Shown here: positions 1 through 64,000 of the stretch, piece by piece
Layout of the letters: each line of letters opens with the position of its first letter
Position numbering within the stretch: position 1 is the first letter of the stretch
NCBI GenBank assembly: GCA_020845755.1
Contig: JADLFE010000014.1
Coordinates: 4,181 to 68,180, forward strand
Direction of reading: 5' to 3'
Source: Phycisphaerales bacterium
Lineage (GTDB): Bacteria; Planctomycetota; Phycisphaerae; Phycisphaerales; UBA1924
Length of the DNA: 64,000 bases
Notes under the pieces: model-generated
Database searches by the model: none
What the model saw: only the letters and a program-made list of their open reading frames with translations
Told to the model about the DNA's origin: nothing
Program-made: the position numbers and the translations under genes

Positions 1-2439
<2,439 letters not shown>

Positions 2440-2670
2440 CCGTGTCCCTCAATGCAGCGCCCGGGGTGGGGCTGTGAACCGACCGAACCGACAGGGTCTC
2501 AGCATCGCTTGAACCCGGCGCAATTGGAACCCGCCGAGGGGCTCTGCGCGTGGATCAAATCATAGCAGAGACCGGGCACTTTTTCCCGGGGACGGCGATC
2601 GAAAAACATCTGAAAAACAGGGCATCGGCGCGATCTTTGGAAATCGCCCATACCACCCCATGAGCGGGGG

Positions 2671-4662
2671 CTATTTGGCGGGCGGAATCGAGCCCGCATC
2701 GGGTCGAGGATTGGACGCGGCGGCGATGCGGTCGAACGAGCGGAGTGTCTCGCATACGGCGATGAGCGTGATCGCGGTCGCCTCGACGGGTTGACGCTGG
2801 TCCCACAGGGCCGAGCGCACGCCCCACACGGTGCGTTTGGGATCGGCGAACCCAGTGGCGACGAACTCGTCGGCCGAGAGTTGGCGCAGAAAGCGGAGGT
2901 TCGACATGAGGCGCGATGTCTGGCGCGGGCGCTCGGCAGGGTCGGTCAGACGCGGATCGCCGAGCATGGCGGCCAGGAACGCGACTGGGCGCGCGGTGTG
3001 CCATGTCGGATAGGGCAGAGCGCCTGTCGTGAAGACGATGCCGCCCGCCATGTCCTGATCGTCTTCGCCGGGTTTGGCGAGCGCGGAGGCGAGCAGGTCG
3101 CGCATGTCGCGGTAAGCGGTCGAAGCGGCGATGTCGCCCGCGGCGCCGGAACGATCAAACTCGGCAAAGCCGAGCCACGGCATCTGGGCGATGAGGCGGC
3201 CGGGCGTGACACCCAGATAGATGGACGTGATCGCTTTGTTCGCAAGGTCGCGTTTGGCGGCGTCATCGCCGGCACGGATGAGCATGGCCCACGCGATCAG
3301 GCCGCGCGCGGGCTCCGGCACGGCGGAGGACCATCCGCTCTGGCCCGAGAACGCGGCGAGTATCGATTCATCCAGTTTCGCCAGAAACTCTGCCTTGGGA
3401 ACAAACATGGGCTGCACGACGCGGTGGACGGCGTGGAGTGCGACGACTGTCGATGCGGCCGAGATCGGATCGGACCACGGAGCAACCTCGGAATCCTCGA
3501 CCGTGAGCAATTCGTCGGCGAGGAACAGGGCCGTCGCACCGAATGGATCACGCTCCGCCCGCGGCGCGATGTCGAACCGCCCGGTGCCGGCGCGGGCCGC
3601 CAGGTAATCGCAGAGCGCGAGTATCGCCATGCTCTGCTCGCCTGGCCCTGCGATCGCGGGATCGGTCTTGCCCAGGGCGGGCCAGTCGGTTCCCGACATA
3701 CCGATTGCGCCGTCTCCGGTCCAGCGGCGCGCAACGAGGTTGCGGGCCAGGCCGTCGGCCCAGCGGCGGAGTTCGGTGACATCGAGGCGCGACTGATCGA
3801 AGTACTTTCCGCCGCGGTGAAGGAAGACCGGCGGTGCGCCTGGCTCGCTCTGCACGAGGTGCCGCACGCGGAAGCGGTAGTAGGTCGCTTTGCGTGTCTC
3901 GCGGACCTTTGCGGGCTGGGCGTCGGGCGCCTCGGGAAGACCGAGGGCCGGATCGCCGGTGAGTCGCGCGGCGGCGGCGGCGGCGGCAAGGCTTGGCGCG
4001 ATCGTTCGTTGCAGGATGACACTCGGGAACATTGCGTCGATCTTGTCGCCGATGCGGATAACCACGCCGTCAAGCCCGGGCGAGAGTGCCCGATCCATCT
4101 CGCCGAACGTCTGAAATTCAACGGGGATCATGGCGCTGGCAAACTCAACGCCGATCGTCACCACGCTCGCGGCCTCGGCCACGGATGTGTAGGCAAGTTC
4201 GTCGCGGATCGCGGCGATGCCGCCATGGGCCTGCACCATGGCCTCGCGGGTGGCCAGCGCGATGCACGACGAGCCCCCCACCGCTTCGCCACGTCCCAGA
4301 ACTTTGCCACGGAAGCGGAGCGTGACGCAGCATGCGCCGACGGTGACTGGATCCTTGGCGTCGGCGTCGGGGACCTTCCAGGAGCGCAGGGCCGCGTCAA
4401 CAACGGCATAGGCCTTCATCGCGTCGTCGGGCATGGGCGGCGTGATGTCGGGCGTGGCGGGCTGCGTGGCGGGCTGGGATGGAGGCGGCGTGGTGGCCTG
4501 CGCACTCGCGGCCGGCGGAGAACACAACAGCGCGAGGGCGACGGCGGCGATCGCGAACAACGCCCGAGAAAACGCGACGCTACGAACTCGCGGTGATGCG
4601 CGGTGTGCATCGATCCGGTGCGATGTTGCGGAAACGCAGCATGCTGTGTTGCCACCGCGCAA
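2671..4662 (-). CDS. Exported hypothetical protein with degenerate AMMECR1-like domain (start uncertain)
   Basis: Track ORF 2671..5016(-). The signal-like segment SRALFAIAAVALALLCSPPAASAQ only begins near ORF codon 150, so the start must be internal. TTG at 4660-4662 is the nearest in-frame candidate; ATG at 4813-4815 is the alternative. After a Pro/Thr linker, VGACCVTLRFRGKVLGRGEA, IGVEFASAMIPVE, LDGVVIRIGDKIDAMFPSVILQ and YYRFRVRHLVQSE follow the AMMECR1 pattern but lack the RGCIG cysteine. The ~400-aa C-terminal part is unassigned. Confidence 0.55.
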   Translation of the reverse strand: MRGGNTACCVSATSHRIDAHRASPRVRSVAFSRALFAIAAVALALLCSPPAASAQATTPPPSQPATQPATPDITPPMPDDAMKAYAVVDAALRSWKVPDADAKDPVTVGACCVTLRFRGKVLGRGEAVGGSSCIALATREAMVQAHGGIAAIRDELAYTSVAEAASVVTIGVEFASAMIPVEFQTFGEMDRALSPGLDGVVIRIGDKIDAMFPSVILQRTIAPSLAAAAAAARLTGDPALGLPEAPDAQPAKVRETRKATYYRFRVRHLVQSEPGAPPVFLHRGGKYFDQSRLDVTELRRWADGLARNLVARRWTGDGAIGMSGTDWPALGKTDPAIAGPGEQSMAILALCDYLAARAGTGRFDIAPRAERDPFGATALFLADELLTVEDSEVAPWSDPISAASTVVALHAVHRVVQPMFVPKAEFLAKLDESILAAFSGQSGWSSAVPEPARGLIAWAMLIRAGDDAAKRDLANKAITSIYLGVTPGRLIAQMPWLGFAEFDRSGAAGDIAASTAYRDMRDLLASALAKPGEDDQDMAGGIVFTTGALPYPTWHTARPVAFLAAMLGDPRLTDPAERPRQTSRLMSNLRFLRQLSADEFVATGFADPKRTVWGVRSALWDQRQPVEATAITLIAVCETLRSFDRIAAASNPRPDAGSIPPAK

Positions 4663-5025
4663 CGAATCGGCACATTCGGAACTGCCTGGACCCCTCAAGG
4701 TCCGGGAAGAACACGCGTGGCGCAAGGGCGTTGCGCCGGCGCGACACTGGCATGGGCGTTGTTCCCTTGTCTTGGCACAACCCAAGAGGTGGACTGTGAA
4801 GAACCTTCTCGTCATGACCGCGTTCCGTCGCCAGATTGGCCTCTTCTGCGTGCTCTCGTTCCTGGCCCTGTGCTGAACGAGCCCCCCACGCGGCCTTGAG
4901 GACCAGAGCGTACCACACCCGGCCCGGTCGGGCGTCGGCACGACGTACCAGTGAAAATCGCCGCCGTGCTCCTGTGAGGGCCCGGCGGTTATAGGCGTTT
5001 TGATCTTGTTGTCCACCTTGACGTT

Positions 5026-7668
5026 TCAGCCGTTCTTGCCCGGCTCCTTGTGAACCGTCGCCCAGATTTCGCGTTTGGCGTCGAGGTCGCGGAACTGCTT
5101 TCGCCCCATGACCATGTCGGCGTAGACCGTCGCGATCTCACGCGGGCGCATGGCGAACCTGACCTGCGTCCACTCGATCGGCTTGCCACGGAACTCGATG
5201 GGCTTCCCGCCGACGATCGCCCACGCGGGCGGGTCGCAGGGCGTGCACTCGAGCCAGCCGGTGTCGAGCGGCGACCATCCGGCGGGGCCGCTGTTCACGC
5301 CGCGCGGGCGGTCGCTGAGCACCTCGCCCAGGAGGTTGGCTTTGGCGGCCATGGCGACGGGCCCGGCGAGTTTGAGCGTGACCTCGGCGGGCTGGCCGTC
5401 CCACTCGACGAGGCGAATGACAAACGGGTGGTCGCACAGGCCGCCGGAGGCCTCGAACATGCGATGGCCGGCCCAGTGCGGCAGGTGCTCGCCGGACTTC
5501 ATGGACTCGCGGAAGAAGGCGTGGGCAAGGACGTTGGGGGCGTTTTCGAGTGAGAGTGGGCCGAAGACGGGGGGGAGGTCGGAGTTGGAGTTGCTCGCGG
5601 CGACGGGTGACTGGCCAACGGCGTCGAGGTACGCGAGCCGCGCGAGCCGGCTATCGGTGACTCGAGCGTGCGGGTAGATTCGCAGAGTCGCGCAGAAGCA
5701 GTCGCGGAAATAAGCCTCGTCCCACGGGTCGTAGGACGTGAGCAACAGCTTGACGCCGTCGTTGGTACGGAAGAACTGTTGGCCGCCGGTGTGGGAGATG
5801 AGTACGCCTCGCTCACCGGAGGCTTCCGAGAGATCGATGGAGCGGAGCGCGGTGAATGCGCCGTCGATCTTCTCGAACCACTGCGGCGAAGTCATCCAGT
5901 CGCCGGTTGGGTACTTCCGATTGCCGACGAGTCGCGGGCGAACTTCGTGCCGGGAGTACGCGGAGTCGGCCCGAACACGAAGGTTGGTGATCTTTGGTTC
6001 AATGAATAAAAAGAGACCGGCGTTCATACCGGGGTCGGGGCGTGGGAAGTTCTCTGCCTCGAAACCAAGCGCCACGCACTCGTTCGGGCCGTCGATACTG
6101 ACGTTGAATTTGAGGTGCGATCCATCGGTCCCGATACGGCGGAACTGCACCCACTTGTCTTTGGATTCGGGCTCGCTGAAGACCTCAGCCTCGCACTTTG
6201 CGAACTGCTCGACCGCGCCGGCGTTGTGCACCGCCAGATGGCCGAGGAAGCTGTTCTCGTTCAGCATCCCGTCGGGGAAGTCTGTCGAGTAGACCTGCGT
6301 TACCATTCCGAGTCTTCGCGACATTTCGACGCGGAGTTTGCCACGGCTCAATGCAATGGTGTCGCCCGACTCGTGAACTCTGACGGGTTCGACTTCGCGA
6401 ATCGCACAGTCTGATTTGTCGGTAGTCGCGTACCCGAATGGCGGGATTCTTGTCGACAGATGCCTGTCGCCTTTGTACTCGTACCAATCTCCACCGACAT
6501 CAAAGCCACACGGATTGAAACAGAACGCCCGGCCCGGCTCGCCGACGGTTCGATCGGCAAGATGACGCTTCGTGCGATCAAGGACCAACTCGGCCAGTCG
6601 ATCGCAACGGTCATACGACGCATGTCCGACGAAGCCGCAGAGCCCCTCGCATTCGTGATTGTCGTGGTGCTGGGCCGCGAGGAGTTCTCGCCACGCCTCG
6701 TCGATTTCCCACGTCGGGTAGACATCCCAACTTGCGTAGGGTCGGCCGCACAGCCCCGCGAGCGCGGAGATCGCCTCGGTCGCGATCTGTTGATCGTCGC
6801 GGCTTTGGCTCCTTCTCGGGTGCGCGTCCCCGTTCTTCCCCAGCGTCATGCCGTGCCACACGTCGTCCATCATGTAGTGCTTCACGGGCGGCGATGGCGT
6901 CAATGCCAGGAGTTCCTCGATCAATTTGCCCGCGGTGCGCGGGCGCACGTCGAATCGCTCGTCCTTCATCAGTTCGCGCAGGCGCGGCAGGAGCACCTCG
7001 CTCCGGCACATCCAATCCTTGCTCGGCATGAGTTCCAGCCACTGCACAACGGCGGGATGCGGCCACGCGCCGGCCCTGTCGAGCAGGCCGTCGAAGTCCT
7101 CGGGCCACTGGTGAACGTTGAGTTCGTTGCGAGGAAGTGTCGGGAGGCGTGATCCGTCGGCGCCCTCCCAGAGGATGAGCGAGCAAGGCTCCTTGGGGAC
7201 TTCGGGCGTGTGCCAGGTCCACTGGAAGAAGAGCGACGCGCCGGTGTAGCCGCACTGCGCGAGCATCTGCGGGAGTTGCGGGAAGAAATAGAACTCTTCC
7301 TCCCAGAAGGTGCGCGGGCGGACGCCCAGGAGGCGGCGGGTGGTGCGCACGCCGTAGGTCAGTTGGCGGATATTGGATTCGCCGCCGTGAAACAGGCCGT
7401 AGGGCTGGCCATAGGAGCAACCGACGGGTTCGACGAGTCCGCGCGCGACGGCGTCTCTGAGTTTGGCGAGGTGCTCGGGGCATTCGACGGCCATTTTCTC
7501 GTAGCCGACTGCGTCGAAGTTGACGTTGCCACGGGCGCCGGTTTCATCGATGAGGCGGAGCATGTCGTCGACGGAGCCGGGGAGGACGTGATACCCCCAG
7601 AGCCACTGCATGTCGACCCAGTGCATGTGGTTGCCGAAGGTGTAGTACAGGGGAGGTTTGGCGGTCAT
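5026..7668 (-). CDS. GH38-like glycoside hydrolase (alpha-mannosidase family)
   Basis: Track ORF 5026..7815(-). Its first 49 codons are R/C-rich, so I moved the start to ATG 7666-7668 (MTAKPPLYYTFGNHMHWVDMQW). The HxHxxD metal motif, GGESNIRQLTYG and EEEFYFFPQLPQMLAQCGY resemble the GH38 N-terminal catalytic domain. The family call rests on motif memory only. Confidence 0.68.
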   Translation of the reverse strand: MTAKPPLYYTFGNHMHWVDMQWLWGYHVLPGSVDDMLRLIDETGARGNVNFDAVGYEKMAVECPEHLAKLRDAVARGLVEPVGCSYGQPYGLFHGGESNIRQLTYGVRTTRRLLGVRPRTFWEEEFYFFPQLPQMLAQCGYTGASLFFQWTWHTPEVPKEPCSLILWEGADGSRLPTLPRNELNVHQWPEDFDGLLDRAGAWPHPAVVQWLELMPSKDWMCRSEVLLPRLRELMKDERFDVRPRTAGKLIEELLALTPSPPVKHYMMDDVWHGMTLGKNGDAHPRRSQSRDDQQIATEAISALAGLCGRPYASWDVYPTWEIDEAWRELLAAQHHDNHECEGLCGFVGHASYDRCDRLAELVLDRTKRHLADRTVGEPGRAFCFNPCGFDVGGDWYEYKGDRHLSTRIPPFGYATTDKSDCAIREVEPVRVHESGDTIALSRGKLRVEMSRRLGMVTQVYSTDFPDGMLNENSFLGHLAVHNAGAVEQFAKCEAEVFSEPESKDKWVQFRRIGTDGSHLKFNVSIDGPNECVALGFEAENFPRPDPGMNAGLFLFIEPKITNLRVRADSAYSRHEVRPRLVGNRKYPTGDWMTSPQWFEKIDGAFTALRSIDLSEASGERGVLISHTGGQQFFRTNDGVKLLLTSYDPWDEAYFRDCFCATLRIYPHARVTDSRLARLAYLDAVGQSPVAASNSNSDLPPVFGPLSLENAPNVLAHAFFRESMKSGEHLPHWAGHRMFEASGGLCDHPFVIRLVEWDGQPAEVTLKLAGPVAMAAKANLLGEVLSDRPRGVNSGPAGWSPLDTGWLECTPCDPPAWAIVGGKPIEFRGKPIEWTQVRFAMRPREIATVYADMVMGRKQFRDLDAKREIWATVHKEPGKNG

Positions 7669-7739
7669 GAGGGCAGTGTAGAGGCGAAGCACGCATTCGC
7701 GTCGGCGAGATTTTTCCGCGGAGTGTTTGCATAATGAAC

Positions 7740-7764
7740 AACGCCCGCGAGGGTTGCGGGCGTT
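7740..7764 (-). terminator. Hairpin downstream of PEP-CTERM gene 1 (AACGCCCGC-7nt-GCGGGCGTT)
   Basis: 9-bp perfect stem (7740-7748 pairs with 7756-7764), 29 nt past the stop at 7793-7795. On the minus strand it is followed by GTTCATTATG, which is only weakly U-rich. Confidence 0.45.
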
Positions 7765-7792
7765 GCGGGTCAGGCACGAACTCAGCGAACGA

Positions 7793-8338
7793 TCAGCGAC
7801 GGCGGCGCGAGGCAAGAACGCCCGCGATGCCCATCAGCGCGAGAGAAGCCGGGGAGGGGATGCGGGCGATGCCTTCAAAGCCTGGGTTGTACGGGCTGGC
7901 GAAGTAGTCCGTGCCCGAGTATGCCTCGCCAAACGCGTAGCCGAACGCGAAGAACTTGACCTCCGATGGAGCATCGAGGCTCGTCACGAGTGCCTTGAAC
8001 CCCGAGAGATGATGCCCGGGCAGGAGCGAGGCATATGCGCTTGTTCCGTCGGTCCAGACGTTGTCGTACGTGGTGTCCGAGCCGCCGTACGGGAAGTTGT
8101 TCCAAGTGATGTTGAGGTTCGGATCGTACGGAGGTGGGCTGTCAACAATGTTGCGTGCTCCGAGTTCGACGCCGAAGAAGTACACGTCCATGGTCGCGGG
8201 ATTCAGGTTGTTGGTCACGTCAAAGTCCAGCACCCATGCGCCCGGGGTGCCTGACACCGAGAACGTGACGTCAACGGGGCCTGCGGCCGCGACCCCGCTC
8301 AGCAGCGAAAGCGCAACTCCGCCAAGTGCGGTCTTCAT
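7793..8338 (-). CDS. PEP-CTERM-anchored secreted protein, paralog 1
   Basis: 181 aa. ATG 8336-8338 is preceded by AAGGAG. Signal peptide MKTALGGVALSLLSGVAAAG. The C-terminus IPSPASLALMGIAGVLASRRRR has a PEP-CTERM-type layout: P-x-P, a hydrophobic helix, then an Arg cluster. Confidence 0.8.
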   Translation of the reverse strand: MKTALGGVALSLLSGVAAAGPVDVTFSVSGTPGAWVLDFDVTNNLNPATMDVYFFGVELGARNIVDSPPPYDPNLNITWNNFPYGGSDTTYDNVWTDGTSAYASLLPGHHLSGFKALVTSLDAPSEVKFFAFGYAFGEAYSGTDYFASPYNPGFEGIARIPSPASLALMGIAGVLASRRRR

Positions 8339-8506
8339 CTCAATTCTCCTTTTCTCATACCAGCACTAGTCCGTGGCATGTCGTACATGACATGTCGGCC
8401 CGATTCTTTGGGACGCTTCGTCCTGGGGCAATGAGCCAAACTACCCAGTGCTCTATGGGGATTTCCATCCTGCAATCTTGTGCAATGTGCGTAGCCAAAG
8501 AAGAAA

Positions 8507-8532
8507 AACGCCCGCGATCCATCGCGGGCGTT
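8507..8532 (-). terminator. Rho-independent terminator of PEP-CTERM gene 2
   Basis: AACGCCCGCGA-TCCA-TCGCGGGCGTT with an 11-bp stem. The minus-strand RNA continues with UUUUCUUCUUUGG. It lies 28 nt after the stop at 8560-8562. Confidence 0.62.
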
Positions 8533-8559
8533 GCAAAGGACGGACACGTTGATGATCGA

Positions 8560-9108
8560 TCAGCGGCGGCGGCGCGAGGCAAGCACGCCCGCGAGGCCGA
8601 TCACACCGAGCGAGGCCGGGGCGGGGATGTGGGCGATGCCTTCGAAGCCGGGGTTCTGCTGGTTATTGAAGTTGTCTGTGCCGTTGTACTGGCCGCCGTT
8701 GGGATCGTTGGCATAGCAGAAGAACTTGACTGATGTCGGGGCCGAGGGACCGGTGTAGAGGGCCTGGAAGCCTGAGAGCGAGCCGCCGGGGAGGATGCTG
8801 GTGTAGTTGGAGTTGAAGTCGATCCAGTTGTTGTTGTAGATGGTGGACGAGCCGCCGAAGCCCGAATTGTCCCAGGTCGCCCAGGAGTTGGGGTCAAAGT
8901 TCGTGGGGCTCCCGACGATGTTGCGACCCGTGTCGAGTTCAACGCCGAAGAAGTAGAGCCCCATCGTCGAGGGATTCAGGTTGTTGGCCACGTTGAAATC
9001 AAGCACCCAGTTTCCGGGTGATCCGGAAACCGAGTACGTCACGTCGACCGGGCCTGCATAGACAGCGCTGGCGGAAATCGCGAGGATGGCGGCGGCAGCG
9101 ACCTTCAT
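8560..9108 (-). CDS. PEP-CTERM-anchored secreted protein, paralog 2
   Basis: Track ORF 8560..9150(-). Start moved to ATG 9106-9108 (MKVAAAAILAISASAVYAG), which is preceded by GGAGAA. The protein is collinear with paralog 1 (GPVDVTYSVSGSPGNWVLDFNVANNLNPSTM...NPGFEGIAHIPAPASLGVIGLAGVLASRRRR). Confidence 0.8.
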   Translation of the reverse strand: MKVAAAAILAISASAVYAGPVDVTYSVSGSPGNWVLDFNVANNLNPSTMGLYFFGVELDTGRNIVGSPTNFDPNSWATWDNSGFGGSSTIYNNNWIDFNSNYTSILPGGSLSGFQALYTGPSAPTSVKFFCYANDPNGGQYNGTDNFNNQQNPGFEGIAHIPAPASLGVIGLAGVLASRRRR

Positions 9109-9152
9109 TCGGGTTCTCCACTCATCTGGGCTTTCTGGCAAGAAACACAAAC

Positions 9153-9172
9153 GTCACGCGAGAACGCGTGAC
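9153..9172 (-). terminator. Hairpin GTCACGCG-AGAA-CGCGTGAC, probable greA terminator
   Basis: 8-bp perfect stem. On the minus strand it is followed by GUUUGUGUUUCUU. It lies 131 nt after the greA stop. It also sits about 45 nt upstream of PEP-CTERM gene 2, so an operator role is not excluded. Confidence 0.45.
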
Positions 9173-9302
9173 CACGGCGTCATGACAACGCTACCCCAGG
9201 ATTCGGTCAGTGCCACCCAAGTCGGGGATTGGTTGCTTCGGACGAAGCGCGTGGCGCGACTGAATGGCGGGCGGGTTATCGGAACACATACAGAGAGCCG
9301 GC

Positions 9303-9773
9303 TTACACGATCTCGACGATCTCGAACCGCTTCACGCCGCGGGGGGCATCGACGCGGACGGTGTCGCCCACGCGTGCCTTGAGCATGGCCTGGCCCATGG
9401 GGCTGGTGGCGGTGACCTCGACGTAATCGAGCGGCGGCTGGGCCGAGGCTTCGCCGACGAGGCGGAAGAGGTCCTCGTCGTTGTTGTCGACGTCGCGCAT
9501 CTTGACGGTGGTGCCGACGACGACCAGGCCCTCGATCGCCTTGGACATGGACTCGTCGATGATGGTGACGCTGGCGAGGCGCTGCTGGAGGCGGCGGATC
9601 TCGGCCTCTTCGAGGCCCTGCTGCTCGCGGGCGGCGTGGTAATCGCCGTTTTCCTTCAGGTCGCCCAGGGCGCGGGCCTCGGCGATGCGCGTGGAGATCA
9701 CCGGGCGGTTATCGATGAGGGCCTTGAGTTTGGCCTCGATCCCTTCGCGTTCGGCTTTGGTGATGAACTCCAT
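9303..9773 (-). CDS. greA: Transcription elongation factor GreA
   Basis: Track ORF 9303..9839(-). Start moved to ATG 9771-9773 (MEFITKAEREGIEAKLKAL), preceded by GGAGG. Contains ALGDLKENGDYHAAREQQG and a C-terminal FKBP-like VRVDAPRGVKRFEIVEIV. Confidence 0.92.
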   Translation of the reverse strand: MEFITKAEREGIEAKLKALIDNRPVISTRIAEARALGDLKENGDYHAAREQQGLEEAEIRRLQQRLASVTIIDESMSKAIEGLVVVGTTVKMRDVDNNDEDLFRLVGEASAQPPLDYVEVTATSPMGQAMLKARVGDTVRVDAPRGVKRFEIVEIV

Positions 9774-9864
9774 CGACGACCTCCGTTTGACCCATGCACG
9801 CGGACATGACTCGGACCCACAGGCGTCCGCCCGCGGCACTCTCGCTGTCGGGGAACGTCAAAAT

Positions 9865-10812
9865 CTAGGCCGAGGGCGGGGACGGGACCACCGGCGGAAT
9901 CGGCGCGGGAAATAGCCTCGCGATCCACGCCGCGCGAAGCCAGGAAGCGAGTGCACCGAGCGCAAGCCCCGCGATGGCGAGCCACTGGCGGGATTCCACG
10001 CGGATTCCGAGGCCGGACCACGGGCGATCGGCGACAATCGCGTTCACGCAGGTAATGGGCGAGGCGAGCAAGAGCATGCTGGGGTCGGAATTCGGTTCGC
10101 GGGGCTGGGTTACCAGTGCGATCGCCGGGGCGAGGGCGACGACCGCGACGATGGCGAGCATGGCGACGAGACGAGTGCGTGCCGGATTCCCCTCGCCGGC
10201 GCGAAGTTTCTCGAGCGAGGCCGCGAGCATACCCGCGATGATGAAGAGCCACGCGAGGATCGAGAGCGCCAGCGCGATGGTGATGCTGGTGCTCCATCCG
10301 GCGAGGAACCAGAGGCGCTGGGGCAGGAGAATCGCGACCAGCGGGATGAAGACGACAGGGAGGTCACGGAGCGCCACGCGTGTGCCGCGGATCGGCTCGG
10401 GGGGCTGGCTCAGCCGGAAGAGCGGCCAAAGGAGGCAGGCGCAGGTGAGGCCGACGGAGACGAGCGTGCGCACGGCGGGGCGATAGACATCTTGGCCGAG
10501 GATGCCCGTTGAGGTGGTGCTGGCGAGAAGGACGACCGTGCCAATCGCAAGCAGCGTGGTCCAGAAGAACGCGAGTGGGCGCGGCTCAGCGCGGCGATGG
10601 GCCCAGCGATCACGCGGCGGCGCATGGTCCGGCGAATCGGGTGATACGTTCGTTGACTCGATCGATGAACGTGAATCGGTGACGGATGCGTCAGCCAGAG
10701 ACGGCTGGCGCGCGGTGTCATCGGATCCCGGCGGCGGCGCTGGGGTCGAACTTGGCTCAGGCGCGGGTTCGGGCGCGTGCTCCGGCGCGGGATCGCGCGG
10801 GAGATCGCTCAT
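9865..10812 (-). CDS. Polytopic membrane protein of unknown function with Pro-rich N-terminal tail
   Basis: 315 aa. ATG 10810-12 overlaps the ftsQ stop (10809-11) in an ATGA overlap. About 80 aa of disordered P/S/D-rich sequence are followed by about 7 hydrophobic helices (FFWTTLLAIGTVVLLA, LVSVGLTCACLLWPLF, VVFIPLVAILLP, ITIALALSILAWLFIIAGML, LVAMLAIVAVVALAPAIALV, WLAIAGLALGALASWL). No family recognised. Confidence 0.6.
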   Translation of the reverse strand: MSDLPRDPAPEHAPEPAPEPSSTPAPPPGSDDTARQPSLADASVTDSRSSIESTNVSPDSPDHAPPRDRWAHRRAEPRPLAFFWTTLLAIGTVVLLASTTSTGILGQDVYRPAVRTLVSVGLTCACLLWPLFRLSQPPEPIRGTRVALRDLPVVFIPLVAILLPQRLWFLAGWSTSITIALALSILAWLFIIAGMLAASLEKLRAGEGNPARTRLVAMLAIVAVVALAPAIALVTQPREPNSDPSMLLLASPITCVNAIVADRPWSGLGIRVESRQWLAIAGLALGALASWLRAAWIARLFPAPIPPVVPSPPSA

Positions 10813-11738
10813 TGATCGGGGTTTTCCGGCTGGGCGCTGGCGGCGGCGTTGATCACCATCGGGCGCGACTCCCAGAAGATCTCGACCTCGGGCTTGCCGG
10901 CGTCGATCGACTTGAAATTGCGGTTGAGGAACTCGATCTGGGCCAGTTTCTTGATCGTGCTGGCCTCGCCGAGGAGCGGCTGCGTGGGGCGCCCGCCCCA
11001 GATCACGCGTGTGTCGCGCTTGGTGACGATCGCGGTGCGTTTGTCCTTGCGAAAACTCGCCACGTCAACGCCCGCGACCTGATCTCGCCACGGCTGATTG
11101 AGCGAGAGCGCGAGCAGTTCAAGTCCCGCCTGAAGATCGGCGCCCGGCCAGACCTTCAGGCAATCGACCGCGCCGGTCTCGGTGAATGGCGGCTTGGCTT
11201 CCACACCGAGAAGCACGGGGAGATTCGACTGGCCGGCCGGATACACAGGCGGCATGGGACGCCCGTCGCTGGCGATGAGGTAGTCCTTGCCCGCGTTGCG
11301 GATGACAGCGACGGGGACGCGCCAACGCCCGGTGATACGAACGGCACGCCCGGGCTCGCGGACGACGGTGGGATTGGTGTCGAACCAGCCGCTGGTGCCG
11401 AGCGCTTCGCCGACGGCGGCGAGTTCGTCGGCGCCGATCTGCACCGCGACCTTTCGATCGGGCGTGCCCAGCGCGGTGTAGGCGAGTCTGAGCAACTCGT
11501 CCTGGAAGGCCTCGGGGAGCCAGGTTCGGGCGGTCGCTTGGGAGTTCTCGCCCAGCCTCGGCCATTCGATCTGAACGATGGGCGGGAGCGCATCGGAGAC
11601 GCGCACGGCGCGCTCATCGATGGCGCGACGCCCCAGCACCACGCCGGTGATGATCGCGATCACGATCAACGCGGTGAGCGTGATGGAAGCGCCGGCGACG
11701 ATCTTCTGCTTGCGGGAGTTCTTGCTGTCCGTAGCCAC
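10809..11738 (-). CDS. ftsQ: Cell division protein FtsQ-like (TM anchor + POTRA)
   Basis: 309 aa with a GTG start at 11736-38. One N-terminal TM helix (ASITLTALIVIAIITGVVLG). POTRA-like stretch VRITGRWRVPVAVIRNAGKDYLIASDGRPMPPV...NLPVLLGVE. Sits directly downstream of murC-murB-ddl. Confidence 0.7.
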   Translation of the reverse strand: MATDSKNSRKQKIVAGASITLTALIVIAIITGVVLGRRAIDERAVRVSDALPPIVQIEWPRLGENSQATARTWLPEAFQDELLRLAYTALGTPDRKVAVQIGADELAAVGEALGTSGWFDTNPTVVREPGRAVRITGRWRVPVAVIRNAGKDYLIASDGRPMPPVYPAGQSNLPVLLGVEAKPPFTETGAVDCLKVWPGADLQAGLELLALSLNQPWRDQVAGVDVASFRKDKRTAIVTKRDTRVIWGGRPTQPLLGEASTIKKLAQIEFLNRNFKSIDAGKPEVEIFWESRPMVINAAASAQPENPDQ

Positions 11739-11795
11739 GTGGAATCCTCAACTGACGCGTCGGCCCGTCCTTGGGCGCGAGTCGCGCGGAAAAGC

Positions 11796-12734
11796 CTAGG
11801 AACGGCGGTCTCGCCACGCCATTTCGACCAACGCACTGACCAGGTTCGGCAAGGGCGTGCCCGCGTGGGCCGCCGCCTTGGGATACAACGAATGACTCGT
11901 GAAGCCCGGCATGGTGTTGACCTCGAGCATCCACGCGCCGCCGGACTTGTCGAGCAGGAAATCGACACGGCAGAGGTGCCGCACGCCGAGGTCCTTGGCC
12001 AGCGCCACGGCACGCTTTGAGATCGCGTCCTTCACACCCGCGGGCAGCGGCGGATCAACGACATACTTCGTGTCGTCACGCAGGTACTTGGCCTCGTAGT
12101 CGTAGAACTCCGTCGCGGGCTGGATGTGGATCGGCGGGAGCGCCCTGGCGTCGCCCTGCGGGTCATACACGCCGACGGTGAGTTCGATCGCATCGACGAG
12201 TTGCTCGAGCATGTAGACGCGCCCCGGATGGGCGAGCATGTCCTTGGCGGCGGCGGCGCGAGCGGCGGCCCACTTTTCCTTGCTCTTGCAGAGATGCACG
12301 CCGACGCTCGATCCCTCGTGCACGGGCTTGACCACGACCGGGATGCCCAGCGGCGAAACTTCGTCATTCACATTGAACACGACGGCGGGCGCGGTGGGGA
12401 TGCCGAGTCGCCACGCGGAGGCCTTGGTGGCGAGTTTGTCCATCGCCAGACGTGCCGCGACCGGACCGCACCCGACATAGGCGATGCCGGCTTCTTCGAG
12501 ACGGTCCTGGAGCGGACCGCCCTCGCCGAACGGGCCATGAAGGACGGGGACGATGACATCGGCCTTCAATCCGCGAAGATCGGGGATGCTGGGGCGATCG
12601 ACGACGATGCGTTCAACGTCGTACCTGCCGGACTTGACCAGGCCGTCGTAGACACCCTGCGAGCTGTTGAGGCTCACTTCGCGTTCGGCATCGGGGCCGC
12701 CGCCCAGAACAACAACACGGCGCGGGCCGCTCAT
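11796..12734 (-). CDS. ddl: D-alanine--D-alanine ligase
   Basis: 312 aa. Contains LHGPFGEGGPLQ, VVKPVHEGSSVGV and WMLEVNTMPGFTSHSLYP. ATG 12732-34 overlaps the murB stop (ATGA). Confidence 0.93.
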   Translation of the reverse strand: MSGPRRVVVLGGGPDAEREVSLNSSQGVYDGLVKSGRYDVERIVVDRPSIPDLRGLKADVIVPVLHGPFGEGGPLQDRLEEAGIAYVGCGPVAARLAMDKLATKASAWRLGIPTAPAVVFNVNDEVSPLGIPVVVKPVHEGSSVGVHLCKSKEKWAAARAAAAKDMLAHPGRVYMLEQLVDAIELTVGVYDPQGDARALPPIHIQPATEFYDYEAKYLRDDTKYVVDPPLPAGVKDAISKRAVALAKDLGVRHLCRVDFLLDKSGGAWMLEVNTMPGFTSHSLYPKAAAHAGTPLPNLVSALVEMAWRDRRS

Positions 12735-13684
12735 TTGGTTCTCCTCCAGATCACGACTTCGGGATGGAGCGTGACGCCGAAGCGTGCGAAGACGCCGAGG
12801 GCGACGCGGTCCATGAGTTCGATGACGTCGCGGGCGCAGGCGCCGGCGTCGGTGACGATGAAATTGCCGTGGCGCGGGCTGACGGAGGCGCCGCCGACGC
12901 GCAGGCCCTTGAGCCCTGCGCGATCGATGAGCATGCCGGCGGAGACGCGCGAGCCTGCGCGATGGACCTCGTGGGGCTTGGGCGCGCCGGGGTCGGTGCT
13001 TTCGAGCGTGAGGTCTTCCGTCAGCGTGGGGTTCTTGAAGACGCAGCCGGCGCTCTTTTCGGCCATGGGCTGGGTCTTGCTCTTGTACGCCATCACTTCG
13101 AGGTGGCGGGCGCGGAGCGAAGCGGGATCCGCGGGCGACAGATTGAACTCGACCTCGGTGATGATGAGATTGCCGAGGCCCGAGTGGCGGTAGTCAAACG
13201 CGATCCGCGGGCGATCGAGCGTAACGGATCGCCCCTGGCGATCGAGCGCGTGGATGCGGGCGACGGCATCGGCGATCTGGCCGAACGCGCCGCCGGCGTT
13301 CATGATGACCGCGCCGCCGACGCTTGCGGGGATGCCACCGAGTGATTCGATCCCGGCGAGCCCGCGGCGCACGGTTTCGTTGATGAGTTTGGGGAGATTC
13401 GCACCCGCGCCGGCGCGGAGGCGCGTGGCGTCAAACGTCCAGCCACGGAAGGTGGGGCCTTCGAGCACGACGACAAGTTCCGCCACGCCTTCGTCGTCGA
13501 CGAGGAGGTTGGCGCCGTCGCCCAGGATGCGGAGGTTGGGGTCGAGGCGGATGCACTCAGCGAGTCGGTCGAGCGAACACGGGCGTGCGAGGCGATCGGC
13601 CTTGCCGCCGATGCCGAACCACGTGGGGATCGGCGCGTCGTACTCGATCTCGAGCGATGTCTGGGGGGCGTCCAGCGCGTTCAC
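12731..13684 (-). CDS. murB: UDP-N-acetylenolpyruvoylglucosamine reductase
   Basis: Track ORF 12731..13960(-) overlaps murC. Start moved to GTG 13682-84 (VNALDAPQTSL), preceded by GGGAGGAGAG. Contains GGIPASVGGAVIMNAGGAFG and SAGCVFKNP. Confidence 0.9.
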   Translation of the reverse strand: MNALDAPQTSLEIEYDAPIPTWFGIGGKADRLARPCSLDRLAECIRLDPNLRILGDGANLLVDDEGVAELVVVLEGPTFRGWTFDATRLRAGAGANLPKLINETVRRGLAGIESLGGIPASVGGAVIMNAGGAFGQIADAVARIHALDRQGRSVTLDRPRIAFDYRHSGLGNLIITEVEFNLSPADPASLRARHLEVMAYKSKTQPMAEKSAGCVFKNPTLTEDLTLESTDPGAPKPHEVHRAGSRVSAGMLIDRAGLKGLRVGGASVSPRHGNFIVTDAGACARDVIELMDRVALGVFARFGVTLHPEVVIWRRTK

Positions 13685-13706
13685 GGGTCTCTCCTCCCTG
13701 GGCCCG

Positions 13707-15314
13707 CTAGGCGGAGCGGGCGAGGCGCTGGGCGATGGGGGCAAGGTCGAGCAGGCTTGGGGGAAAGGTGGGCGCCGGCCCAGCCTCGCTCGCGTGAGCA
13801 TGGGCGGCGGCGACAAAGCCCTTGGCGACTTCGTAGACGTTGCCCGCGCCCATCGCGACCACCACATCGCCGTCGTGGCAGATGGTCTCCAACTGCTCGA
13901 TGATCGCCGCGAAGGGGTAGAGGTGCATGGCACGCACGCCGCGCTGGCGCAGACGATCAACCAGGTCGGCGGCGGTGACCTTGTGGCGTTCTTCCTCGCT
14001 GTCGCGGACGAAGTAGATGTCGGGCACGATCACGATGTCGGCCGAGGAGAACGACTGGGCAAACTCGTCGAGCAGGTGACGCGTGCGCGAGTGCTGGTGC
14101 GGCTGGAAGACGCAGATGAGGCGCCCGCCGCGTTCTTCGGGGCGTTCGTGCTCGCGCAGGGCGCGGAGGGTGACATCGACCTCGGTCGGATGGTGCCCGT
14201 AGTCGTCGTAGACGCGGACATGACCGCCCGCGCGCGAGGGACGCACCCCGATCAGTTGCATGCGCCGGTCGATGCCGCGGAACGAGGCGAGTGAGCGAGC
14301 GACGGCCAGCGGGTCCGCGCCCGCCAGGGTGGCAAGCACACAGGCGACCGCCGAGTTCATGGCGTTGTGCGCACCGGGTATGGCGAGTTGCCACTGGGCG
14401 AAGAACTCGCGCCGGTTGTGGAGCGTCACACCGCGGGTTGTGGGGTCGTAGCCGACCACCCAGTCGGCGCTGGGGGTGAAACCGATGGTCTGGACGTCGC
14501 AGGCAAGTCCGGCGGTGACTTCACGCCGGTGGGCGTTGTCGTGGGCGATGACGAGCGTGCCGCCCTGCGAAGCAGGGGGCAGGAGCGTGGCGAAGTGGTG
14601 GAAGGATTCGACGACGGCATCGAGCGTGCCGTAGACATCGAGGTGGTCGGCCTCGACGGAGGTGATCGCGGCAAGTTGTGGGCGATAGTTGTGGAACGAG
14701 CGGTTGTGCTCGCAGGCCTCGGCGACGAGGATGCCGGGGCGGCCGGCCAGACGCCCGTCGGGGATCGCGTTGGCACCCAGGCGGAAGCCGGCGGGGCGTG
14801 TGATGGGTGCGTTGGCGCCGTGAAGGAGTTGGCTGGATGTAGCGCCCACGATGACGGTCGGGTCGAGGCCCGCGTCGGTGAGGGCGCAGCCGGTCATGGC
14901 GGTGGTGGTCGACTTCCCGTGCGTGCCGGCGACGGCGATCGCGGTCCGGCCGAGCATGCAACGCCCCAGGGCCTCGGCGTACCAGATCGCGGGGATGTCG
15001 CGCCGGGAGGCTTGGGCAAGTTGGGGGTGGTCGGGTTTGATCGCGGCCGAGGCGATCACCAGGTCGCACCGCTCGGGGAGCGGGTCGGTCAGTTGGCTGA
15101 AGGTGACACGGATGGACTCGGCGGCCAGAGCGGCGGTCGACTCCGACGGGCTGTTGTCCGAGCCCTGCACGATCGCGCCGCGTGAGGCGAGCATGCGGGC
15201 CAGGCCCGACATGCCGCAGCCGCCGATTCCGATCATGTAGACGTTGCGACCTGCGACGTCGAAGGCGTCGCGGGGGGATGAAAACGCATCGGGAGCAAGG
15301 GGAGGAGTCACCAT
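13707..15314 (-). CDS. murC: UDP-N-acetylmuramate--L-alanine ligase
   Basis: Track ORF 13707..16127(-). The first 271 codons are R/P/H-rich and overlap the Nudix gene. Start moved to ATG 15312-14 (MVTPPLAPD...VYMIGIGGCGMSGLARML); ATG 15341 is the alternative. Contains GTHGKSTTT. Confidence 0.9.
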   Translation of the reverse strand: MVTPPLAPDAFSSPRDAFDVAGRNVYMIGIGGCGMSGLARMLASRGAIVQGSDNSPSESTAALAAESIRVTFSQLTDPLPERCDLVIASAAIKPDHPQLAQASRRDIPAIWYAEALGRCMLGRTAIAVAGTHGKSTTTAMTGCALTDAGLDPTVIVGATSSQLLHGANAPITRPAGFRLGANAIPDGRLAGRPGILVAEACEHNRSFHNYRPQLAAITSVEADHLDVYGTLDAVVESFHHFATLLPPASQGGTLVIAHDNAHRREVTAGLACDVQTIGFTPSADWVVGYDPTTRGVTLHNRREFFAQWQLAIPGAHNAMNSAVACVLATLAGADPLAVARSLASFRGIDRRMQLIGVRPSRAGGHVRVYDDYGHHPTEVDVTLRALREHERPEERGGRLICVFQPHQHSRTRHLLDEFAQSFSSADIVIVPDIYFVRDSEEERHKVTAADLVDRLRQRGVRAMHLYPFAAIIEQLETICHDGDVVVAMGAGNVYEVAKGFVAAAHAHASEAGPAPTFPPSLLDLAPIAQRLARSA

Positions 15315-15386
15315 CGCAGAGGGTATCGGATACGCGGGCATTGGAGCGTGAAAGCCGGGCGAGGTGTTGCGTTGTATCCTCGTTGC

Positions 15387-15923
15387 ATGAACGTCACCGG
15401 CTCGTCCGAATCCCTCCCCTACCGCATTGCGTGCCTGTGCGACCTCCGCGACGAGCAGGGACGAATCCTGCTGCTCCGCCGGGCCAAGTCGCCCAACATG
15501 GGGCTGTGCTCGCCGATCGGCGGCAAACTGGACGTTGAGACGGGCGAATCGCCGGCCCAGTGCGCACAGCGGGAGATCATGGAAGAGGCGGGGATCGAGG
15601 TCCCGATCGAGCGTCTGCACCTGATCGGGCTGGTCAGCGAGCAGGCGTTTGAGGGCAAGGGGCACTGGTTGATGTTCGTATACCGGGTGCTTGGCCCGGT
15701 GAGGGTGACACGGACGCAGATCAGAGAGGGGACGCTGGAGTGGTTCGAGGAATCGGAGGTTGACACGCTCCCCCTTCCCGAAACCGACCGGATGATCATC
15801 TGGCCGCTGATGCGCACGCACGAGGCCAGCGGGCCGAAGGGTGGGCCGGGGTTCTTTGCGGTGCATATCGATTGCCGGGCACCCGAACTGCGCTGGACCG
15901 TGGAGCAGGAGACCCCTCACTAG
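15387..15923 (+). CDS. Nudix hydrolase
   Basis: Nudix box GGKLDVETGESPAQCAQREIMEEAGI. Start placed at ATG 15387 (MNVTGSS). The track start at 15348 is also possible. Confidence 0.8.
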   Translation: MNVTGSSESLPYRIACLCDLRDEQGRILLLRRAKSPNMGLCSPIGGKLDVETGESPAQCAQREIMEEAGIEVPIERLHLIGLVSEQAFEGKGHWLMFVYRVLGPVRVTRTQIREGTLEWFEESEVDTLPLPETDRMIIWPLMRTHEASGPKGGPGFFAVHIDCRAPELRWTVEQETPH

Positions 15924-15985
15924 GTGAGGCAAAGCAGGCAAATCGGTTGTGAATCGAAACGATCCCGGTCCCGTATACTGATGAC

Positions 15986-17992
15986 GTGAAGACACACTGT
16001 CGTCTCGCGTCGGGCATGGAAGGCTCGCACCGCACGATCCTCGCGTGGGTGACGCGTTGCATTCTGCTTCTGTGCGGGCTTGGGACGTTCGCATATGGGC
16101 AGGCGGCTCAGGTGTCTCCTCCAACACAGCCCATGGCGGTGCCGGCGTCGCGCCAGGCCAAGAACATCGCGGTCATCACGATCAAGGGACCGATCTCGTC
16201 GCTCACGTTCAAGAGCCTCGAGCGACGACTGCAACTGGCCAAGCGGGCGGGGGCCGACGCGGCGGTGATCGAACTCGACACTCCGGGCGGGGAACTCGGG
16301 GCGGCGTTGGACATTACATCCCTGCTCAAGCGATCCGACACACCCATCCCCAACACGGTCGCGTGGGTTCATCCCAACGCGTTTTCGGCCGGGTCGGTGA
16401 TTGCGCTCGCGTGCCGCGAGATCGTCGTGAGCGAAGGCGTGAACTTTGGGGATGCGCTGGTCATCGCGACCAACATGGACGGGACGCTCAAGAACCTGAA
16501 GGAGGCAGAGCGACAGAAGCTCACCGCCCCGCTGCTCTCGGACGTCGTTGATTCGGCGCGTCAGCGCGGGTACGACGAGTACCTCGTGCAGGGGTTCGTG
16601 ACACTGGGCGTGAATCTCTGGCAGGTCGAGAGCATCCAGACAGGGCAGCGGCTGTTCGTGAACGCGCAGGAGTACGAACTGATCTTCGGGCAGCCACCCG
16701 CGGACACCAGGCCCAGGGTGCCGAGCGCTCCGCCGGGCGAGACTGCCCGAAAAATCTTCTCTGGACGTGGCGAAAAGGCGTCGAAGAAAAGCACATCGAA
16801 TGACGGCGCGACTCCCGCCGATAGCACGCGAGGGCCCGAGGCCGTTCCATCGCCCGACCAGTCCGACCCCGGCACGCCGAATCCCGACCCACCCGCCAAA
16901 CCCGTCGAGGGGAATGACGCGAGCCAGCCGGCGGGGAATGGTGTGACGCAGACACCTCCACCACCAGGCCCACCGCCGGAGCATCCGCAACTGGTCGACC
17001 CCGCAACGGCGGTGAAGCCCGCCTCGCCGGCGGTGACGAACGTGGCGATCGATGCATCGGCGACGCAATCGCTCCCGACGCAGCGGCCGGTCTTCTCCGC
17101 GGCGGATCAAGGGAAGTATCGGCTTGTTGAATATGTCTCGGACGGCAACGGCCCATTGATCCTGAAGACGGCGGACATGGAGCGATACGGGCTGGCGCGC
17201 CAGGTGGTACGGAACGACGCCGAACTCATGGCATTCTTCGGCGCCAAGAACCTGCGCCGGCTTGATCCGACGTGGTCTGAGGGGCTGGTCGCGTTCCTGA
17301 CCAACCCGATCGTTCGGGGTGTCTTGATCGTCATCTTCCTGATCGCGTTGTTCCTGGAGATGTCGCACCCGGGCGTGACGCTTCCTGGGCTGGTCGCGGG
17401 CGTCGCGCTGATCGCGATTCTGGCTCCGCCACTTATCATCGGGATGGCGAACTGGTGGGAAGTGGCGGCGATCGCCGCGGGGATTCTGCTCATCGCGTTG
17501 GAGATGTTCGTGATCCCCGGCTTTGGCATCACGGGCATCCTGGGAATCCTGCTGTTGTTCGCGGGGCTGATCGGCACCTTTGCCCCCAGCGGCACGGACA
17601 GCCTCTTCCCCGATTCGCCGCAGGGACGAACGGAACTTCTGTACGGCGTCGCGACCGTGGCGATGTCGATCGCGACCTCGATGGTCGGGTGCTATTTCCT
17701 GGCCAAGCACTTTGGTTCGCTCCCGGTCATCGGGAGGCTGGTGCTCAAGAGCGCGCCGGCGAGCGAGGTGGACGAGAGTTTGTTTGCGGCGATCGCGCCG
17801 TCTGGTGAAGTTCGCGTCGGGCAGGTTGGCGAGGCGATCACGCCGCTCCGCCCATCCGGTAAGATGCAGGTGGGTGAGAAGGTGGTCGATGTCGTCGCCC
17901 AGATGGGCTTCATCGCGGCGGGCGCGAAGGTGCGCGTCGTGGGCGTGACGGAGTTCCGCGTCGAGGTCGAGGCGATCGAGGGCAACGCGTAA
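15986..17992 (+). CDS. NfeD-family membrane-bound ClpP-class serine protease (long form)
   Basis: 668 aa with a GTG start. ClpP-like domain (IAVITIKGPISS...VIELDTPGGEL...AFSAGSVIALAC), a Pro-rich insert, 4-5 TM helices, and a C-terminal OB-like GKMQVGEKVVDVVAQMGFIAAGAKVRVVGV. Confidence 0.8.
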   Translation: MKTHCRLASGMEGSHRTILAWVTRCILLLCGLGTFAYGQAAQVSPPTQPMAVPASRQAKNIAVITIKGPISSLTFKSLERRLQLAKRAGADAAVIELDTPGGELGAALDITSLLKRSDTPIPNTVAWVHPNAFSAGSVIALACREIVVSEGVNFGDALVIATNMDGTLKNLKEAERQKLTAPLLSDVVDSARQRGYDEYLVQGFVTLGVNLWQVESIQTGQRLFVNAQEYELIFGQPPADTRPRVPSAPPGETARKIFSGRGEKASKKSTSNDGATPADSTRGPEAVPSPDQSDPGTPNPDPPAKPVEGNDASQPAGNGVTQTPPPPGPPPEHPQLVDPATAVKPASPAVTNVAIDASATQSLPTQRPVFSAADQGKYRLVEYVSDGNGPLILKTADMERYGLARQVVRNDAELMAFFGAKNLRRLDPTWSEGLVAFLTNPIVRGVLIVIFLIALFLEMSHPGVTLPGLVAGVALIAILAPPLIIGMANWWEVAAIAAGILLIALEMFVIPGFGITGILGILLLFAGLIGTFAPSGTDSLFPDSPQGRTELLYGVATVAMSIATSMVGCYFLAKHFGSLPVIGRLVLKSAPASEVDESLFAAIAPSGEVRVGQVGEAITPLRPSGKMQVGEKVVDVVAQMGFIAAGAKVRVVGVTEFRVEVEAIEGNA

Positions 17993-18492
17993 TGGAACCG
18001 AAACTGCTCTGGGGTCTGGGGCTGATCGGCGCGGCGCTGCTCTTGCTTCTGCTCGAGATCTTCATCCCATCGATGGGTGTGCTGTTCGTGACGGCGATCG
18101 TCGTAGCGCTCGCGGGCGTGGTCACGCTCTTCACCTACGACCCCATGTGGGGGCTCTCAGGACTCCTGGCGGTCCTGGTGCTCGGTCCCATGATCGGGTA
18201 TTTCGGGCTGAGCATCTGGAAGAACACGCCGATCGGGCGGCGGATGATCGGCTCCAAGACCGAGGCCGAGGTTGAGGAAGAAAAGCGCGCGGAAGTGCGT
18301 GAGCGAGACCAGATGCTGGCGCTGGTAGGCATGGAAGGCGACGCGTTGACGGACCTCCGCCCCGTGGGAGTGGCTCGCTTTGAAGGCAAGCGGCTGGACG
18401 TGACGTCGGAACTCGGACTGATCGCCCGGGGCTCACGCGTGCGGATCTGCGCTGTCGAGGGCTCGATCATCAAGGTCCGCGAGGTCACATGA
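17992..18492 (+). CDS. NfeD-like small membrane protein (TM + OB-fold)
   Basis: 166 aa. Its ATG overlaps the upstream TAA (TAATG). Three hydrophobic helices followed by GVARFEGKRLDVTSELGLIARGSRVRICAVEGSIIKV. Confidence 0.7.
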   Translation: MEPKLLWGLGLIGAALLLLLLEIFIPSMGVLFVTAIVVALAGVVTLFTYDPMWGLSGLLAVLVLGPMIGYFGLSIWKNTPIGRRMIGSKTEAEVEEEKRAEVRERDQMLALVGMEGDALTDLRPVGVARFEGKRLDVTSELGLIARGSRVRICAVEGSIIKVREVT

Positions 18493-18576
18493 ACCACCGC
18501 CCGCTGGCGGCGTATGCAATCCGCGAGTATCCTGTGGATCGTTCGCGCCCGCCGGCGGACGGAGAAGGAGCCCCCT

Positions 18577-19632
18577 ATGCAATCTCTTGCTCACATGCTG
18601 GCGCAGTCATCACCACTCGGCGGGAACGCGTTCCTGATCGTGGTCGGCATCGTCGTCGCGATCATCGCGCTGGTGATCCTGATCGTTGTCGGGCAGTTCA
18701 TCAGCCTGTATATTCAGGCTTTCCTGTCGAACGCGCACGTTGGCATGCTCGAGATCATCGGCATGCGATTGCGGAAGGTGGATATCAGAACAGTGGTGTT
18801 CAGCCGCATCCGCGCCGTCAAGGCCGGACTTGATATCCCCACCAACGCGCTTGAAACGCACTACCTCGCGGGCGGGCGTGTGCCGAACGTGATCACGGCC
18901 ATGATCTCGGCCAAGGGCGCGAAGATCGATCTTCCGTGGTCGACCTCGACGGCGATCGACCTCGCCGGGCGTGACATTCTCGATGCCGTGCACACGTCGG
19001 TAAACCCGAAGGTCATCGATTGCCCGAGCGGCGTGGGCCCGCGGACGACGATCGACGCGGTGGCAAAGGACGGCATCCAACTCAAGGTCAAGGCCCGCGT
19101 GACAGTGCGAACGAACATCGCTCGTCTGGTCGGCGGCGCCACGGAAGAGACCATCATCGCTCGCGTCGGCCAGGGCATCGTGTCGACGATCGGCTCGGCG
19201 CACGACCATAAGGCCGTGCTCGAGAATCCCGATGACATCTCGCGAAAGGTGATGAACACCGGCCTGGACGCGGGGACGGCGTTCGAGATTCTGTCGATCG
19301 ACATCGCGGACATCGACGTGGGCGACAACATCGGCGCGAAACTGCAGGCCGACCAGGCCAACGCGGATAAGCAGCGGTTCCAAGCCGAGGCCGAGAAGCG
19401 GCGAGCGCTGGCCATGGCGCTGGAGCAGGAGAACCGCGCGAAGATCGAAGAGAATCGGGCGGTGCTGGTGCTGGCGGAGGCGGAGATTCCCAAGGCGATG
19501 GCCGAGGCGCTCAAGACGGGAAATCTTGGGGCGCTCGATTTCTATCGCCTGAAGAACATCCAGGCGGACACGCAGATGCGACAGACGTTCGGGCGCGACA
19601 CCGGCTCCGGGCAGCAGGCCCCGCGGAGCTGA
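18577..19632 (+). CDS. floA: Flotillin-like protein FloA (UPF0365/YqfA family)
   Basis: Start moved to ATG 18577, preceded by GGAGAAGGAG. Contains [28 protein letters not shown] and the coiled tail [30 protein letters not shown]. Confidence 0.88.
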
Positions 19633-19799
19633 TCCGGTCCCTGGTTCGGGCAATACCACAGACGAATACAACAAGATCAGAAGGCCGCCACCGTCGAACT
19701 TCGGATGTTGGTGCGCGTCTATCATTCACCGAACAAAGCCGGCCGATGGAGCGCCCGGAGTGTTGCCGTGCGCCGGCGGGGCCATGACGGAGAATTCCC

Positions 19800-20939
19800 A
19801 TGTTTCGACGGATCGCGTTCTTGTCCGCGGCGTTGATCGTTTCCGCCGGCGCCGCCACCACGCTGGCGCAGGATTCCAAACCGGGTCCCGCGAACAAAGA
19901 AGCCGCCCAGCCCAAGGCCGAGATCAAGAAGATCGGGATCGGCGACAAGGCGCCCGACCTCAAGATCAGCACGTGGGTGAAGGGCGAGCCAGTCACGGAA
20001 TTCCGGCGCGACCAGGTGTATGTGGTTGAGTTCTGGGCGACGTGGTGCGGGCCGTGCATCGCGGGCATGCCGCACGTTTCAGAGGTTCAGAAGGAATACG
20101 CGGAGAAGAACGTCCGCGTGATCGGGGTGAACATCTGGGACGATCCGAAGAATGTCGAGCCCTTCATGAAGGACAAGGGCGGCAACGACAAGATGAAGTA
20201 CACCGTCGCGATCGAAGAGAAATACGAGGGTGACAAGAACGTCCGCCAGGGCAAGATGTCGAATGAGTGGATGAAGGCGGCCGGACAGAACGGGATCCCG
20301 TCGGCGTTCATCGTCGATAAAACCGGGACGATCGCGTGGATCGGGCACCCGATGAGCATGGACGAGCCGCTCAAGGAGATCGTGGCGGGGACCTGGGACG
20401 CCAAGGGCGCCGCGGAAAAGGCGAAGAAGCAGGCCGAGAATGAGGGCAAACTCCAGAAACTCTACGGCGAGATCAACGCCGCTGCCGACGCCAAGGATGT
20501 GGCGAAACTCAAGAAACTTCTGGGCGAGATGAAGGAACTGTCGGGCATGTCGGACGACGACATGGCTGGGACTTCGTTCTCCTTCTACATGAAGGCCGGC
20601 GCGACCGACGAGGCTTATGCGGCCGCCAAGGCGGCGATCGCGGGCAAGGGCAAGAAGAACTCGATGCTGATGAACACGATCGCGTGGACGATCGTGGACC
20701 CCGAGAACCCGGTCGCCAAGCCGGACTACGACGTCGCACTCTCCGCTGCCGAGGCGGCGTGCGAAGCATCGGGCGGCAAGGACGCCGCGATCCTCGATAC
20801 CTACGCAACCTGCCTCTTCAAGAAGGGACAGATCGACAAGGCGATCGAGATTCAGACCAAGGCGGTCGGTCTGGCGGCAGACCAGATGAAGGGCGAACTC
20901 CAGGCTCGCCTCGATGAGTTCAAGAAGGCCAAGAAGTAA
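19800..20939 (+). CDS. Secreted TlpA-like thioredoxin-fold oxidoreductase with C-terminal TPR-like domain (paralog 1, WCGPC)
   Basis: Signal peptide MFRRIAFLSAALIVSAGAATTLAQ; VVEFWATWCGPCIAG; cis-Pro loop IPSAFIVDKTGTIAWIGHP. About 200 aa of helical tail end in DTYATCLFKKGQIDKAIEIQTKAV. Confidence 0.8.
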   Translation: MFRRIAFLSAALIVSAGAATTLAQDSKPGPANKEAAQPKAEIKKIGIGDKAPDLKISTWVKGEPVTEFRRDQVYVVEFWATWCGPCIAGMPHVSEVQKEYAEKNVRVIGVNIWDDPKNVEPFMKDKGGNDKMKYTVAIEEKYEGDKNVRQGKMSNEWMKAAGQNGIPSAFIVDKTGTIAWIGHPMSMDEPLKEIVAGTWDAKGAAEKAKKQAENEGKLQKLYGEINAAADAKDVAKLKKLLGEMKELSGMSDDDMAGTSFSFYMKAGATDEAYAAAKAAIAGKGKKNSMLMNTIAWTIVDPENPVAKPDYDVALSAAEAACEASGGKDAAILDTYATCLFKKGQIDKAIEIQTKAVGLAADQMKGELQARLDEFKKAKK

Positions 20940-20955
20940 ATCGCGAGATCAACGC

Positions 20956-20979
20956 GCGGGCGATCGAAAGGTCGCCCGC
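20956..20979 (+). terminator. Intergenic hairpin between TlpA-like paralogs 1 and 2
   Basis: GCGGGCGA-8nt-TCGCCCGC with an 8-bp stem, 17 nt after the stop. There is no U-tract, so it could be a stabiliser or partial terminator rather than a classic intrinsic terminator. Confidence 0.35.
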
Positions 20980-20987
20980 CCGCTTGC

Positions 20988-22229
20988 ATGAATCCGACGC
21001 GCATTGCACATGTTGGCGCAGCCATGGCGTTGTTGGCGTGCGTCGCCAGCGCCCGGGCGCAGACTCGCAGATACTCCGAGGGCCTGCCGCCTTCCCGCAT
21101 GCTGATGGCGGACCGGCCGGCCGACGCCAGCGAGCGTCCCTGGCTCGAGGCCCGCTACGCGCCTCGCCTGATCCCCGGATCTCAGGCGCCGACGCTCCCG
21201 CCGCTCACGCCGATCCGCGGAGACCAGATAAGCGCGATCCCCCAGGGTGTCATCACGCTGGTCGAGTTCTGGGTGTCGTGGTGTCCCAACTGCCGCGACC
21301 GCGCGTATGAGGTGGGCGATCTGGAACGCAAATACGCAGGCAAAGTACGGGAAATCGTGATCGTTTCCCCCGATCGATTCGGGAGCAGCGAGAGCGGTGC
21401 TCGCGTCCTGGCGGGGCTGGCGTCGTCGGAGGACACGCTCGGCTCTCTCCAGTGGGATGCCAGCGCCCAGGCACGCCCCCTCTGGCTGTCTCCCGCTCGA
21501 CGCTCCACTGTTCCGAGCGCCTTCCTGGTCACCGCGGACGGCGTGATCGCATGGATCGGGCACCCATCGGACGCGGGTGGCATCGCCGACAGGCTTGTCG
21601 GGGGCACGTTCGACATCAGCGAAGAGACCATGAACTACGCGATCAGATTTCGCGATCCCGCCTGGCGCGACGATGCCAGCCAGCGGTACGACGCCGCGTT
21701 CCGCGCTCGCGATTGGAACGCGATGCTACTCGCACTGGACGACCTTGACCTGTACCAGCCCGCCAGCGCCGGCAACCTCGCGTCGGGTTCCATCCCGCGT
21801 CTCCTGGTCGATGCGCGTGCCCGGGCGCTGGAGTTGGCCCTGCTGGCCGAGAAGGCCATGTGGGACCAGGACCCCGCACTCCTCAACAGCCTCTCGTGGA
21901 ATCTTCTGAGTTTCCCGAACGAGCCGATCGCCGACGAGGTGGTGGCGGCACGCCGGATGGCGGAGCGTGCCAGCGAACGGACCACCCACGCCGACGCGGA
22001 AATCGAAGACACCTTGGCCCTTGCCCTCTATCGCGACGGTGAGCGTGATGATGCGATCAAGACGCAGGAGCGTGCGATCCGTCTGCTCGATCAGGCGCCG
22101 AACTCGAACACCCAGACTCGACGCGAGTTCGTAAATCGTCTCGTCCTCTACAAGGAAAACGCAACAATCGACGCACGCCAGCGCAAACGCGGGCGAGACA
22201 GCGGCGAGACACCGCGCGCGCAGCCGTAG
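20988..22229 (+). CDS. Secreted TlpA-like thioredoxin-fold protein with TPR-like domain (paralog 2, WCPNC)
   Basis: Signal peptide MNPTRIAHVGAAMALLACVASARAQ; LVEFWVSWCPNCRD; VPSAFLVTADGVIAWIGHP. The tail LNSLSWNLLSF...DTLALALYRDGERDDAIKTQERAI is collinear with paralog 1. Confidence 0.75.
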   Translation: MNPTRIAHVGAAMALLACVASARAQTRRYSEGLPPSRMLMADRPADASERPWLEARYAPRLIPGSQAPTLPPLTPIRGDQISAIPQGVITLVEFWVSWCPNCRDRAYEVGDLERKYAGKVREIVIVSPDRFGSSESGARVLAGLASSEDTLGSLQWDASAQARPLWLSPARRSTVPSAFLVTADGVIAWIGHPSDAGGIADRLVGGTFDISEETMNYAIRFRDPAWRDDASQRYDAAFRARDWNAMLLALDDLDLYQPASAGNLASGSIPRLLVDARARALELALLAEKAMWDQDPALLNSLSWNLLSFPNEPIADEVVAARRMAERASERTTHADAEIEDTLALALYRDGERDDAIKTQERAIRLLDQAPNSNTQTRREFVNRLVLYKENATIDARQRKRGRDSGETPRAQP

Positions 22230-22258
22230 ACGCACCCGAGCGGCGCCCCCCTCGAAAT

Positions 22259-22891
22259 CTAGCGTGAACGCGGCGCGCCGGACGCACGCTCGATCAATTC
22301 GCCGATCCGTGCCTGGCGGTACGCCTCGTCGGTCATGATCGAGACGGGCACGGGGCGTTCGATCACGTCGCGCTGCGTCACACGATCCGCCGAACGCGAC
22401 GTGCGCTCGCCAGGGAGGTCGGCGGGCTGGGCGTTGCCGGGCACGGCCCGCACGGCGCGGTCGACATAGGTCGGTCCACGACGGATCGAGGGCGGCGGCG
22501 AGGAGAAGATGTCGTCGGGCAGCCCGCCGATATAGAACACCGTGCCGGCGGGGATCTCGGGGACCACGCCGTCGCGCGTGGGGGTGTATTGCGAGCGTGG
22601 GAAGACCGCGGTGAGCGCCCCGGACGATCGCGCGTAGCGCTGATTGAGCATCGAGCGGCCCGGCTCCACCACGCGGTACACGCGGTCAAAGCCCAAGGGC
22701 AATCGCAGATCGAGCGGCTGCACATTCGAGGGCGCGGCGAGTGGATTCGCGTCGATCGTTCCTTGCTGAACCGGTTCGAGCGGGGGCTCGCGCAGTGGCG
22801 CCGGGCTCATGCCGATCGCCCCCATCGGAGCAACGAGCGTGATCGCGCCCGCGACGACACTCCGTGCACGCCCTGATCGGCACTTCCTCAT
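22259..22891 (-). CDS. Hypothetical secreted protein, translationally coupled to TonB-like gene
   Basis: 210 aa. ATG 22889-91 overlaps the TonB-like stop (ATGA). Signal-like N-terminus RSVVAGAITLVAPMGAIG. No family recognised. Confidence 0.55.
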   Translation of the reverse strand: MRKCRSGRARSVVAGAITLVAPMGAIGMSPAPLREPPLEPVQQGTIDANPLAAPSNVQPLDLRLPLGFDRVYRVVEPGRSMLNQRYARSSGALTAVFPRSQYTPTRDGVVPEIPAGTVFYIGGLPDDIFSSPPPSIRRGPTYVDRAVRAVPGNAQPADLPGERTSRSADRVTQRDVIERPVPVSIMTDEAYRQARIGELIERASGAPRSR

Positions 22892-24231
22892 ATCCCCGTC
22901 CTCAACGTGATGCGGAAGGTGACAGTGATCACTGCCTCCGGGTCGTTCTCGGGCAATTCTCTCACGCGTTCTCCCTCGGCCTTCCAGCGGTAGATCGCGT
23001 CAAGAAGAGGGCCGTCTACGTCGGGCCAGCCGGTGTCGTAACGATCGACGAAGTTCGCATCGACCACTTTGCCGGCACGGTTGAAGCGAACGCGGACGAC
23101 CGGATTCTTGGGGAGCGCGACGATGCGGGTGGTGGTGCTCCACTCCGGGCGAACGGTGTTGATCTTTAGCCCCTTGGTTGCGGCCGGTCGCCCGGGATCA
23201 ACATTGATCGCGCTGCGCACCGCGGCGGCGTCGGACTCGCGATCGGAGACCTCGCCGGGGCGACGGGCCGCACGTGGCTTGCTCGCGGGGCGCGGTGGGA
23301 TCTGCGGCGATGCCTGGTCGGGCTGCCGTCCGGCGACGTCGCGCGCCGCCTGTTCGTTCGCGGCCTCTTCTCGCTTGGCCAATTCTTCCGGCGACGGCGC
23401 CGGTGGGCCGACCAGTTCCGCGGGTGACGCGGGGAGTTCCTTGGCGTCGGGCTCGAATTGCAGTTCCCTGGGAACGTCGGGAGCGGATTCCGGCTTGGCG
23501 TCGGGCTTGGCCTCTGGTGATTGCTCGGCCTTGGCGTCTGGGGCTGGAGTCGGGACTGAGATTTCGGTGGTTGGCGCGTCTGGGGTCTTCTGCTCCGGGG
23601 CTGGGACGGGCAGAACGCGGTCCCCAGGCTCGACATCCTCCGTTTGCAGTTCCTTTGGTTCAGGCGCAGGTTTTGCCGAATCCGCCGGCTCGAGCGACGC
23701 GGGATGGAGCGCCTCCGGAGTCGGCTCATGCTGCGTGACGGGTGTGTCTGGTTCGGCTGCCTCCGTGGGCATCGAAGACGCCTCCACAGGCTCGGGCTGG
23801 GCCTGCGGCAATGCAGGATCTGGAATCGGCTGTTTCTCAACCGGTGTCGGAGCCTGCGGGGTCGGCGGGCTGGGGGGCTGTTCATCGGAGGCCGGGCTGG
23901 GCGCGCTGGGGGATTCCTTGACCATCTGCGCCTGGTCGCGGCTGGATGTCGGGCCGGAATGGGGCGTAGGGTCCTTGAAGCCAAGCCACGTATCGCCCTC
24001 GGCCTTGCCGTCGTCGATGCCCAATTTCAGTGGGTTGGGCAGGGGAGGGTCGGTTCGGATCTGGGAGTCCGGGACGGGCGGGATTGGGATGAGGAGCGGA
24101 GATTCGTCCGGTACGCTCTCGGGCGCCGGTGTGAGCCACCGATCGCCGTAGCGGAGCAGAGTGGCGGCGAACCCGGCGTGAAGCGCCAGGCTCACGACGA
24201 CACCGATGGACGTGGAACTCCGGATGGCCAT
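22888..24231 (-). CDS. TonB-family protein (TM anchor, long Pro/Glu-rich spacer, TonB C-terminal domain)
   Basis: 447 aa. N-terminal anchor IGVVVSLALHAGFAATLL, about 250 aa of P/E/A/K-rich spacer, and C-terminal VVRVRFNRAGKVVDANFVDRYDTGWPDVDGPLLDAIYRWKAEG...VTFRITL, which fits the TonB_C pattern. Confidence 0.7.
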   Translation of the reverse strand: MAIRSSTSIGVVVSLALHAGFAATLLRYGDRWLTPAPESVPDESPLLIPIPPVPDSQIRTDPPLPNPLKLGIDDGKAEGDTWLGFKDPTPHSGPTSSRDQAQMVKESPSAPSPASDEQPPSPPTPQAPTPVEKQPIPDPALPQAQPEPVEASSMPTEAAEPDTPVTQHEPTPEALHPASLEPADSAKPAPEPKELQTEDVEPGDRVLPVPAPEQKTPDAPTTEISVPTPAPDAKAEQSPEAKPDAKPESAPDVPRELQFEPDAKELPASPAELVGPPAPSPEELAKREEAANEQAARDVAGRQPDQASPQIPPRPASKPRAARRPGEVSDRESDAAAVRSAINVDPGRPAATKGLKINTVRPEWSTTTRIVALPKNPVVRVRFNRAGKVVDANFVDRYDTGWPDVDGPLLDAIYRWKAEGERVRELPENDPEAVITVTFRITLRTGI

Positions 24232-24297
24232 GATTCAGAGGTAAATGCCCGGCGGGTGTGCTACTCGCCAGACAAGTTTAGCGCCCGAGGAGCCTCG

Positions 24298-25443
24298 ATG
24301 CACCGGCAAACCGGACCACGATGGGCGACGCTGTTAACGTTGGTGGCGAGCGTGGCCACGTGGACGCCAGCAACACGTGCGCAGGTCGATCGCGATGTTC
24401 GCCCCGCGGCCGAGTCGACACTGCACGCCGGCGACGAAGCGCCACCACTGGAGATCGAGAAATGGCTCGGCGGTGAGGGCGGGGATGCTCTGCCCAAGGA
24501 CCGCGTCGGCATCGTCGTCTTTGTCGCATCGTGGTCGGAGGCCAGCGAGCGTGCTTTGACGTGGCTGGCGGGACGTTCTCGCGTGTACGCCAAGGACGAT
24601 ATCGGCGTGGTCGCGGTCTTCGGACAGGATGCGGCGGGCGCGGGATTCTTCGGGAAGCCCGAGACCGAACTGACGGCCAGCGCATTCATCCAACGCCACG
24701 CGATCGGAAGCATCCGATGCGCGTTTGATCAGCGTTGGCGCTCACGCTCGGCATGGCTCTCGGCGGCGGGAATGAAGACGCTCCCGGCCGCGTTCATCGT
24801 CGACACGCATGGCAAGATCGCATGGCTGGGAAACCCGCTCTGGCCCCCCGGCGAGATGGAGGACGCTCTCGCGCAGATCAAAGCGGGCGTGTTCGGGGTC
24901 GTAGAGCGGCGTGCACTGCGAACGAAGTGGGAAGGCGTGCTCCGCGAGTTGAAGGGTCTGGACAACACGCTGACCGCGGCGAGGAACACCGGGCGGCACG
25001 ACATCGCCGTCGCGACGCTGGAGCGGCTTGAGAAACTTGACGCTCTCTCGCGCGGCTACTACAAGGTCGCGCGTTTCGAGATCGTGTACCTCGAGAACCT
25101 CGACAGCGAGGCGGCGTTCACGATCGCTCGCGGGGCCCTGGAAACGGACGGCGACAACGCCCAGATGCTCAACGACATCTCGTGGACAATTCTCACGGGC
25201 GAGGGCGCGAAGGTCCGCGATCTGCCGCTGTCGCAGAAACTGGCGGAGCGTGCCGTCGAGGCCTCGGAGGGGAAGAACCCCCACTACCTCGACACGCTGG
25301 CCCGGGCGCACGCGGATCAGGGGCACCTGGACGAGGCGATCAAGCAGCAGAAGAAGGCCGTGGACCTGGCCGGCGATGCGAGCGAACGGGAAGATCTGCT
25401 CTCGACGCTGCAGGAGTATCTGCGGAAGCGGGAAGGCCGCTAG
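24298..25443 (+). CDS. Secreted TlpA-like thioredoxin-fold protein with TPR-like domain (paralog 3, CXXC lost: WSEAS)
   Basis: Track ORF 23644..25443(+). Its first 218 codons are antisense to the TonB-like gene. Start moved to ATG 24298, preceded by GAGGAG. Signal peptide RWATLLTLVASVATWTPATRAQ. VVFVASWSEASERAL aligns with the WCGPC/WCPNC of the paralogs. Also LPAAFIVDTHGKIAWLGNP and the tail LNDISWTIL...DTLARAHADQGHLDEAIKQQKKAV. Confidence 0.72.
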   Translation: MHRQTGPRWATLLTLVASVATWTPATRAQVDRDVRPAAESTLHAGDEAPPLEIEKWLGGEGGDALPKDRVGIVVFVASWSEASERALTWLAGRSRVYAKDDIGVVAVFGQDAAGAGFFGKPETELTASAFIQRHAIGSIRCAFDQRWRSRSAWLSAAGMKTLPAAFIVDTHGKIAWLGNPLWPPGEMEDALAQIKAGVFGVVERRALRTKWEGVLRELKGLDNTLTAARNTGRHDIAVATLERLEKLDALSRGYYKVARFEIVYLENLDSEAAFTIARGALETDGDNAQMLNDISWTILTGEGAKVRDLPLSQKLAERAVEASEGKNPHYLDTLARAHADQGHLDEAIKQQKKAVDLAGDASEREDLLSTLQEYLRKREGR

Positions 25444-26663
25444 CGCCGCTCTCGCATGTATTCTCGGCCACCCCAGATGATGGGTCTGTTCTTTTCAAGG
25501 TCCTCGGCGGCCTCGATCAGGATGCCTCCGACGATCCACGATCCGATGGGGTATCCGGGCACGGTCCAGAGCGGTGAATGTCCGAGGCGATAAATGAGAG
25601 AGACGGCGAATGTGTAGACGAGGAGTGCGGCCGAGCCGAGCACGAGCGCGGGCGCCCGCATGGACGCCCACTGATGGGGCCAGGCCGTCGCCGCGATCAG
25701 GGTGAGCGCCGAGGCACCGATGGGCAGGAGCGTAGAAATCACGCGGCATCGCCAGCCCCATTGGCGGAGTCGTTCGGGGCGGCGATTGGCGGACTCGGTA
25801 TAGATTCGTTTCCACCCACGGCGGAAGGCTGGATACGCGGGGTACATCGAGCAGTGGAGCACCGTGTCGGCGAGGAAGACGCCCGCGGGGATGTTGTGAC
25901 CGGCCGCGAGGCGCGCGATGGCGAGGTCCTCGAGCAATTCGTTGCGGACGGCCTGGTGCCCGCCGATCATGTCGTAGGCGGCGCGGCGCATCATGATGAA
26001 CTGTCCGTTGGCGAACGGTCGACGGCCGGTGGTCTTTGCGGCGCGCATCAGCGGGAACTGCTTCATCAACTCGACGCCGGCGGCGGGCTGGAGGAGTTTC
26101 TCGAACCAGTGCGCGAAGGTGAGCGTGCTGACGAGGCTGAGGAGCCCGATCTCGCGGCTGTTCATGAGGCGCAACGTCGTGCCGACACAATCGGGCGCGA
26201 ATGTGGTGTCGGCATCGGCGAAGATCAGCACCTCGGCACGCCGGGCGTGATCGACCCGCGTCGCGGCGCTGTGGATCGCGTGGACCTTTCCGGCCCACTC
26301 CTCGGGGCACGAATCGATCTCGACGATCGTGAATCGCGGATCGTCCCTGATGAGCGAGCGGGCCTTGGCGGCGGTGTCATCCGTGCAGCGGTCGAGCGCC
26401 AGCACGAAGTGGACCGTTGGGTGATCCTGTGCGAGGAGCGACGCGACGAGTTTCTCGATGACAAGCGATTCGTTGTGGGCGGGGATAACGACGCACACCG
26501 ATTCGCTCGCCGGAACACTGGAGCGGAGCGAGCGGGCAGCGCGGGCGGTGGGAACCGAGAACATGGTGCGAACGATGCGAACGACGGCGACGAGCCAGAA
26601 GATGAGCAAGGCCGCGGCGAGACCGGCAAGGAAGACGATGGAGATGTGCCAGAGGTGGGTCAT
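25440..26663 (-). CDS. Glycosyltransferase family 2 (membrane-embedded)
   Basis: 407 aa. N-terminal TM helix, VCVVIPAHNES, FADADT, FANGQFIMMRR, RRGWKRIY, and C-terminal TM helices. Confidence 0.8.
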   Translation of the reverse strand: MTHLWHISIVFLAGLAAALLIFWLVAVVRIVRTMFSVPTARAARSLRSSVPASESVCVVIPAHNESLVIEKLVASLLAQDHPTVHFVLALDRCTDDTAAKARSLIRDDPRFTIVEIDSCPEEWAGKVHAIHSAATRVDHARRAEVLIFADADTTFAPDCVGTTLRLMNSREIGLLSLVSTLTFAHWFEKLLQPAAGVELMKQFPLMRAAKTTGRRPFANGQFIMMRRAAYDMIGGHQAVRNELLEDLAIARLAAGHNIPAGVFLADTVLHCSMYPAYPAFRRGWKRIYTESANRRPERLRQWGWRCRVISTLLPIGASALTLIAATAWPHQWASMRAPALVLGSAALLVYTFAVSLIYRLGHSPLWTVPGYPIGSWIVGGILIEAAEDLEKNRPIIWGGREYMRERR

Positions 26664-26775
26664 TCAGATCGGGAGGCGACCAAGCGGGCATCGACGATAG
26701 GCCGGTGGTTGGTGGTTCGTTCGCGGGGCGTGGCAGAGCGCGGCGGCGCGTGGCACGGGCGGGTAGACTCGCGGC

Positions 26776-27609
26776 ATGAGTGGAGATCGCAGGGGACATC
26801 GAGACGGGCCGCGCGAGCCGGGGCGTACGTCAGGACGGAGGCCGGCGTCGGGACCCGTCGGCGGGGCGGTATACCTGGTGACCCGAGAGGCGTGCCGATC
26901 GATCGATCGACTGGCGGTCATTGACTTTGCCGTGCCGTCGATGGTGCTGATGGAGAACGCGGCGCGTCACGCGTCGGACATCGCGTTGGAGATGGTCGAG
27001 AGCATCGACGTACCGCGCATCGTGATCGCGTGCGGCCCGGGCAACAACGGCGGCGATGGGCTGGCGATGGCTCGCCATCTTTCAAACGCGCGCTGCGAGG
27101 TCCTGTGCGTGCTGACGCATCCCGCCGTCGAGTTCCGCGGCGACGGGGCGCTGCAACTCGACATCGTGCGACGGATGAAGATCGAATGCACGAACGATCT
27201 GCAGCAGATCGCCGGGCAGGGCGCGGACCTGGTGGTCGATGCGGTGCTCGGCACGGGGCTCGATCGGGAGATCGGCGGCACGGCGCTGGGCGCGGTTGTG
27301 GAGATCAACCTCGCCCGTGAGCGCGGCTCACGGGTGCTGGCGGTCGACGTGCCGACTGGGCTGGATTGCGATCGCGGGGTCGCGCTGGGGGCCGCGGTGC
27401 GTGCGAATGTCACGGTTTCGTTCGTGGGGATCAAGGCCGGCTTTGCGGAGCTTTCGGCCCAGCAGTTTGTGGGCGACGTGGTGGTCGCGGATATCGGCGC
27501 ACCGCGTGAACTCGTCGAGCGGTTCGGAAAACCGATCACGCGGCCGACGGGCAACGACGCGGAGGCCAGCCGCCCCGCGCGATCCCCGAAACGCCGCGGG
27601 CAAGCGTGA
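26776..27609 (+). CDS. nnrE: NAD(P)H-hydrate epimerase (YjeF N-terminal domain only)
   Basis: 277 aa. Contains LMENAARH, IACGPGNNGGDGLAMARHL and DAVLGTGL. The first ~30 codons are R/G-rich, so a later start is possible. Confidence 0.85.
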   Translation: MSGDRRGHRDGPREPGRTSGRRPASGPVGGAVYLVTREACRSIDRLAVIDFAVPSMVLMENAARHASDIALEMVESIDVPRIVIACGPGNNGGDGLAMARHLSNARCEVLCVLTHPAVEFRGDGALQLDIVRRMKIECTNDLQQIAGQGADLVVDAVLGTGLDREIGGTALGAVVEINLARERGSRVLAVDVPTGLDCDRGVALGAAVRANVTVSFVGIKAGFAELSAQQFVGDVVVADIGAPRELVERFGKPITRPTGNDAEASRPARSPKRRGQA

Positions 27610-27735
27610 GATTTCGGACCGAATTCGAGCAATGCGCGTGCTTAGCGGCAAGCGTGTTTGACACGAGGGGTCGGGGGGCGCACGATCACGCGGGAGAATG
27701 TCGGTACGTCGCCGCCCTCCCCGCAGGAGATTGCG

Positions 27736-28215
27736 ATGGCCGTCCGGATGGAGCTCTCCAGAATCCTGATCCGCGAGTTGAATGATTACCAGATCATTGA
27801 ACTGCGCGAGATGGCCGCGGACACCGACGCGCCGGGCGCGGTGGGCGGGGCGGTCGAGTACGTGTCCGAAAGCGACGCGGAGGAGTCCGGAGTACGCTCG
27901 TTCCCGATCGTGATCGGGCTGCCCGAGGCCCAGGCGATCGAGCGGCGGCTCAAGGGCATCCCGATCAAGCGGCCGCAGACGCATGATCTGCTGGCGAACG
28001 TTGTCACGGCCCTTGGCGGCGAGTTGGCGTCGATCACGATCACCGACCTGTCGGATCAGACGTTCTTTGCAACGCTTGACGTGAAGGTGAAGGGCGGCGA
28101 GTTGATCCACATCGACGCCCGACCCAGCGACGCGATCGCGCTGGGGGTTGCTGGCGATGTGCCGATTTATGTCGAAGAGCACGTGCTCGAGGCGGCGCTC
28201 AAGGACCTGGAGTGA
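27736..28215 (+). CDS. Bifunctional nuclease family protein (BFN/DUF151)
   Basis: Start moved to ATG 27736 (MAVRMELSRILI). Contains FPIVIGLPEAQAIERRL, RPQTHDLL and IDARPSDAIALG. Confidence 0.75.
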   Translation: MAVRMELSRILIRELNDYQIIELREMAADTDAPGAVGGAVEYVSESDAEESGVRSFPIVIGLPEAQAIERRLKGIPIKRPQTHDLLANVVTALGGELASITITDLSDQTFFATLDVKVKGGELIHIDARPSDAIALGVAGDVPIYVEEHVLEAALKDLE

Positions 28216-28225
28216 CCGGGCGACC

Positions 28226-29557
28226 ATGACCTCCGCGGGTGAACCAACATCACACTCCGGCTCCGACGAGACGACCCACGTCTCGCCTCGCCGGTATCTC
28301 ACGCGCGAGATCGCGGGGATCGGCGGCGTGATACGCCAGCGCCCGGAGGACTTTCTCGTCGAGGAGATCCCGCTCTATGACCCGTGCGGCGAGGGCGAGC
28401 ACATCTACATGCTCGTCGAGAAGCGGGAGATGTCGACGCTTCAACTCGTGCAGATCGTGGCGTCCCACTTCGGGGTGCGGCGTGACGCCGTGGGATACGC
28501 CGGGCTCAAGGACAAGCACGCGATCACGCGCCAGGTGATCTCGGTCCACGTGCCGGGCAAGAAGCCCGAGGACTTTCCTTCGTTCACACACCCCAAGATC
28601 GGCGTGGTGTGGACGGATCTGCACACCAACAAACTAAGGCGCGGGCATCTCCGCGGCAACCGGTTCTCGATCCGCGTGCGCGGCGTGCCGGCGACCGCGG
28701 CGCTCAACACCGAGCGCGTGCTTCGGTCGCTCGCGACGCACGGCGTACCGAATCGCCTCGGCGAGCAGCGATTCGGGCACTATCAGAACAATCACCTGAT
28801 CGGTCGGGCGATCATTCTCGGCGACTGGCGTGGGGCGCTCGACGAATTGCTTGGAACCACGCCCGGCGGAGAGGATGGAACGAGCGCTGCACGCGCGGCG
28901 TACGCGGCCGGGCGCTTCGAAGAGGCGCTCCAACTCACTTCGCCGTCGAATCGCGCAGAGACAATCGCGCTCACGCATCTGGCAGGCGGAAGGACGGCCG
29001 AGCAGGCCGTCCGGGCGATCGACCGGAATGCCGTCGAGTTCTTCATCAACGGATTTCAGTCGGCGGTATTCAATGCGCTTCTCGACGAGCGTCTGGAGCG
29101 TGGCGGACTGGCGACGCTATCGCCCGGCGACGTCGCGTTCAAGCATGACAACCACGCGATGTTCGCGGTTGATGAACCGACCGCCGCGGCAGCGGACACG
29201 ATCGAGCGGCTGGGGTCGCTGGCGATCAGCCCGACCGGCGCGATGTGGGGTCCGTCGATGATGCGTGCGACCGGGCGCGTCGATGAGGCCGAGATCGCGG
29301 CGCTTGAGCGTGCGGGCGTGACGCTGGAGCAACTGCAATCGAGCGTCGTGGTGCAGCGCGGGCTCGTGGAGGGAACGCGGCGAGCGTATCGCGTTCCGGT
29401 GATCGATCCGGAGGTTGAGGGTGGCGTTGATGAGCACGGCTCGTATGTGCGCTGCATGTTTGAATTACCGAGCGGAGCGTTCGCAACGGTTGTGCTACGT
29501 GAGATCATGAAGCCGCCGGGCGATGAACTGGCCCGCGAGGTCGAGGGAGCGGATTGA
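28226..29557 (+). CDS. truD: tRNA pseudouridine(13) synthase TruD
   Basis: Start moved to ATG 28226. Contains PEDFLVEEIP, GEGEHIYMLVEK, GYAGLKDKHAITRQ (catalytic Asp) and RGNRFSIRVR. Confidence 0.9.
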   Translation: MTSAGEPTSHSGSDETTHVSPRRYLTREIAGIGGVIRQRPEDFLVEEIPLYDPCGEGEHIYMLVEKREMSTLQLVQIVASHFGVRRDAVGYAGLKDKHAITRQVISVHVPGKKPEDFPSFTHPKIGVVWTDLHTNKLRRGHLRGNRFSIRVRGVPATAALNTERVLRSLATHGVPNRLGEQRFGHYQNNHLIGRAIILGDWRGALDELLGTTPGGEDGTSAARAAYAAGRFEEALQLTSPSNRAETIALTHLAGGRTAEQAVRAIDRNAVEFFINGFQSAVFNALLDERLERGGLATLSPGDVAFKHDNHAMFAVDEPTAAAADTIERLGSLAISPTGAMWGPSMMRATGRVDEAEIAALERAGVTLEQLQSSVVVQRGLVEGTRRAYRVPVIDPEVEGGVDEHGSYVRCMFELPSGAFATVVLREIMKPPGDELAREVEGAD

Positions 29558-30210
29558 TGGGTGATCGCGTCGTGTGCTTTGACTGGGGCGGGGTTTTGCT
29601 GCGCATCTGCCGCTCGTGGGCGGAAGGCTGCAAGGCCGCGGGGCTGGATGTTCGCGGCGAGGTGCAAACGCCGGATCTCGTCACGCGTCGGCGCGCGATC
29701 TCGGAGCAATACCAGATCGGACGGCTCTCGACCGAGGAATACGGCGTTTCGATGTCGCACGCGATGGGCGGCGTGTACTCGCCCGGCGAGGTGCTGCGTG
29801 TTCACGACGCATGGTTGATCGAAGAATATCCGGGCGTCGATCGCGTAGTCGCGGATCTACACGCGGCGCGTGGCGTGCGTACGGCGCTGCTCTCCAATAC
29901 CAACGCGCTCCACTGGGAGCGGCACCGCCCCTCGCGCGAGCTGCGCCACTTCCCCACCGCCGGCTCGCTGCATCACCCGCATGCCAGCCATCTCATGGGC
30001 TGCGCCAAGCCCGGAGTGGATATCTACACGCAGTTCGAATCACTCGTCGGAGCGCGGGGCGACGCCATCATCTTCTTCGACGACTTATCCGACAACATCG
30101 CGGCGGCCAGGTCGCTCGGCTGGCGCGCCGTGCTGATCGATCACGAGGGTGACACCGCGGCGCAGATCCGCCGCGCGCTGGTCGCGGAGCGTGTGCTCGC
30201 CGCGAGTTAA
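29557..30210 (+). CDS. HAD-superfamily hydrolase
   Basis: Contains VVCFDWGGVL (DxG variant of the motif I region), LLSNTN, KPGVDIY and IFFDDLSDNI. ATG 29557 overlaps the truD TGA (TGATG). The track start at 29554 is a TTG. Confidence 0.72.
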   Translation: MGDRVVCFDWGGVLLRICRSWAEGCKAAGLDVRGEVQTPDLVTRRRAISEQYQIGRLSTEEYGVSMSHAMGGVYSPGEVLRVHDAWLIEEYPGVDRVVADLHAARGVRTALLSNTNALHWERHRPSRELRHFPTAGSLHHPHASHLMGCAKPGVDIYTQFESLVGARGDAIIFFDDLSDNIAAARSLGWRAVLIDHEGDTAAQIRRALVAERVLAAS

Positions 30211-32603
30211 CTCACGTCGACGGCGACGTCGAGCTCGACCGTGGTGGGTCGAAGGCACTCGCGCTCGCTGCAGGCCTGGTAACTCAGCGTGAGGACGGGA
30301 CGACCGATCGCGCCCTCGCCGCGCTCGATGACGACATCGAACTCGATTTCGCCGCGGTGCACCAGCGCCTCGGGCCCGTCCTCAAAGGCGCGGAACAACT
30401 CGCCGGGCGGGTAGTCGGCGTAGACAGCGAGCCCACGCCCATCGACGAGCGACACTCGCAGGGGCGATAGTTCGATGGGTTCTCCGCCCGACGGGTGCGG
30501 CTCGGCGGCGGCGATGTGATAGCCGGGCCTGATCCGCAGGAGAACGCGGAACATACCGGGCGTCTCTCGCGACACGCTGACTCGCTCAACGCTCGCGAAC
30601 ACTTCGACCGGGAGCATGGGCTCGCCGGCGGGATTTTCCGTGCCGGGCGCGAAGGAGCCCGTGTTTCCTCCGGCGGACTCGGCATCGGCGTCGCGGGACA
30701 AGCCATCGCCGGCGACGAGGAGCCGCACCAGGCCCCGGAGCGCGGTCGCGCACGCGAGCGGTGAATCGGCGATCGCGCCGCTGAAAGCCGAGAGGAGCGC
30801 GATGGCATCGTCCTTGGCGCGTCGATCACATTCGGCCAGTTCGAACAGGTTGAGGAGCATGACACCGGACGCGGAAGGCATTGCGCCATCGGTGATCGAC
30901 GCGGCACGGACAAAGAGATCGGGCGCGTCTGGCGGCGTGTCGCACCACCTGCCAAGCGAGTCGCGGAACAGGTCGCGCGCCATCGTGACAAGTTCGGCCG
31001 CACGCGCGTGGTGCAACTCGGCGCGACTTGAATTTCGCGTTTCGGCGGCCTGCGCCAGATCGAGCAAGCCTCGCGTGAGATAGGCGTAGTCCTCCAGAGA
31101 GGCGCTGCCGCCGACAGTCTCCCCACGGCGTGAGCGGATGATCCGTCCTTGAGCATCACGGTGCTCGCGCCAGAGCGATTCCGCCGCACGCTCCGCGACA
31201 TCCAGAAAACTTGGTTCGTCGAGTTCGATCGACGCGACAGCCAGGGCGCTTATCACCAGGCCGTTCCAGGACGTGATCGCCTTGTCATCTCGGGACGGCT
31301 GGGGTCGCTTGTTGCGGTGATCGAGCAGCCGCTCGTTGATCCGGGTGATGGATTCCTGCAATGCGGCGACGCTGACGCCGAGATCATGGGCGAGACGCTC
31401 GGGTCGGGCGTGGAGGGCGAGCACGAACGCCGCGGGCTCGTCCGGGTGGTGGGGATCGCGGAAGTTTGCCTCGGCGTCGAGGCCATAGGCGCGTGCCGCA
31501 AGCGTGGCGTCGTCGGGATCGAGCGATTGCGCGAGGTCTTCCGGAGTCCAGACGTAACTCTTGCCTTCGCGTGCATCGATCTCGGCGTCTTGCGCGCTGG
31601 CGAATGTTCCATTGGGCAGGAGCATCTCTCGCCGGAGGTATTCGATCACACGGCGGGCGATCATCGCGAAGAACGGGTCGCTCATGCGTGACGCGGCGCG
31701 GGCGTAGACTGCCGCAAGCAACGCGTTGTCGTAGAGCATCTTCTCGAAGTGCGGAACGAGCCATCGCTCGTCAACGGAGTAGCGATGGAACCCGCCCGCG
31801 ACTTGATCGAACATTCCGCCCATCGCCATGCGCTCGAGCGTGATGCGCAGGGCCTGGTCGATGGCGTCGCCGGTCGAGTCGTCACCCGCGAGTGGGCGGA
31901 CGTCCATGAGCAGATCGAGGAACGCGGGCTGCGGGAACTTGGGTGCGCCGCCAAACCCGCCGTGGACGCGATCAAGCGACTGCAAAAGCCGCCCGGTCGC
32001 TTCGCTGATCTCGCGCTGGCCGATGTGAACGGGCTGGCCGGGGCTCTCCAGATGATCCCGGACGGCGGCCGCGATGCGTTCGGCCTGTGCCTCGACGCTC
32101 GGACGCTCGCGGCGCCAGGCATCGCTCAATCGCGTCAGGACCTCGGGCCACGACGGCAGGCCGTGCCGCGGCTGGTGCGGGAAATAGGTACCGCCCCAGA
32201 ACGGCTTGAGCGATCGCGGATCGAGGCAGACGTTGAGCGGCCAGCCACCGCGGCCGGTCGTCATCTGGACCGCGGTCATGTACACATCGTCGACGGCCGG
32301 GTGCTCTTCGCGGTCGACCTTGATGCACACGAATCGCTCATTCATAAGCGCGGCGACTTCGTCATTCTCGAAGCACTCGCGCTCCATGACATGGCACCAA
32401 TAGCACGTGGAGTAACCGATCGAGAGCAGGATCGGCACGTCGCGATGGCGGGCTTCGGCGAACGCGTCGGGCCCCCACGCCCACCAGTCCACGGGGTTGT
32501 GTGCGTGCTGCAGCAGATACGGGCTCGATTGCCTGGCCAGGCGATTGGAGCGGCGCGGCTGGCCGTGGTTGAACCCGCGATCGGACGGCGTCTCGGTGGG
32601 CAT
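30207..32603 (-). CDS. Thioredoxin-domain protein YyaL/DUF255 family with (alpha/alpha)6 domain and extra C-terminal DsbD-alpha-like domain
   Basis: 798 aa. Contains SPYLLQHAHNPVDWWAWG, SIGYSTCYWCHVMERE, GGWPLNV and GGFHRYSVDERWLVPHFEKMLYDNA. The last 135 aa end in LTLSYQACSERECLRPTTVELDV. Confidence 0.85.
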   Translation of the reverse strand: MPTETPSDRGFNHGQPRRSNRLARQSSPYLLQHAHNPVDWWAWGPDAFAEARHRDVPILLSIGYSTCYWCHVMERECFENDEVAALMNERFVCIKVDREEHPAVDDVYMTAVQMTTGRGGWPLNVCLDPRSLKPFWGGTYFPHQPRHGLPSWPEVLTRLSDAWRRERPSVEAQAERIAAAVRDHLESPGQPVHIGQREISEATGRLLQSLDRVHGGFGGAPKFPQPAFLDLLMDVRPLAGDDSTGDAIDQALRITLERMAMGGMFDQVAGGFHRYSVDERWLVPHFEKMLYDNALLAAVYARAASRMSDPFFAMIARRVIEYLRREMLLPNGTFASAQDAEIDAREGKSYVWTPEDLAQSLDPDDATLAARAYGLDAEANFRDPHHPDEPAAFVLALHARPERLAHDLGVSVAALQESITRINERLLDHRNKRPQPSRDDKAITSWNGLVISALAVASIELDEPSFLDVAERAAESLWREHRDAQGRIIRSRRGETVGGSASLEDYAYLTRGLLDLAQAAETRNSSRAELHHARAAELVTMARDLFRDSLGRWCDTPPDAPDLFVRAASITDGAMPSASGVMLLNLFELAECDRRAKDDAIALLSAFSGAIADSPLACATALRGLVRLLVAGDGLSRDADAESAGGNTGSFAPGTENPAGEPMLPVEVFASVERVSVSRETPGMFRVLLRIRPGYHIAAAEPHPSGGEPIELSPLRVSLVDGRGLAVYADYPPGELFRAFEDGPEALVHRGEIEFDVVIERGEGAIGRPVLTLSYQACSERECLRPTTVELDVAVDVS

Positions 32604-32635
32604 GAATACCTCGGCGCGATGGTACGCCGCCGGGG

Positions 32636-33619
32636 TTATCGCCTGCGAGCCATGGAGCGGACGAACATGGAAATCACGCGATCTCCGGCCATCGGCTCGC
32701 GCAATACGGGCAGCGTCGTCTCGCGATTCTTCTCGCGCCCTGCTGTACGGCCGTCGACACCCGGACGCCCCATTTTGCCGGAGGAGGAGAGTGAGCGGGC
32801 GGCGTCAACGCTGGCCCGGAGCGCGGTGTCGCAGGCGTGCTCGCCGAACCACATCGAGACGAAGGCGTCGATCGTTCTCGGCGCGTCTGGATCGCGCGGG
32901 CGCACCAGATCGTCGCGCACGATCGCGAAGGCGCGCGTGTAGGCCTGTGCGCTGGGCATGAGATGCGATGCATCGCCCGAGAGCGCCAGGGTGATCGCCG
33001 CCCGCAGTTCGGCGAGTTCGGTTTCGAGTTCATCGCGGGCCGTGAGGACGGTCTCCGCGTCGGCCTGCGACAAGACGGGGATCGCGATCGCGGCCTTGCG
33101 CTCGGCGGCGCGAGACTCCAACCGCTGCACCAGCGATACCGGTTCCGGTCGCGCGACGATCAGGCGATGGCGGGCGGCGAAGCGATCGAGGCCGGCGGCG
33201 ATCGGGATGCTGATGCCGGGATCGGGCCCGGCGCGGAGCAGGTCGATCGAGAGCGCGGTCAGATATTCATGTTCGGAATCGAAGAGCGTCGGGCGCATGA
33301 GCGTGCGCAGGTCCGCGTAATGGTCGTGGCGATCGATGATCGCACACGATTCCATCACGTCGCCGACCGGCGCGCTCCCCGCGAAACTGGCGTTCAACAC
33401 GCCCTCGCGCCAGAGTTCCTCGCACCACCGCCACGATTCCATGAAACGCCGGTAGTGCGGCGACATGGAGGCGGCGTGCACGCTTTCCTCGTCGAAGGGC
33501 GACGTGGGCGCGGGCACCAGCGTGAACACGCGCTCGGCGAGCAGCAACGCCGCCATCGTCGGCAACTCGCGCGAGGTCAGGTGGTATGGGCTGACGACAA
33601 GGTTCATACGGCGTGTCAC
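32636..33619 (-). CDS. Hypothetical protein
   Basis: 327 aa with ordinary amino-acid composition; the opposite-strand ORF 32837..33772 is R/G/H-rich. The start is GTG 33619 or ATG 33607. No family recognised. Confidence 0.5.
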   Translation of the reverse strand: MTRRMNLVVSPYHLTSRELPTMAALLLAERVFTLVPAPTSPFDEESVHAASMSPHYRRFMESWRWCEELWREGVLNASFAGSAPVGDVMESCAIIDRHDHYADLRTLMRPTLFDSEHEYLTALSIDLLRAGPDPGISIPIAAGLDRFAARHRLIVARPEPVSLVQRLESRAAERKAAIAIPVLSQADAETVLTARDELETELAELRAAITLALSGDASHLMPSAQAYTRAFAIVRDDLVRPRDPDAPRTIDAFVSMWFGEHACDTALRASVDAARSLSSSGKMGRPGVDGRTAGREKNRETTLPVLREPMAGDRVISMFVRSMARRR

Positions 33620-33639
33620 GCGGACTCGGTCGGCGTCTC

Positions 33640-34953
33640 CTATTTCCCAGCGGGAAGGCCCGCGCCCTTGGTTGAGGTAGCCCGGGACTCAGTCCACGAC
33701 TCCGCGGCGTCGGACATCCACCGTTCGATCCGCGTGAATTCGGCAGGGAGTTTCGCAAAGAGCAACTCGTGAGTCAGCGGCACGACCATGCGCTCGGGCC
33801 GACCGAGGCGTTCCCACAGGAGATCGCCCGCGTGCGAAGGAACCGCGGAATCCACGCCGCCCTGGATGAGAAGCGTCGGCTTTCCGATCAAGACGGAACA
33901 GCAGTTGTAGGGATCGAACTTCGATGCCCTGAGGTACTCGCGATCGAGGGCCGAGACCTCGGCGGCGGAGGGGGCGCGGTCGCGCCAGCGATACTTCACG
34001 GCGTTGAGCATCGGCGTGTAACTGCTCTGCACCGTGATGAGGAAGAAGTCGGCTCCACCCGCGATGATCGCGACGCCTGCGTAGGCGTTTGCCTCGCGGG
34101 CGACGACGGCCGGGAGTGTGATCGCGCCACCCGAGAAGCCGACGGCAACGCGTGGAAGATCCGAGAGCGCGGGGCGCACACGGAAAAGGTGCCTCATTGC
34201 TCCCTCGACCGCGAAACCGCACTCGCTGATGCGGTTGTCAAAGGCGCCGGCGATGAGCCGCCCGGGGCCGGCGAGATCCTGGCGCGGATCGATCTCGAAA
34301 TCGACGCGTTCGAGAAAACGTGAAGGCTGCGCGAGCATGCGGAGGATGGCCCAGCCCTGCGAGTTGGTCGCGCGGATAAATTGCTCGATCGTTCCCGGCG
34401 GCGTGCCCAGCAATCCCGGGAGGAAGACCACGACACCCTTGACTTGCATGTCGGCCGGTGCGTCGTAGTACGCGAACCATGTGCGCTCGAGTTTCAGTTC
34501 CTTGCCGTCGCGAGACTGTGCCGATGCGAATTGCAGGTACTCGGTGGGCTTCACCAACGGCTGCACGGGACGATCCGCGTCGGTCGGGCTCACGTCGATG
34601 ACGAAGGCTCCGGAGTCCTCAAACTTGACCTCGTGCGGTCCGGGCTCGGTCCGTTCGATCCATGCGATGTATGCCGCCGCGTCCTTCCAATCCGCATCAT
34701 CGGGCAGGACGTTCCAGGCGCGTCGTTTCCCCGCCCACCGCTTGATAGGGTGGTTCAAGACACGCACCACACCCAGCGGAGCCGCGGGATCGGCCGCCAG
34801 GCGCGCCGGCCACGCGCCGTCGAATCCCTGAAACTCAAGATCAGTCGGCGACCGTACGCTGGAGACCGGCACCTCCTGGGCGGCGCATGTCGCGGCCACC
34901 GCCGAGACCGCCGCGTGCACCAGGATCGCAGCCAGCCCCCCACGCACTCTCAT
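33640..34953 (-). CDS. Secreted alpha/beta-fold hydrolase
   Basis: 437 aa. Signal peptide LAAILVHAAVSAVAATCAAQ and nucleophile elbow VGFSGGA. ATG 34951-53 overlaps the galE stop (ATGA). Confidence 0.65.
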   Translation of the reverse strand: MRVRGGLAAILVHAAVSAVAATCAAQEVPVSSVRSPTDLEFQGFDGAWPARLAADPAAPLGVVRVLNHPIKRWAGKRRAWNVLPDDADWKDAAAYIAWIERTEPGPHEVKFEDSGAFVIDVSPTDADRPVQPLVKPTEYLQFASAQSRDGKELKLERTWFAYYDAPADMQVKGVVVFLPGLLGTPPGTIEQFIRATNSQGWAILRMLAQPSRFLERVDFEIDPRQDLAGPGRLIAGAFDNRISECGFAVEGAMRHLFRVRPALSDLPRVAVGFSGGAITLPAVVAREANAYAGVAIIAGGADFFLITVQSSYTPMLNAVKYRWRDRAPSAAEVSALDREYLRASKFDPYNCCSVLIGKPTLLIQGGVDSAVPSHAGDLLWERLGRPERMVVPLTHELLFAKLPAEFTRIERWMSDAAESWTESRATSTKGAGLPAGK

Positions 34954-35981
34954 GAGCGATATCCCTTGGGATGCTCGCGGAACCAGCGAAAGGCCGACGC
35001 GATGATGTCGTGAAGGTCTGTGATCGACGCGTGCCAGCCCAGGTCGCGCCGGATGCTCGATGGATCTGCGAACAGCCGAGGCGGATCGCCCGCGCGGCGC
35101 TCTTTCTCGACGACCTTGAAGTCGACCTTCGTCACCTCGCGGACGGCCTGGATGATCTCGCGGACCGAATAGCCCTTGCCGATCCCGAGGTTGTAGGCCC
35201 TGCGGTCGCCGGGCTTGAGCGCCCCGAGCACGGCCACGTGCGCGTCAACGAGATCCTCGACGTGGACATAGTCACGCACGCACGTGCCGTCGGGTGTCGG
35301 ATAGTCCGTACCGAAGATCGCGACGCTGTCGCGGCGCCCGAGCGCCGCCTGGAGCACGACGGGGATGATGTGCGTTTCTGGATCGTGGTCTTCGCCGAGC
35401 AGGCCGGCGCGATCGGAGCCGGCGACGTTGAAGTAGCGGAGCGCCGCGAAGCCGAACGGTCGCGTGCAGCGCGAGCACGATTCGGAGAGATCCCCCAGCA
35501 GGTGCTCGCCGTGGAGTTTGGTCATGCCGTAGGGGCTCATCGGGCTCTTGGGGCAATGCTCTGGGATGGGGACCATGGTGTCGGGGGGCTGCCCGTAGGT
35601 CGCGCAACTGGACGAGAAGACGAAGCGTTCGATGCCGACTGAGTCGCACGCGTCGAGCAGCGCGATCATCGCGGCGACGTTGTTGCGGTAGTAGAGCATC
35701 GGGAAGTCGACGCTTTCGCCCACGGCGGCCAGGGCCGCGAAGTGCATCACGCCATCGACTTTGTGCGTCCGCAGGACGGACTCAACCAGGGCGCGATCGC
35801 CGACATCGGTGCGGATGAAGGTGAGGCGCTCTCCGCCGGGTCGCTGGAGCAGCAGGTCCATGGGCTGGGCGTGCCCGCGGATGAGCGAGTCGATCGCGAC
35901 GACGTGATGCCCGTCGCGGAGCAGTCGCTGCACCGCGTGCGAACCGATGTATCCCGCGCCGCCCGTGACCAAGACGTTCAT
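34950..35981 (-). CDS. galE: UDP-glucose 4-epimerase
   Basis: 343 aa. Contains VLVTGGAGYIGSH, SSSCATYG, SPYGMTK (YxxxK), RYFNVAG and DGTCVRDYVHVEDL. Confidence 0.9.
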   Translation of the reverse strand: MNVLVTGGAGYIGSHAVQRLLRDGHHVVAIDSLIRGHAQPMDLLLQRPGGERLTFIRTDVGDRALVESVLRTHKVDGVMHFAALAAVGESVDFPMLYYRNNVAAMIALLDACDSVGIERFVFSSSCATYGQPPDTMVPIPEHCPKSPMSPYGMTKLHGEHLLGDLSESCSRCTRPFGFAALRYFNVAGSDRAGLLGEDHDPETHIIPVVLQAALGRRDSVAIFGTDYPTPDGTCVRDYVHVEDLVDAHVAVLGALKPGDRRAYNLGIGKGYSVREIIQAVREVTKVDFKVVEKERRAGDPPRLFADPSSIRRDLGWHASITDLHDIIASAFRWFREHPKGYRS

Positions 35982-36024
35982 ACGAAGTGATCTCCAGCCC
36001 CACCCTTATCGGTCCGATTTGGCG

Positions 36025-37080
36025 TCATCCTGAAGCCGCGGGGGAGGTCTGAATCGGCTTGAGTTTGACCAATGCGTATGCGTAAAGCCCGACACCGAGC
36101 GCGACCATGACAGCGCTGAGCCATTGCCCGCGTGAAAGGCCCAGGACGCGCTGCACCGCGAGTTGGGCGTCGGGGAGTCGCCAGAACTCGGTCACGATGC
36201 GGAGCATGCCATAGATCATGAGGAAGCACGCGCTCACGATGCCGGGACGCTTGGTCGCGCGGTACACGATCCACAGCGCCACACCGAGCACGAGTCCCTC
36301 GGCCAGGGCCTGATACACCTGCGATGGATGACGAGCGCTCAGGAGCGGTCTGAGTTGCGTCTCGACACTCGCGGCGTGGGTGTGGAGTTGGTCGAGCACA
36401 CGCTCATACGCGCGCGAGAATCCACGCTCCTCGATCGCGGCGCCCGTCAATCGGCGGATCGCCTCCTCGCGCGCCATCCGCGCTTCGAGCGGCATGAGGA
36501 TTCCCGGATCGTGCTTGGTCAGGATCTCCTGCGGATAACGAACCGCCCACCACGGCGCGGGCTCGCCCGGCATCGCGACGATCTTGCCCAGCAACTCGCC
36601 GTTGATGAAGTTTGCCACTCGCCCAAGGCCCAGCCCGATCGGAGCGGCCAGCGCCAGGAGGTCCAGGATGTGCCACACCGGAATCGTGACCGAGGGATGC
36701 ACGCGGCGGAATCGGCGAAAGAACGTCCCACCGGCAATGACCACGCCGATCATCCCGCCGTGGCTGGCCATGCCCCCGTTGGTGACGCGGAAGAGTTCCC
36801 AGAAGGGCACGTCCTTGCTGAATGTGTACAGGAGCGAGGGGTCATAGAACACGGCGTATCCCAGACGCCCGCCGATGATCACGCCGACCACGACCGACAT
36901 GATGAGGTCGTCGATGTCGGTAACCGAGAGAGTCGTGCCGCCCTTTTTCGCGAGGCGGCGCAGCAGGAACCAGCCGATCACAAACCCCGCGAGGTACGAA
37001 ACGCCGTACCAACGCACCGCCAGTTCCCCGCTGATGCGGAGGATGACAGGGTCGAGGTTGTGCAACCAGGCGTGGTCCAT
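36025..37080 (-). CDS. lgt: Prolipoprotein diacylglyceryl transferase
   Basis: Track ORF 36025..37227(-). Start moved to ATG 37078-80 (MDHAWLHNLDPV). Contains VRWYGVSYLAGF, GGMASHGG and GRVANFINGELLG. Confidence 0.9.
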   Translation of the reverse strand: MDHAWLHNLDPVILRISGELAVRWYGVSYLAGFVIGWFLLRRLAKKGGTTLSVTDIDDLIMSVVVGVIIGGRLGYAVFYDPSLLYTFSKDVPFWELFRVTNGGMASHGGMIGVVIAGGTFFRRFRRVHPSVTIPVWHILDLLALAAPIGLGLGRVANFINGELLGKIVAMPGEPAPWWAVRYPQEILTKHDPGILMPLEARMAREEAIRRLTGAAIEERGFSRAYERVLDQLHTHAASVETQLRPLLSARHPSQVYQALAEGLVLGVALWIVYRATKRPGIVSACFLMIYGMLRIVTEFWRLPDAQLAVQRVLGLSRGQWLSAVMVALGVGLYAYALVKLKPIQTSPAASG

Positions 37081-37100
37081 GTTCGCTCGCACGGTTCGCG

Positions 37101-37937
37101 CTATCGAGCCTCGATCCCAAAGAACCGCAAGGTGTTCGAGTTGAGTTGTTGATGGAACGCTTCGAACGTCACGGCGCGCGTCGCCGCGATGCTCTGGGCC
37201 GTCACCGAGACCATCCACGGCTCGCACGGACGGACGCCGCGGTGCGGATCGGGCGAGAGAAATGGAGCGTCGGTTTCAACCATGATCCGTTCGCTCGGGA
37301 CGAGTCGAATCGCCTCGCGCACATCCGCGGCGTTGCGATAGGTAGCCACGCCCGTGAACGAGATGCTCGCGCCGAAATCCAGCACTTTTCTCGCGTCGTC
37401 CGCTCCGCCCGTGAAGCAGTGGAACACGAACCGGGCAGGGTCGAAAGCCGTCTTCTTCAGTTCGGGGATCAGGTCGTCGAAGGCCTCGCGGCAATGGATC
37501 ACGATCGGCTTGTCGATCCCCTGGTTCTTGCACGCGGCCAGAAACGCGAGCTGCTCGGCCAGCACCTCGCGCTGCAGCCGCGACTCGGGTTCCTTGTAGT
37601 GGTTGTCGAGCCCAAGCTCGCCCCACGCGACGCACCTGGGATCCATCGCCACCCGCTTCAGGTTCGCCCACTCGTGCGGGCCCTGGTCGGAGTACAACGG
37701 ATGAACCCCCGCACTGCACCACACACGCTCGTGCGACCGCGCGATCTGGAGCGCGGCCAGGCAATCCCGCGTGGTCGTCGAGATCGTGATGCAGCCCGTC
37801 ACGCCGTGCGCGGCGGCCTTGGCCAGCACCTCGTTGTGCCGCCCGGCAAAGTCGGGGAACGTCAGATGGCAATGGGTGTCGATCACGATGCGCAGAGGAT
37901 ACGGGCCTCTCCGTTGCAAAGCGAAACCCTGTACCAT
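37101..37937 (-). CDS. tatD: TatD-family metal-dependent hydrolase/DNase
   Basis: Track ORF 37101..38114(-). Start moved to ATG 37935-37. Contains VIDTHCHL, WGELGLD, IVIHCREA, HCFTG and ETDAPFLSP. Confidence 0.88.
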   Translation of the reverse strand: MVQGFALQRRGPYPLRIVIDTHCHLTFPDFAGRHNEVLAKAAAHGVTGCITISTTTRDCLAALQIARSHERVWCSAGVHPLYSDQGPHEWANLKRVAMDPRCVAWGELGLDNHYKEPESRLQREVLAEQLAFLAACKNQGIDKPIVIHCREAFDDLIPELKKTAFDPARFVFHCFTGGADDARKVLDFGASISFTGVATYRNAADVREAIRLVPSERIMVETDAPFLSPDPHRGVRPCEPWMVSVTAQSIAATRAVTFEAFHQQLNSNTLRFFGIEAR

Positions 37938-37982
37938 TCCACCGGTACAAACTCCGCCCGCGAGGGCATAGGGAGGCTCCAC

Positions 37983-39470
37983 ATGCTCGTCCGTTCGCTG
38001 CGATTCGCCCTGGCACTCCTTGTCATGTCGCTCCTGTCGCCCCTGGCGATCGCCCAGGACCGCGAACTCTGGTATCGGATGCTGATGCAAGATGCCCCGG
38101 TCGGCTGGGTTCACACGACCGAGAAGTCGGCCGATGGAAAGATCACCACGATGACCAGGACCAAGATGTCGATCAAGCGTGGCGCGATCGCGATCGGCAT
38201 CGAGATGACCAGCGAGTTCGTAGAGACCCTGGACGGCACGCCGGTTTCCGCCAGCGCCGTCACGAAAATGGGCGCGATCCCGAGCACGACCAGCGTGATC
38301 TTCGACGCCGAGAAGAAGGTTATGCGGGTGACGAGCGTGCAGGGCGGAGTGGAATCCAAGAGCGAAAAGCCCATGCCCACGGGCTGGCTAACTCCCGCGG
38401 CGGCTAACCGCTACATGAAGAAGCAACTCGCCGCTGGAGAGAAGGCCATCGAGTATTCCACGATGGATCTGACGAACTCGGTCGCGGTCTTCCATCTCAA
38501 CCATAAGGTGGGCGAGATGGAAAATGTGCGTGTGAAGGGCAAGGAAGTGCAGGCGCTGCGGATCGATGTCACGAACAGCATCATGCCGGGCATCGTGACA
38601 GTTGAGCACATCGACGCCGACCTGACGCCGCTGCGCACGCTGGCGAAGATGGGAGCCATTCCCGTCGTGACCGAACTCGCCGATGCGAGCGTCGAGAACG
38701 AAAAGTCTGACAAGACTCCCGAGTTGATGGTCTCGACCTTTGTGGTCCCCGACAAGCCGATCGAGAACGCGCGCAAGGCCGCCAAGGCAACCTATCTCCT
38801 ATCGATGCCCGCCGGCGAGACTCTCACGATTCCCTCGGCCGGCCCGCAGAACGCGACAAGCATCGACGCACAGAGCACACGCGTCGTGGTCGACCAGCGG
38901 AACCCGGCCCCGATGGAGTACACGCCCGATGAACGGGAGAAGTTCCTCGCGTCCACCGCCGCCGTGAATCTGAAGGACGAAGAAATCCAGAAACTGTCGG
39001 CCCAGGCACTCAAGGACGGCGCGGGCTCGACCTCCGATCGCGCCGAGGCCTGCCGCCGATACGTGTATCGATTCATCAACGCCAAAAGCCTCGACACCGC
39101 GTTCGCGACGGCGTCCGAAGTCGCCCGCAATCGCGCCGGCGATTGCAGCGAGCACGGCGTGCTGCTCACCGCGCTCCTCCGCGCCGCGGGGATTCCCGCC
39201 AGGGGCGTGGTGGGTGTGATCTACGCAGACTCATTCGCCGGCCGCGAGAATATTTTCGGCTACCACATGTGGGCTCAGGCACTCCTCACGATCGACGGCA
39301 AGGAGCGCTGGGTCGACTTCGACGGCACGCTCCCGCCGCAGTTCCCCCGCGACGCGACCCACATCGCGCTCGGCTACACCGATTTCAGCGACGAGGGTTC
39401 GCTGGCATCGATGTCCGGCGTCGCGGCGGCCATGGGCCAACTCCAGATCAAGGTCGAATCGGTGGAGTAA
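37983..39470 (+). CDS. Secreted transglutaminase-like (Cys protease fold) protein
   Basis: Track ORF 37146..39470(+). Its first 279 codons are antisense to tatD. Start moved to ATG 37983, preceded by GGGAGG. Signal peptide MLVRSLRFALALLVMSLLSPLAIAQ. Core motifs GDCSEHGVLLTALLRAAGIPAR, GYHMWAQ and WVDFD form a Cys-His-Asp triad. Confidence 0.75.
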   Translation: MLVRSLRFALALLVMSLLSPLAIAQDRELWYRMLMQDAPVGWVHTTEKSADGKITTMTRTKMSIKRGAIAIGIEMTSEFVETLDGTPVSASAVTKMGAIPSTTSVIFDAEKKVMRVTSVQGGVESKSEKPMPTGWLTPAAANRYMKKQLAAGEKAIEYSTMDLTNSVAVFHLNHKVGEMENVRVKGKEVQALRIDVTNSIMPGIVTVEHIDADLTPLRTLAKMGAIPVVTELADASVENEKSDKTPELMVSTFVVPDKPIENARKAAKATYLLSMPAGETLTIPSAGPQNATSIDAQSTRVVVDQRNPAPMEYTPDEREKFLASTAAVNLKDEEIQKLSAQALKDGAGSTSDRAEACRRYVYRFINAKSLDTAFATASEVARNRAGDCSEHGVLLTALLRAAGIPARGVVGVIYADSFAGRENIFGYHMWAQALLTIDGKERWVDFDGTLPPQFPRDATHIALGYTDFSDEGSLASMSGVAAAMGQLQIKVESVE

Positions 39471-39482
39471 ACTACGCGCGCC

Positions 39483-40394
39483 ATGCCAACGCGCGACCCC
39501 AGACTGGTTTCCCTCCCGCCGCTCCCCCCACGCCCGCGCGACGGGCACAAGGGCACGTTCGGAACTGTCCTGATCGTGGGCGGATCGAGCGATGAATCGA
39601 CGCGGATGGTCGGCGCACCGGCGCTTGCGGGCATGGGCGCGCTCCGGGCAGGCTGCGGCCTGTGCAAACTCATGATGCCCGCGACGATTCTCAACGCCGC
39701 GCTCTCCTCGCTCACCTCCGCCAGCGGGCTGCCGCTCCCGGTTGACGAACAGGATCGGGTGATTCCCTACGAAGCGGTAGCCGCGTTCGACCTGGCGGCG
39801 GAGGACGCGACCAGCATCGTTGTCGGCCCGGGGCTCGGCTCGTCCGACGCGGCGCGGGCGCTGGTGCTTCGAGCCGTGCAGCGGGACAATCCGCCGCTGG
39901 TCATCGATGCTGACGCACTCAACATACTTGCATCGATCCCCGAACTCTTCCGCGACTTCCACGCCGCGGCGATCCTGACGCCCCATCCCGGCGAATACCG
40001 CCGATTGGCGAGTGCATTCCGCATTACGCACGACCCCGTGAACGAGGAATCCCGCTCTCTTGCCGCCGAAGCACTCGCGCAAAAAATCGGCGCCGTCGTC
40101 GTGCTCAAGGGCGCCCGCACCGTCGTCAGCGACGGCCAACGCACGTGGGTCTGCCCCGCGGGCGATCCCTGCATGGCCACCGGCGGAAGCGGCGACGTGC
40201 TCGCGGGCGTCACGGCGGGGCTGATCGCGCAGCACTTCCGCCAAGGACACGATCTGTTTGAATGCGCCCGCGCCGCGGTCGCGGCCCACGCCCTCGCGGG
40301 CGAGCGCTGGGCCGCCACAAACGCCACCGCCGGGATGCTCGCCTCCGAACTGGCGGACCTCATCCCGGCGGGGTTGGACACGCTGCGATGCTGA
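39483..40394 (+). CDS. nnrD: ADP-dependent NAD(P)H-hydrate dehydratase (YjeF C-terminal domain only)
   Basis: 303 aa. Contains HKGTFGTVLIVGGS, GPGLG, DADAL, TPHPGE and ATGGSGDVLAG. Confidence 0.88.
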   Translation: MPTRDPRLVSLPPLPPRPRDGHKGTFGTVLIVGGSSDESTRMVGAPALAGMGALRAGCGLCKLMMPATILNAALSSLTSASGLPLPVDEQDRVIPYEAVAAFDLAAEDATSIVVGPGLGSSDAARALVLRAVQRDNPPLVIDADALNILASIPELFRDFHAAAILTPHPGEYRRLASAFRITHDPVNEESRSLAAEALAQKIGAVVVLKGARTVVSDGQRTWVCPAGDPCMATGGSGDVLAGVTAGLIAQHFRQGHDLFECARAAVAAHALAGERWAATNATAGMLASELADLIPAGLDTLRC

Positions 40395-40395
40395 A

Positions 40396-41016
40396 CTAGT
40401 AATCTTCGTCGAGTTTGCGCGGCGCGACCGTCGATACAAACCGGACCACCGGAGCCTCCAGCGACCCGCCGATGTTCGCGTCCTGCACATCATTGGGCTT
40501 GACCGTCAGATCGATTGTCGCCTCCAGAAGCCGCGGGCCGACATCGTATGTGAGCGTGAATCGAACATCGTCGAGGTTTGTGAGCAGCGGCACCTCCTGG
40601 CGATCCGACTCCACCTCGTTCTCGTAGTCCGTCTGGATGTACCACAACTCATACGGACCGCGATTCGGGTCGTCCGAATCGCGACGCTCCACGCGGACGA
40701 TCCGCTGAAACAGGTTCTCCTCGTCGTTGATCGCGACGAACTCGATGTAGTTGCTGTGCACCGGGTTGAGCGACGCATCGAGCGGATCGGCCGGATACGG
40801 CCCAAAGTCCGTGCCCGTCCTCACCATCGTCATGATTCGAGTCATGACGATGCGCGAGACCACGTGCGTCGACGCTCCCTCGGTGGTGTGCTTGTATCCC
40901 TTGAACGCCGCGTCGAGCGCCACGAGCGTTGCCGTAAACAGCGTCGCCGTGATCGTCAGCGCGATCAGCATCTCCACCAGGCTGAACGCCCGGCGGACGT
41001 GGGAAGAGTTCCTCAC
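40396..41016 (-). CDS. Pseudopilin (prepilin-type N-terminal cleavage/methylation motif)
   Basis: 206 aa. GTG 41014-16 overlaps the stop of the giant upstream gene (GTGA). N-terminus RRA/FSLVEMLIALTITATLF with Glu at +5. Confidence 0.7.
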   Translation of the reverse strand: MRNSSHVRRAFSLVEMLIALTITATLFTATLVALDAAFKGYKHTTEGASTHVVSRIVMTRIMTMVRTGTDFGPYPADPLDASLNPVHSNYIEFVAINDEENLFQRIVRVERRDSDDPNRGPYELWYIQTDYENEVESDRQEVPLLTNLDDVRFTLTYDVGPRLLEATIDLTVKPNDVQDANIGGSLEAPVVRFVSTVAPRKLDEDY

Positions 41017-43892
41017 GGGTGGCCCTCCCGGTAACTGGACGGGATCGACACCACGCTCATGGGAAGCAGGATGCCGTCCGGCAGTTTCATCGTTGTGTTC
41101 ATGCGCACGGTGATATGCCCGTACCCATAGAAGGGCACGGTTGTCGCGCCGGCGGCGCGCTGGGCGTCGGTGGGTGATTCGTCGGGCCCAAGATCCGCCA
41201 GCCCGTCCCCGTCCAGGTCCCAGCCCACGATCTTCTCGCCGTCAACGATCGGGAGGTCGTTGGGATCGAGCGACTCCTCGTCGCCGTCGTCGGGTCCGAA
41301 GTATCCCAGCGTGGTGTTGAAGTTCGCGGGGTTGCCCGCGGGATTGCCGAGCGCGTCGATGAGCGGCGCCTGCCCGTACACCGGGGCAAAGGTCATGAGG
41401 AGCACACCGTCGATGTCGGCGTTTCCGCGCACGTCCATGACGCCGGCGATGATTGCACCGCGCAGTTTCACGTCCTGCGACGTCGGTGAGTTGAAGGTGC
41501 CGATGTCGACCGAGTACTGCGGGAGCATCATTGAACTCTCGGCGATCGCGTCCTTGTCCTCCTCCTGGGGATTGAGATCGGCATCCTCGGGATGATCAGG
41601 ATGCGTCTCGGTGAAGCGTGTAGCGCCCGTAAACTGCAGTTTGTTGCGCGACTGGGTGTAGTTCGTGGGCTGGTCGCTCACGATCGACCCTACGAACAGG
41701 CAGTCGTGGAAGCGGATGTTGTTGGAGAACGCTTTCGTATCCGTCACACGCTTGCCGCTGATGATGAGCGGGTCAGGCAGCGAGTCGTACCCCGCGCCGC
41801 CCGATTGGTTGGCCGGAATGTCCGCCTTGTCCAGCGGGGGATTCGCCATCAGGATCATCTGGTTCGGCGGCTTGGCCGTCGACGGGAGCATCGTCGGATA
41901 ACTCGTTTCGCTGCCCGTATCGCCGTAGATGGAACGAGGCGGGTAGGGCCCCGGACGCCCCGTGGTGGCGTCTATCTGCATCTTGCCGTATTCCGACCAG
42001 AGACGGTGCGTGTTGGTCGTGTAACTTTCAACACGCGTCACTCCCACGAACGTGCAGTTCTTGAACAGGCCGTTGTTCCCCTTGGGGATGACGGCGTCCT
42101 TGAACGTCATGTTTTCATACACGGGGCGGTAGTAATAGTCCGAATAGGCCGGGCTGTTGAAGGGCATTTTCTCGTAGTAGGCGGTCGACCAGTTGTCCGG
42201 GCGGCTGTCGTTGTCGTTGTCCGCGTCGAGACGAAGGTACCGCGGCTGGGAACTCCCCGCGTCGTTCGTCTCCACGTAGGTCGCCAGCGCACCTTCGGAC
42301 ACGCCGAGGTTCGACGCGACCTGCGCCGCGAAGGATTGCCCGTTGGCCGCGTCGTGCAACGCCTCCGTCGCCTCCGCGAAACTCGAGGGAGAAAGATCCG
42401 GGAGCGTGGTATCGTTTGCCTGGTATGTCTGTGGCGCCTGGCCCGCGCCGGGGCGGATCGGGCCCCGCAGTTTGGGATCGTTCGCGCCCTGCGCCGTGGT
42501 CCACGCGCTCTCGCTGGTCTTGAACACAAGGCGTCCGCGCACCTTCGCGTACGCGTCCTTCTTGTCGATCACGCCGTCGCGATAGCCCAGGACCTGGTCC
42601 CGGTAGACCTCGTGCTGAGCGTCATAGTCGTACATGGCCTCGCCGGCGTCCCACCTCCCGTTGCGGTTTTCGTCGTTGAAGCCCGAGACCCCGTTCTTGT
42701 TCCGATCCGGCAGCGCCGAATCGAGGAGGTAGGCCAGCGCATCGTCGCCGGTAAACTCCGGCGACTGGCCGTCGTAGGGCGTGCCATCGGTGAGCGCCGT
42801 CGACAGCACCACCTTGCCGTTGCCGTCCCGGTCAAAGTGATTGATGAAGATGTCAAACTCGTCCACGTACCCATCGCCCGTCACGTCGACGAACGCGCCG
42901 TCGGGATCGCCGTCGTCGTCATAGTCTTCCGTGTTCGACGGGACGCCCGCGCCTTCGATGGGGTGCCCGGAGCGGAGGCGATTGTCGCCGTCGATGTCGT
43001 GCTCCTGCAGGCCCGCGAAGAACGCCGCAAGTTTCTGATCCAGCACCGGGTCCAGGCCCGCAAAGTCCGAGCGGAGCACCAGCGGATCACCATCCGTCCG
43101 GGTGACGTCCGTGAAGCGTGCGCCGAGGTCGCCGACGATGTTCACGTTCTTGCCGATCATCACGCGGCTGGGCGCCACCACCGCCTGATCCACCTTCTTG
43201 GCCAGGCGGTAGTCCTTCATGATCGTCCGGCTGATCGCCGCGGCAGTCGATCCATCGCGGAAGTCGAAGCCCGTCACGATGATGCGCACGTCCGTTCCGT
43301 TCGCCAGCGGGGCGTACACCACCGAAAACGCCGGCGGCGGCGTGCCATTCTCCGCCATCGCCTCCAGCGCGACCGGCGGCGTGAAGAGCCAGCCGTCCTC
43401 GGCGTAGTCGCTTGCGTCCTCGAGCGCCGGAGCCCCCGCGATGATCGGCGCGTCAACGCCCAGTCCCGTCACGATGTTCAGGTCCGCTGCATGAGCGTTC
43501 GCCAACGCTTCCGCGATGCCCGATGGGTCCGAGCCCTCGGCGTATCCGCTCGGAGCGGGGAGCACGATGTACTCGCCCGTGCCGGAAAGATCTCCGTTCC
43601 AGATCTGACGCCCGTACGCGGCATCAACGTTGCTGTGGGAGACAACGAATCTCGCGGCCGCCTCCGCAAGCCGCTTCGCCGCCACCTGCATCCCAGTCTC
43701 CGCCGCGCTCTGCGCTCGGCTTACGTGCAGGTGCGTCGCGGCGGTGCGGATGTTGCCGCGGCTGGCGATCGCCATCGCCGTCGCCAGCGAACCGAACATC
43801 ACCAAGAACATCATCGAGAGCACCGACGCCACACCGCGCTCCCCACTGGAACGCCGACGCGGCCGCGCCCTCCGACCAGAATGTTCGCTCAC
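41013..43892 (-). CDS. Giant GspK/PilX-like minor pseudopilin with EF-hand-like loops and putative beta-helix region
   Basis: Track ORF 41013..43898(-) starts at a TTG. GTG 43890-92 has GAAGGAG 7 nt upstream, giving 959 aa. N-terminus ERGVASVLSMMFLVMFGSLATAMAIAS lacks Glu5, as in GspK/PilX. Acidic loops: DIDGDNRL, DDDGDPDG, DRDGNGKV, DENRNGRWDAGE, DLDGDGLADL. Antisense ORF 41592..44714(+) was rejected. Confidence 0.65.
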   Translation of the reverse strand: MSEHSGRRARPRRRSSGERGVASVLSMMFLVMFGSLATAMAIASRGNIRTAATHLHVSRAQSAAETGMQVAAKRLAEAAARFVVSHSNVDAAYGRQIWNGDLSGTGEYIVLPAPSGYAEGSDPSGIAEALANAHAADLNIVTGLGVDAPIIAGAPALEDASDYAEDGWLFTPPVALEAMAENGTPPPAFSVVYAPLANGTDVRIIVTGFDFRDGSTAAAISRTIMKDYRLAKKVDQAVVAPSRVMIGKNVNIVGDLGARFTDVTRTDGDPLVLRSDFAGLDPVLDQKLAAFFAGLQEHDIDGDNRLRSGHPIEGAGVPSNTEDYDDDGDPDGAFVDVTGDGYVDEFDIFINHFDRDGNGKVVLSTALTDGTPYDGQSPEFTGDDALAYLLDSALPDRNKNGVSGFNDENRNGRWDAGEAMYDYDAQHEVYRDQVLGYRDGVIDKKDAYAKVRGRLVFKTSESAWTTAQGANDPKLRGPIRPGAGQAPQTYQANDTTLPDLSPSSFAEATEALHDAANGQSFAAQVASNLGVSEGALATYVETNDAGSSQPRYLRLDADNDNDSRPDNWSTAYYEKMPFNSPAYSDYYYRPVYENMTFKDAVIPKGNNGLFKNCTFVGVTRVESYTTNTHRLWSEYGKMQIDATTGRPGPYPPRSIYGDTGSETSYPTMLPSTAKPPNQMILMANPPLDKADIPANQSGGAGYDSLPDPLIISGKRVTDTKAFSNNIRFHDCLFVGSIVSDQPTNYTQSRNKLQFTGATRFTETHPDHPEDADLNPQEEDKDAIAESSMMLPQYSVDIGTFNSPTSQDVKLRGAIIAGVMDVRGNADIDGVLLMTFAPVYGQAPLIDALGNPAGNPANFNTTLGYFGPDDGDEESLDPNDLPIVDGEKIVGWDLDGDGLADLGPDESPTDAQRAAGATTVPFYGYGHITVRMNTTMKLPDGILLPMSVVSIPSSYREGHP

Positions 43893-43955
43893 AATCAAGC
43901 TCCTTCACCCCGGTCCACGATCCCGAACATCAAGGGCCGCCCTCCAACGAGGGAA

Positions 43956-44621
43956 CTACGGCACGATCCATGTCACCCGCGCCAACTCCACCGGCTGGAC
44001 GTCGTTGGCACCCTGGAACTCCACCACGACCGTCACGCGGAGCGGGTACTGATCGACCCTACGCCCCGGGAAATCACCGCTCGCATTCTCCTTGAACGCG
44101 TGCTCACGCACCGTCGCGTAGTTGAACGGATCGAGCTTGTCGACATACACCGTCTGCGACCAGCCCGCCATCGGGATCGCGTTTCCATCTTCGTCGCGCA
44201 TCGGGTTGCCGTCCGCGTCCACCGAGGGCACCAAATCGCCCTTGGCGTCGATCGGTCCGTCGAACTCGCCGTCCCCGCCGAACTTCAGGCCGTCGAGGTC
44301 GTCGATGTCATCAAAGTCAGCCGGCGTCACCTCGCCGCCCTCCGCGCCCCATCCGCGGAGAACGTCGCCCTGCGGCGTGCTCTCGACGTAGAGCCCCGTC
44401 ACCGGATCATGGCGAGGCAAGCGCCGCGTCAACTCCCGGATCTCCCCGGCGAGCAGCGTCGCCGTCGCGGCCTGACTCGACCACGTGTTGTTCTTCACAA
44501 ACGCGTTCTGCGCCTCAACGAATGCCAGAACGCCGACCCCGATAATCACCAGCGCCATGCTCGTTTCGAGCAGCGTGAAGCCCCGCCTCGCGCCAAACCG
44601 CTTGCTGAACCCACGCGTCAT
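43956..44621 (-). CDS. Pseudopilin (prepilin-type N-terminal cleavage/methylation motif)
   Basis: Track ORF 43956..44639(-). ATG 44619-21 has GGGAGGAG 8 nt upstream. N-terminus MTRGFSKRFGARRG/FTLLETSMALVIIGVGVLAF. Acidic stretch DFDDIDDLDGLKFGGDGEFDG...DADGNPMRDEDGN. Confidence 0.75.
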   Translation of the reverse strand: MTRGFSKRFGARRGFTLLETSMALVIIGVGVLAFVEAQNAFVKNNTWSSQAATATLLAGEIRELTRRLPRHDPVTGLYVESTPQGDVLRGWGAEGGEVTPADFDDIDDLDGLKFGGDGEFDGPIDAKGDLVPSVDADGNPMRDEDGNAIPMAGWSQTVYVDKLDPFNYATVREHAFKENASGDFPGRRVDQYPLRVTVVVEFQGANDVQPVELARVTWIVP

Positions 44622-44706
44622 GTGCCTGGCTCCTCCCACCGGTTCGCGGACCTGCCGCGCCCGGATACTCCAGCACCCGGCGAGCGCCGAGCCCGGGGAG
44701 CATCGG

Positions 44707-45930
44707 CTACTTGACCACCTGGCTCATCTTGAAGATCGGGAGAATGATCGCCATAGCGATGAAGCCGACGACTGTGCCCATTACGAGGATCATGATGGGC
44801 TCGATCATGCTGGTAACCGCCTTGATGTTCTCTTTGAGCGTCTTGGAGTAGAAGACCGAGATCTCGTCGAGCACCTCTCCCAGCTTACCGGACTCCTCAC
44901 CAGCGGCGATCATCTGCGCCACCGCCCGCGGGAGCAGCGTGTCCTTCTGCAACGCCGCCGTGATCTTCTTGCCCTGCTTGACGCTCGTGTAGATCCGACG
45001 CCACAAACCCCGGAACAACTGGTTGCCCGAGATGTCGCCGGTGATCGCCAGCGTGTCCAGCATCGGCACGCCCGCGTTGATCAACTGGCCCATCGTCTGC
45101 AGCGAACGGCTGATATACAGCGAGCGGAACATCGCCTTCATGATCGGGATCGACAACTTCAACCGGTCGACCCAGAAACTCCCCAGTTCCGTCCGTGTGA
45201 ACGCGTACACGCCACCGCCCAGCACCACGACACCACCCAGGATGAAGTACCAGTACGCAACCATGGTCTTCGAGAGCGTCATCAGGAACTTCGTCGCCCA
45301 CGGCAGGATGTCCTCCTTGCCCTGGAAGACCGCGTAGAACTTGGGCAGCACGAACGTCAGCAGGAACACGGTGACGCACACCGCCAGACACCCGATGATC
45401 GCGGGATAGATCGCCGCGCCGATCACCATCTTCTTGGTCTCGAGCTGCTGCCCGATGTACGCCGCGATCCGGTCCAGCATCTTCGCGAAGGAGCCCGACA
45501 TCTCCGAGGCACGGACCATGTTGATGTACAGGGGGTTGAACAGTTTGGGGTGCTTGGCGATCGCCTCGGAGAACTGTTTGCCGCCCTCGACATCGTTCTT
45601 GAGTTGCTGGATCACCTTCTGGAAGCCGCGGTGCTGGGTCTGCTCCGCGATCCCGTCGAGCGCCGCGCGGAGGTTGATGCCGGCGCGGATCATGACCGCC
45701 AACTGCGTGGTGAAGTCGAGGACGTGCCGCTGATTCGGCTTTCCGGCGTTGAGGTCGCGGAGTTTCTCCATGAGCCCGCCGCCGCCATCGCCGCCGGCGA
45801 TTGCCGAGAGCGACATGACGTGCAGCCCCTGGGCGCGCAGCGCCGCCGCCGCTCCCGACGCGCTGTCCGCCGAGAGCGAGCCGCTCTGAACCTGCCCCGC
45901 CGAATTCCGGACTTGATAGCGATAGTTCAT
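44707..45930 (-). CDS. Type II secretion / type IV pilus platform protein (GspF/PilC family)
   Basis: 407 aa. Two T2SSF repeats (FTTQLAVMIRAGINLRAALDGIAEQ and LQTMGQLINAGVPMLDTLAITGD), 3 TM helices, and C-terminal LPIFKMSQVV. Confidence 0.88.
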   Translation of the reverse strand: MNYRYQVRNSAGQVQSGSLSADSASGAAAALRAQGLHVMSLSAIAGGDGGGGLMEKLRDLNAGKPNQRHVLDFTTQLAVMIRAGINLRAALDGIAEQTQHRGFQKVIQQLKNDVEGGKQFSEAIAKHPKLFNPLYINMVRASEMSGSFAKMLDRIAAYIGQQLETKKMVIGAAIYPAIIGCLAVCVTVFLLTFVLPKFYAVFQGKEDILPWATKFLMTLSKTMVAYWYFILGGVVVLGGGVYAFTRTELGSFWVDRLKLSIPIMKAMFRSLYISRSLQTMGQLINAGVPMLDTLAITGDISGNQLFRGLWRRIYTSVKQGKKITAALQKDTLLPRAVAQMIAAGEESGKLGEVLDEISVFYSKTLKENIKAVTSMIEPIMILVMGTVVGFIAMAIILPIFKMSQVVK

Positions 45931-45997
45931 GGTCGTTCCTGACTTGCGCCGTCGCTCGTCACCCCGTCACATCGTCACATCCACAAACCACGCACCG

Positions 45998-47053
45998 CTA
46001 GGCCGCCAACTGACGCTCCAGTTTGTCTGGGTAGGCCGACTGGGCGATCGCGTCTTCCTTGCTGATCATGCCGTTGAAGTACAGCTCCGCGATGGCGCTG
46101 TCGAGCGAGCACATGCCGATCGCTCGGTTCGTCTCGATCACGTTCGGGATCTCGAAGGTGCGTGCCTCGCGGATCAGGTTGCGAACCGCGGGCGTGCACA
46201 ACAGCACCTCGACCGCCGGCACCATGCCCGGGCGATCGATGCGGCTGAACAGCGTCTGGCTGACCACGCCCTGCAGCGTGTTCGCCAGCATCGAGCGGAT
46301 CTGGTTTTGCTGGCCGGCCGGGTACATATCGATGATTCGTTCCACCGTCTGCGAGGCGTTCACGGTGTGCAGGGTCGAGAGGACCAGGTGACCGGTCTCG
46401 GCCGCCGAGATCGCGAGCGCGGTCGTTTCCAGGTCTCGCATTTCGCCGACCAGGATGATGTCGGGGTCCTGACGCAGCGCGTGCTTCAGGCCCGACGCAA
46501 AGCTCGGCATGTCCTGCCCGAGTTCTCGCTGCTCGATCACGCACTGCTCGCTCTGGAAGGTGTATTCCACCGGGTCCTCGAGCGTGATGATGTGCTTTTT
46601 GTACCGCTGGTTCATCGCCTGGATCATCGCGGCCAGGGTCGTCGACTTGCCCGAGCCCGTGTCGCCGGTCACCAGGACCAGCCCGCGCGGCAGGTACGTC
46701 ATCCGCGCGATCACCTCGGGCAGGTTGAGCGCCGCCAGCGGCGGGACCTTTGTCTTGATGATTCGCATCGCCAGCCCGATTACGCCACGCTGCATGTGCG
46801 CGTTCACGCGGTAGCGGGCAAAGTTCGGCACGGCGTACGAAAAGTCCGCGTCCTTGCACCGCTCGAACGTCGTCTGGCTCTCCGCCGACGCCATCTGCTG
46901 GAAAAACTCCCGGGCCTTGTCCGACGTGAGCACCGGAAGATCCATCGGCGTCATCACCTGGTGGCATCGCACCGTGGGCACCTGCCCCGCGATCAGGTGA
47001 ATGTCCGACGAGTCCATCTCCTGGGCCTTCTTGAGAATGCTGTGCAGGTCCAC
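45998..47053 (-). CDS. pilT: PilT-family (retraction-type) secretion ATPase
   Basis: Track ORF 45998..47209(-). Start moved to GTG 47051-53 (VDLHSILKKAQEMDSSDIHL), with GGGAGG 6 nt upstream, giving 352 aa. Contains Walker A GDTGSGKSTT, ILVGEMRD, GHLVLSTLHT and AVRNLIRE. There is no GspE/PilB N-domain or tetracysteine motif. Confidence 0.88.
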   Translation of the reverse strand: MDLHSILKKAQEMDSSDIHLIAGQVPTVRCHQVMTPMDLPVLTSDKAREFFQQMASAESQTTFERCKDADFSYAVPNFARYRVNAHMQRGVIGLAMRIIKTKVPPLAALNLPEVIARMTYLPRGLVLVTGDTGSGKSTTLAAMIQAMNQRYKKHIITLEDPVEYTFQSEQCVIEQRELGQDMPSFASGLKHALRQDPDIILVGEMRDLETTALAISAAETGHLVLSTLHTVNASQTVERIIDMYPAGQQNQIRSMLANTLQGVVSQTLFSRIDRPGMVPAVEVLLCTPAVRNLIREARTFEIPNVIETNRAIGMCSLDSAIAELYFNGMISKEDAIAQSAYPDKLERQLAA

Positions 47054-47212
47054 CCGGGCCTCCCGTGCCGGCGTTGCAACAGGCGCAAACGCGCCGAGCC
47101 GGCTCGCCTCAGCATCGGCCCGAGTGCGCTCGTAGTTCACCGTGCCCGGCCGCAGCACACTAACGTCGCCGCGCAATCTCGGGCGCAACGCCCGGCGCAG
47201 ACCGCACAACCC

Positions 47213-47674
47213 TCACCCGCGTCGCGACCTCACCAGTTCCTCACGGGCCAGGACCGCGAGTTGGTCGCACCGCTCGTTCTCCGGGTGTTCGTTGTGCCCG
47301 CGGATCCAGTGAAACTTCACGTCGTGTTGCGACGCCAGTTCATCCAGCCTCATCCACAGATCCTGGTTCTTCACGGGCTTCTTGTCGGCCGTCTTCCAGC
47401 CCCGCGCCTTCCACGATTTCAGCCACTCACGCAGGCCATCGAGCACGTACCGCGAATCGCTGGTCAGATCGACATGCGACCTCGATTTCAGGAGCGTGAG
47501 CCCCTCGATCACTGCCATGAGTTCCATGCGGTTGTTGGTCGTCTCGATCTCCGCGCCCGCGCGCTCGATCGACTTGCCCGAGGCCGGATGCCGGAGAACA
47601 AACGCCCAGCCTCCGGGCCCGGGATTGCCGGAGCAGGCCCCGTCGGTAAACAACTCCACCCGCGGCAGGCTCAC
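47213..47674 (-). CDS. rnhA: Ribonuclease HI
   Basis: Track ORF 47213..47755(-). Start moved to GTG 47672-74, which overlaps the upstream stop (GTGA). Contains ELFTDGACSGNPGPGGWA, TNNRMEL, SDSRYV and HNEHPENERCDQLA. Confidence 0.9.
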   Translation of the reverse strand: MSLPRVELFTDGACSGNPGPGGWAFVLRHPASGKSIERAGAEIETTNNRMELMAVIEGLTLLKSRSHVDLTSDSRYVLDGLREWLKSWKARGWKTADKKPVKNQDLWMRLDELASQHDVKFHWIRGHNEHPENERCDQLAVLAREELVRSRRG

Positions 47675-49587
47675 GCAGGGCTCCCCGCACGCTCCACCGC
47701 CATCGCGTACGCCGTCTCGTATTCGTGGACGAGACGCGACCAGTCGAACTCCCACGACACACGGTCGACCTGGTTCCGGAGCATGATGCGGTCACGCCGC
47801 TCCAGCCGGCAGAACGCGAGCAATCGCGCCGCGAGGTCCGCCGACGCGTCGTGAAAACTGCGCCCACGCCGTCCCAGCACCATCAGGCCGCGCCGATCGT
47901 GATCGTCAAGGTTTTCCTGGACATACTTCCCGAAGCCCGCCAGATCACTCGTCACGCTCGGCACGGCCATCGCCGCGCACTCCAAGGGCGTATACCCCCA
48001 GGGCTCGTACTGGCTCGGGAACAACCCGAGGTGGCACCCGCGCACGAACTGGTCGTACTCCATGCCCCACAGCGGGCTCGTCGGCGTGATAAATTCGGGG
48101 TGATACACAACCTTGACCGGGTCGTCCTTGTGATTGAAGAGTCCCAGCGTCCGCAGGTGATTGAGCACCGGATCGTTGGCATCATCCTGCAGGATGTGCG
48201 TCGTCACCATCGGCAGGCACGGCTGGCGCAACGCCTGCTGCGTGCGCCGATAGCGGAGCTGCCAGTATTCATCGATCAGGTCGTCCAACTTCAATTTCTC
48301 GCCCGACGCCGCTCGGCGCACCAGGCGGTCCTGGACATAATCCGTGATGGTCTCGCAGACGCGTGAAAGCTCCTCGAACACGCCGCGCTTCTCGAGCGCC
48401 AGAGGGTTGATCGACTTGCTCGCCCGATTGCTGATGATGAAGAAGACGATCGTCCCGCCAGCGAGTTCCTTCTCGTTCGAGCGAGCCTTTAACTCGGCGT
48501 TGAGCCTCGCCATCGCCTCGAGGCACACGTCAAAGCCCTTGTTCTTGGGCTCGAACCGCCCGCTCGTGAAGAGGTACAGGGTGCGATCAAGGTCAAACGA
48601 ATAACTCGGGAAGAAGTGACCCATCACGAAGCGATGGATCAGTTCCTTCGACTCACCGTGCAAGCGCTGCTGATCCGGGCCCTTGTTGTAATGCCCGATG
48701 TGCAGCCCGTTGGGCGTCACGACATCGACCTTCCGCCCCAGGAGCGTCGCGCACTCCTCCGCGGTCACGCTCGACACCGTCGTGAACACGTGAGCCCCGT
48801 GCGCACACGCCCGCTCGACCCCGTGCTGCGTCCGGATGTTGTACCTCTCCGCCGCACGAGCGTTGTCGATCCACGGGAGCACGTCGTAGAAATCATCCTC
48901 GCTGCTGGCGATATACCGCCCAAGCAGCGTCGCGTGCGTCGTGAACACCGTGGCCACCGGCAATTGATGCCGCCTGATCTTCGGGATCGCCAGGCCCGCC
49001 ATCCACTCGTGGAAGTGCGCCACGAACGCCGGTTTCCCAGCCGTCCGCGTACCTGGAGCCAGGTCCGCATGATCCGCCAACGCCTTCATCAGTCGGAACA
49101 CTGCTTCCGCGAACGATACCACCCCGTCGATCAGCCAGTCGTGCCCCGGGAACTGCAGGCCGTGATGCTCCCAGTACTCATACTTCGCTGCGTCCAGTGC
49201 CCCGCTCCCACGCCAGTGCTCGAGCAGGATGACGCGCGGCTTGCCGGGAATGAGCCATCGCCCGTGGTGGGCTGTAATGCCCTGGGCCGCCAGGTCGCTG
49301 ATCGCACGCCCGACCCACGCGCCGGGACGCTGCGCCTCAAACTCAAGCCCCGCTTTCGCCGGCTCGTACGGCCCGACGAGGCAGTACCGATCGCCCCAGC
49401 GCTCGACCATCGGCGGCGCCTTCGACCGGATCACCTGGTAAATCCCGCCGACCTGGTTGCAGACTTCCCAAGCCACCTCGAGCAGCAGCGGCGCCACCGG
49501 CGCACGCACCACTCCATCCGTCGCGTCACCCGATCGCCCGACCGACTGCCCAATCGAATGTGTTGTCCCGTGCGCACCAGATTCCAT
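47671..49587 (-). CDS. GT3-family (animal/fungal-type) glycogen synthase
   Basis: 638 aa. Contains LLEVAWEVCNQVGGIYQVIRSKA, HFHEWMAG, TTHATLLGRY, TPNGL, GRFEPKNKGFD and LFPSQYEPWGYTPLECAAMAVPSVTSDLAGFG. This pattern matches GT3 rather than the GT5 GlgA family. Confidence 0.8.
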   Translation of the reverse strand: MESGAHGTTHSIGQSVGRSGDATDGVVRAPVAPLLLEVAWEVCNQVGGIYQVIRSKAPPMVERWGDRYCLVGPYEPAKAGLEFEAQRPGAWVGRAISDLAAQGITAHHGRWLIPGKPRVILLEHWRGSGALDAAKYEYWEHHGLQFPGHDWLIDGVVSFAEAVFRLMKALADHADLAPGTRTAGKPAFVAHFHEWMAGLAIPKIRRHQLPVATVFTTHATLLGRYIASSEDDFYDVLPWIDNARAAERYNIRTQHGVERACAHGAHVFTTVSSVTAEECATLLGRKVDVVTPNGLHIGHYNKGPDQQRLHGESKELIHRFVMGHFFPSYSFDLDRTLYLFTSGRFEPKNKGFDVCLEAMARLNAELKARSNEKELAGGTIVFFIISNRASKSINPLALEKRGVFEELSRVCETITDYVQDRLVRRAASGEKLKLDDLIDEYWQLRYRRTQQALRQPCLPMVTTHILQDDANDPVLNHLRTLGLFNHKDDPVKVVYHPEFITPTSPLWGMEYDQFVRGCHLGLFPSQYEPWGYTPLECAAMAVPSVTSDLAGFGKYVQENLDDHDRRGLMVLGRRGRSFHDASADLAARLLAFCRLERRDRIMLRNQVDRVSWEFDWSRLVHEYETAYAMAVERAGSPA

Positions 49588-49721
49588 TCACGACCACTGT
49601 ATCGGCTCCACGCCCCCCGGACCTTCTGGACGTCCAGACTTCCTGGCGACTGGCTCCTCGTCTGTTCGTTTCTCTCCCTCACCTCGCATGTGCCCGTTTG
49701 AGCATTTGGATACGATCCCCC

Positions 49722-52700
49722 GTGAACACCACCCACCCGTCCGCCGTCGCCGTTCACCGCATCGAGGTCCGCGTCCGCGAGGGCCGTCCCGACGCCCGCG
49801 CCAATTCCATCCTCCGCGCCGCCGCCGCGCGCGGAATCCACCCGACCTCGCTCGTGGTGCGTCACGTCTACTTCATCGAATCTGACCTCGCGCCCACGGA
49901 CCTGGCCGCGATCCGCGCGCGCCTGCTCGCCGACCCCGTGGTCGAAGACTCCGCCCTCGGCGCCGCCGCGCCGGCGCCGTCCGCCGCCGTCGTCGAAGTC
50001 CACCCGCTCCCGGGCGTGATGGATCCCGCGGCCCAGTCCGTCCGGAACGCCATCGCCGAACTCCTCTCGCGCAGCCCAGACTCGCTCGCCGTCTCCACCG
50101 GGCGTCGCTACGACTTCATTGGCCTCTCGCCCGCCCAGGCCGTCGACCTCACGCGCTCGCTCCTGGCAAACCCCGTGGTTCAAGAGGTCCACGACAAGCC
50201 GTGGACGCCCGGCGCCCTTCCCAAGGGCACACCGACGCAGTTCAAACTGCGCCACATCCCGGTCCGAGATCTCTCCGACGACGACCTCACGCGCATGTCG
50301 CGCGAGGCGCACCTCTTCCTCAGCCTCGACGAGATGCGCGCCGTCCGCGCCGAATACCAGACCCTTGGCCGCGAGCCCACCGACATCGAACTCGAAACCA
50401 TCGCCCAGACCTGGTCCGAGCACTGCGTTCACAAGACGCTCAAGTCACGCGTTCACTACACGGGTGTGATGAACGACTCGCTCTCCTTCGCCGATCGCCC
50501 CGGGCACACCGTCAACCCCGACGGCAGCGTCACCATCGAAAACCTGCTGAAGTCCACCGTCGCCGCCGCCACCCACGAACTCATCGAGGACGGCATCGAC
50601 TGGACTCTCTCGGTCTTCAAGGACAACTCCGGCGTCATCGCCCTCGACGACGACTTCGGCGTGTGCATCAAGGTCGAAACGCACAACCACCCCTCCGCCC
50701 TCGAGCCCTACGGCGGATCGGCGACCGGCGCGGGCGGCTGTATCCGCGATGTCATCGGCACGGGCCTGGGCGCCAAGCCCATCGCCAACACCGACGTCTT
50801 CTGTGTCGCTGATCCGCGCCGCCCCGACAACTCGCTCCCGCCGGGCTGCCTCCCCCCACGGCGCATCCTCTCCGACGTCGTCGCCGGCGTGCGCGACTAC
50901 GGCAACCGCATGGGCATCCCCACCGTGAACGGTGCCGTCTCCTTCGACGACCGGCACGTCGGCAATCCCCTCGTCTTCTGCGGGTGCATCGGCCTGATCC
51001 CACGCAACGCGGTCCACGGCCAGGCCCGCCCCGGCGATCGCATCATCGCCCTCGGCGGTCGCACCGGGCGCGACGGCATCCACGGCGCCACCTTCTCGTC
51101 CGCCGAACTCGAACACACCGCCGCGAATGAATTCTCCCACGCCGTCCAGATCGGCAACGCGATCGAAGAAAAACGCGTTCTCGACGCCATCCTCCGCGCA
51201 CGCGACGAAGACCCCGCGGGTCCGCTGTACCACGGCCTGACCGACTGCGGCGCGGGCGGGTTCTCCTCCGCCGTCGGCGAGATGGGCGCCAAGATCGGCG
51301 CTCGCGTCAACCTCGAACGCGCCCCGCTGAAATACGCCGGCCTCTCCTATACCGAAATCTGGATCAGCGAGGCGCAGGAGCGCATGGTCCTGGCCGTTCC
51401 GGAAAAGAATCTCGCGCGTCTGGCCGCCATCTGCCGCGAAGAGCACGTTGAACTTTCCGACCTCGGCGTCTTTGGCACCGAAGGCGCGACACTCCAACTC
51501 ATCTATCACGAGCACAAGGTCGGCGAACTGCCGATGCACTTCCTGCACGACGGAATTCCCACTCCCGTCCGGCGCGCCGCGTGGACACCGGCCAAGCCGC
51601 GCGACTCGGGCAACGCCGAGCGCCCCGCGCCATCGACCAGCGAAGCCCTCACGAAACTCCTCTCGCATCCCAACGTCGCCAGCAAGCACTGGATCATCCG
51701 CCAGTACGACCACGAGGTGCAGGGCGCGACCATCCTCAAACCGCTCGTCGGCCCGCACTCGCGCGGCCCGGGCGACGCCAGCGTCCTTGAACCCCGCCCG
51801 GGCACCAATCGCGGCATCGCGCTGGCCTGTGGCCTGCAGACACCCGTCGGAGATCCCGACCTCGGCGGCGATCCCTATCACATGGTCCTCTCGGCCGTCG
51901 ACGAGTGCGTGCGAAACCTCGTCTGCGTCGGCGCCGATCCATCGCGCATCGCGATCCTCGACAACTTCTGCTGGCCGAGTTGCGAGAAGCCGGAGAACCT
52001 CGCCCGCCTCGTTCGCGCGTGCGAGGGGTGCTACGACGCGGCCAAGGCGTACCGCACTCCCTTTGTCTCCGGCAAGGACTCGCTCAACAACCAACTCCGC
52101 TACGAAGACCCCGCGACCGGTGAGAAGCACGTCATCGAAATCCCGCCCACGCTGCTCATCACGGGGCTCGGCATTGTTCCGAGCGTGAGCCGCTGCATCA
52201 CGATGGACGCCAAGCACCCGGGCAACGCGCTGGTCCTGATCGGCGCATCCACCGAACACATGGGCGCATCGCTCTTTGCCTCGATGTTCGGGCACGCCGG
52301 CTCGAGCGCCGCGATCCCGGCGCTCGACCTGGGCAAGGGCCCTGCCTATGCCGGCGCGATCGCCACGCTGATCCGCGACGGGCTCATCCTTTCGGCCCAC
52401 GATTGCTCCGAAGGCGGGATGCTCGTGGCTGTGGCCGAGATGCTCATCGCCACGACCGGACCTCGGGCCGCGGGCGGTCGCGACACTTCGTCGCCGCTGG
52501 CATCGCTGCTGTCGTCGAATGTGCGCTCGACCCAACCACTGGGCGCGGAACTCTCAACGCCCGCGGCCGAGACGCTCGAATCACACGAACGTGCGTTCAG
52601 CGAAGCGCCGAGCCGCTACATCGTTGAGGTCGCGCCGGAGAATCTGTCGCGCCTGCGTCAGGTCCTTCGCGATCACGGCGAGCGCGTGGGCGGCCTGTTC

Positions 52701-52814
52701 CATAGCGTGATCGGGCACCTGAACAACTCGGGTCGACTCACCTGGCCCGAGGGCGACCTCAATGCCGATGTCAACGGGCTCGCCGACGCGTGGCTCTCGC
52801 CGCTCGACTGGTGA
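49722..52814 (+). CDS. purL: Phosphoribosylformylglycinamidine synthase, PurS-PurS-PurL fusion (no glutaminase domain)
   Basis: Track ORF 49560..52814(+). Start moved to GTG 49722 (VNTTHPSAVAVHRIEV). Two PurS-like modules are followed by the PurL core (AQTWSEHCVHKT, VETHNHPSALEPYGGSATG, GGRTGRDGIHGATFSS, DCGAGGFSSAVGEM, HDCSEGG). Confidence 0.88.
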   Translation: MNTTHPSAVAVHRIEVRVREGRPDARANSILRAAAARGIHPTSLVVRHVYFIESDLAPTDLAAIRARLLADPVVEDSALGAAAPAPSAAVVEVHPLPGVMDPAAQSVRNAIAELLSRSPDSLAVSTGRRYDFIGLSPAQAVDLTRSLLANPVVQEVHDKPWTPGALPKGTPTQFKLRHIPVRDLSDDDLTRMSREAHLFLSLDEMRAVRAEYQTLGREPTDIELETIAQTWSEHCVHKTLKSRVHYTGVMNDSLSFADRPGHTVNPDGSVTIENLLKSTVAAATHELIEDGIDWTLSVFKDNSGVIALDDDFGVCIKVETHNHPSALEPYGGSATGAGGCIRDVIGTGLGAKPIANTDVFCVADPRRPDNSLPPGCLPPRRILSDVVAGVRDYGNRMGIPTVNGAVSFDDRHVGNPLVFCGCIGLIPRNAVHGQARPGDRIIALGGRTGRDGIHGATFSSAELEHTAANEFSHAVQIGNAIEEKRVLDAILRARDEDPAGPLYHGLTDCGAGGFSSAVGEMGAKIGARVNLERAPLKYAGLSYTEIWISEAQERMVLAVPEKNLARLAAICREEHVELSDLGVFGTEGATLQLIYHEHKVGELPMHFLHDGIPTPVRRAAWTPAKPRDSGNAERPAPSTSEALTKLLSHPNVASKHWIIRQYDHEVQGATILKPLVGPHSRGPGDASVLEPRPGTNRGIALACGLQTPVGDPDLGGDPYHMVLSAVDECVRNLVCVGADPSRIAILDNFCWPSCEKPENLARLVRACEGCYDAAKAYRTPFVSGKDSLNNQLRYEDPATGEKHVIEIPPTLLITGLGIVPSVSRCITMDAKHPGNALVLIGASTEHMGASLFASMFGHAGSSAAIPALDLGKGPAYAGAIATLIRDGLILSAHDCSEGGMLVAVAEMLIATTGPRAAGGRDTSSPLASLLSSNVRSTQPLGAELSTPAAETLESHERAFSEAPSRYIVEVAPENLSRLRQVLRDHGERVGGLFHSVIGHLNNSGRLTWPEGDLNADVNGLADAWLSPLDW

Positions 52815-52866
52815 CGCCTCCGCGGCATCGACTCGGAAATCGCCGCACCCAGGAATGGCGACCTAT

Positions 52867-54681
52867 TCACCTGCCTACGAGCGGCCAGACGAAGGGCGTC
52901 AGCCCCACTGTCACCGCCATGACCGCAAAGTTCAGCGGGAAGCCCACGCGCGTGAAGTCCGCGAATCGATACCCGCCCGGTCCCATCACCATCATGTGCG
53001 TCTGGTACCCGATGGGCGTCATGAAGCACGCCGATGCCGCCATCATGATGTTGATCGCAAAGGGCAGCGGGTCAGCGCCGATCTTCTCAGCCGCGCCCAT
53101 CGCGATCGGGAACACGAGCATCGCCGCGGCGTTGTTGCTCAGGATCTCCGACAGCAGCATCGTCACGAGGTAGACCATCCCGAGCGTCACCCACGCGTTG
53201 CCCTGCGCCAGCGCGATCAATCGCTCCGCGATCACGCCGGCGGCCCCGCTGGTCTCCATCGCCTTTCCCAGCCCGAACCCGCCCGCGATCGCGATCAGCA
53301 CCTGCCAGTCCACGGACGACCTGGCCTGCGCGCCCGAGCAGCAGCGAGTCATCAGCATCAACCCCGCGGCCAGCGCCGCCGAGTGGATCATCGACACGCC
53401 CCACTTCTCTCCGAACACCGCGAGCAACACCATCCCCACCAGGATCGCCACCGCGATGATCGCCCGCTCGTGGCGCATCGGGGTCGAATCCTGCACCGCC
53501 GACATCAGGATCCACTCGCGGCTGTTCTTGTGCTGCTCCTGGAACGAGCGATGCGCTTCCAGCAGCAGTGTGTCGCCCGCCTGCAACTCGATGTCGCCGA
53601 TCTTCTTGTCGGTGATGCGGTGCCCATCGCGCGCCACAGCGATCACCACCGCATTGAACACAGACCGGAACCGCCCTTCTTTGACGGTCTTTCCGATCAA
53701 GGGATTGGTCCGCGAGACCACGGCCTCGACCAGGCTTCGCTGCGGGCGAGGCGCGTCGAGTTTCACGACCTGGTTGGTCGCAGGGCGCAGCCCGCGGAAC
53801 TTCTGCAGTTCGACCACCGAATCCACCACACCGACAAAGACCAGGCGATCTCCCGCCATCAGTTTCTCATCAGGACCAACCGCGGGCAGGAACACGCCTG
53901 CACGATCGATTTCGGCCAAATACAGGCTTGGCAGGTTCCGGAGCCCCGCCTGTGCGATCGTCTGCCCGGCCAGTCCCGCCACCGGATCGACCTCCATCTC
54001 CACGGTGTACGAGCGAGCATCGCCTCCGATGTTCAGCACCGGCTTGCGATCGGGCAGGAAGTACCTCGCCATGACGACCAAGAACGCGCCGCCCAGAAGC
54101 GCCGATGGCACGCCCACCCACGCGATCTCAAAGAAGCCGATGCCGCCGCGGTCCTTGAAGTGCGAGGTCCACAAGCCCGCGACGATGAGGTTGGTGCTCG
54201 TGCCGATGATTGTGCATGTGCCGCCCAGCACCGTCGCGAACGAGAGCGGGATCATCATCTTCGACGCGCTGATGCCGAGCCGCTTGCACCAGTCCTGCAC
54301 GACGGGGATGAACATGGCGACCAGCGGGGTGTTGTTCATGAACGCGGAGAGAAACATGCACTGCGCGCTGAGACGAATCTGCGCACCGACGATGGACTTG
54401 GGGTGCCCGAGCAGGCGGCGTCCGATCCACGCGATGCCGCCGGTCTCGCGCAGGCCGCACACGACCACGTACATGATGGCGACGGTGATCATTCCCTCGT
54501 TGGACATGCCGCCCAGGGCGTCCTTGGTCGACAGGATGTTCGCGCCGGGTACCGCCAGGTCGATGAGCACCATCAGCACGACCGCGCCGACCATCGCCAC
54601 GTCCACGGCAACCTTGCCGGTCGCCAGGGCGATGAGCACGCCGAGGGTAATGCTGACGACGACCCAACCTTCCCACGTCAC
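52867..54681 (-). CDS. SLC13/DASS-type anion permease with two central TrkA-C domains
   Basis: 604 aa. Contains FMNNTPLVAMFIPV and GGTCTIIGTSTNL. The cytoplasmic insert has TrkA-C-like GLAGQTIAQAGLRNLPSLYLAEIDR and GKTVKEGRFRSVFNAVVIAVARDG. The C-terminal half repeats NNAAAMLVFPI. Confidence 0.85.
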   Translation of the reverse strand: MTWEGWVVVSITLGVLIALATGKVAVDVAMVGAVVLMVLIDLAVPGANILSTKDALGGMSNEGMITVAIMYVVVCGLRETGGIAWIGRRLLGHPKSIVGAQIRLSAQCMFLSAFMNNTPLVAMFIPVVQDWCKRLGISASKMMIPLSFATVLGGTCTIIGTSTNLIVAGLWTSHFKDRGGIGFFEIAWVGVPSALLGGAFLVVMARYFLPDRKPVLNIGGDARSYTVEMEVDPVAGLAGQTIAQAGLRNLPSLYLAEIDRAGVFLPAVGPDEKLMAGDRLVFVGVVDSVVELQKFRGLRPATNQVVKLDAPRPQRSLVEAVVSRTNPLIGKTVKEGRFRSVFNAVVIAVARDGHRITDKKIGDIELQAGDTLLLEAHRSFQEQHKNSREWILMSAVQDSTPMRHERAIIAVAILVGMVLLAVFGEKWGVSMIHSAALAAGLMLMTRCCSGAQARSSVDWQVLIAIAGGFGLGKAMETSGAAGVIAERLIALAQGNAWVTLGMVYLVTMLLSEILSNNAAAMLVFPIAMGAAEKIGADPLPFAINIMMAASACFMTPIGYQTHMMVMGPGGYRFADFTRVGFPLNFAVMAVTVGLTPFVWPLVGR

Positions 54682-54858
54682 GCGCGGTGTCCTTTCGAAC
54701 CGAATGTGAACTGAACCGTACGGAAGCCATCGGCCGCTTCGCGCCTCGTGGTTCAGTCAAACTGCATGTCCGGCCTTTGATCGTGCATCGATCGGGGCCT
54801 GCGAACCGAATTCAAAGCAGTAAAGCGTCAGGGACACACCAGTACCGGGAGCCGAAAC

Positions 54859-55557
54859 ATGCTGACCATCCGAAAGGCCGACGAGCGAGGGACCACCGAG
54901 ATCGACTGGCTGAAGAGCTGGCACACCTTCTCCTTCGGCGACTACTACGACCCGGCGAACATGGGCTTCCGTTCGTTGCGCGTGATCAACGACGACATCA
55001 TCGGGCCCGGCGGCGGGTTCGGCACGCACCCCCACCGCAACATGGAGATCATCACGATCATGCTCGACGGCGAGCTGACGCACCGCGACAGCCTCGGGCA
55101 CACGCAATCGCTCAAGCCCGGCGAGGTGCAGGTGATGTCGGCCGGATCCGGAATCCGGCACAGCGAGTTCAACGCCTCGCGCAGCCGACCCGCCCACCTG
55201 CTCCAGACGTGGATCACGCCCAAGTCGCTCGGGATCACGCCGCGCTATGACCAGCGCGCGTTCCCACGCGAGCAGCGGTTGAACACGATCACGCCGGTGG
55301 CGTCGGGGAGCGGCGAAGACGGCGCGATCGAGATTCATCAGGACGCGACGCTGTCGCTGCTGGCGATCCAGGGCGGGAAGACCGCGAATTGCGAGATCAA
55401 GGCGGGGCGGGCGGTGTGGCTGCACGTCGCACGCGGGCGGGTAAAGGCCGCGGGAGAGACGCTTTCGACCGGCGACGCGATCGGCGTGGACGGGGCGATG
55501 TCGCTGGAAATCATCGGCGAGGTCGAGTCGGATGTGCTGATCTTCGATCTGGCCTGA
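54859..55557 (+). CDS. Pirin-family protein
   Basis: 232 aa. Contains SWHTFSFGDYYD, GFGTHPHRNMEIITIMLDGELTHRDSLG and SAGSGIRHSEFN. Confidence 0.9.
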   Translation: MLTIRKADERGTTEIDWLKSWHTFSFGDYYDPANMGFRSLRVINDDIIGPGGGFGTHPHRNMEIITIMLDGELTHRDSLGHTQSLKPGEVQVMSAGSGIRHSEFNASRSRPAHLLQTWITPKSLGITPRYDQRAFPREQRLNTITPVASGSGEDGAIEIHQDATLSLLAIQGGKTANCEIKAGRAVWLHVARGRVKAAGETLSTGDAIGVDGAMSLEIIGEVESDVLIFDLA

Positions 55558-55592
55558 GGGGACGCCGGATCGCGGGGCGTGTCGATCCGCGT

Positions 55593-56576
55593 TCAGGCGA
55601 TGCGGTTCGGCGGCTGGCGACCGGCCAGGATCGCGCGCGTGTTCTCGCTCACCATCTCCGTCATCAGCAGGCGGTACTTTTCTTCCGCGCTCCCGATGTG
55701 CGGCGTGAGCACCGCGTGCTCCGACTCCACGATCGACGGATGCACCCGCGGCTCGTCCTCGAACACGTCCAGCCCCGCGCCCCAGATCCGCCGCTCCTTG
55801 AGCGCCATGCCCAGTGCCGCCTCGTCGATCACAGGCCCGCGGGCGGTGTTCACGATGATCGCGGTCGGCTTCATCAGCGAGATCGCGCGGGCGTCGATCA
55901 GGTGTCGAGTCTCCGGCGTGAGCGGGGTATGCACACTCACGACATCGGCCCATCGCAGGCCTTCATCGAGTTCCATCCGGGTGGCCGCCAGCGGCGCAAG
56001 CTCGAAGTCGACGTGGCGTGCCCGCGCGACATAGCCGATCCGCATCCCCCACCCGATCGAACGCAGCGCCACGCCGTAGCCGATCCGCCCAGCGCCGACG
56101 ATGAGCAGGTTTCGCCCCGTCAGATCGCGCCCGAGGAACTCGGTGATGCCCAGCGGCCCACGTGCCGGATACTCGCTCCCACGCGCAAACCGATCCGCTT
56201 CGATGAGCCGCCTCGCGCTCGCCAGAACCAGCGTCCAGGCGAGGTCTGCCGTTCCCTCCGTCACCGCGTGCGGCGTATTGGTCACCATCACACCGCGTTT
56301 TCTGCACTCGGCGAGGTCGATGTTGTCGAATCCGACGGCGAAGTTGCACACGCCCTTGAGCCCCGGCCCGGCGGCGTTCAGGAACTCCGCGTCGACCTTG
56401 TCGGAGAACATCGTCACCACCACGCTCGCGCCGCGGATGAACTCCAGGAGCGCGGCACGGCTCAACTGATCGTTCCCCCGCACCTTGACCGCCGCCCCGC
56501 GCGCCTCCACCGCGCCCGGCACGGCCCGCGTCACCGCAACCACCTCCGCCGATCCCTGTGAGTTCGTCATGGCCAA
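55593..56576 (-). CDS. D-isomer-specific 2-hydroxyacid dehydrogenase (glyoxylate/hydroxypyruvate reductase-like)
   Basis: 327 aa. Contains VGAGRIGYGVA, SVHTPLTPETRHLI, VNTARGPVIDEAAL, AGLDVFEDEP and TPHIGSA. Confidence 0.85.
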   Translation of the reverse strand: MAMTNSQGSAEVVAVTRAVPGAVEARGAAVKVRGNDQLSRAALLEFIRGASVVVTMFSDKVDAEFLNAAGPGLKGVCNFAVGFDNIDLAECRKRGVMVTNTPHAVTEGTADLAWTLVLASARRLIEADRFARGSEYPARGPLGITEFLGRDLTGRNLLIVGAGRIGYGVALRSIGWGMRIGYVARARHVDFELAPLAATRMELDEGLRWADVVSVHTPLTPETRHLIDARAISLMKPTAIIVNTARGPVIDEAALGMALKERRIWGAGLDVFEDEPRVHPSIVESEHAVLTPHIGSAEEKYRLLMTEMVSENTRAILAGRQPPNRIA

Positions 56577-56646
56577 AGGCTACGTCGCGCTCCCGACGCT
56601 TTCCCATCACTTCACCACTTGACCGGTTCACGACTCTTCCGCGCCG

Positions 56647-57462
56647 GTGCTTCATCTGGCGATTTGCTCCCGCTTACCCTCCCCCGTGCGTTTCCTCGCC
56701 TGGAACATCCTGCACGGCGGCGGGCCCGCCCGCATGCCCGAGATCGCCCACGCGATCGCGGCTCACGGGCCCGACGTGGTGGCATTGTGCGAGGTCAGGC
56801 GGACGACCGGCGGGCAGATCGCGGGGGTGCTCGCGGACATCGGCCTTCGGCATTGGGCTTGGACCGACCCACCCGCCGGCATCAACGGCGTGCTCGTCGC
56901 CAGCCGAACCCCCTTCGCCGCTTCACGCTTTGATCGGCCCGCGTCGCAGCGTCTCCTCGCCGCCCGTTTCGCGTCGCTTGACCTCAACCTCATCGCGTGC
57001 CACGTGCCTCCCGATCCCGGGAGCGAACGCTCGCACGCATGGAAATCCCTGCTCGACTACGCCAAATCCCGCATGGGCGAGCGCACGCTCGTGCTGGGTG
57101 ATCTCAACGCGGGACGCGACGGCGACCTGCGTGCGCTCAAGCTCGACGGCCAGGAATCGCTCGGAAGACTCTGGACATGGGGCTACCGCGACCTGTTCCG
57201 CAAGGAAAACACCGGCTCATCCGAGTTCAGTTGGCTGACCCCCGATCGACAAGGCGGAGGTCGGATCGATCACGCGATCGCATCGGCGATCCTTGCGACC
57301 AGCGAATCGCGGGTGCGTTACTCACACACAGAGCGTGACTTACGCATCTCTGACCACTCGATGCTGCTGGCTGATCTGGCGTTGTCAGGCGCACGCGATC
57401 GGGAGAACGGGAACATGCCAACCGACTCAACGCACGGCGGCGGGACGCTGTTTTCCACATGA
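56647..57462 (+). CDS. Endonuclease/exonuclease/phosphatase (EEP) family protein
   Basis: Contains RFLAWNILHGGG, DVVALCEV, GDLNAG, and RIDHAI...SDHSML at the C-terminus. The track start is GTG 56647; GTG 56686 (VRFLAWN) is an alternative. Confidence 0.7.
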   Translation: MLHLAICSRLPSPVRFLAWNILHGGGPARMPEIAHAIAAHGPDVVALCEVRRTTGGQIAGVLADIGLRHWAWTDPPAGINGVLVASRTPFAASRFDRPASQRLLAARFASLDLNLIACHVPPDPGSERSHAWKSLLDYAKSRMGERTLVLGDLNAGRDGDLRALKLDGQESLGRLWTWGYRDLFRKENTGSSEFSWLTPDRQGGGRIDHAIASAILATSESRVRYSHTERDLRISDHSMLLADLALSGARDRENGNMPTDSTHGGGTLFST

Positions 57463-57614
57463 GAATCCGGTGATTGGGCCTGGTGTGCGCGGGGGAGAGG
57501 AACGTCGTGGCGGGTGCTGTCCACGCAAAGAGCATCAAAAAGTACGGGAAAATCGCGTGTTTTTTCGATGCATGACTTGCCGATCGCGTTGACGTCGGTT
57601 ACAAGTTCGTCGGA

Positions 57615-57633
57615 TGCGGGTTGGAAACCCGCA
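57615..57633 (+). promoter_or_regulatory. 5'-leader hairpin upstream of the HU-like gene
   Basis: TGCGGGTT-GGA-AACCCGCA with an 8-bp stem, 27 nt upstream of ATG 57660. Function unknown. Confidence 0.3.
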
Positions 57634-57659
57634 CGAAAACACTGTTACGGAGATCAAAC

Positions 57660-58037
57660 ATGGGCAAGAAGAATGGGAAAGCGTCGGGCAAGGCCGCCAA
57701 AGCCGCCCCCAAGCCGGCCAAGATCACCGGCGCTGCCAAGGTCCGCACCAAGAGCGAGATCTACAGCACCATCGCTGAGCACGTAGGCCTTCCGCGCAAG
57801 CAGGTCGCTCAGGCGTTCGATGTCCTCGGCCAGTTGATCGCGGCCGACCTCAAGGGCAAGGCCGGCGTCTTCGCCATCCCGGGCCTCATGAAGGTCACGG
57901 TCGTTCACAAGCCCGCCACCAAGGGCGGCATGCGTCCGAACCCGTTCAAGCCGGGCGAGATGATGGAAGTGAAGGCCAAGCCCGCCCGCAAGGTCGTCAA
58001 GGTTCGCCCCCTGCGCGCCCTGAAGGCCATGGTGTAA
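57660..58037 (+). CDS. HU/IHF-fold DNA-binding protein with Lys/Ala-rich N-terminal tail
   Basis: Start moved to ATG 57660. The tail MGKKNGKASGKAAKAAPKPAKITGAAKVRTK is followed by the HU fold (SEIYSTIAEHVGLPRKQVAQAFDVLGQLIAADL...FAIPGLMKVTVVHKPA...RPNPFKPGEMMEVKAKP). Confidence 0.75.
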   Translation: MGKKNGKASGKAAKAAPKPAKITGAAKVRTKSEIYSTIAEHVGLPRKQVAQAFDVLGQLIAADLKGKAGVFAIPGLMKVTVVHKPATKGGMRPNPFKPGEMMEVKAKPARKVVKVRPLRALKAMV

Positions 58038-58088
58038 GACCACCGCGGGTCTCTCCCGAGACTCGAATATCCATCGAATTCGCAGCAG

Positions 58089-58116
58089 CGCCCGCGAAAG
58101 CGGGCGTTGTTCTTTT
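58089..58116 (+). terminator. Rho-independent terminator of the HU-like gene
   Basis: CGCCCGC-GAAA-GCGGGCG (7-bp stem, GNRA-type loop) followed by TTGTTCTTTT. Confidence 0.62.
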
Positions 58117-58135
58117 CCGGGGTTCCGAGGGCGGC

Positions 58136-59215
58136 TCAGGCTCCGATGTACTTGGCGAGAACACCTCGTGCTCTGGCCGGGTCGGCGGTTCCCTGGACGA
58201 TTGCGCGACCGTCGGCGAACAGCGAGAGTTCCAGGCTGCCGCCCGCGTCCGAGCGTTCGTGCACGAGCACGACGCGAAGCAGCGACGACGAGACGCGATT
58301 TGGGCAGAATGCACGGAGCGTGCTTGCGGCCTGATCGAGATCGCACGGACGGCCGGAAGAACCGATCTGCACCGCGACCTGGCCGCAGAGTTTGATCACA
58401 TCATCGTCGTGCTTGCCTTCAAGGAACTCAAAGGACTGTCGGCCGCAGCACGGGCAGTTTCGACGGGCGGCTGGGTCGCACATGGCGGAGAGATCGATGC
58501 GGCGGCGGTCGGTGGACCAGAGGTCAAATTCCAGGAGCGTGGGCTGGATGAGATCGCGTCGGCCCACGAGCACTTTGATCGCGTCCGCGGCCTGGCAGCC
58601 CGCAACGATGGAGACCGCGGGCCCGAGCACGCCCGAGGTATCACATGTCGGCATCGTTCCGGGCGCGGGAGGATCTTCGAACACGCAACGCAGACACGCC
58701 GACTCGCCGGGAAGCACGGTCATCTGCATGCCGCGGGTGCCGATCACGCCGCCATAAACGAAGGGGATGCCGTCACGCACGGCGGCGTCGTTGAGGAGGT
58801 ATCGCGTTCCGGCGTTGTCCGTGCCGTCGACGATGACATCGGGCTTGGCGTCGCGTAGAAGCCGCGGGAGAGATCGCGAGGTAACGTCCATCACGCGCGG
58901 CTGGATTCGAATGCTCGAGTTCACACGCGCAAGACGGGCGGCGCCGGCCTCGGCCTTGGGGCGGCGCTCGGTCGCGTCGCTCTCGTCAAAGAGGCATTGG
59001 CGTTGAAGATTCGTCAGTTCCACCACGTCTCGATCAACGAGCGTGAGCGTTCCGACGCCGGCGCGAGCGAGCAGATCGGCAGAGGCGCAGCCGAGCGCTC
59101 CGACCCCGATGATGATCGCGTGCGAATCCGCCAGGCGCTGCTGCGATTCCACGCCGAACCCGCGGAGGATGGTCTGGCGCCGGTATCGATCGAACTGTGC
59201 GGTGCGTTCGTTCAC
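58136..59215 (-). CDS. ThiF/MoeB-family E1-like adenylyltransferase (long form with C-terminal domain)
   Basis: Track ORF 58136..59614(-). Start moved to GTG 59213-15 (VNERTAQFDRYRRQ), which overlaps the upstream stop (GTGA). Contains IIGVGALGCASADLLARAGVG, LVDRDVVELTNLQRQ and a Zn motif CLRC...CPCC. Confidence 0.8.
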   Translation of the reverse strand: MNERTAQFDRYRRQTILRGFGVESQQRLADSHAIIIGVGALGCASADLLARAGVGTLTLVDRDVVELTNLQRQCLFDESDATERRPKAEAGAARLARVNSSIRIQPRVMDVTSRSLPRLLRDAKPDVIVDGTDNAGTRYLLNDAAVRDGIPFVYGGVIGTRGMQMTVLPGESACLRCVFEDPPAPGTMPTCDTSGVLGPAVSIVAGCQAADAIKVLVGRRDLIQPTLLEFDLWSTDRRRIDLSAMCDPAARRNCPCCGRQSFEFLEGKHDDDVIKLCGQVAVQIGSSGRPCDLDQAASTLRAFCPNRVSSSLLRVVLVHERSDAGGSLELSLFADGRAIVQGTADPARARGVLAKYIGA

Positions 59216-60726
59216 GCGGGATTGTTGGGCGCGACGGCAGGGCGCGTGAGCGTGATCTCGACGATCTCCGGGGGGACGCCGAAACGCAGCGGGAGGATCG
59301 ACATTCCGATCCCGCGCGAAATGAGCACGCGACAGGCGGGGCCATGAACGAGCCCGGCGGCGTACTTGCTGCCATAGCGGCTGGGGACCATCGGAGTGCC
59401 GACGATCGGCAGGCGGACCTGCCCGCCGTGGGTGTGCCCGCAGAGCATCAGGTCGATGCGAGGGGGGCGAGGCGTGTGCAGTTCGGGCAATTCCGCGGTG
59501 TCGGGGCGGTGGGCGAGCATCAGCCGCGGCATCCAATCGGGCACACCGGCGAGGGCGGCGTTGAAGTCGACATGGTCTTCTTTGAGATCGCCAACGCCGG
59601 AGATGCAAAGGCATTCGGCGTGAGGTGCATCTGAGTCACGGACCAGCGAACGCGAGCGTGGGTCGTAGAAGCAGCGAGCATTGTCGACCATGCGCACGCT
59701 GATGTTGGTGAAAGCGTCGGTAACGCGCTGTCCGCCGGCCCACCAATCGTGGTTGCCGAGCACCCCCACGACGACACGCCCCGGCGCCACAAGCGGTTCG
59801 AAGAGCCTTGCCGCGGGCTCGACCCACTGCGGGCCGTTGTGGACATAATCGCCGGTGAGAAGCACGATGTCGGGCGAGAGGGCGAGCGTGTGCGCGACAG
59901 CGTGGCGGATGAAGGATGCGGGGATGCGCGGGCCGAGGTGCGTATCGCTGAGTTGGACGAGTTTCAGCCCGACGAGCGGCGCGGGCAGGTCGGCGATCGG
60001 AATCTCGTAGCGTGTCACGCGCAGGTCCCACGGCTCGGCGAGCGTGGCGTCGGCGCCGATCGCGACGGTGGCGAGGCCGCCGAGACCGAGCGTGCCGTCG
60101 AACAGGAAGCGGCGGCGCGAGGAGCAGGCACACGAGCCGGGAGCGTGGTGAGCATCACCCCACGGCGAGGTGGTTTGCACGCCATCACTCTCCGGATGAC
60201 GATCTAATGACGACGCCGCAGCGTCGACGCCGCTCGGAGGCATCGAGTGATTCCGCCGCGAGCGGATGAGTGTCGAGCGGAATGAGCAGAGCACAACCAG
60301 CCCGGCAAACCAGGCGGACCACGCCATTCCCGCGGCCAGGATTGCCACGCCGAGGGAATCCGTGTGCCAGTTGCCGCTGACGACATTGATGACGCCCCAT
60401 CCTGTTGCGCAGAGCACGTTGAAGATGTTGGCGAGACACTTGATCGCCATGCCAGGGCCCGCCGCGTCCGCGCCGAGCGTGCCCGCGGGAGCGATCCACA
60501 CCAACCAGTGGCTGACGACCGAGATCGAGATCATCCCGATCCACGCGAGCGCGAGGAACGCCCAGCGACGGCGCTCCTTTCTCGGACGATGTTCGTCGAC
60601 GGCTGCCCGAGGCGGCATGGCCGACCGACGCTGAAGATCATGCTGGGATTCTGGTTCGCACATCGCTCGCTCGTGAACCTCTGGAATCGGCTCGAATCTC
60701 CCGCGGCTTGCGGGCGTACGTCCCAT
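59212..60726 (-). CDS. Membrane-anchored calcineurin-like metallophosphoesterase
   Basis: 504 aa. About 4 N-terminal TM helices, then SRRRFLFDGTLGLGGLATVAIGADA, then QLSDTHLG, LTGDYV, LGNHDW and CGHTHGG. Confidence 0.75.
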   Translation of the reverse strand: MGRTPASRGRFEPIPEVHERAMCEPESQHDLQRRSAMPPRAAVDEHRPRKERRRWAFLALAWIGMISISVVSHWLVWIAPAGTLGADAAGPGMAIKCLANIFNVLCATGWGVINVVSGNWHTDSLGVAILAAGMAWSAWFAGLVVLCSFRSTLIRSRRNHSMPPSGVDAAASSLDRHPESDGVQTTSPWGDAHHAPGSCACSSRRRFLFDGTLGLGGLATVAIGADATLAEPWDLRVTRYEIPIADLPAPLVGLKLVQLSDTHLGPRIPASFIRHAVAHTLALSPDIVLLTGDYVHNGPQWVEPAARLFEPLVAPGRVVVGVLGNHDWWAGGQRVTDAFTNISVRMVDNARCFYDPRSRSLVRDSDAPHAECLCISGVGDLKEDHVDFNAALAGVPDWMPRLMLAHRPDTAELPELHTPRPPRIDLMLCGHTHGGQVRLPIVGTPMVPSRYGSKYAAGLVHGPACRVLISRGIGMSILPLRFGVPPEIVEITLTRPAVAPNNPA

Positions 60727-60739
60727 GATGCGGGCGAGT

Positions 60740-61597
60740 TCACGGCGTGGGCGGAAGCGGTAGCAAATCCGCGTGCGTGAGTTTGTCAGGCAGTCGGTCG
60801 AGGGTGACGCCCTGCTCGATCGAGAACTGCCCGCTGGCCGTGCGGCGGAGCGAGGTCAGCATGCCGCCAACGCCGATCGCGGCGCCGAGATCGCGCGCGA
60901 GGCTGCGGATGTAAACGCCCTTGCCGCATTCGACGACGATCGTGAGCCTCGGCCAGTCGAACGCCTCGATGCGGATGTCGTGTATCACGACTTTGCGACT
61001 CGCGAGTTCGATCGGCGTGCCCTCGCGCGCCAGTTCATAGGATCGCCTGCCGCCGACATTGATCGCGGAGTACGCCGGCGGGCGTTGATCCACCGTGCCC
61101 ATGAACCGCGGGAGCACCCGCTCGATGTCCTCTCGACAAACGCGGAGCGCGGGATCGATCGGCGTGCATTCGCCGGCCTCGTCATCGGTGGTCGAGAGGC
61201 GAGAGAGGTCGATCGTGGTCGCGTAGGTCTTTCGCGTCGCCATGATCTGGTCGCACAGGCGTGTGGCCTTGCCGATGAGCACGACGAGCACGCCGGTCGC
61301 GAGCGGATCGAGCGTCCCGCCGTGCCCGACCTTCACGCCCTTGGGCGCGCCGGCGCGCCGAAGGCGGGCGCGGATGATGGCGCACACGTCCATCGACGTG
61401 AAGCCAGGCTGCTTGTCAATGATGAGCAGGCCGGTAGGCGAGACGGGTGTTGCCGGCGGCGATTGCCGATGCGGGTCGACGGGCGCTGGAGGATTGGGCC
61501 TCACGGACGCCGAGAGTTCGGCTGGATCGCTCGGCTGCGTGGATGGCGCGTTCGGTTGAACACTCGCGCGATCCGAATTGCCTTGCGGTTCGTTCAC
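60740..61597 (-). CDS. truB: tRNA pseudouridine(55) synthase TruB
   Basis: Track ORF 60740..61681(-). Start moved to GTG 61595-97, which overlaps the upstream stop (GTGA). Contains GLLIIDKQPGFTSMD, VGHGGTLDPLATGVL (catalytic Asp), PPAYSAINVGG and GKGVYIRSLARDLG. Confidence 0.9.
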   Translation of the reverse strand: MNEPQGNSDRASVQPNAPSTQPSDPAELSASVRPNPPAPVDPHRQSPPATPVSPTGLLIIDKQPGFTSMDVCAIIRARLRRAGAPKGVKVGHGGTLDPLATGVLVVLIGKATRLCDQIMATRKTYATTIDLSRLSTTDDEAGECTPIDPALRVCREDIERVLPRFMGTVDQRPPAYSAINVGGRRSYELAREGTPIELASRKVVIHDIRIEAFDWPRLTIVVECGKGVYIRSLARDLGAAIGVGGMLTSLRRTASGQFSIEQGVTLDRLPDKLTHADLLPLPPTP

Positions 61598-63492
61598 TTG
61601 GCACCTCGAATCCACACGCCAACGTCGACCAGTCTTCCGCGGCCGAGGTTTACACCACGGGTGTTGAAGTCGTCGCGCCACCCCGCGGCACGAAGCGCCT
61701 CGGCAGCGCGGGATGACTCAATCGGCGCGATTACCATGCCGTCGGGATGGGCCGCAGCCCAATCATCAATGGAATCCTCGGGCACGCGTTCGATCCGGCC
61801 CCGCGTGGCGAAGACAAGGCTGTCCTCCTGATATCCGCTGCAGGCCAGCGGACGCGCGTGAGTCGGGTCGAGCGACTGAGCGTACTGGATCAATCGCGGG
61901 CTCAGCAACGTCACCCTGGGCATGAGAAAGAGAAAGAACGGCACCAGCGCGAGTATCGCGGCAAAGACACCGAGCCCTTGGGCCCGGAGTGGCTGCGAGT
62001 GTGCGGCGGATCGGCTCGCGATGACCAGCAGGATGACGGCAGCGATGGCAGGTCCTGCGGCGAGTGCCACCGGGAGCATGTCGGGTTGAATCATCCAGAG
62101 AAGCGATGGAGCGGCGATGCTCAGTACCGCGCCGATGACCACCCACGGCAGCCAGGCCTGGGGCTGCGAGAGATCGCCGACAGTCGGTCGAGAGCGGGTG
62201 CGCAGGGTATCTGTATTCGCTCGCGGCTCGCTCGGACTATCGTGGCTCGTGGCCGGACCGAGTTTCAGATTGCCGGACTCTCGCGCTGCCGCGGCCGCGA
62301 TCGAGAGCAACCCGCGGGCCGAGAGCAGCGCGATCGCGGGGTACAACGGCATGGTGTAGTGCGGGAGTTTGGTGCCCACCATCTCGAACACGATCCACGA
62401 TGGGACCAGCCAGGCCAGACAGAAGAGTTCACCCTCGCGACCAGCCTTGCGCTTCCAACGCCAACTCGGAGTCGCACGCGGCAGGCCACGACGGATCGCA
62501 CGGGCGATCGAGGCGAGCGTCGCGAGCGATCCCGGCCAGAACAACGCCGCCAGCAAAAGTGTGTGATACCCCGGCGGACCCCAGTGGCCTTCCTTGGCCT
62601 GGACGCTGCGGCCCAGCGTTTCATCGAGAATCAGGGTCCAGTACGAGTTCCAGCCGACGCGCTCGCCGACCGCCCATACCCACGGCCCGACGCACGCTGC
62701 GATGATGAGCACACCCATGAGCGGCCGGAGTTCCAGCACGCGCCGCCACGACCTCGCAAAGACGCACTGCATCAGCAGCGTCAGAATCGCGATCATCGGC
62801 GCGATCGGTCCCTTGGCCATGATGCCCATTAAGATTGCCAGCCAGAACATGGCGGCGTGGAGCCATGTCGCGTTGCGTTCGTGCCACACACGCCACAACG
62901 CCGCCTGCGTGAGCACCGTACTGAACAATAGTAACTGATCGGCACGCGCCTGGTGAGCATCAAACGCGACCAGCGGGCACACCGCCAGCAGCGCCGCCCC
63001 CAGCCACGCAGCCCGTGGATCCATCATGCGGCAGCCAAGGCGCCATGTCATGAGCACGGCGCCGATCGCGCACAGCAGGCTCGGAACGCGGTACATCCAG
63101 ATCGAGTCGCGCGACGGATCCCCACGCGTGAAGACCCAGGCCGAGGCCCCCTGCAGCCAGTAGATCAAGGGCGGCTTGTTCAGGCGAGGCTTGTCCTGAA
63201 CCATCGGAATGACCGCCCCGCCCGAGTGCAGAGCAGGCGAACGGTCCTTTTCGGGCAGCGCGACAGCCTCGAACATCTGGCGGCTGGCTTGGGCGAAACG
63301 TGATTCATCGCGGTCGATGGGCGGGGTTTGAAGCAGGCCGGGGACATACACTGTCAGGCAGATCAGCGCAAGCAGGATGCCGGCGCGCCGGCCGCGCGCG
63401 TGCCGCCACCGAGCGGCGACGAGCGACCAGAGGCTCGCGAGCACACCCGTGGGGGCAGAACCGAGTTTGAGCGGGCCATCACCATTCCGCAT
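61594..63492 (-). CDS. ArnT/PMT-like (GT39/GT83) lipid-linked-sugar glycosyltransferase
   Basis: 632 aa, polytopic. Contains PPIDRDESRFAQASRQM, NKPPLIYWLQ and AKGPIAPM. Confidence 0.8.
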   Translation of the reverse strand: MRNGDGPLKLGSAPTGVLASLWSLVAARWRHARGRRAGILLALICLTVYVPGLLQTPPIDRDESRFAQASRQMFEAVALPEKDRSPALHSGGAVIPMVQDKPRLNKPPLIYWLQGASAWVFTRGDPSRDSIWMYRVPSLLCAIGAVLMTWRLGCRMMDPRAAWLGAALLAVCPLVAFDAHQARADQLLLFSTVLTQAALWRVWHERNATWLHAAMFWLAILMGIMAKGPIAPMIAILTLLMQCVFARSWRRVLELRPLMGVLIIAACVGPWVWAVGERVGWNSYWTLILDETLGRSVQAKEGHWGPPGYHTLLLAALFWPGSLATLASIARAIRRGLPRATPSWRWKRKAGREGELFCLAWLVPSWIVFEMVGTKLPHYTMPLYPAIALLSARGLLSIAAAAARESGNLKLGPATSHDSPSEPRANTDTLRTRSRPTVGDLSQPQAWLPWVVIGAVLSIAAPSLLWMIQPDMLPVALAAGPAIAAVILLVIASRSAAHSQPLRAQGLGVFAAILALVPFFLFLMPRVTLLSPRLIQYAQSLDPTHARPLACSGYQEDSLVFATRGRIERVPEDSIDDWAAAHPDGMVIAPIESSRAAEALRAAGWRDDFNTRGVNLGRGRLVDVGVWIRGAK

Positions 63493-63556
63493 CGCACGCG
63501 ACTATAACCGCACGCTCGCCGCGCCGGTGCGGTTGGCCCATTTGGGGCTGGGCGTG

Positions 63557-64000
63557 ATGGGCAACATTCTCCGAACACCGCCTGGACGATGGGCGCTCGA
63601 TCCGACGCGACGATGGTGGACCGTGCCGGTGTTTGTTGGAGCAACACTCGCCGTGTTCTTCTTTCCGTTGGACGGGGCGATCTCTTCGTGGGCACGCTCG
63701 GTGAAACTCGGCGGTGACATCAAGCGTGAGTTTGAGGCGCAGCAGCAGTTCGGGCAACTCGTGTCGATTGTGCTGGTCGCGGTCGCGATCTGGCTGATCG
63801 ACGAGAAGCGTCGGGCCAGACTGTGGGATCTGGCTTTCTCCGCGGGAGTTGCGAACCTGCTCGCGAATCTCATCAAGGTGCTTGTTGGACGACCTAGGCC
63901 GAACCTTGAGGATCCAGACCTGTTTCTCGGACCGTTCGGGCAGTATCCAGTGCCGACCGACACGGGCCCGGTGCTCCGATATGCGTGGGAACTTGCCCCG
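63557..64000 (+). CDS. PAP2-family phosphatase (N-terminal part; runs off the window end)
   Basis: Absent from the ORF track because there is no stop in the window. My own translation from ATG 63557 gives MGNILRTPPGRWALDPTRRWWTVPVFVGATLAVFFFPLDG...ANLIKVLVGRPRP (PAP2 KxxxxxxRP motif). In-frame GTG/TTG alternatives exist at 63527-63554. It is divergent from the ArnT-like gene. Confidence 0.7.
   Translation, partial: MGNILRTPPGRWALDPTRRWWTVPVFVGATLAVFFFPLDGAISSWARSVKLGGDIKREFEAQQQFGQLVSIVLVAVAIWLIDEKRRARLWDLAFSAGVANLLANLIKVLVGRPRPNLEDPDLFLGPFGQYPVPTDTGPVLRYAWELAP

Follow-up and report, generated by a model that had tools for sequence, protein, structure and literature searches.

A six-helix membrane protein family encoded between a divergent FtsQ and GreA in the Phycisphaerales

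The loss of FtsZ together with the retention of FtsQ is a phylum-wide property of the Planctomycetota that has already been published (PMC12283558, PMC6952346), and members of the Phycisphaerae undergo binary fission without FtsZ, FtsA or FtsB, with the organiser of division an open question (PMC6952346). At the locus described here, a gene for a membrane protein of 315 amino acids, hereafter X, lies directly after the gene assigned to FtsQ and directly before greA. The initial annotation had favoured division, with X proposed as a lineage-specific partner of FtsQ in FtsZ-independent division.

The window analysed, a 64,000-nucleotide stretch of DNA, derives from a Phycisphaerales genome that is 94% complete. 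On its minus strand the contiguous order murC-murB-ddl-ftsQ, followed by X and greA, was confirmed by the open reading frames and, for murC, murB, ddl and greA, by Pfam matches. The gene for UDP-N-acetylmuramate-L-alanine ligase, murC (13707..15350; Mur_ligase, Mur_ligase_M and Mur_ligase_C), has an approximate start at about 15350, with the open frame continuing upstream, and it occupies the equivalent position in the loci of relatives. The maximal open reading frame of murB extends over 12731..13960 (FAD_binding_4 and MurB_C) and, because homologues are 311–316 amino acids long, its true start probably lies at about 13.69 kb. The D-Ala-D-Ala ligase gene ddl (11796..12734; Dala_Dala_lig_N and Dala_Dala_lig_C) overlaps the murB stop codon by an ATGA ('aaccaaATGAgcggc' at 12731-12734) and is followed by the gene for a 309-residue protein (10809..11738), the stop codon of which overlaps the ATG of X (9865..10812) in the same manner ('gatcaATGAgcgatc', with ATGA at 10809-10812); both overlaps had been noted earlier and both are real. 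X retains its own stop codon and is separated by about 90 nt from greA (9303..9773; GreA_GreB_N and GreA_GreB), which encodes a transcript cleavage factor starting at the ATG at 9773 (MEFITKAEREG) and carrying an intact acidic tip motif, GDLKEN. The operon murC-murB-ddl-ftsQ-X-greA is found both here and in relatives. PEP-CTERM proteins are encoded next door.

Searches of the whole genome bore out the absence of ftsZ, with no match to PF00091 (the control was positive in 13 of 14 reference genomes), while matches to the FtsA family (PF14450) were limited to MreB and PilM. For FtsB/DivIC (PF04977) nothing was detected in the genome above the cut-off, with a sub-threshold match at E 0.05, and ftsB loss has been reported for the Phycisphaerae (PMC12283558). 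X itself carries neither an actin-like FtsA domain nor a tubulin-like FtsZ domain detectable with Pfam.

The 309-residue protein assigned to FtsQ has no match in Pfam or NCBIfam, including POTRA_1 (PF08478) and FtsQ_DivIB_C (PF03799), and a profile built from 19 of its homologues did not retrieve FtsQ from the PDB sequences. It is identified solely by its predicted fold and by its place behind ddl, where the dcw block ends. The gene starts with GTG, preceded by GAGGA, and the protein has a single N-terminal transmembrane helix; in the AlphaFold2 model (pLDDT 83.5) a helix at residues 11-50 leads into an alpha/beta domain, such that the periplasmic part is predicted to consist of a POTRA-like domain and a beta domain, which is the bitopic architecture of FtsQ/DivIB. 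When the model was compared with the PDB using Foldseek, the top eight matches were all FtsQ, at E-values of 2.8e-7 to 1.6e-5, those of E. coli and Yersinia being the best and DivIB following next; the best match (E 2.8e-7) gave a TM-score of 0.55 on the target. Homologues were present in all 51 Phycisphaerae genomes tested and, in relatives as here, the gene follows ddl within the dcw cluster, while searches of the whole genome with POTRA_1 and FtsQ_DivIB_C were empty and yielded no other FtsQ candidate. On its modelled fold the protein is thus a structurally genuine but sequence-divergent FtsQ. It differs from known FtsQ/DivIB proteins in escaping the sequence models, in that its usual partner, FtsB/DivIC, was not found in the genome and in that no ftsA-ftsZ pair follows its gene. 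FtsQ persists here in a form beyond the reach of sequence models.

X is a member of a previously undescribed family of six-helix membrane proteins. It gave no match in Pfam, NCBIfam or, as a profile, the PDB sequences, and Pfam searches with each of 36 family members were likewise negative. The AlphaFold2 model (pLDDT 82.6, pTM 0.77) contains six long transmembrane helices and two short loop helices rather than the approximately seven hydrophobic helices counted originally. The Pro/Ser/Asp-rich tail of the initial annotation exists, and it is N-terminal, covering residues 1 to about 70 (10603..10812, minus strand); this cytoplasmic tail, which is also rich in Glu, is predicted to be disordered (pLDDT 45-66) and is variable in sequence, and in alignments it is short or absent in other families of the order. 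The membrane core, residues 78-300 (9913..10581, minus strand), comprises TM1 (78-102), TM2 (107-135), TM3 (143-166), TM4 (175-205), TM5 (210-234) and TM6 (274-300), with the two short helices located in the TM5-TM6 loop (235-273). From the positive-inside rule, and from the C-terminal fusions to cytoplasmic GreA that are described below and that place the C-terminus in the cytoplasm, we infer an N-in/C-in topology. In an alignment of 36 sequences ten residues are near-invariant (R78, W129, P130, R133, L134, D150, W173, W188, R214 and W291), seven of which lie at or near the presumed cytoplasmic face, while W173 belongs to the TM3-TM4 loop and W188 to the middle of TM4. Conservation across the order in this alignment is confined to Arg, Asp, Trp, Pro and Leu; since conserved Cys, His or Ser residues are lacking, X is best explained as a non-enzymatic inner-membrane protein.

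The family has a narrow range. X occurs, as a single copy per genome, in all 16 Phycisphaerales genomes searched but in none of 385 other planctomycete genomes, and it was not detected in 256 genomes belonging to other orders within the class. Among 1.84 billion representative sequences, a profile search recovered 322 protein clusters. X is thus confined to the order Phycisphaerales, where it is near-universal. In other orders no ftsQ-coupled equivalent was found, and the genes downstream of ftsQ there encode PGK, a PLP enzyme, mraZ or an unrelated 5-TM protein. Because the loss of FtsZ is phylum-wide whereas X is restricted to one order, X is not the phylum's general substitute for FtsZ or FtsA.

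Within the order, the suggested synteny with ftsQ proved strong. In 31 of 40 genomes from five families, and also on six metagenome contigs, X is the next gene 3' of ftsQ and has the same orientation; 4-nt overlaps (ATGA, GTGA or TTGA) occur in at least ten genomes, and the other gaps are mostly 70 nt or less. A lone overlap of 4 nt is ordinary in a compact operon, but the conservation of overlap and adjacency exceeds chance, and it is maintained while X identity between families is only 20-35% and the surrounding genes vary. The link does break in some genomes: X is separated from ftsQ on the same contig in four and across contigs in at least one, and in family f5 it adjoins neither ftsQ nor greA, with flanking open reading frames that are unrelated to one another and no shared alternative neighbour. 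X also stands alone in genomes G095 and G081. As an order-specific family co-encoded with FtsQ and frequently coupled to it translationally through overlapping start and stop codons, X is a concrete candidate for study where the organisation of division is concerned. Lineage-specific genes at the 3' ends of dcw clusters are known elsewhere, for example the ylm, sepF and divIVA genes after ftsZ in Gram-positive bacteria. X resembles these in being taxon-restricted and in lying at the distal end of a cell-wall and division cluster, but it is unrelated to them in sequence and fold, is polytopic, and directly follows ftsQ in an organism that lacks ftsA and ftsZ.

X is tied to greA no less strongly than to FtsQ. 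The two genes adjoin in 27 of 37 genomes and are not adjacent in 10; five genomes retain ftsQ-X without greA and, conversely, two in which X has moved away from ftsQ keep it beside greA (G284 and G116). Moreover, in all five genomes of genus g2 a single open frame runs through X and GreA, and the fused copy is the sole Gre-family gene. X and GreA domains occur together in at least 33 protein clusters (36-95% identity), and the tree of X domains requires five changes between fused and unfused states, at least three of which are forced by well-supported branches. In these fusions, labelled GreA at NCBI, the C-terminal 155 residues form a complete GreA, including the acidic tip GDLKEN, as in known GreA/GreB factors; the latter are soluble proteins of about 160 amino acids, whereas the fusions add an N-terminal 6-TM X domain of 220-340 amino acids. 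In one fusion (P0258) only about 13 residues separate the last helix from the GreA methionine. The g2 linker has undergone at least four indels, every one of which preserves the frame, while its substitutions show no third-codon-position bias, an analysis that does not separate disordered coding from non-coding sequence. Given the lack of such a bias, and a Shine-Dalgarno-like stretch of the AGGAAGGA type that is conserved ahead of the GreA methionine, free GreA may be produced by internal initiation, with the fusion a tolerated by-product.

Some proteins that are labelled simply 'GreA' in databases are six-helix membrane proteins with a C-terminal GreA, and in one genus such a protein is the only Gre factor; either they constitute a membrane-bound transcript-cleavage factor or GreA is made by internal initiation within a membrane-protein gene, and both are currently unannotated. 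A literature search on the X-GreA architecture returned nothing relevant and, to our knowledge, the fusion architecture has not been described, nor do we know of a precedent for a membrane-tethered Gre factor.

The reading that we tentatively prefer, while rating its chances somewhat below even, is that X, encoded by the central gene of a conserved ddl-ftsQ-X-greA unit, serves as a membrane scaffold or adaptor which associates with FtsQ and holds GreA. Within the membrane, the helix bundle of X would associate with FtsQ, a single-helix component of a division and peptidoglycan machinery that lacks FtsZ and FtsA, while the cytoplasmic face of X and its C-terminus would hold the soluble partner GreA at the FtsQ site, covalently in the fusion lineages and perhaps non-covalently in the genome of the window. 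In favour are the start of X, which overlaps or abuts the FtsQ stop, its C-terminus, which is repeatedly in frame with GreA, and its near-invariant residues, most of which lie on the presumed cytoplasmic face. Operon position is, on the other hand, heritable without functional meaning, and both links are broken in some genomes. The original proposal of an FtsQ partner is thus supported in part: it gains from the absence of ftsZ and the synteny, but with X confined to one order it does not extend to a phylum-wide substitute for FtsZ or FtsA, and it must accommodate a link to greA that is at least as tight, such that X may be connected with transcription as much as with division.

It is possible, though rather unlikely in our judgement, that X is mainly a partner of GreA, as a membrane anchor or a sequestering receptor, with no role in division and with its place beside ftsQ a matter of operon history. 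The recurrent in-frame fusions with their frame-preserving indels, the short P0258 linker, the fused copy as the sole Gre factor of g2, the two genomes that keep X-greA after separation from ftsQ, and the position of seven of the ten most conserved residues at or near the cytoplasmic face would all fit; however, adjacency to ftsQ is as frequent as adjacency to greA, five genomes hold on to ftsQ-X without greA, 4-nt overlaps with ftsQ are widespread, and the genome of the window retains a stop codon and some 90 nt between X and greA. We consider it unlikely that X is instead an unrelated housekeeping membrane protein which came to lie between ftsQ and greA at the root of the order and has simply remained there, with fusions that reflect neutral losses of stop codons separating close genes of the same direction in a GC-rich genome. 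Common descent can account for synteny inside one order, stop codons are infrequent in sequences of 65-70% GC, the g2 linker does not show a coding-like substitution pattern and X is solitary in family f5, G095 and G081. Yet adjacency has been held over five families at the low identities given above and with varying neighbours, the overlaps have been re-created with different start codons, there were at least three independent changes of fusion state, and at least four indels in g2 all preserve the frame, which under neutrality has a probability of, by our estimate, roughly 1%.

The fold of X provides the basis for a further explanation, a very doubtful one, in which an ABC-2 (type V) transporter exports an envelope component, with X as its membrane subunit and its ATPase encoded elsewhere. 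Of the 50 best Foldseek matches of X in the PDB, nearly all are ABC-2-type membrane domains (NosY, ABCG2, ABCG25, KpsM and ABCA4), the best being to NosY, 7znq_Y (E 0.023) and 7o0y_E (TM-score 0.47 on the target), and X shares with such exporters, including Wzm-like ones, six helices, presumed cytoplasmic ends and short helices in the TM5-TM6 interval. The most conserved segments of X, before TM1 and in the TM2-TM3 loop, would also lie where ABC-2 permeases contact their ATPase. None of the matches reaches E 0.001, however, all TM-scores are below 0.5 and rmsd values are 8-10 Å; hhalign between X and ABC2_membrane_2 proteins from within the order gave a probability of 0.4%, none of the 36 members matches an ABC2 Pfam family at E <1, an ABC ATPase gene in the operon is absent from every locus examined, and a GreA fused to a transporter subunit makes little sense. 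The modelled likeness to ABC-2 permeases appears weak and insufficient for membership. Other candidate roles were discarded. A replacement lipid II flippase of the MurJ/Amj type was rejected because MurJ (PF03023) is encoded in all 26 genomes searched from the order, the present one among them; an analogue of FtsB or FtsL, because these are bitopic coiled coils while X is polytopic with short periplasmic loops; and a protease or sortase, considered in view of the PEP-CTERM neighbours, on account of the lack of conserved Cys, His or Ser.

Returning to the preferred scaffold, a more specific form of it, to which we assign a low probability, is that X is a tether placing the Gre factor of the cell at the division and cell-wall machinery that contains FtsQ, through a covalent link in the fusion lineages and a non-covalent one here, where it would couple the rescue of stalled RNA polymerase, or a regulated release of GreA, to envelope growth in bacteria whose division dispenses with FtsZ and FtsA. 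If this were true, GreA would here be the first Gre factor to be anchored in a membrane, and X would be an FtsQ partner of a new class.

A terminator-like hairpin followed by a T-rich tail was located at 9153..9172 on the minus strand, 130 nt past the greA stop, by a consensus scan and as a pattern match only. It is the sole site of this kind outside coding frames that the scan detected on this strand from murC to where greA ends; it is a candidate for the end of the murC-greA transcription unit.

The ddl-ftsQ-X-greA gene order, where X denotes the 315-aa membrane protein encoded directly 3' of ftsQ, is a real conserved module that is specific to one order, the Phycisphaerales. In the window, it belongs to a series of six co-directional ORFs on the minus strand: murC (13707 to about 15350), murB (maximal ORF 12731-13960), ddl (11796-12734), a 309-aa ORF labelled ftsQ (10809-11738, with a GTG start and GAGGA in front), X (9865-10812) and greA (9303-9773), of which murC, murB, ddl and greA were confirmed with Pfam. 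ATGA overlaps reported in the initial annotation, between murB and ddl and between the stop of the 309-aa gene and the start of X, are both present in the sequence (12731-12734 and 10809-10812, respectively). At high GC, maximal ORFs usually overshoot the true starts, and those of murB and murC (13707-16127) extend far 5' of the likely ones; because their homologues are 311-316 and 479-564 aa, respectively, the TTG at 13960 and the GTG at 16127 are probably not real starts. The sole terminator-like match on the minus strand from murC to the greA stop lies within ddl (12730-12717), and a candidate terminator, consisting of a GC-rich hairpin and a T-rich tail, occurs 130 nt past greA (9172-9153, minus strand), just 5' of a PEP-CTERM paralogue, a pattern consistent with murC through greA forming one unit. 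Two exported paralogues of about 180-196 aa, ending in a PEP-CTERM-like anchor (...GVLASRRRR), lie in tandem directly 3' of the operon (7793-9150, minus strand).

The 309-aa protein yielded no match in Pfam or NCBIfam, a profile built from 19 homologues recovered no FtsQ among PDB sequences, and genome-wide searches with POTRA_1 and FtsQ_DivIB_C found nothing. Its AlphaFold2 model which, like that of X, is a monomer (pLDDT 83.5, pTM 0.71), begins with a long helix at the N-terminus and continues into an alpha/beta domain. When compared with the PDB using Foldseek, the best eight matches were all FtsQ structures from Yersinia and E. coli, FtsQ-FtsB and FtsQLB complexes among them (E 2.8e-7 to 1.6e-5), and below these ranked DivIB and then the POTRA domains of Omp85/BamA. 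Moreover, homologues occur in single copy in 51/51 Phycisphaerae genomes tested and sit after ddl. On the basis of predicted fold, single-copy presence and position, we accept the protein as a divergent FtsQ which is undetectable by sequence; the ftsQ label given initially thus holds by fold and position and finds no match among sequence models.

The window comes from contig 14 of the source genome (4.24 Mb, 94% complete), and close homologues carry a Phycisphaerales label. This genome yielded no match to the Tubulin/FtsZ family, for which the control was detected in 13/14 reference genomes, and its only FtsA family matches were a 376-aa MreB and a 719-aa PilM, such that the reported lack of ftsA and ftsZ extends to the whole genome. 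For FtsB/DivIC, nothing exceeded the threshold and there was one sub-threshold match. These absences agree with the literature and are not new: Phycisphaerae have kept most of the dcw genes but not ftsZ, ftsA or ftsB (PMC12283558), and their mode of division resembles binary fission (PMC6952346).

Using GTDB ranks for order and family, a first profile recovered X from 31 of about 45 Phycisphaerales genomes and from 0/256 genomes belonging to other orders in the class, and a more diverse profile of 36 sequences detected it in 16/16 genomes of the order and 0/385 other Planctomycetota, which marks X, as judged from the profiles, as a single-copy hallmark of the Phycisphaerales. Its position was determined for 40 genomes by comparing coordinates with those of an FtsQ search, supplemented by sensitive local searches. 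The synteny with ftsQ was borne out in relatives, with X directly 3' on the same strand in 31/40; it lies elsewhere on the same contig in 4/40 (1.8, 21, 35 and 168 kb off) and on another contig in 5/40, including one genome (G206) where both genes are at contig ends, a placement compatible with adjacency. The ftsQ-X order was also present in 6/6 metagenome contigs examined. A 4-nt overlap (ATGA, GTGA or TTGA) joins the stop of ftsQ to the start of X in at least 10 genomes, and most of the others show a gap of 6-70 nt; the 5' end of X is tightly coupled to an FtsQ identified by fold. Outside the order, the gene 3' of ftsQ varies (mraZ, PGK, a PLP enzyme or an unrelated 5-TM protein). The last is exemplified by genome G003 from another order of the class, where an unrelated 283-aa protein with about five transmembrane helices and no Pfam match follows ftsQ after 69 nt (L044:2620-3471, minus strand).

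X itself has no match in Pfam, NCBIfam or PDB sequences. A word-indexed search retrieved just 15 close relatives, but when 1.84 billion representative proteins were searched in full with a HMMER profile there were 322 clusters (267 at E ≤ 1e-10), nearly all of the listed matches being 200-345 aa. The AlphaFold2 model, based on 36 diverse sequences (mean pLDDT 82.6, pTM 0.77), has a confident membrane core with six long helices (78-102, 107-135, 143-166, 175-205, 210-234 and 274-300), rather than the seven or so counted initially, and two short helices in loop 235-273. The low-complexity tail described earlier is present but N-terminal, residues 1-70 being disordered, and it is variable, and short or missing in other families of the order. 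Nearly invariant across the order are R78, W129, P130, R133, L134, D150, W173, W188, R214 and W291. Conserved Cys, His and Ser residues are lacking, making a hydrolase or sortase less likely. Given an N-in topology, supported by the positive-inside rule (RDRWAHRRAEPR precedes TM1) and by the GreA fusions, 7/10 of these residues are at or near the cytoplasmic face, and the six-helix membrane core of X is apparently non-catalytic. Almost the sole Foldseek matches of X in the PDB were membrane domains of ABC-2 (type V) transporters (NosY, ABCG2, ABCG16, ABCG25, ABCG5/8, KpsM, ABCA4 and ABCA7), all weak (best E 0.023, TM-score at most 0.47, rmsd 8-10 Å). Compared profile to profile with bona fide ABC2_membrane_2 proteins from the Phycisphaerales, X reached a probability of 0.4%, and the operon carries no ABC ATPase gene. 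We take this likeness of the model as an architectural lead, not family membership, and an ABC-2 permease whose ATPase is encoded elsewhere appears improbable. Nor is X required as a replacement lipid II flippase, since MurJ occurs in 26/26 genomes of the order.

The link of X to GreA was missed in the initial annotation. greA is next after X in 27/37 genomes and, in 5/5 sampled genomes of one genus (g2), X lacks a stop codon and reads in frame into greA, with a predicted product of 469-499 aa. Single ORFs encompass both genes at L011:1447-2928, L012:1495-2973 and L013:1480-2976 (plus strand) and at L016:871-2511 and L018:871-2277 (minus strand). The g2 linker shows at least four indels among five species, every one frame-preserving; counting against this signal, its substitutions exhibit no third-position bias and a Shine-Dalgarno-like stretch is conserved 5' of the GreA Met. 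The fusion extends to several lineages beyond g2: a search with the fused protein produced at least 33 clusters (fusion proteins P0227-P0263; 380-553 aa, 36-95% identical) that have the X domain at the N-terminus and GreA at the C-terminus, several of these membrane proteins being named simply 'transcription elongation factor GreA' at NCBI. In divergent fusions the linker can be as short as about 13 residues (P0258), and those viewed in genomic context share the same murB-ddl-ftsQ setting. Mapping the fused or unfused state onto a tree built from 198 X domains takes five changes, at least three of them forced by well-supported branches; the 3' fusion is therefore recurrent. Three g2 genomes that are complete or nearly so carry no Gre-family gene besides the fused copy, whereas the window's genome has three such genes, two of them lying in tandem away from X (contig C11:27619-28305). 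From the fusions, X must have a cytoplasmic C-terminus, and they argue for X and GreA being no less than compatible, and probably cooperating, when joined in one polypeptide.

Tentatively, we consider that X may be a scaffold or adaptor that would associate with FtsQ in the membrane and hold a cytoplasmic partner, GreA, there. It was initially proposed as a lineage-specific FtsQ partner in FtsZ-independent division, and this idea is partly supported, in that the absence of ftsZ and ftsA and the retained ftsQ-X synteny accord with it; being confined to one order, X cannot explain FtsZ-independent division across the phylum. That X is a GreA tether or regulator without relation to division seems rather unlikely. 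Two genomes (G284 and G116) carry X away from ftsQ with greA still immediately 3'; conversely, five keep ftsQ-X without greA, and in one family (f5) X adjoins neither ftsQ nor greA. We give still less credence to X being a conserved passenger whose fusions are neutral.

Upstream of the X-GreA fusions on two metagenome contigs (L084:4042-5109 and L086:136-1235), ftsQ matches are split over two reading frames, either because the assembly contains a frameshift or because ftsQ is disrupted. Other taxa also have long GreA proteins (P0266-P0281; 395-444 aa, one labelled Candidatus Deferrimicrobiaceae), which are extended N-terminally by 250-300 aa. These extensions lack both an X domain and predicted transmembrane helices and so represent an extended-GreA architecture different from that of the X-GreA fusions.

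Follow-up and report, generated by a model that had tools for sequence, protein, structure and literature searches.

In a stretch of DNA of 64,000 nucleotides from a Phycisphaerales bacterium, analysed here as a whole and referred to as the window, a PilT-family ATPase (PilT*), a platform protein of the PilC/GspF type (PilC2), two prepilins (ppA and ppB) and a large pilin-like protein (BIG) are encoded by one operon, the gene order of which is conserved among relatives and which in one complete genome is linked to secretin and pilin genes. According to the current view, ATPases of the PilB/GspE class build fibres and those of the PilT class only disassemble them, PilT being a dispensable paralogue that is often lost. 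The operon ties a PilT to a platform of its own and to a putative tip complex, an association found unchanged throughout an order of Planctomycetota. The best reading, and a moderately probable one, is that the operon supplies a motor for retraction, together with a platform for it and a tip complex, to a machine whose core is encoded elsewhere; we infer for this genome the tip-complex role, retraction and a separate extension motor.

Table 1. Genes of the operon and the gap preceding it, in positions of the window
Feature	Description	Position	Strand	Remarks
PilT*	PilT-family hexameric ATPase	45998..47053	-	351 aa, GTG start
PilC2	PilC/GspF-type inner-membrane platform	44707..45930	-	407 aa
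ppA	minor-pilin-like prepilin	43956..44621	-	221 aa, RRG/FTLLE
BIG	pilin-like protein with hydrophobic N-terminal helix lacking Glu5; candidate tip subunit or adhesin	41013..43892	-	959 aa
ppB	minor-pilin-like prepilin	40396..41016	-	206 aa, RRA/FSLVE
rnhA/PilT* intergenic region	likely operon promoter and leader (putative role)	47054..47212	-	159 nt, largest gap on the strand

The coordinates of the open reading frames confirm the predicted layout of five co-directional minus-strand genes (40396-47053), separated by gaps of 67, 85 and 63 nt and, between the stop of BIG and the start of ppB, by a 4-nt overlap (GTGA). PilT* had been counted as 352 aa because the stop codon was included. Shine-Dalgarno-like motifs (GGAGG/AAGGAG) lie upstream of four of the five starts, and the GC3 of the five frames is 0.85-0.90; chance open reading frames were rejected as an explanation of the genes. 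A mobile island was rejected as well, for the neighbours are housekeeping genes (GlgSyn-rnhA upstream, Nnr downstream) and the composition runs on without a break. Scans of the operon, the rnhA/PilT* gap included, revealed neither a sigma-70-type promoter nor a terminator or an Rfam element.

PilT*, judged by its sequence, is an ordinary PilT. It scores 434.2 bits against TIGR01420 pilT_fam (cut-off 319.1; profile positions 2-341 of 343) and has, like the solved PilTs with which it is colinear, two domains in about 350 aa; three such structures (3jvu, 5fl3 and 2gsz) align with it end to end at 294-306 bits; PilB/GspE structures reach only about 100-107 bits, over the ATPase core only. Identity to the three solved PilTs is 43-44%, as against 47-53% among themselves. 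GDTGSGKSTT, GHLVLSTLHT and AVRNLIRE are all present, as is DPDIILVGEMRD, and AVRNLIRE is conserved along with Walker B and the His box. The AIRNLIRE motif is PilT-specific and absent from PilU; among 120 PilT* orthologues the corresponding residues read AVRNLIRE in 109 and AVRNLVRE in 11, and the Walker A motif of all 120 reads GDTGSGKST, in which Asp replaces the usual Pro. PilT* contains no CxxC (tetracysteine zinc site) and gives no MshEN or T2SSE_N match, so that the original prediction of a PilT-family ATPase without GspE/PilB N-terminal domains or tetracysteine motif holds; an ordinary PilT sequence is one of the outcomes that it had named as counting against its interpretation. Scores for other families lie below their cut-offs, at 149 bits for the GspE model (cut-off 630) and 43 bits for the TadA-family TIGR03819 (cut-off 373), the latter placing PilT* outside the TadA/CpaF clade. 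Tad-type and Com-type systems were both rejected.

PilC2 is a complete protein with two repeats that matches Pfam T2SSF at 204 bits, as a GspF/PilC platform protein should. Its best NCBIfam match is GspF TIGR02120, at 326 bits under an equivalog cut-off of 424, and the PilC models give 254-298 bits. With the PilB-linked PilC1 of relatives it shares only 36-39% identity.

The two short pseudopilins foreseen from their signal motifs, ppA and ppB, both match N_methyl/TIGR02532. In addition, ppA has a weak PilV N-terminal match (30 bits, below cut-off) and carries a conserved D-x-D-D-x-D-G acidic motif. Profiles of ppA and ppB retrieved pilin N-terminal helices from the PDB and nothing further, and a single-sequence AlphaFold2 model of ppB (pLDDT 44) was unusable. 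BIG begins with ERG/VASVLSMMFLVMFGSL and has Ser at +5; its Glu5-less helix thus stands among minor pilins, in a slot between ppA and ppB that is invariant. The AlphaFold2 model of BIG is confident (pLDDT 85, pTM 0.82), with helices at 16-43 and 51-80, and finds no fold match in the PDB (best Foldseek E-value 0.9). No Pfam or NCBIfam family was recognized in BIG, even at E<=1 for the N-terminal 141 aa, nor did searches of Pfam, NCBIfam and the PDB yield a T2SSK or PilX_N profile or a GspK/PilX fold. The 959-aa protein had been described as GspK/PilX-like, a likeness that these databases do not support and that only its position and Glu5-less N-terminal helix suggest. BIG has 661 homologues (485 representatives at 50% clustering), of which the best 120 are all labelled Phycisphaerales, Phycisphaerae or Planctomycetota, and many of its Asp, Asn and Gly residues are invariant.

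Of 80 related metagenome loci, 79 show the order PilT*-PilC2-ppA-BIG-ppB, which is therefore that of a conserved Phycisphaerales operon; non-synteny in relatives, which the original prediction had singled out for checking, is refuted. All five genes are visible in 46 of the 80 loci, and the open reading frames are intact in each of these 46. Exact look-up gave the same order in six loci, namely L006, L007 and L118-L120 from further assemblies and L002, a Logan contig bearing the window's own PilC2 sequence. Several different genomic contexts harbour the module, and in CP071923.1 (L121) PilC2 is truncated and the pilin genes are absent. Median identity falls from 83% for PilT* (66 related loci) through 74% for PilC2 (80 loci) to 53-56% for the pilin-like proteins (BIG 56%), as would be expected when a cytoplasmic motor is compared with parts exposed at the surface.

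Searches of the whole window found no second T2SSE-family ATPase, no secretin, no PilM/N/O/P, no further prepilin motif and no GGGDVK-type prepilin-peptidase motif, in agreement with the predicted absence of an extension ATPase, secretin, PilM/N/O and prepilin peptidase. GspC, GspL and GspM were found neither in Pfam scans of the module proteins, both flanking genes and ten further open reading frames of the window, nor among the recorded Pfam hits for every gene within ~10 kb of the module on contigs with the window's own PilC2. The module thus does not qualify as a T2SS, for want of GspE, GspC/L/M and an equivalog-level GspF, or as a complete type IVa pilus system, since PilMNOP and PilQ are absent from the window.

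The missing outer parts are found in relatives. In the complete genome of H1_PLA1 (CP054186.1), the five-gene module lies directly downstream of genes for a T2SSG-type pilin, another prepilin, a 142-aa non-pilin protein (pp142b), the prepilin pp181, a secretin and a TPR lipoprotein, and the pilins adjoining the module match Pfam T2SSG. Orthologues of the secretin and the TPR protein belong to a full cluster that also comprises PilM, PilN, PilO, a PilP-like protein, PilC1 and a PilB with a c-di-GMP-binding MshEN domain. This cluster occurs in nine genome loci (L016-L021, L023, L025 and L026) and in the look-up loci L108-L112, and no homologues of ppA, BIG or ppB were found in the full PilMNOPQ/PilB/PilC1 clusters. 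RecJ comes after PilC1 in every full cluster whose locus extends past PilC1, and the window shares no synteny with this RecJ-side flank. There are also natural variants that keep secretin and pilins at the conserved locus without PilB, PilC1 or PilMNOP: at the secretin loci of H1_PLA1 and L022, PilMNOP is missing and so is the segment HK-RR-HD-GYP-STAS-PilB-PilC1, the order in L022 being pilin-secretin-TPR-RecJ with the two blocks precisely absent. In L015, the same secretin-TPR pair is accompanied by a PilB only 40% identical and a platform 26% identical; the pair is combined with non-orthologous motor/platform pairs in different lineages. The proposal that the module serves a core encoded elsewhere is accordingly supported for the outer-membrane and fibre parts, by the linkage in H1_PLA1 and the secretin in the PilMNOPQ/PilB/PilC clusters.

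Neither the window nor, in about 90 related loci, the surroundings of the module up to a distance of 10 kb contain an ATPase of the PilB/GspE class. Among the best 120 matches to the L025-type PilB, none came from nine near-complete module-bearing contigs (2.9-5.1 Mb), and 5-6 of 7 independent genomes that have the full cluster are represented among the same 120 matches. This comparison covers only close L025-type orthologues, at least about 66% identical, and any orthologue in H1_PLA1 is predicted to lie near that limit. Other PilB/GspE types exist in Phycisphaerales (610 aa in L014, 562 aa in L015). The PilB proteins looked up on large contigs all belong to the full PilMNOPQ...PilB-PilC1-RecJ cluster, from which the module is absent, and a comparison of NCBI accession blocks gave no genome shared by PilT* and PilB clusters. 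No contig, judged by length, was common to the best 120 matches each of BIG, PilB and PilT*, a lack of overlap that is only suggestive. Two candidate links were rejected: the PilB cluster (L110) and module (L113) of PRJEB19935 are not tied to one organism by GC content (0.626 versus 0.667) or tetranucleotide distance (rank 42 of 97), and the record of the PilT* sequence P0336 is an unrelated DDBJ metagenome-assembled genome. Nothing specific on pili of Phycisphaerae or Planctomycetes was found in the literature.

In the preferred reading, the operon would encode one half, namely the inner-membrane parts and the tip, of a filament machine that is peculiar to Phycisphaerales and resembles the type IVa pilus (and the T2SS). 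PilT* is a PilT-class hexameric ATPase with its catalytic motifs intact, and PilC2 would be its dedicated platform paralogue. By analogy with GspI-J-K and PilV-W-X/PilY1, ppA, BIG and ppB may form a priming complex that ends at the filament tip, with the 959-aa, Glu5-less BIG as the outermost subunit and likely an adhesin or ligand binder. The T2SSG-type fibre pilins, the secretin, the TPR lipoprotein (a pilotin candidate) and a prepilin peptidase would be encoded elsewhere in the genome. Extension would be driven by a PilB/GspE-class ATPase also encoded elsewhere, and docking of PilT* on PilC2 would lead to disassembly of the filament, that is, to retraction. In the canonical arrangement PilB and PilT share one PilC; that PilT* has its own platform paralogue counts against this reading, as do the lack of a PilB/GspE-class ATPase in the window and near the module in relatives, the nine near-complete contigs absent from the best 120 PilB matches, and the reduced secretin loci of H1_PLA1 and L022. 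In its favour are the family memberships of PilT* and PilC2, the conserved gene order and the link to the secretin and pilin genes in H1_PLA1. T4aP loci are typically scattered (PMC6668835).

Alternatively, PilT* could be a sole, bifunctional motor, a possible but rather unlikely reading. PilB-PilC1 and PilMNOP would then have been lost in many Phycisphaerales, and PilT* would drive both assembly and retraction in a minimal machine made of PilT*, PilC2, the ppA-BIG-ppB tip pilins, T2SSG-type pilins, secretin and pilotin. H1_PLA1 speaks for this: PilT*-PilC2 occupies the place that PilB-PilC1 takes in other lineages, PilMNOP does not intervene between its last pilin and its secretin, and the region that begins 10 kb upstream of the secretin and ends 10 kb downstream of BIG contains no further ATPase. 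Further points in favour are the secretin locus of L022, stripped of PilMNOP and PilB-PilC1, the swapping of motor/platform pairs by the secretin-TPR pair (L015), the nine near-complete contigs that contributed no L025-type PilB to the best 120 matches, and the unusual Walker A shared by all 120 orthologues. A precedent is provided by CpaF of Tad pili, a single bifunctional ATPase that serves extension and retraction with one platform set (PMC6920026, PMC12019362), as a sole motor here would have to, although CpaF/TadA belongs to another ATPase clade and the Tad platform is TadB/TadC. On the other hand, PilT* is ordinary in sequence and keeps its AIRNLIRE-type motif, the PilB comparison reaches no further than close L025-type relatives, with any H1_PLA1 orthologue predicted near its limit, and the order possesses other PilB/GspE types. 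To our knowledge, no PilT-class enzyme drives assembly or is bifunctional. Moreover, every family of type IV filaments is considered to require a PilB-type ATPase for assembly (PMC6668835).

Less probable still is a reading in which the module forms the core not of a retractile pilus but of a secretion pseudopilus like that of the T2SS; ppA, BIG and ppB would then be the counterparts of GspI, GspK and GspJ, and a short piston beneath the secretin would consist of the T2SSG-type pilins. This would suit GspF as the best-scoring platform model of PilC2 and the T2SSG-type pilins and secretin that adjoin the H1_PLA1 module; a major-type pilin, pp181 and three pilin-like proteins, one of them large and Glu5-less, parallel GspG-H-I-J-K. 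GspG is the major pseudopilin, GspH-I-J-K are minor ones, and GspK is a large Glu5-less tip subunit. In contrast to a T2SS, the motor is of the PilT class and not GspE, the searches described above found no GspE, GspC, GspL or GspM, the GspF score of PilC2 stays below the equivalog cut-off, BIG is about three times as large as GspK and does not match T2SSK, and the orthologous secretin accompanies PilMNOP in relatives, as in T4aP. We know of no T2SS that uses PilT. In the evolution of T2SS, PilT was lost (PMC6668835). A decaying, non-functional remnant of a pilB-pilT-pilC locus is highly improbable. Such a remnant would account for the missing pilB, the order being pilB-pilT-pilC in several other phyla, and for the truncated PilC2 and lost pilin genes of CP071923.1, but it is refuted in practice by conservation: the five frames are intact in every spanning locus, PilT* and PilC2 stay at 83% and 74% identity across lineages where BIG has only 56%, the catalytic motifs of PilT* are invariant, and the module is kept in several genomic contexts.

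Among known systems, the preferred machine resembles the type IVa pilus in its PilT above the family cut-off, its PilC-type platform, its prepilins with class III signal and Glu5 (ppA and ppB), its large non-canonical protein encoded among minor pilins, and its multi-locus, scattered organization, with the orthologous secretin of relatives linked to PilMNOP, the TPR lipoprotein and PilB. The tip or priming complex of type IVa pili consists of the minor pilins FimU-PilVWXE and PilY1, and the pilotin is PilF/Tgl. The machine considered here differs in that one invariant operon with no pilB near it unites PilT* with a PilC paralogue of its own and with the tip pilins, in that BIG is itself pilin-like by its N-terminal helix and shows no homology or fold match to PilY1, PilX or PilC1, and in that some Phycisphaerales secretin loci have lost PilMNOP and PilB-PilC1. 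In Myxococcus, Geobacter and cyanobacteria the gene order is pilB-pilT-pilC; here too pilT is immediately upstream of pilC on one strand, but pilB is absent from the module, and Phycisphaerales PilB stands beside PilC1, at another locus or in other genomes. In the ComZ-PilA2 tip complex of Thermus thermophilus, a large pilin-like protein that bears a big beta-rich insertion and is a proposed pilus-tip ligand receptor is encoded, like BIG, between small minor pilins, but BIG is larger, has no sequence or fold match to it in the PDB search and is restricted to Planctomycetota as far as its best 120 homologues go.

If it is true that these genomes lack any assembly ATPase, theirs would be the first PilT-driven assembly machine and a natural test of what sets the directionality of motors. 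The division of T4aP functions between two PilC paralogues, peculiar to this lineage, would be new even if the conservative reading is right. Surface fibres of Planctomycetota have been implicated in polymer binding, and BIG is a candidate adhesin or uptake receptor; it represents a new family of pilin-like proteins of ~960 aa, whose fold is predicted with confidence and has no known relative among structures. Likewise new is the fusion of a secretin to a pseudopilin domain.

The five ORFs at 40396-47053, which encode a PilT-family ATPase (the module PilT), a PilC/GspF-type platform (PilC2), two small prepilins (ppA and ppB) and a pilin-like protein (BIG), are all co-directional on the minus strand. 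The operon postulated in the original prediction, with gaps of 67, 85 and 63 nt and a GTGA overlap between BIG and ppB, was borne out by the ORF coordinates, by a Shine-Dalgarno-like motif 5' of each of the four non-overlapping starts, and by GC3 values of 0.85–0.90, the pattern expected of real genes in this 65% GC DNA. Immediately upstream of the operon, on its own strand, are rnhA and a eukaryote-type GT3 glycogen synthase, whose genes overlap by 4 nt; on the downstream side a convergent gene encodes NAD(P)HX dehydratase, and the NAD(P)HX epimerase is encoded by a separate gene 12 kb away.

Window positions of the module genes and neighbouring features
Feature	Position	Strand	Remarks
PilT	45998-47053	minus	351 aa, GTG start
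PilC2	44707-45930	minus	407 aa
ppA	43956-44621	minus	221 aa, RRG/FTLLE
BIG	41013-43892	minus	959 aa
ppB	40396-41016	minus	206 aa, RRA/FSLVE
GT3 glycogen synthase	47213-49587 (region, with rnhA)	minus	
NAD(P)HX epimerase	26767-27609		YjeF_N
NAD(P)HX dehydratase	39483-40394		Carb_kinase

The module PilT scores 434 bits against TIGR01420 (cut-off 319) and only 140–150 bits against the PilB and GspE models. In comparisons with solved structures, it aligns end to end with the PilT proteins of P. aeruginosa, T. thermophilus and A. aeolicus at 294–306 bits, against 248 bits for PilU and about 100–107 bits for PilB/GspE; its identity to these three PilTs is 43–44% (47–53% among themselves), and only 33% to a second PilT-family paralogue of a Phycisphaera-like genome. 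AVRNLIRE, Walker B and the His box are kept and no CxxC pair is present in the protein, so that the ATPase class and the missing tetracysteine motif quoted earlier both stand, and only the length of 352 aa, which counts the stop, needed correction. Judged from its sequence, this is an ordinary and putatively active PilT. Walker A reads GDTGSGKST in 120 of 120 retrieved orthologues (P0241-P0360), with Asp where the compared PilT, PilB and GspE references have Pro.

PilC2 is a complete T2SSF protein with two repeats and scores highest with the GspF model, at 326 bits, under the equivalog cut-off of 424. As its identity to PilC1, the PilB-linked platform of related Phycisphaerales, is only 36–39%, the two platforms are old paralogues. 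Both ppA and ppB begin with a prepilin N-terminus that includes Glu5, beyond which nothing recognisable was found by Pfam/NCBIfam scans or PDB profile searches. BIG matches no Pfam or NCBIfam family, even with its N-terminus scanned at E<=1, and its confident AlphaFold2 model (66 homologues, pLDDT 85, pTM 0.82), a long N-terminal helix followed by beta-rich domains, has no PDB relative by Foldseek (best E-value 0.9); the 'GspK/PilX-like' label originally given to it is therefore a positional analogy rather than a family assignment. In T2SS and T4P, the lack of Glu5 is characteristic of the outermost tip subunit, such as GspK, and the N-terminal hydrophobic segment of BIG (ERG/VASVLSMMF...) is without Glu5. 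The best 120 of its 661 homologues are 56–91% identical and all labelled Phycisphaerales, Phycisphaerae or Planctomycetota, and a profile search yielded 485 representatives at 50% clustering, shorter relatives among them. BIG is a new protein family, with a fold that is predicted to be new as well.

A metagenome scan with PilC2 as query returned 80 loci, and in 79 of them whichever module genes are present lie side by side in the order PilT-PilC2-ppA-BIG-ppB (all five in 46), so the gene order is indeed syntenic in relatives. Median identity to the window is 83% for PilT, 74% for PilC2, 53% for ppA, 56% for BIG and 53% for ppB. The module is mostly flanked by housekeeping genes, with rnhA at 29 loci and Nnr at 18, although further contexts occur, and no secretin, PilB or PilM lies within 10 kb of the module in the 80 loci. 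In the sole rearranged module (L078, Ga0105044_10003488), ppA-BIG-ppB are inverted and separated from PilT-PilC2 by a 594-aa TPR gene. A record labelled Leptolyngbya sp. 15MV (CP071923.1; L121:7200-12600) carries Phycisphaerales-type genes, namely a truncated glycogen synthase, rnhA, an intact module PilT and a PilC2 cut to 282 aa, followed by unrelated genes without ppA-BIG-ppB; either the module has decayed there, or the assembly is chimeric or wrongly labelled.

Six-frame translation of the whole 64-kb window revealed no second T2SSE-family ATPase, no further class III signal peptides, no GGGDVK-type prepilin-peptidase motif, no homologues of secretin, TPR pilotin or T2SSG-type pilin (queries from a relative) and no match to PilM, PilN, PilO, PilP-like, PilB or PilC1, and ten more mid-sized ORFs matched no related Pfam family. 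The predicted lack of an extension ATPase, secretin, PilM/N/O and peptidase motif in the rest of the window was thus confirmed.

Phycisphaeraceae bacterium H1_PLA1, whose genome is complete (CP054186.1), has the module at the 3' end of a longer gene cluster, preceded in order by a T2SSG-type pilin, prepilin pp142a, pp142b (142 aa, without prepilin signal), prepilin pp181, a secretin (884 aa) and a TPR lipoprotein (407 aa). A genome scan with this secretin as query gave 19 loci, eight of which (L016-L021, L023, L025) hold an orthologous secretin-TPR pair (secretin 54–69%, TPR 49–59% identical to those of L025) within a full T4aP-type cluster. This comprises pilins, PilM, PilN, PilO, a PilP/GspC-like protein, secretin and TPR protein, then a histidine kinase, response regulator, HD-GYP protein, STAS protein, PilB (570–580 aa, with an MshEN c-di-GMP-binding domain and two CxxC pairs) and PilC1, with RecJ on the opposite strand. 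The arrangement was confirmed on five further contigs, and L026 holds its pilin-to-PilP part on a contig that ends inside the secretin. No homologues of ppA, BIG or ppB are found in full clusters. Taking the module and these secretin loci together, the lineage as a whole has every T4aP part, to which the module contributes PilT, a further platform and the sole candidates for tip pilins. The MshEN PilB is always preceded by the histidine kinase, response regulator, HD-GYP phosphodiesterase and STAS genes (L025:13642-19235; equivalents in L016-L023 and L108-L112), which suggests that pilus extension is under c-di-GMP control by a module built into the cluster. The last ~95 residues of the H1_PLA1 secretin (L007:2420-5074 = L009:10001-12655) form a C-terminal domain that shares 35% identity (E 2e-13) with the globular domain of the adjoining T2SSG-type pilins and is absent from the other 18 secretin loci, making the protein in effect a secretin-pseudopilin fusion.

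The secretin locus varies among relatives. In H1_PLA1, PilMNOP are absent between the last pilin and the secretin, the segment from histidine kinase to PilB-PilC1 is missing, and the module PilT and PilC2 come after the TPR gene. L022:1-6700 (JADFOF010000045.1), with the order pilin-secretin-TPR-RecJ and only 10 nt from TPR to RecJ, precisely lacks both PilMNOP and HK-RR-HD-GYP-STAS-PilB-PilC1 in a context otherwise as in full clusters, and looks like a natural deletion variant. The secretin-TPR pair is isolated in L010-L013, and in L015 it accompanies a non-orthologous PilB (40% identical) and platform (26%). Given the variants H1_PLA1, L022 and L010-L015, the secretin-pilotin pair is a stable core that carries different motor/platform pairs by lineage, and in H1_PLA1 the module PilT and PilC2 fill that position. 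Orthologues of the module PilT occur on nine near-complete contigs (5.09, 4.46, 4.14, 3.80, 3.79, 3.61, 3.49, 3.36 and 2.91 Mb), none of which is among the 120 best L025-type PilB clusters or their expanded members, a list that does hold the PilB of 5-6 of seven independently found full-cluster genomes; conversely, PilB-bearing contigs of 2.87, 2.76 (circular) and 1.52 Mb are not among the PilT or BIG matches listed. Judged from these match lists, whose genomes are not phylogenetically independent, a close orthologue of the full-cluster PilB is probably missing from most of the genomes that carry the module. An H1_PLA1 PilB orthologue is predicted to be ~66–68% identical to the query, near the lower limit of the best-120 list, and further PilB/GspE types occur in the order Phycisphaerales.

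The best-supported reading, somewhat favoured overall, takes the operon to encode a retraction motor of the PilT class with its own platform and a ppA-BIG-ppB priming/tip complex. The filament would be T4aP-like, with its pilins, secretin, pilotin and peptidase encoded elsewhere in the genome and its extension driven by a PilB/GspE-class ATPase, also elsewhere. In every family of type IV filaments PilB is regarded as indispensable, PilT being a paralogue that is often lost (PMC6668835). The main rival, in which lineages that lost PilB-PilC1 and PilMNOP have no motor but the module PilT and PilC2, draws on the secretin-locus variants, on the dedicated platform, on the nine contigs missing from the PilB list and on the Tad ATPase CpaF, whose bifunctionality sets a precedent (PMC6920026), but the ATPase is wholly ordinary in sequence and no such precedent is known from the PilT clade, which leaves this reading rather unlikely. 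A T2SS-like secretion role is more doubtful still; the module is a selected operon, and that it is a decaying remnant is extremely improbable.

The component parts come from known families, and the system is therefore not categorically new. Without match in any described system are the invariant operon order pilT-pilC-pilin-giant pilin-pilin, the division of functions among two PilC paralogues and the loss variants of the secretin locus; a genome census without any assembly ATPase would, if true, make the finding far more notable. A further filament-system variant may be present in a MAG labelled Phycisphaera mikurensis (L014:1510-9723), in which a divergent GspE-like protein of 610 aa (its GspE model score is only 179 bits), a second ATPase of the PilT family with 409 aa and a WXG100-like gene stand divergently upstream of a VWA/VIT protein, secretin and TPR gene.
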